NCBI GenBank assembly: GCA_033442325.1
Contig: JAWQFM010000034.1
Span: 677,444 to 694,523, forward strand
DNA: 17,080 nt
DNA from: Salpingoeca rosetta
Lineage: Eukaryota > Protista > Choanoflagellata
Reading direction: 5' to 3'
Part shown: positions 1 to 17,080 of the stretch, piece after piece
Numbering within the stretch: position 1 is the stretch's first letter
Layout: each line of letters begins with the position of its first letter
The notes under the pieces: generated by a model
Database searches by the model: none
Told to the model about the DNA's origin: nothing
What the model saw: the letters and a program-made list of their open reading frames with translations, nothing else
Position numbers and translations under genes: made by a program

Positions 1-879
1 CAGGCCGTCCGCTCGTCGCTCGCACTCGCACATGCCGTTGTTGCACGTGCCGTGACCAGAGCACATGATGTCGCAGCCAGCACCGGAGAAGCACTCATCG
101 CAGACGCAGACGCCGGAGTTCTTGGGTGTCTCCGTGCCGTTGATGCAGGGCTCGTTGCAGTCAATGCCCATCCAGCCATCGTCGCAGTCGATGCAGCGCG
201 GCTGCTCGCGGGGAAGGCCCTCGCACGTGCCGCGCCCATAGCAGTCGGGGTCACCAATGCAGTCCGGCTGGTCGCAGCCATCGCCCAGCCAGCCAGCGTA
301 GCATAGGCACTGTTGGGTGCTCGGCTGGCAGTCGCCGCGCCCAGAGCAGTCAATGCCAACGCCAGGGCAGCCTCGGCGCTGGCAGAACTCGCCCCAGAAA
401 CCCTCACCGTTGAACGTGCCGCAATCGCAGGTGCCGTTCACGCAGGTGCCGTAGTCGTTGCACAGCAGCTCGCAGCCGTCGCCGTGATAGCACGGCTCGC
501 ACACGCAAATGCCCGAGTCCATGGGCTCCTGGCGGCCGTGGATGCAGGGCTCATCGCAGGCCTCGCCCATCCAGCCAACCGCACAGCCGGTGCAGCGCAC
601 ATCGACAGTGCCATCCTCTAATACGACTGGGCGACACGTGCCACGGCCATTGCAGTCCTCGGGACAGTCTGGCGTGTCGCAGCCGATGCCCTTCCACCCG
701 GGCTCACAGGTACACTCAAACAGGGCTTCGTTGCACTCGCCGTGGCCACTGCAGTCCAGCGGCACGCCTCGCTGCAGACCGTGCGCGTGCCGTTGATGAC
801 GTGCACAGTGCTGCTGTGCAGCCAGTCAAGCCGAAATCTCACAGCCGGGCCCGCTGTAGCGAGTCAAAGTCGCACTGGC
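1..879 (-). CDS. Gene B, further EGF-repeat segment (3'-partial; missing from the ORF track because no stop lies in the window)
   Basis: Manual translation 768 to 1 is stop-free: GVPLDCSGHGECNEALFECTCEPGWKGIGCDTPDCPEDCNGRGTC...GWMGEACDEPCIHGRQEPMDSGICVCEPCYHGDGC...GCPGVGIDCSGRGDC...CSGHGTCNNGMCECERRADGL. The part 769-879 is garbled near the contig end but retains QCDFD/YSGPGCEI. Confidence 0.88.
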
Positions 880-1467
880 NNNNNNNNNNNNNNNNNNNNN
901 NNNNNNNNNNNNNNNNNNNNNNNNNNNNNNNNNNNNNNNNNNNNNNNNNNNNNNNNNNNNNNNNNNNNNNNNNNNNNNNNNNNNNNNNNNNNNNNNNNNN
1001 NNNNNNNNNNNNNNNNNNNNNNNNNNNNNNNNNNNNNNNNNNNNNNNNNNNNNNNNNNNNNNNNNNNNNNNNNNNNNNNNNNNNNNNNNNNNNNNNNNNN
1101 NNNNNNNNNNNNNNNNNNNNNNNNNNNNNNNNNNNNNNNNNNNNNNNNNNNNNNNNNNNNNNNNNNNNNNNNNNNNNNNNNNNNNNNNNNNNNNNNNNNN
1201 NNNNNNNNNNNNNNNNNNNNNNNNNNNNNNNNNNNNNNNNNNNNNNNNNNNNNNNNNNNNNNNNNNNNNNNNNNNNNNNNNNNNNNNNNNNNNNNNNNNN
1301 NNNNNNNNNNNNNNNNNNNNNNNNNNNNNNNNNNNNNNNNNNNNNNNNNNNNNNNNNNNNNNNNNNNNNNNNNNNNNNNNNNNNNNNNNNNNNNNNNNNN
1401 NNNNNNNNNNNNNNNNNNNNNNNNNNNNNNNNNNNNNNNNNNNNNNNNNNNNNNNNNNNNNNNNNNN
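880..1467. other. Assembly gap (588 N)
   Basis: Run of N. Confidence 0.99.
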
Positions 1468-2489
1468 GAGCAATCCAAGCCGTACAGACCGGGGCAGCCA
1501 GGCACCTCGCACAGGGAGCCCTTGTAACCGAGCTCAAACGTGCACTGGCACTTGCCGTTGACAATGCGGCCGTGGTTGGAGCACTCTGCGTCGCAGCCAC
1601 GACCTGCCCAGCCGGGCTCGCACACGCAGATGCCCGAGTTTGGGGGATCTTGGACGCCGTGGACGCACGGGTCGTTGCAGGCAGGGCCCATCCAGGGGCC
1701 ACGGCAGTCCTGGCACAACGGTGTTGGCAGCGTGTAGTTGCAGAACCCGCGACCAAAGCAGTTTGGTGAGCCGGGGCAGTCTGGCGTCTCACAGCCGGGT
1801 CCCGTCCAGCCGGGCTCACAGTCGCACCTCGCTTCAGCGGCGTTGCACTCGCCGTTGCCAGAGCACGACTGGCCAATGCGCATGCGCTCCACGCCCGCTC
1901 AGGCCACACACGCCGTCTGCCGTCTCGCCTCCGATGCAGGGCCCATTGCCCGGGCAACCGCGGATGTCACAGCGCTCGCCCCAGTAGCCGGAGAGGTAGT
2001 CGCATACGCAGGTCTTGGTGGCGGAATCAATGGTGCCGTGGCCGTTGCATTCGAGGTTGCAGCTCTCGCCTGTCCAGCCAGGGTCGCACACGCAGATGCC
2101 CGAGTTGGGAGGGTCTTGAACGCCGTGGACGCAGGGCGTGTTGCAGTCCGGGCCCATCCAGCCCTGCTCGCAGTTTCTGGCACACGGGATTGGGCAGCGT
2201 GAAGTTGCAGTAGCCGCGACCAAAGCAGTCGGGCTCACCAGGGCAGTCTGGCGTCTCGCAGCCGGGGCCGCGCCAGCCAGGGGTTGCACTCACACACGGC
2301 GTCGGCGGTGTTACACTCGCCGTTGCCCGAGCAGGGACTTTGCCAACACGCATGCGCTCGGCGTCGCTCAAGCCGCACACGCCCTTCTGCCTCACTGCTG
2401 GGAGACAGGGGCCGTTGCCTGGGCAGCCAGGTACGTCACAAGGTCACCCCAAAACCCTTTTCTCGTAGGTGCAGATACAGAGCTTCAGG
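1468..2489 (-). CDS. Gene B, internal EGF-repeat segment (multiple frameshifts, probably sequencing errors)
   Basis: Correcting single-base indels near 2460, 2441, 2334-2341, 2280, 2175 and 1895 gives a continuous EGF array: CICTYEKGFWGDLCDVPGCPGNGPC...CSGNGECNTADAVCECNPGWRGPGCETPDCPGEPDCFGRG...CVHGVQDPPNSGICVC...GCPGLYGLDC. The segment is bounded by N gaps on both sides. Confidence 0.85.
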
Positions 2490-3045
2490 NNNNNNNNNNN
2501 NNNNNNNNNNNNNNNNNNNNNNNNNNNNNNNNNNNNNNNNNNNNNNNNNNNNNNNNNNNNNNNNNNNNNNNNNNNNNNNNNNNNNNNNNNNNNNNNNNNN
2601 NNNNNNNNNNNNNNNNNNNNNNNNNNNNNNNNNNNNNNNNNNNNNNNNNNNNNNNNNNNNNNNNNNNNNNNNNNNNNNNNNNNNNNNNNNNNNNNNNNNN
2701 NNNNNNNNNNNNNNNNNNNNNNNNNNNNNNNNNNNNNNNNNNNNNNNNNNNNNNNNNNNNNNNNNNNNNNNNNNNNNNNNNNNNNNNNNNNNNNNNNNNN
2801 NNNNNNNNNNNNNNNNNNNNNNNNNNNNNNNNNNNNNNNNNNNNNNNNNNNNNNNNNNNNNNNNNNNNNNNNNNNNNNNNNNNNNNNNNNNNNNNNNNNN
2901 NNNNNNNNNNNNNNNNNNNNNNNNNNNNNNNNNNNNNNNNNNNNNNNNNNNNNNNNNNNNNNNNNNNNNNNNNNNNNNNNNNNNNNNNNNNNNNNNNNNN
3001 NNNNNNNNNNNNNNNNNNNNNNNNNNNNNNNNNNNNNNNNNNNNN
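2490..3045. other. Assembly gap (556 N)
   Basis: Run of N. Confidence 0.99.
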
Positions 3046-3728
3046 CAAAACTGGCCACCATAGCACGGGTCACACACGCACTGGCCCAGCGGGCTGCACT
3101 CGCCGTGGCCGCTGCATGTCGAGTCACGATCGCACTGGTACTCGCAGCGGTAGCCGGACCAGCCGGCATTGCACACGCACTCGCCCGCAGCGTTGAGGGC
3201 GCCGTTGCTGGCCTCGCAAAAGTCTTGAAAGGAGCATGTCAGACCAGCCCAGCCTGCGTTGCATTGGCATTGGCCGGCAACAAGGCTACCGTGGCCGCTG
3301 CAGGCGGTATTCACGCATTGCGAGCCGTCGTCGCCGTCGTCATAGGTTGGGCTGCCAGCGACAGAATAGCCCTGTTGGATGTCAATGTTTGCTTCATGGA
3401 ACGCGGAGGTGAAGACTCGTCCACCGCCACCACCGCCGCCGTAAGTTGGTGTGCAAAGGTAGCAGCTGTGGTAGCCGCCATTACCGCCGCGAGCCTGTGT
3501 GTTGCCGTGGCCCTCGAGGTAGTCTGCTTCCAACCAGACGCTTCCACCAGCACCGCCACCGCTGCCGCTATGGCCGGAGCCTCCGTTTGAGGAGGCGCTT
3601 CCATCATACTCAAGGCGCGTGGAAGCAATGATTTGCACCGCACCGCCGCCCTCGCTGTATCCTGCCGCAGTGCCGATCACACTCAGGATCAGGCAGATGA
3701 GCAGGCAAGCAGCTCGGGCCGTGCACAT
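3046..3728 (-). CDS. Gene B, N-terminal part: signal peptide, half Gly-rich module and first tenascin-type EGF repeats
   Basis: ATG in GCCACCATG context, followed by MCTARAACLLICLILSVIGTAAG (hydrophobic core, A-x-G cleavage motif). Next come GGGAVQI...GSGGGAGGSVWLEA...GGGGGGGRV and EGF units (CSGHG...CxCxxGWxGxxC). The track ORF extension 3729-3950 is microsatellite-derived and probably 5' UTR. The CDS runs into an N gap. Confidence 0.85.
3660..3728 (-). other. Predicted N-terminal secretion signal peptide of gene B (23 aa)
   Basis: Basic n-region (R5), hydrophobic AACLLICLILSVI core, and small residues at -3/-1 (AAG|YSE). Confidence 0.75.
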
Positions 3729-3734
3729 GGTGGC
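3726..3734 (-). promoter_or_regulatory. Kozak-type translation initiation context GCCACCATG
   Basis: The plus strand reads catggtggc at 3726-3734. The ATG is in frame with the EGF ORF and directly precedes the signal peptide. Confidence 0.75.
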
Positions 3735-3795
3735 ACACGTCACTGTTGCTGCGTCCTCCTTTTCGTTTTGTCTGCTCGCGCGGTCAGCGCGCGCC

Positions 3796-3840
3796 CTCTC
3801 TTGTTTCTTTCTCTCTTTCTCTCTCTCTCTCTGTCTCTTT
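3796..3840. repeat. Imperfect (CT)n/pyrimidine microsatellite in the putative 5' UTR of gene B
   Basis: ctctcttgtttctttctctctttctctctctctctctgtctcttt; reads (AG)n on the sense strand. Confidence 0.85.
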
Positions 3841-3876
3841 GCTGGAGTGGTGTTGCTGTTGTGCGCTGGCACGCGT

Positions 3877-3892
3877 TGTGTGTGTGTGTGTG
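3877..3892. repeat. (TG)8 microsatellite
   Basis: Direct reading; (CA)n on the sense strand upstream of the gene B ATG. Confidence 0.9.
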
Positions 3893-5179
3893 TTTGCGTG
3901 CACTTCTGAGACGTGTTGTCAGCCAGCCAGCTTCTTCTCGCCAGCCGCACGCACGCTTAGACGCTTGTTGTGGTTTGGTGTGTGTGGTTGAATTGGTCTT
4001 TGCAGGCGGGCTGGTGGTCTTCAACTTCTTTGCAGCCAGCGACCCCCTCCGTTCGGGCGTCTTTGCGTGCGCAGTTCGTGCGAAACGTAGCCGCTGGTGT
4101 GCTATCCACCGCAAGTTGGAAGCGATGGCGCGGCAAGCAAGCAAGCAAAAGCAAAATTGTTGGGCGAAATTTTTCACGCAAGTTCGCACTGCCTGCCTGC
4201 AAGCAAACAATTCAACACGAAAACGGGGGGAGAACGCAGGCAGGGATGCCCTCAGCCTCTCACGTCATATGCAACCTTGCAACCCAATACGGCTCGCACA
4301 ACTGCAAAACGAAAGCCCTGAAAACTTAAGCTTCACCTGCTTCCGCTACTGCCTTGTGTTCCAAGGCTCGAGAGCGAGCCAGCGTGCATGCAAGCAAAAA
4401 ACAAGCAAGCAGCGAGCAGCAGCGATGTTTTGTGGCGGCTCAACAGACCTACAGACGTGGGTGTCAGGCCACCCCTTCTGTTTTGTTGCTGGTGCGCTTG
4501 TCTCTTTTGTTGTTTCTTCGCTTCTGGCACCGCCCTTCTGTCACGTGCCCAAACATGCTGCGGTGACACCTCTACACCACATCAACACTACGGTGCTATT
4601 GTTACCAATCCCCATTCCCTTCCCACCCATTCCTCATCTGTTCCTCTGTTCTGGCTGTGGTCGGTGTGTCAGTCAAATTAGAAGGACAGCAAAACAACAA
4701 GTGCATGCATGAAAGCAGCAAACGTGATGATGTAGGAGAACAAATGAGGCGTCAAAGCGCAAATGATGTCAACAGAGAAACGCGATGGAAGAGCTCGAGG
4801 GGGAGGGGGGCAGTAAAGAAGGAAGCACGAGACAAAAAACGACAAAGAAAAAGCAAACGCAACAATCCAGATGAAGATGATCACGCCCTTCGGTATGTAT
4901 GTGAGTTTCCCGAGCTCACCAAGTACCCAAGGCACAAGAAACACCTCAATCTGCTTCAACACTTGCAGAGAGCACACGCTCATTCCAAGTCAACAAACGA
5001 AATATGCGATGATGAAGGAACGTGACAATGAAAAGAAGGGACAAAACGAGTGAGAGACGCTCATGTGAATGACCACATGAGATTGCGCACGAGGGGATGT
5101 GCACAAAGAAAGAACAACAACACGGAGGATGACTGATTTCATGTAACAAGTCAACCAGAGAAAGGGTGTGAATGAAAGG

Positions 5180-5197
5180 GCAAGAGCAAGAGCAAGA
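5180..5197. repeat. (GCAAGA)3 short tandem repeat
   Basis: gcaagagcaagagcaaga read directly from the sequence. Confidence 0.8.
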
Positions 5198-5221
5198 ACA
5201 ACATGATCAACAAAAGAAGCA

Positions 5222-5224
<3 letters not shown>

Positions 5225-5282
<58 letters not shown>
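5225..5282. repeat. (AC)29 microsatellite
   Basis: Perfect dinucleotide run beginning 3 nt downstream of the gene A stop codon, reading (GT)n on the sense strand. Confidence 0.97.
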
Positions 5283-5285
<3 letters not shown>

Positions 5286-8200
5286 TTAGTTTGACCCTGC
5301 ACCACCGCCTGCGTGGTAAGGGTAACATGCGTGGCCATAAGGATCACCAGCCTCGACACCGCAATACGAATTGCCGTGCTTTCCGCGTCCACCGCGCCCG
5401 CCATATGAACCAGCGACGCTGTCACGACAACTGCTGCCACTTGGTGTTGTTGGACCGGTCCTGATAGTGTACCCACGGGCGTTTGTGGACAGGCTCGCTC
5501 GCTGGTCAACCTTGGCCTGACGTGTCCAGATGGCAATCGTGGACGCCGTCACGGAGGAAGAATACTGCATGTGCAGCCTGTCTGCATGCAGGACAGTGAT
5601 GTCCTTCACGCGCTCGAGCGACTTGGTGTTGCCGTTGCTGTTCGTGTCAACAATCGAAGCGCCCTTGTACAGAACCAGGTCCTTGAACATGTAGTTGTTG
5701 TCCATCCAGCTCCGCTCCGCGGCCGAGCACGTGCCTTCCAAGCACGTCGTGCGCCCGCCGTTGATGTTCATGCGGGTGCCAGGCAGCAGGTAGAGCGACT
5801 GCACGCCAGAGAGCATGCCATGCACGTTGAACGTGTCTCGCACGAAGAACCGCAGCGTGCCCTCCAGCTGGCCGTCAGTATCAACTGTCATGTCCACGGC
5901 TGGGTACGACGCCTCAAGCTCGCGCCCGCCAATGTGCACCTCGCGGCCAGACTGCACATACAAGAGCCCAGTCAGGTCACCAGTCACAGACTTGAAGAAC
6001 GCCGGGGCAGAGGGCGTCGTCTTGGTGCTGAACTGCAAGCGCGCATTGTTCACCATGTGCAGGTGGTCAAAGGTCACCTGGCCTTCATCCAGCACGAACG
6101 GATACGTGTTGCGGTTGCGCCCGCGGTTGTCCAGAATGAGCGTGTGGAACGCGTCACCATCGTCAGGGTGCGAGCGCACATACACGGACCCAACACCGCC
6201 GTGCTCCGTGTCAGTGTGGCAGCCGCCGTTGTCAGTCGACGCGCCGCCGCACCGTCCACCAAACGCCGTCACAGCACCATCCCATCTGAACTCGTGCGCC
6301 GTGATGTGCACCACCACGCGGCCACCAGAGCCTCCACCGGAGTATGCGCCTCCGTTGCCGCCGTTGGCCTGGATCACGCCGTGGCCAGTCAGCCGCTCCG
6401 TATTGACGTAGATGCCACCACCAGAACCGCCGCCGCTGTAGCTGCCGCCGTTGCCGCCGTTGGAGGAAATCATCCCGTCCACTTGCAGTCGTCCGCCAAC
6501 CAGGAGGTTGATCAGGCCGCCACCAGCGCCTGCGTTGGGCCCGCCGCCGCCCGATCCAGGCATGCGGCCCGAGTTCATAAACACAGAGCCGTACACGGAA
6601 CCAAGGCTGGAGCAGTAGTCACCGCGACCGCCAACGTTGGCATACGCACCACCGCAGCCGCGGTCACCGGTGTCGGAGCTGGCACCCGGGCCCGTGTTGG
6701 CGCCGTAGCCGCTGCCATCAGCAACCAGGCGGCCCGTGTGCTCAAAGAACGACTCGCCAATGTTCAGCGTGAGCACCTGCGTGTTGCTGCGCACGAGGCC
6801 GCCAAATCGGATGTCAAAGTCGGCCACCTCCACATCCGCGTTGGGCACTTTGATGTTGAGCGTCGCCGTGTTCTTGACCTCTACGGTAGAGAACTTCATG
6901 CTGTGCGGGTCCTGCAGGCTGCGGTACGCGTCTTCGGGGTAGAATGACTTGGACGTCTCCACCACCTCGTACTCAATGCCGTGAATCACCACTGTGTCGT
7001 TGGATTTCTCCAGGGTCAACAGGGCTGTGTGGCACTGGCCGTCACACACAAACTCGCCGCCGCTCTCAACGTAGAGGTGCTCCACATTGGTCAGGCGCCC
7101 TTCAAGGATCAGGTCCTCACCGCGCAAGATGAGGTTGGGCGGCATGAGCAGCTCCGCGTCCTCATCCACGTAGTACGTCACGGGCGCATCGTGCACGTTC
7201 TCTGCAGCCACCACCACTTCCACAAAGAAGCGCTGGTTCGACCGCACGCGAATGATGCCAGTGCGATCACCGCGCACCTCGTGGCCCACAATCGTCACAT
7301 GCTCTTGATCATCGGGGTGGTAGAAGTACAACTTGGCATACCCGTCCACAGTCATCTCGTCAAAGTCGATAAAGTCGCCAGTCGTGTCCATGATGAGCGC
7401 CGGCTGAGGCACCACGTTGTTCTCTTGGTCAATGCGCACGTGTCGGTGTGGCGAAACAGGGGCGATCTTCTTCAGCTCGGGGTTGTACTTGAAGAGCGCG
7501 TACTGTGGACCGCGGTTGATCTCGTAAGCGTACACCGTACCGGGCCCGCCCTGTGGCAGGCCACCGACGGAGCGCAACGCACCACCAAAGGTGTGGCGGT
7601 GGCGGATGTGCACAGCAATGCGTCCGCCTGAGCCGCCAAAGCCGGAGCCATGGCCTGCGCCACCGTTCACGTTGACTTCGCCTTGGCCCGTGAAGTTGGT
7701 CGTCTCGATGAAGATGCTGCCACCGCTGCCACCGCCGCCGTTCGAAACAACGCCTTCTGCACCGTTGGCAATCAACACGCCGTCCATCTCGGCCTGCGAG
7801 CCGGCGTTCAGGTGAACAACGCCGCCACCCGAGCCGCGCATGCACGGCACGCTGATGATGGCCGCGGCGTTGTTCGAGTAGCAGACAGTCTCCGTCGGGG
7901 TGGCGCCAGATGCGATCCCACCGCCGCTACCGTGCAGCAGAGGCTCGTACACCGTGCCATACGGGGTGTGGGCTGTGTTGTCGATGTTGTGGCCACCGCC
8001 GTACCCACCATACGAAGCACCGAGGCCACGCCCGTTGGAGCCGTCGTAAAAGCCAGAGCCCGGGCCGGTCTGCGCAGCAAAGCCACGCCCACCAGCGGCC
8101 AGGGCACCGCCATACTCGATGGAGAAGAGGGTGGTGTCGATCTTGCCCTCGTTCATCATCATCAAGCCACCGTAGCGAATGAAGATGTCGGTTGCAGAGA

Positions 8201-11200
8201 TGGTGAGATTGTGCTCGATGCGGCTAAACTCCACCTCAGAGTTGCGCTTGATCATGATGATGGGGATGGAGAAGTTGCCTGGCGTTGTGACGTCCACGTA
8301 CTCCTCGTTCTCCAGCTGCGCCGTGTTGGCCGAGGACGAGAACTCCACGTAAGCGCCGTCGCCCACATGCAGCTGCTCAATGCCCGTGAGCATGCCCTCA
8401 AACACGGAGCGCACGCCGAGCAAGTATACCTCCACGGGGAACACAATCTCGCCGCCAACGTCCACCTTGAAGCTGCAGGGCGCCTCTGTCTTGTTGCTGA
8501 GCGATTCCACATACTCCACAAACACAATCTGCTGGTCCTGCACGTGCAATTGGCCCGTGCGGTCACCAATGAACTTGTGGATGGTCACATTGACCTGCGT
8601 GCCAGGGTGGTAGGCAATGAGGCGTGAGTGGCCCGTGAGCTCCACCTCGTCAAACTCATACGTGTCCGTGCCTTCCTCGCTGATGACCGATGCCCACGGC
8701 ACGTTGACGCCAATGTTGTCCACATGCAGGTACGTGTGGTCAGCTGTCAGCACCGTCTCCTTGAGCGAGTACGAGTAGCGCACGATGCGGTACTCCAGCG
8801 GCCGCAGGTTCTCCTCCACATAGGTCGTGCCCGCTGCGGCTCCGCGCATGTTGACGGGCCCGCCGCGCTGCGGATGCTTGAACGTGTTGGACACAAGCAC
8901 CTGGTAGCACCAGAGCTTGGCGGTGTTGTCGGAGACGCAGAGCTCCTCGCCGTTGAACACCATGCTGCGGATGGTGACCGCCGTGGAGAAGGAGAAGCCG
9001 TCATACTGGCCCGTGGCCAGGTCGTGGCGCGTGATGAGCGTGCCAGAGCCGTAGAAGATCTTGTCGTGCACAATGGCAAAGCCGCCGTACAGGTCAGCGT
9101 TGTTGTAGGTGGAGCGGCCGCCCTCCAGTGCAAACGTGCGCAGCATGGCACCGTCAATCACGTCGTATACGTAGATGACTTCGCTGCGGCTGCGCATCAC
9201 AAACACCTCACGGCCAGACACGGCCACGCCAGAGGCGTACTGCCCAAACTCTTCGTACTGCATGTCGACCTCCCAAATGAGGTCGTTGTCGGGATAGGGC
9301 CCGTACTTGCCAATCTTGTTGCCCGTGTGGTCTGCCGTGTAGTAGTAGTTGTCGTCGTCAAACCACAGCTGCATGACGTTGTCTGTGCCCAGCTCAACCG
9401 TACCACGGAGCTCAAACGTGTCAGCGTCCACGCGCCACGCAAACGGCTCCGGCCACTTGGGGAACCAGTACTCGTTCAGATGCATGTTGAAGCCGGTACC
9501 GTAGCTGCGTGGGTCAAGCGTGCGCTGCGTCAGCGCGGCCGACGTGGTGAACGCCGGGTGCTCGTCAATGCCACCGTAGTCGAGGTACGCGCCGCCAAAG
9601 CGGTAGCGGAGCTCGCACAGCACGGCCGCACGGCCACCAGCACCACCAAAGCCGTCAACGCCGCCGGCGCCGCCATGCACGTCAATCGTGCCGTGCCCAG
9701 ACATGTTGTACGTGCGGATCTGCACGCTGCCACCGGCCCCGCCGCCAGACCGCAAGCCTTGGCCGTTGCCGCCGCGCGCAGACAGGCGGCCGTTCAGCTC
9801 CAGGTGGGACTCCACCTCCCAAACGAGGAAGCCGCCACCAGAGCCGCCGGTGCCGAGGCCGTTGCCGCCGCCAGAGCCCCAGTCATCGGGCGCGTACACG
9901 CTGTCGCACGCCTGCGTGGCATGCTCCGCGTGGAGCCCGCCACCCTGGCCTCCGTGGGCGGCGCCAGAGCCGTACCCGTCGACCGTGCTGCCTCTGCAGG
10001 GCCCAGTCTCGGCCGGGTGGCCGGTCGCGTCAAGGTGCAACACACCTTCGCTCTCGATATTGCCTGTGGCACTGAGGATGGTCGCCTCGTTGGCGAACAT
10101 GTTGCCATTGAACTGCACATGCAAATGCGCAACCGTGAGCGTGAACGCGTGGCTCTTGATGCGCTGCAGCTCCAGCGTGCCGCCGTACTTGATGGTCAGC
10201 GTGCCAAACGTAATGTTGCCAGGCTGTGTCATGTAGATGCGTGTCAGGTTGCCGATCAGCGACGCCGTTTGCGACGATGAGGCAAACTGCAGCGTTGCCC
10301 CATCCTCAATGTACATGTCCTCCACGTTGGTGATGAGGCCTTCAAAGACGCTGCGCACGCCGTGCAGGTGCGTCTCGGAGGGGAAGATGATTTCCGAGCC
10401 GGCGTCACCGCGGAACGAGCACGGCGCCTCCGTATGGTTCGTCGTGCTCTCCACGTACTCCACCAGAATGAGTTGGTCGTTGCGGACGTGGAACTGGCCA
10501 GTCTTGTCGCCAATGAAGCGGTGCACCACCACGGTCACAGGCTCGCCCTGCGGATGGTACGCCAGCATGCGCGAGTATCCAGTCAACTCAAGCTCATCAA
10601 ACTCGTAATATGTCGTGTTGTCCTCCAGAATGACGGTAGCGCCGGGCACGTTAAAGCCTTCGTTGTCCACGTGTGCATAGAGGCGGTTCACCTCCTCGTA
10701 CTCTTCACCAGTCACAGGGTCATACTTGAGCTTCTTGTACGACGGCGGCGCACGGTTCTCAGCCACGAAGATGGTGCCTGCCGCTGCGCCAAAGGGGTTC
10801 AGGGTGTAGTTCAGGTGCCTGGAGATGCGCTCGGGGTGCACGTCGTCGTAGACGTTCTCGTCAAACACGGCGTAGCAGCGGATGTCGCGTGAGTCGCCGT
10901 TGCTGTGCACACACATGTCCTGGCCGTCAAAGTTGAGGCCGTCCACGTTGGAGCCGACGGTGAAGGAGTAGTCGTCGTAGCTGCCGTCCTTCAGGTTGAA
11001 GCGGTACACCTGCGAGCCGCTGGCGTAGAACAGCTTCTCCTGCCCAACGGCAAGACCGCCGTGGAGGTTGTTCCAAGACAGCCCGGGCACGTTGTCGAGT
11101 GCAAACGTGCGCGCCGTCTCACCATTGTCCTTGTACAGCTCATACACAGTGTTGCTGCCGCGGCGCATGGCGTACACATAGTACTCATCAGAGGCGACCG

Positions 11201-14200
11201 CGGCCGTGCTGGGGCCAAGACGCACCTCCCACACCACCTGCGGCTCGTGTGGTGGCTCAAAGTACTTGCGCTCCGGAAGTGGCGCAAACTTGGTCACCGT
11301 GCTGTCCAGCTGCGAGTTGATGTCGCTCACAGCATACCATGAACCGTCAAAGTCGGTCCAGATCTGTGCAATGTGTGTCTTGGAGCCAGCGCTCACCACG
11401 CCGCGGTACTCAAAGTCGCGGTCGTACGTGTAGATGAGGGAGCCCGGCCAGTGCGGGAACCAGTACATGTCGGTCTCGTGGTTGTAGCCGCCACCATACG
11501 AGTGTGCACGGTCGATGCGCACCGTCTGCGTTCGGACAGGGTCCTCTGTGAGCGGTTCGGGTTCAAGGCGGTTGCCGCCGCGATCACGCAGGCGACCGCC
11601 AAACTTGTACCGCCACTCGCAGTGGACGGCAACACGGCCACCAGCGCCGTCGTAGCCGCGCTTTGTGCCGTGGCCGCCGTTCACAGCAAGCTCGCCGTGG
11701 CCCGTAAAGTTTGTGGTTTGGATGAGGATGCTGCCACCAGAGCCGCCGCCCGAGTTCTCGCCAGTTCCATTGCCACCGCGGCACGACAGCGTGCCGTCGA
11801 CCTCAATGGACACGGCAGAGTCCCAGAACAGCTGGCCGCCGCCGCGGCCGCCGGGAGACACGAGACGTCCGCCCTTGCCGTGGCCGCCGCCGGAGCCGAG
11901 CTGCGTGGGCCTGTACATTGAACCGTGCGGCTCACCACCCTTTGGTGACAAGTGGATGGGCACGCCGTTGTCCATGAACGTGTGGTTGCCACCGCCCTCA
12001 CCACCGTGACCGCCGCCGCTGCCAATGTCGTTGACAGTGACACCGGGAGACGGGCCCATGTACACCTCAAGCCCGCCGGGCCCGCGCGCGTCCAGCGACA
12101 GCCGGCCAGTGGCCTCAATGTACGCCGTGGATGAGAAGATGTCGGCGTGATTCATGAGCACCGTGCCGCCGTACTTGATGGTCAGGTCGGCGACGTTGAG
12201 GTTCAGCTCAGTCGTGACACGAAGGAACTCAATCTCCGATGCACGGCGAACCGTGACCGTACCAAACGTGAAGTTACCCGGGCTTGTGACCAGCGAGTAC
12301 GTGCCATTCTCCAGGAACGCCGTGTTGGCTGTGGACGAAAACTGTGACACAGAGCCGTAGAACAGATACAGGTCAATCACGCCTGTCAGCTGGCCCTCAA
12401 ACACGCTTCGCGTTCCGCGCAGGTACACGGTCGACGGCAGGATGATCTCAGCCCCCTCGTCGATCCAGTAGCTGGCTGGCGCAGTGCTCTCGCCGGGTTC
12501 GTTCGCAACATAGTCAACATAGAGCTGCTGGTCTGAACGCAGGTGCAGCCGGCCAGTATTGTCGCCAACAAACTCATGCACAACGGCTGTGATGTTCTCC
12601 AAGTGAGAGGGATGGAAGAGCTCAAGGTTCGCGTGTCGCGTCAGCTCCAACTCATCAAACTCAAACACCGTCGAGTTGCCTTCGATCATGAGCGAGTACC
12701 ACGGGACGAGGTGGTCTTCGGCATCAAACTTGACATAGATGAAGCCAGGCTCAATCGCAATCACGTCACCTTCCTTGCTGTACTTGATGTCGGCGTATTG
12801 CGGGCCGCGGTTCGTCTCCTCGCGGTACACGGAGCCAGCGGTGCCGTACGTGTCGCCTTCACCGGGCGCAGCACGGTAGTGGCCGCCAAACTTGTGCGCA
12901 AAGTGGCAGTGGATGCCGATGCGCCCACCGCTACCGCCACCACCAAGCTCAACACCACGACCACCGCTCACGTCAATCGTGCCGTGCCCGGTCATGTTGA
13001 GTGTCTCCGCGAAGAAGGAGCCGCCAGAGCCGCCACCGGCGTTCTTGCCCTGGCCGTCCTGGCCAAACAGGTGGATAAAGCCGTCCACGTGCAGCTGCAG
13101 TTCGGAGCGCCAAACAAGGAAACCGCCACCGCTGCCACCGCGCGATCCAGCCGCACCGGCGCCACCGCCAGAGCCAAGCTCAATGGGCTGCACCACGGAG
13201 CCGTATGCCAGGCCGCCAGAGCCAACGCCCTCAATGTACTTGCCGCGCAGGCCAGGGAAACCCGGAACAGACTCGTAGCGCGGCTTCACCACGTGGAAGC
13301 CACCGCCCTGGCCGCCGTAGCCAGCGCCGGCGCCGCGGGGCCGGCCGCGCTCGTCCGTGTGGTTCATGCCCGCACCGGGGCCCGTCATCTCGGGGTGGCC
13401 GGTGTAGTTGAGGTTGAGGATGCCGCCACCCTCCACCACACCGTAAGAGGTCTCAATGTAGCCGCGGTTCATGAGCACGAGCGACTGGTACTTGATGAGC
13501 AAGGACGACGCCTGCAAGGTGAGCGGGTCTGGGATGTTGTCCAGGTCGAGCACGCAGCCCCGCTGCATGGTCATGGTGCCAAACGTCAGGTTCCCTGGTG
13601 TGGTCATCCACAGGTACGTCTTGTTGAGTGGCGACCCCTCGAGCATGGCTGTGCGAGACGTGTTTGTGAACACGACGAGCGCGCCCTCCGCTGCGCGGAA
13701 GTCCTCAATGTTGGTCACAAGGCCCTCTGCCAGTGTGCGCGTGCCCAGGAAGGTGTTGCGCGTTGGGAAGATGACCTCGGCCGTGGGGTCGATGCGATAG
13801 CTGACGGGCGCAATGGACTCCGTCGCCACGCCCTCAACAACCTCGACAAACATCTGCTGCATGCCACGCACGTGCACGCGGCCAGTGCGGTCGCCAACGA
13901 ACTTGTGGGAGATGATGGTTGACGTGAGGTTGTGGAAGAGCACGGTGACGTGGTGGAAGAGATGCAGCTCGTCAAACTCAAAGTAGCCGTTCTCCTCGTC
14001 CGTGACGGCCGTGGCCAGGTGGTGGTTGCGGTTGTCGTTGTCCAGGATGAGCGCAACGTGCGCGTCCTTGAAGCCGACAATCTGGTCGTCGCGCACAATG
14101 GGCTCGCGCTGGTCCAGGCCATCGTTCGAGTCCGTGTAGTACACAGTGCCGCCAGCACCGGCCTCGCCAGGGAAGTTGCCTGATGCATTGGAGGGGGCGC

Positions 14201-15101
14201 CGCCAAAGCCGCCAAATGCCTCGTAGATGCCGGCAAACTCACGCAACCAGCGCACGTGCACGCCGATACGGCCGCCCGCGCCACCGCCGCCGCGGTCCAT
14301 GCCGCTGCCGCCAGTCGCGTTGATGACACCATGCCCAGCAAACGTCGTGGTCTCAATCCAGATGCTGCCACCAGAGCCGCCGCCAGAGTTGGGGGCAGAC
14401 GCGTCAGCGCCCATGCTCTCCAGGCTTCCGTCCAAGTGCAATGAGAGGCCGACAAGCACGCGCATGATGCTGCCGCCAACGCCACCGCCAACGCCACCAC
14501 CGGGGCTGCCGGGGTGGCGCGGGGTCTTGTACGAGCCGTACGCCTGTCCGCCCTTGATGGGGTCCTCCTCAGAACCGAAGATGACGTGCGAGCCGCCGTA
14601 GCCACCATGACCGCCGCCCTGGCCAAACAACACGCCATCGGCAGTGATGTTGTCGCCGGCACCGAGCATCTCGGCCTTGAATGGCGCGTCAGGCAGCAGC
14701 AGATCCCCAAGCGTTGGGCCACGGGCCGTCGTGGTCAGAACAGAGTCGCCCTCCATGAACGCCTCGTTGACGCGCAGGAACATGCTGGGAGCGCGGATAG
14801 AGGAGTCCGCGCGCATAACCAGCTCGCCCACGTCAAGGTCGAGTGGTAGCGGATACTCCACCTCCGCCTCGTACTCCAGCTCCAGCTTGCCGAGGTCAAG
14901 CACGCCCGGCGTGGGGGTCGTGACAACCTGCTCACCCTGGACGAGGGCGTTGCTTGCCACGGGCCCAACGACCGCGCGGCGACCCTCCATCAAGCGCAGA
15001 GATGTCACGCCCGTGATGAGGCCGCGCCAGTCGAGCGCAACCGCACGTGTGCCGTGCATCTCGGCGTAGTTGGCGAGCCGCAGCTCTGCCTCCTCGTCAA
15101 T
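5286..15101 (-). CDS. Gene A, main segment: giant Gly-rich/beta-repeat extracellular protein (at least ~3,930 aa together with the upstream segment)
   Basis: Uninterrupted 9.8-kb ORF. The frame is open upstream of ATG 15059 (IDEEAELRLANYAEM, matching the repeat consensus IDEGAEIILP). It shows strong C/G third-position bias, iterated GGGSGGSIxIxT...GHGxI...GGxGGRIAVH and EFDExEL...FxGDxTG motifs, many N-x-S/T sequons, and no obvious TM helix. It ends at TAA 5288-5286. Confidence 0.95.
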   Translation of the reverse strand: MDEEAELRLANYAEMHGTRAVALDWRGLITGVTSLRLMEGRRAVVGPVASNALVQGEQVVTTPTPGVLDLGKLELEYEAEVEYPLPLDLDVGELVMRADSSIRAPSMFLRVNEAFMEGDSVLTTTARGPTLGDLLLPDAPFKAEMLGAGDNITADGVLFGQGGGHGGYGGSHVIFGSEEDPIKGGQAYGSYKTPRHPGSPGGGVGGGVGGSIMRVLVGLSLHLDGSLESMGADASAPNSGGGSGGSIWIETTTFAGHGVINATGGSGMDRGGGGAGGRIGVHVRWLREFAGIYEAFGGFGGAPSNASGNFPGEAGAGGTVYYTDSNDGLDQREPIVRDDQIVGFKDAHVALILDNDNRNHHLATAVTDEENGYFEFDELHLFHHVTVLFHNLTSTIISHKFVGDRTGRVHVRGMQQMFVEVVEGVATESIAPVSYRIDPTAEVIFPTRNTFLGTRTLAEGLVTNIEDFRAAEGALVVFTNTSRTAMLEGSPLNKTYLWMTTPGNLTFGTMTMQRGCVLDLDNIPDPLTLQASSLLIKYQSLVLMNRGYIETSYGVVEGGGILNLNYTGHPEMTGPGAGMNHTDERGRPRGAGAGYGGQGGGFHVVKPRYESVPGFPGLRGKYIEGVGSGGLAYGSVVQPIELGSGGGAGAAGSRGGSGGGFLVWRSELQLHVDGFIHLFGQDGQGKNAGGGSGGSFFAETLNMTGHGTIDVSGGRGVELGGGGSGGRIGIHCHFAHKFGGHYRAAPGEGDTYGTAGSVYREETNRGPQYADIKYSKEGDVIAIEPGFIYVKFDAEDHLVPWYSLMIEGNSTVFEFDELELTRHANLELFHPSHLENITAVVHEFVGDNTGRLHLRSDQQLYVDYVANEPGESTAPASYWIDEGAEIILPSTVYLRGTRSVFEGQLTGVIDLYLFYGSVSQFSSTANTAFLENGTYSLVTSPGNFTFGTVTVRRASEIEFLRVTTELNLNVADLTIKYGGTVLMNHADIFSSTAYIEATGRLSLDARGPGGLEVYMGPSPGVTVNDIGSGGGHGGEGGGNHTFMDNGVPIHLSPKGGEPHGSMYRPTQLGSGGGHGKGGRLVSPGGRGGGQLFWDSAVSIEVDGTLSCRGGNGTGENSGGGSGGSILIQTTNFTGHGELAVNGGHGTKRGYDGAGGRVAVHCEWRYKFGGRLRDRGGNRLEPEPLTEDPVRTQTVRIDRAHSYGGGYNHETDMYWFPHWPGSLIYTYDRDFEYRGVVSAGSKTHIAQIWTDFDGSWYAVSDINSQLDSTVTKFAPLPERKYFEPPHEPQVVWEVRLGPSTAAVASDEYYVYAMRRGSNTVYELYKDNGETARTFALDNVPGLSWNNLHGGLAVGQEKLFYASGSQVYRFNLKDGSYDDYSFTVGSNVDGLNFDGQDMCVHSNGDSRDIRCYAVFDENVYDDVHPERISRHLNYTLNPFGAAAGTIFVAENRAPPSYKKLKYDPVTGEEYEEVNRLYAHVDNEGFNVPGATVILEDNTTYYEFDELELTGYSRMLAYHPQGEPVTVVVHRFIGDKTGQFHVRNDQLILVEYVESTTNHTEAPCSFRGDAGSEIIFPSETHLHGVRSVFEGLITNVEDMYIEDGATLQFASSSQTASLIGNLTRIYMTQPGNITFGTLTIKYGGTLELQRIKSHAFTLTVAHLHVQFNGNMFANEATILSATGNIESEGVLHLDATGHPAETGPCRGSTVDGYGSGAAHGGQGGGLHAEHATQACDSVYAPDDWGSGGGNGLGTGGSGGGFLVWEVESHLELNGRLSARGGNGQGLRSGGGAGGSVQIRTYNMSGHGTIDVHGGAGGVDGFGGAGGRAAVLCELRYRFGGAYLDYGGIDEHPAFTTSAALTQRTLDPRSYGTGFNMHLNEYWFPKWPEPFAWRVDADTFELRGTVELGTDNVMQLWFDDDNYYYTADHTGNKIGKYGPYPDNDLIWEVDMQYEEFGQYASGVAVSGREVFVMRSRSEVIYVYDVIDGAMLRTFALEGGRSTYNNADLYGGFAIVHDKIFYGSGTLITRHDLATGQYDGFSFSTAVTIRSMVFNGEELCVSDNTAKLWCYQVLVSNTFKHPQRGGPVNMRGAAAGTTYVEENLRPLEYRIVRYSYSLKETVLTADHTYLHVDNIGVNVPWASVISEEGTDTYEFDEVELTGHSRLIAYHPGTQVNVTIHKFIGDRTGQLHVQDQQIVFVEYVESLSNKTEAPCSFKVDVGGEIVFPVEVYLLGVRSVFEGMLTGIEQLHVGDGAYVEFSSSANTAQLENEEYVDVTTPGNFSIPIIMIKRNSEVEFSRIEHNLTISATDIFIRYGGLMMMNEGKIDTTLFSIEYGGALAAGGRGFAAQTGPGSGFYDGSNGRGLGASYGGYGGGHNIDNTAHTPYGTVYEPLLHGSGGGIASGATPTETVCYSNNAAAIISVPCMRGSGGGVVHLNAGSQAEMDGVLIANGAEGVVSNGGGGSGGSIFIETTNFTGQGEVNVNGGAGHGSGFGGSGGRIAVHIRHRHTFGGALRSVGGLPQGGPGTVYAYEINRGPQYALFKYNPELKKIAPVSPHRHVRIDQENNVVPQPALIMDTTGDFIDFDEMTVDGYAKLYFYHPDDQEHVTIVGHEVRGDRTGIIRVRSNQRFFVEVVVAAENVHDAPVTYYVDEDAELLMPPNLILRGEDLILEGRLTNVEHLYVESGGEFVCDGQCHTALLTLEKSNDTVVIHGIEYEVVETSKSFYPEDAYRSLQDPHSMKFSTVEVKNTATLNIKVPNADVEVADFDIRFGGLVRSNTQVLTLNIGESFFEHTGRLVADGSGYGANTGPGASSDTGDRGCGGAYANVGGRGDYCSSLGSVYGSVFMNSGRMPGSGGGGPNAGAGGGLINLLVGGRLQVDGMISSNGGNGGSYSGGGSGGGIYVNTERLTGHGVIQANGGNGGAYSGGGSGGRVVVHITAHEFRWDGAVTAFGGRCGGASTDNGGCHTDTEHGGVGSVYVRSHPDDGDAFHTLILDNRGRNRNTYPFVLDEGQVTFDHLHMVNNARLQFSTKTTPSAPAFFKSVTGDLTGLLYVQSGREVHIGGRELEASYPAVDMTVDTDGQLEGTLRFFVRDTFNVHGMLSGVQSLYLLPGTRMNINGGRTTCLEGTCSAAERSWMDNNYMFKDLVLYKGASIVDTNSNGNTKSLERVKDITVLHADRLHMQYSSSVTASTIAIWTRQAKVDQRASLSTNARGYTIRTGPTTPSGSSCRDSVAGSYGGRGGRGKHGNSYCGVEAGDPYGHACYPYHAGGGAGSN
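8898..9525 (-). other. Putative five-bladed beta-propeller domain, copy 3
   Basis: YGTGF...EYWFPKW; VMQLWFD..YYYTADH; ASGVAVS..EVFVM; YGGFAI..DKIFY; SMVFNGEELCVS...LWCY. Confidence 0.65.
10865..11520 (-). other. Putative five-bladed beta-propeller domain, copy 2
   Basis: YGGGY...MYWFPHW; IAQIWTD; AAVASD.YYVYAM; HGGLAV..EKLFY; GLNFDGQDMCVH...IRCY. Confidence 0.65.
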
Positions 15102-17080
15102 AGGAAGCCGGACACAAACGGGCGCGCGTGGCGGTTTGTGCCGGGCTCGTAGTCAACAAAGTACGTCTCGTTGGCTCGCGCGTGGATGAAGGCGCTGCCG
15201 TCGCTCACAAGGCTGCGGATGGACAGGGTCGGCGCAGTGCCACCAGCCTCGTGTGCGGGCGCGACCTCCACCTGTGCCTCGTCAAGCATGCGCAGCTCGT
15301 CAAAGGCATACGACGCATTGTTCAGCTCCGTGCGCTGGTGCCGCACCACCCTGGGGTTGCGCTCGCGGAACAAAAACGGCTTGGGCGGCATTGCGTTCTG
15401 GCCATCAAGGTACAGGCGCGTGCGGTATTCAGGCAGCACGGCCAGGTCAAGCGGGTCTGTGAGCAGGTCCTCGTACATGACGGTACCAGATCCACCAACA
15501 TCACCGCCCGTGCGGTTGCTGTAGTGGTACATCTCCTCAGTCGGAATCACAACGCCGTTGCTTTCCGCCTCGGTGTTGAAAACATCAGAGTGGAGCACGC
15601 GGTAGCAGTACAGTGGTGCGGACGAGCTTGTGTCGCGGCTGACACACAGGTCGCGGCCGTTGAACGCGAGGGAGACCTGCGACACCGCCGTTGTGAACGA
15701 CACGCCGCTGTACTCGCCCGTCTCCAGACTGTACCGATACACCTTGTTTGACGCTGCGCGATACACCTCCCCCGCAACCACCACCAGGCCGCCATATGTC
15801 GTGGAGCCAAAGTTGTTGGCCCCGGAGAGGGTCAGGGGCGGCTTCTCCGCGCCAGAGGGCTCGTAGAAGCGCACTGTGCTGCCGTCCGCCTTGGAAAGGC
15901 GGTGCACAATGGCTGATGTTGGCGTGATGACGTAGACGTAGTCTGCGTCCACAGACACGCCAGCAGCAGTATCAGAGACGCTAACAGACCACTGGCGATA
16001 CGTGCTCGGCCATGGGCCCCACTTGGACACGGTGTGGTCTTGCCAGTCGGCGGTGTAGTAGTACCTGTCCACATCACCCCACATCTGCATGATGTAGCGC
16101 TGTGGCAAGGTGAAGGCGCCAAGGTAGGCGCCATCCTCTGCCTGGTACCGGCGCACTGTCGTCGTTGATGACGTCCAGTCCGGGAACCAGTACTCGTCAT
16201 CGGGAGGATAGTAGCCAGCGCCATACCTGCCAACACTGAAGGACGTCGAGCTTGCGCCGAGGTACGATGGGTTGGGCACGTGCTGTGGGTTCATCTTGAC
16301 GCCACCTGCACCAGCCGGGGTCTCACCGCGCCACTCGTTGAAGAGGCGCGTGTGTACGGCAATGCGGCCGCCAGCACCGCTGCCGCCATCGCTGGGGCCA
16401 GCGCTGACTGGTGTGGTGTGGCAGGGTGAGCCCAGCGAGCATGTGCCACCGTGTCCACCCTGTGCAGAAACAGTACCGTAGCCTCTGAGGTGCCCGACCT
16501 TGATCCAGGCTGCGCCGCCAGAGCCGCCGCCGGAGCCCGTCTCCTCCGCACCAGCGGCGCCGTCAACGATGATGGTGCCTTCAAGGTCAAGCACCTGCGC
16601 GACCACCACATGCGCATGGCCACCGCCGCGGCCACCGGGCACAAGCTCCCCGTTCACCAGGCGAGCACCGCCGCGAGAGCCAGCTTGCGTGGGCTCAAAC
16701 GTGCTGCCAAACGCAGGGCCGCCAGGAAGGCTGCCGTGTGCAAATGCGCCGTGGCCGCCTTGTGTGGCGTAGCCCGCACCTGCGCCCGTTGTGTGGCCTG
16801 TTGGTGTGCCAGGACCGTCAATGTCAGGGCCACGGCCAGTCATGTCAAACACCACATCGGGGTCTGTGATGACAGTGGTGGCCTCGAGATCCATAAACTC
16901 GCAGGAGACGTACACGTTCCACTTTGCATCCAGCTCGTCCACCTCAAGGTCGAGACCCAAGGGTGGCTGGAGCGTCGTCTTCGACTCAGCACCAAGCTCA
17001 AGTGTAGCGAAGGCAAACGTGCCAATTGGTTTTGTGTGAAGAGTGGGGGTTGTTGACGTCTCTGACTTGACATAGAGGGC
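15102..17080 (-). CDS. Gene A, upstream segment (5'-partial): giant Gly-rich/beta-repeat extracellular protein; contains Gly-rich module 1 and propeller 1
   Basis: The frame of track ORF 15005..16960 stays open to the window edge (manual translation from 17080: ALYVKSETSTTPTLHTKPIGTFAFATLELGAESKTTLQPPLGLDLE...), so the TTG at 16960 is not the start. It carries the same repeat motifs as the downstream 3257-aa ORF (GGGSGGAAWIK, GAGGRIAVH, YAFDELR). It joins that ORF through a 1-nt frameshift between 15102 and 15152. Confidence 0.9.
15590..16240 (-). other. Putative five-bladed beta-propeller domain, copy 1
   Basis: YGAGY...EYWFPDW; IMQMWGD..YYYTADW; AAGVSVD..YVYV; YGGLVV..GEVY; SLAFNGRDLCVS...LYCY. 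The homology among the three copies is direct; the fold is inferred. Confidence 0.65.

What the first reader, a model, noticed from the sequence alone, without database searches (positions are those of the whole stretch)
3400..5494. One glycine-rich module split between two neighbouring genes: candidate two-chain, self-complementing surface protein system
Seen: each complete module in gene A reads LxxxGxG..GP..GxxxGGxGG..YG..P..GSGGG / loop / GGGx(hydrophobic)..LxxDG..GG..GGGSGGSIxI..GHGxI..GG..GGRxxV. Gene A stops right after the first half (LSTNARGY..GP..AGSYGGRGG..PYG..PYHAGGGAGSN-stop). Gene B's mature chain begins with exactly the second half (YSEGGGAVQIIASTRLEYDG..SNGG..GSGGGAGGSVWLEA..GHG..ARGGNGG..GGGGGGGRV), behind its own Kozak ATG and signal peptide. 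Inference: a gene fission inside a domain (or a pre-fusion state), with the two secreted chains rebuilding the module in trans and docking the ~4,000+-aa filament onto an EGF stalk. I know of no description of such complementation for this repeat family, but I cannot run a search to confirm novelty.
Basis: partly seen in the sequence, partly recalled or inferred. Interest (0 to 1): 0.85.

Follow-up and report, generated by a model that had tools for sequence, protein, structure and literature searches.

The report
Giant surface-protein gene split mid-module
In the choanoflagellate Salpingoeca rosetta, a giant secreted fibre protein that is one gene in relatives, including an acorn worm, has been cut into two neighbouring genes inside one structural repeat; whether the two chains rejoin is untested.

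Summary
Both genes are on the minus strand. Against a profile of seven intact modules, gene A ends on positions 2-66 of 160 and mature gene B starts on positions 75-149, so the two are complementary halves.

- **Organism and models:** this is Salpingoeca rosetta (GL832990.1). The public models already show two genes, A of 3257 aa and B of 9217 aa starting at ATG 3728.
- **RNA:** the data favour two mRNAs. A's message runs about 625 nt past its stop and ends near 4660 in two independent runs. A contig of B runs unspliced through both candidate acceptors and the ATG. No splice joint was seen, and A and B differ in depth. Coverage is low, so a rare spliced form is not excluded.
- **Relatives (new here):** the same terminal module is unbroken and followed by the EGF array in at least 15 fused terminal modules from relatives. 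These include Ptychodera flava XP_070533134.1 and an intronless metagenomic ORF colinear with both A and B. The split is therefore a derived gene fission, not a pre-fusion state.
- **Structure:** AlphaFold predicts a beta-solenoid. The cut lies in a variable loop, between a glycine-rich excursion and three rungs.
- **Open point:** rejoining of the two chains in trans is plausible but untested.
- **Side finding:** A's annotated start is a frameshift artefact.

The parts
5289..15059 (-). Gene A as annotated (3257 aa). It alternates beta-helix stretches, six complete glycine-rich modules and propeller-like cassettes. Its ATG at 15059 is an internal Met.
15005..16960 (-). Upstream ORF in another frame. 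It carries a seventh complete module (M0) and a cassette, and joins A through a 1-nt frameshift near 15100-15115.
5289..5501 (-). Orphan first half of the terminal module (A residues 3187-3257, HMM positions 2-66).
   Evidence: The two read variants in codons 3249 and 3251 are synonymous.
5286..5288 (-). TAA stop of A. It falls in the loop column where fused orthologues continue.
   Evidence: The X9 contig is colinear down to 5295 and runs 37 nt further, but that part was masked as repeat and not aligned.
4660..5285 (-). 3'UTR of A, beginning with a (TG)n microsatellite at about 5224-5282. The transcript ends near 4660-4662.
   Evidence: contigs from two runs of different studies both end at 4660/4662, at depths of 17.5 and 20. 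Raw RNA reads in X21 and X22 lie here on the same strand as A.
3756..4659 (-). Intergenic stretch holding B's promoter and leader. It contains (CA)n and (GA)n tracts and has almost no RNA cover.
   Evidence: depth 0 in X21, X22 and X9, apart from 0.2 in X22 at the 4559-4684 edge bin, and 0-2 in X4. Word shares of about 0.6 in X4-X7 fit this part being absent.
3729..3755 (-). Confirmed part of B's 5'UTR, with a Kozak-like context. There is no ATG upstream in the leader.
   Evidence: X4 record 2.
3660..3728 (-). B codons 1-23, a signal-peptide-like N-terminus. This stretch is absent from the fused orthologues.
3408..3656 (-). Second half of the terminal module (B residues 25-107, HMM positions 75-149). 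It is predicted to form three beta-solenoid rungs.
3046..3323 (-). First teneurin/tenascin-type EGF repeats of B. The array continues through the N gaps to the start of the window.
   Evidence: PF23106 scores 35 bits against a cut-off of 24.3, and PF07974 scores 34.9 against 22.1. Also.

Best explanation
This is a lineage-specific gene fission. The ancestor had one giant secreted protein: a long beta-solenoid fibre of glycine-rich modules, ending in a special terminal module that leads straight into an EGF array.

In S. rosetta a 1,557-bp spacer now sits in a variable surface loop of that terminal module.
- The upstream gene (A) ends with the module's first half, a roughly 68-residue glycine-rich excursion. 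It then has a stop codon and its own 3'UTR of about 625 nt.
- The downstream gene (B) has its own leader, ATG and signal peptide. It begins with the module's last three solenoid rungs, followed by the EGF array.

Shown here: the complementary halves, the fused state in relatives, and RNA that fits two messages.

Inferred: that both products are secreted separately, and that the cut is tolerated because it lies in a loop between structural sub-units. Whether the chains meet again outside or inside the cell is open.
For: - **Complementary halves.** HMM coordinates are 2-66 for A's end and 75-149 for B's start.
- **Gene models.** The locus is S. rosetta GL832990.1. Genes are called as A (3257 aa) and B (9217 aa, starting at ATG 3728).
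- **RNA.**
  - X9 covers A at depth 15 and 4660-5166 at depth 20, but has nothing on 3047-4659.
  - Contigs of X4 and X9 both stop at 4660/4662.
  - The X9 contig is colinear from 6800 down to 5295, so it passes candidate donor 5302 unspliced. Candidate donor 5295 sits at the edge of the repeat-masked tract, into which the contig runs 37 nt further.
  - The X4 contig passes both candidate acceptors and the ATG, up to 3755.
  - No joints were reported in two raw RNA runs whose depth at A's end is 5-9.
  - B's depth there is only 0.2-2.4.
- **Fused orthologues.**
  - P0211 is an intronless 4-kb ORF in JGI metagenome 3300037348. It is colinear with A residues 2206-3209 (45% identity) and runs straight on into B residues 11-227 (42% identity).
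  - P0122 is a Tara metagenome DNA contig. It is 61% identical over the part that aligns to B and is continuous across the boundary.
  - L002 and L004 also span the boundary.
  - P0133 is Ptychodera flava XP_070533134.1, with internal units, a complete terminal module and an EGF array.
  - At least 12 further clusters match module plus EGF in one stretch.
- **Break point.** An alignment of 15 fused terminal modules puts A's end and B's mature start in the same variable loop.
- **Structure.** AlphaFold on an intact module gives pLDDT 91.5 and a beta-solenoid. The first half is a coil-rich insert between rungs and the second half is three rungs. B's rungs predicted alone keep block-mean pLDDT of 84-96.
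- **Constraint.** Of the variants seen in RNA reads over A, 11 are synonymous and 6 are not, and the last two before the stop are both synonymous.
Against: - RNA depth is low: 75 and 66 reads. Joints are listed only from 3 reads upward, so a minor spliced form could be hidden.
- The raw reads do not cover B's first 180 nt or so. B's start therefore rests on one contig of a run whose RNA nature is only a guess.
- That contig diverges from the reference upstream of 3755, so B's transcription start is unknown.
- The stop codon itself lies in a stretch that the read tool masked as repeat.
- No poly(A) tails or cap data were seen.
- All runs carry the same species label, so the split could be private to this isolate.
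Confidence: 0.72

Rival explanations
1. One reading: the two secreted chains re-associate. A's glycine-rich half and B's three rungs would rebuild one module by rung stacking, anchoring the A fibre on B's EGF stalk.
For: - The halves are exactly complementary.
- Both halves stay about as conserved against fused relatives as intact modules are against each other.
- The two variants in A's orphan half are synonymous.
- The fold is a beta-solenoid, and mature B begins directly with a rung and has no N-terminal cap.
- The genes remain adjacent and co-oriented.
- From general knowledge: uncapped solenoid ends tend to stack.
Against: - No test of association was possible.
- A and B differ 3-6 fold in RNA depth, and X9 shows A without B.
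- AlphaFold folds B's rungs confidently without the first half.
- The cut lies in a loop between sub-units, so neither part need depend on the other.
Confidence: 0.25
2. It is still one gene. The spacer would be a 1.64-kb intron, with in-frame pairs 5303|3661 or 5296|3681. The A-only message would arise by polyadenylation inside the intron and the B-only message from an internal promoter, while some full-length A-B protein is still made.
For:
- Either product would give a loop of normal length compared with fused orthologues.
- The region coding B's signal peptide is pyrimidine-rich, as an acceptor tract would be.
- Low read depth cannot exclude rare joints.
Against: - No joint appears in any of the four runs.
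- Contigs run unspliced past donor 5302 and both acceptors. Donor 5295 lies at the edge of the repeat-masked tract.
- The supposed intron part 4660-5285 is covered as deeply as the exon, while 3756-4659 is empty.
- B's depth is well below A's.
- Both donors are poor matches to GTRAGT.
Confidence: 0.12
3. It is a disruptive insertion on the way to decay. The spacer broke the gene in this isolate's lineage, A is simply truncated, and B is expressed from a fortuitous promoter with no selected function for the arrangement.
For: - The closest sampled relative (61% identity over the part that aligns to B) is still fused, so the event is fairly young.
- All sequencing runs carry the same species label.
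- The region has microsatellites, and there are frameshifts nearby in the assembly.
Against: - Both parts are transcribed.
- B begins with a well-formed Kozak ATG and signal peptide exactly at the module boundary.
- Variants in A are mostly synonymous.
- B keeps an open frame of 9217 aa in the public model.
Confidence: 0.1
4. It is an assembly artefact: the spacer was wrongly placed in a scaffold full of gaps.
For: There are N gaps at 881-1467 and 2491-3045, and two apparent frameshifts close by.
Against: - Runs X1-X3 hold 0.93-0.96 of the sampled words of 3100-6000.
- RNA contigs join A's coding end to the TG tract, and the TG tract to 4660-5166.
Confidence: 0.03

Closest known systems
Gene fission of a multidomain gene, defined by a single-gene orthologue in outgroups and two adjacent co-oriented genes in one lineage
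   Same: Fused orthologues exist in an animal and in choanoflagellate-like contigs. In S. rosetta there are two adjacent co-oriented genes. The downstream part has gained a start codon and the upstream part a stop and a 3'UTR.
   Different: The cut lies inside a structural repeat module and not between domains. The downstream half also had to gain a secretory signal peptide. Both products are giant extracellular proteins.
Unnamed 150-160-aa glycine-rich beta-solenoid module of giant proteins in Holozoa and in Verrucomicrobiota/Planctomycetota
   Same: A's seven complete modules, and the two halves, match the same profile. 492 long homologues were found, and their modules are nearly all complete.
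   Different: Here one module is shared out over two genes. No Pfam, NCBIfam or PDB sequence match exists for the module.
Right-handed beta-helix of two-partner-secretion adhesins (EtpA, HMW1, filamentous haemagglutinin)
   Same: These are the best structural matches to the predicted module: Z 9.2-9.6, about 117-141 residues aligned, rmsd 2.5-2.8. They are fibre-like adhesin solenoids.
   Different: The similarity is of fold class only, at 14-22% identity and with Z near the level that the tool's note calls common. The glycine-rich turns and the 68-residue excursion are not features of those proteins, and this protein is eukaryotic.
Two-chain extracellular modules made by cleavage (SEA, GAIN, Notch heterodimerisation domain)
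   Different: Those modules are cut after folding of a single chain. Here the two chains would be translated separately and would have to find each other. There is no sequence or fold relation.
ALK/LTK glycine-rich domain followed by an EGF-like module
   Same: A glycine-rich region with a GHG-like motif sits next to EGF. This was recalled as a lead.
   Different: Tested and not met. Pfam finds no match for the modules even at E up to 10, and the module profile finds no PDB chain at E up to 1. ALK is not among the top structural matches.

Membership tests
Gene fission event | Orthologues in outgroups encode both parts in one ORF | tested here: met
   P0211 is colinear with A 2206-3209 and B 11-227 in one intronless ORF. 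P. flava XP_070533134.1 has internal units, a whole terminal module and EGF. L002, L003 and L004 also span the boundary.
Gene fission event | The two parts are separate transcription units | tested here: inconclusive
   There is a 3' end at about 4660 in two runs, a B contig that runs through the ATG, no joints, and unequal depth. But depth is low, there are no cap or poly(A) data, and the RNA nature of X4 and X9 is a guess.
Gene fission event | Both parts keep open, constrained reading frames | tested here: met
   A's frame is open for 3257 codons and B is called at 9217 aa. Variants over A are 11 synonymous and 6 non-synonymous. This evidence is weak because the counts are small.
Glycine-rich beta-solenoid module family (unnamed) | Match to the whole 160-position module profile | tested here: not met
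   A's end covers positions 2-66 only and B's start covers 75-149 only. A's seven other modules cover 1-160.
Glycine-rich beta-solenoid module family (unnamed) | Predicted beta-solenoid fold with glycine-rich turns | tested here: met
   The intact module gives pLDDT 91.5 and pTM 0.90. B's half alone gives block-mean pLDDT of 84-96 over the rungs. The best structural matches are beta-helix adhesins.
Teneurin/tenascin-type EGF array (B) | Pfam EGF models above the curated cut-off | tested here: met
   PF23106 scores 35.0 against 24.3 and PF07974 scores 34.9 against 22.1. PF25024 scores 49, below its cut-off of 65, on the 227-aa piece.
ALK/LTK glycine-rich domain (Pfam Gly_rich) | Sequence match to the family profile or to solved ALK/LTK chains | tested here: not met
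   No Pfam family at E up to 10 for any of the 7 modules. No PDB chain at E up to 1.
   There is no multimer prediction and model coordinates are not returned. This needs AF-Multimer or co-IP.
Secreted protein (B) | Cleavable N-terminal signal peptide | tested here: inconclusive
   The n-region, h-region and c-region are visible, and hydropathy peaks at 3.4. No SignalP was available.

The most novel reading that the evidence does not exclude
A natural split beta-solenoid. After a recent gene fission, two giant secreted proteins of a close unicellular relative of animals would re-form one glycine-rich module from separately translated halves. This would couple an A fibre of probably more than 8,000 aa, headed by a JmjC oxygenase if the upstream models join as the frameshift analysis suggests, to a 9,217-aa EGF/VWD-type matrix protein.
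Probability: 0.2. Interest if true: 0.75.

Novelty: new member of a known kind. Interest (0 to 1): 0.5.

Why it matters
Gene fissions that cut inside a folded unit of an extracellular protein, and that force the downstream half to gain a new signal peptide, are rarely documented with both the derived and the ancestral state available.

Here the fused form is available in an animal (Ptychodera flava) and in two choanoflagellate-like contigs. The split form is in a genetically tractable model organism. That makes it possible to test how a giant matrix protein tolerates being cut, and whether solenoid halves re-associate.

It also corrects the public gene models. A's start, and the stop of the upstream 4280-aa JmjC-headed gene, are frameshift artefacts. 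So the 'filament' is probably one protein of more than 8,000 aa.

My paper searches found no description of this fission, but they were narrow.

Tried and rejected
- **ALK/LTK glycine-rich domain.** No Pfam or PDB sequence match.
- **Naming the module.** Neither Pfam nor NCBIfam names it, not even in the bacterial homologues. The only hit was a weak AgmC_N match far below its cut-off.
- **Foldseek against PDB.** Nothing at E<=0.001. The wide VIA search gave only fold-class matches.
- **Protein Atlas on B's N-terminus.** Only unnamed clusters at scores near the chance level.
- **Recent partial duplication as the origin of B's half.** Rejected, because both halves are as diverged from the other modules as those are from each other.
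- **Remnants of coding sequence in the spacer.** No module hits in any frame.
- **Homology of B's signal peptide to the ancestral loop.** BLAST extends into it with only a few matches, which is not significant.
- **An inter-chain disulfide from an odd cysteine in A's half.** Cysteine positions are not conserved in a consistent pattern among the 15 fused modules, so I dropped the idea.
- **The 109 nt upstream of 3755 in the X4 contig.** Not found in the window or in L001.
- **Metagenome scan with A's last 250 aa.** No relatives found.
- **Short-protein search with B 1-227.** Only three hits, but these led to the fused loci.
- **Paper searches.** Nothing on this locus or on split solenoids.


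Full report
**1. What is in the sequence**

The window is eukaryotic, with about 60% G+C and scaffold gaps of N. The relevant genes are on the minus strand.

Gene A is the ORF 5286..15059. Its last residues read ...PYHAGGGAGSN and are followed by TAA at 5286-5288 and a (TG)n tract. A 1,557-bp spacer follows. An ATG at 3728, in a GCCACCATG context, then opens gene B. B has a 23-residue hydrophobic N-terminus, then YSEGGGAVQII..., then EGF repeats that run through two N gaps to the start of the window.

**2. Are the two ends halves of one module?**

I cut out the seven complete glycine-rich modules, six in A and one in the upstream ORF 15005..16960, and built a 160-position HMM.
- A's C-terminus matches positions 2-66 (E 1e-5).
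- B residues 25-107 match positions 75-149 (E 6e-16).
- The unmatched positions 67-74 are the variable loop.

The halves are 40-47% (A) and 40-56% (B) identical to the corresponding halves of the other modules. That is the same range as intact modules show among themselves. This is therefore an old member of the array and not a recent partial copy.

**3. Where it comes from and how it is annotated**

The exact 3257-aa product is on record on GL832990.1 of GCA_000188695.1, Salpingoeca rosetta. The genes called there are A (3257 aa), a downstream gene of 9217 aa starting exactly at ATG 3728, and an upstream gene of 4280 aa with JmjC and F5/8C hits. The two-gene model is therefore already public.

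The upstream gene carries the same modules. Its stop (L001 6714) and A's ATG both sit where the conserved repeat pattern simply continues in another frame. A is therefore very probably the C-terminal part of one protein of more than 8,000 aa headed by the JmjC domain.

**4. RNA evidence (runs chosen)**

- **X9.** Contigs cover A (5295-6800, depth 15) and 4660-5166 (depth 20), but nothing on 3047-4659.
- **X4 (another study).** There is a contig on 4662-5166 and a 777-nt contig colinear with 3088-3755. The second one runs through both candidate acceptors (3662, 3682) and the ATG.
- **Candidate donors.** The X9 contig is colinear from 6800 down to 5295, so it passes candidate donor 5302 unspliced. 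It runs a further 37 nt into the TG tract. Candidate donor 5295 sits at the edge of that tract, which the tool masked and did not align.
- **Raw reads.** Two stranded raw RNA runs (X21, X22) give depth 3-9 on A's end, reads inside 4685-5314 on the same strand, none on 3551-4558, and only 0.2-2.4 on B. No joints were reported.
- **Word shares.** Shares of about 0.6 in X4-X7 and about 0.4 in X9-X15 fit RNA that lacks the 3756-4659 stretch.

Together this fits an A message with a 3'UTR of about 625 nt ending near 4660, and a separate, more weakly expressed B message.

There are limits. Only 141 raw reads were laid. Joints need 3 reads to be listed. The raw reads do not reach B's first 180 nt. The RNA nature of X4 and X9 is a guess. 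The stop codon lies in a stretch masked as repeat. A rare spliced isoform through the in-frame pairs 5303|3661 or 5296|3681 is therefore not excluded.

**5. Relatives decide the polarity**

A search with B's first 227 aa gave three short hits, and these led to three loci.
- **L003.** A 690-nt Tara Oceans metagenome (DNA) contig, 61% identical over the part that aligns to B. It reads straight from the end of the first half into the second half.
- **L002.** A 175-kb ENA contig with an A-like giant exon upstream. One exon (9719-10843) holds the whole terminal module plus EGF repeats.
- **L004.** An exon spans the boundary, and the next exon holds the last rung plus EGF.

A phmmer search of 1.84 billion representatives with the L002 exon found at least 14 clusters that match module plus EGF in one stretch.
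- **P0133** is XP_070533134.1 of the acorn worm Ptychodera flava. It has three internal module hits, one of them partial, a complete terminal module (1132-1293) and an EGF array.
- **P0211** is a 1333-aa intronless ORF on a JGI metagenome contig. BLASTP aligns it colinearly to A residues 2206-3209 (45% identity) and then to B residues 11-227 (42% identity).

In a MAFFT alignment of 15 fused terminal modules, A stops and mature B starts in the same variable loop column. These terminal modules also share a cysteine-bearing insert in the last glycine turn, which supports orthology.

The fused state is therefore ancestral, and the S. rosetta arrangement is a derived fission. B's signal-peptide segment has no counterpart in the fused proteins.

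**6. Structure**

The module has no Pfam, NCBIfam or PDB sequence match, although 492 long homologues exist. They occur in animals (Mactra, Branchiostoma, Actinostola, Saccoglossus, Asterias) and in many proteins whose source names are mostly Verrucomicrobiota and Planctomycetota. Their modules are almost always complete.

AlphaFold2 on module 6 with flanks, using 145 aligned sequences, gave pLDDT 91.5 and pTM 0.90.
- Two regular rungs come first.
- A stretch of about 68 residues follows that is confident but nearly strand-free. This is the 'first half'.
- Three rungs with glycine-rich turns follow (the 'second half'), then further rungs.

The wide structural search puts it with the beta-helices of two-partner-secretion adhesins (EtpA, HMW1, FHA; Z 9.2-9.6). 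A polyproline-II-bundle antifreeze protein scores Z 7.1 on the glycine-rich part. This is fold class only. B residues 24-227 predicted alone keep block-mean pLDDT of 84-96 over the three rungs, while the EGF part is poorly predicted.

The cut therefore lies in a loop between an excursion that stays with A and a three-rung mini-solenoid that heads B. Model coordinates are not returned, so I could not measure contacts between the halves.

**7. Mechanism**

Best supported (0.72): a gene fission in a solenoid loop, giving two separately transcribed and separately secreted giants.

How the spacer arose is inference. It may have been an inserted segment, or an old intron that gained a poly(A) site, a promoter and an ATG. 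The pyrimidine-rich, Leu/Ile/Cys-coding signal-peptide region would fit a former acceptor tract, but I have no test for this.

It is physically reasonable, since mature B starts with an uncapped rung and both halves stay conserved. But it is untested, and the unequal RNA levels do not favour an obligate 1:1 complex (0.25).

Other readings are one gene with a rarely used intron (0.12), a young disruptive insertion without selected function (0.10) and an assembly artefact (0.03). Runs X1-X3 hold 0.93-0.96 of the stretch, which argues against the artefact reading.

**8. Constraint**

Seventeen sites in A differ from the reference in reads or contigs. Eleven are synonymous, including both in the last ten codons. 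This is a small sample and only a hint that the orphan half is still coding.

**9. Novelty and score**

Gene fission is a known kind of event and the two gene models are public. My two paper searches found nothing on this locus or on naturally split solenoids, but they were narrow.

What is new here:
- evidence that the two genes share one module;
- evidence that the fused form is ancestral, being present in an animal and in choanoflagellate-like contigs;
- the likely gene-model corrections.

I class it as a new member of a known kind, with interest 0.5. It would rise to about 0.75 if the chains prove to re-associate.

**10. Operators' rules**

Noticed in passing
window about 15100-15115 (frames overlap over 15005-15152): A's annotated ATG (15059) is an internal Met. 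The repeat pattern continues from the ORF 15005..16960 into A with a 1-nt frame change. This is either an assembly error or a real frameshift.
   Followed up: partly
L001 6660-6716 (outside the window, upstream of A): The stop of the upstream 4280-aa JmjC/F5-8C gene also follows a frame change inside a module tail. The conserved pattern continues in another frame up to an N gap (6803-7979). That gene, the 651-codon ORF and A are probably one protein of more than 8,000 aa.
   Followed up: partly
window 3756-3870, from the X4 contig: The B-mRNA contig matches up to 3755 and then carries 109 nt that are absent from the window and from L001. The break follows an AG. It could be a 5'UTR intron with an unassembled first exon, a strain indel in the GA/CA-rich leader, or a chimera.
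   Followed up: partly
window 8898-16240 (A) and P0211/L005 1-679: Propeller-like cassettes are inserted in some A units, and one is also present upstream of the fused metagenomic orthologue. They were not analysed further.
   Followed up: no
P0071 (Asterias rubens, 2886 aa) and P0002 (Mactra antiquata, 4975 aa): The starfish model ends exactly after a first half-module (HMM 4-69). The clam model starts exactly at a second half (HMM 78-152) with no signal peptide. These are probably truncated models at exon borders, but similar splits were not excluded.
   Followed up: no
proteins P0020-P0120: The same 150-aa module occurs 6-9 times per protein in hundreds of hits whose source names are mostly Verrucomicrobiota and Planctomycetota, next to caspase (Peptidase_C14), DUF7619, Big_5 or CarboxypepD_reg domains. 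No Pfam or NCBIfam model covers the module.
   Followed up: partly
window 5307-6539 and 3483, 3502: Raw RNA reads of 2026 (X21, X22) differ from the reference at many sites, for example 8 of 8 reads at 5613. The 2017 contig (X9) agrees with the reference at most of them. This points to strain or allele differences within the species label, or to reference errors.
   Followed up: partly
B residues 63-75 (window about 3504-3542) and the same place in L002, P0124, P0133, P0211: Terminal modules share a cysteine-bearing insert in the last glycine turn that internal modules lack, apart from a similar insert in module M0. It is a marker of the module that precedes the EGF array.
   Followed up: partly
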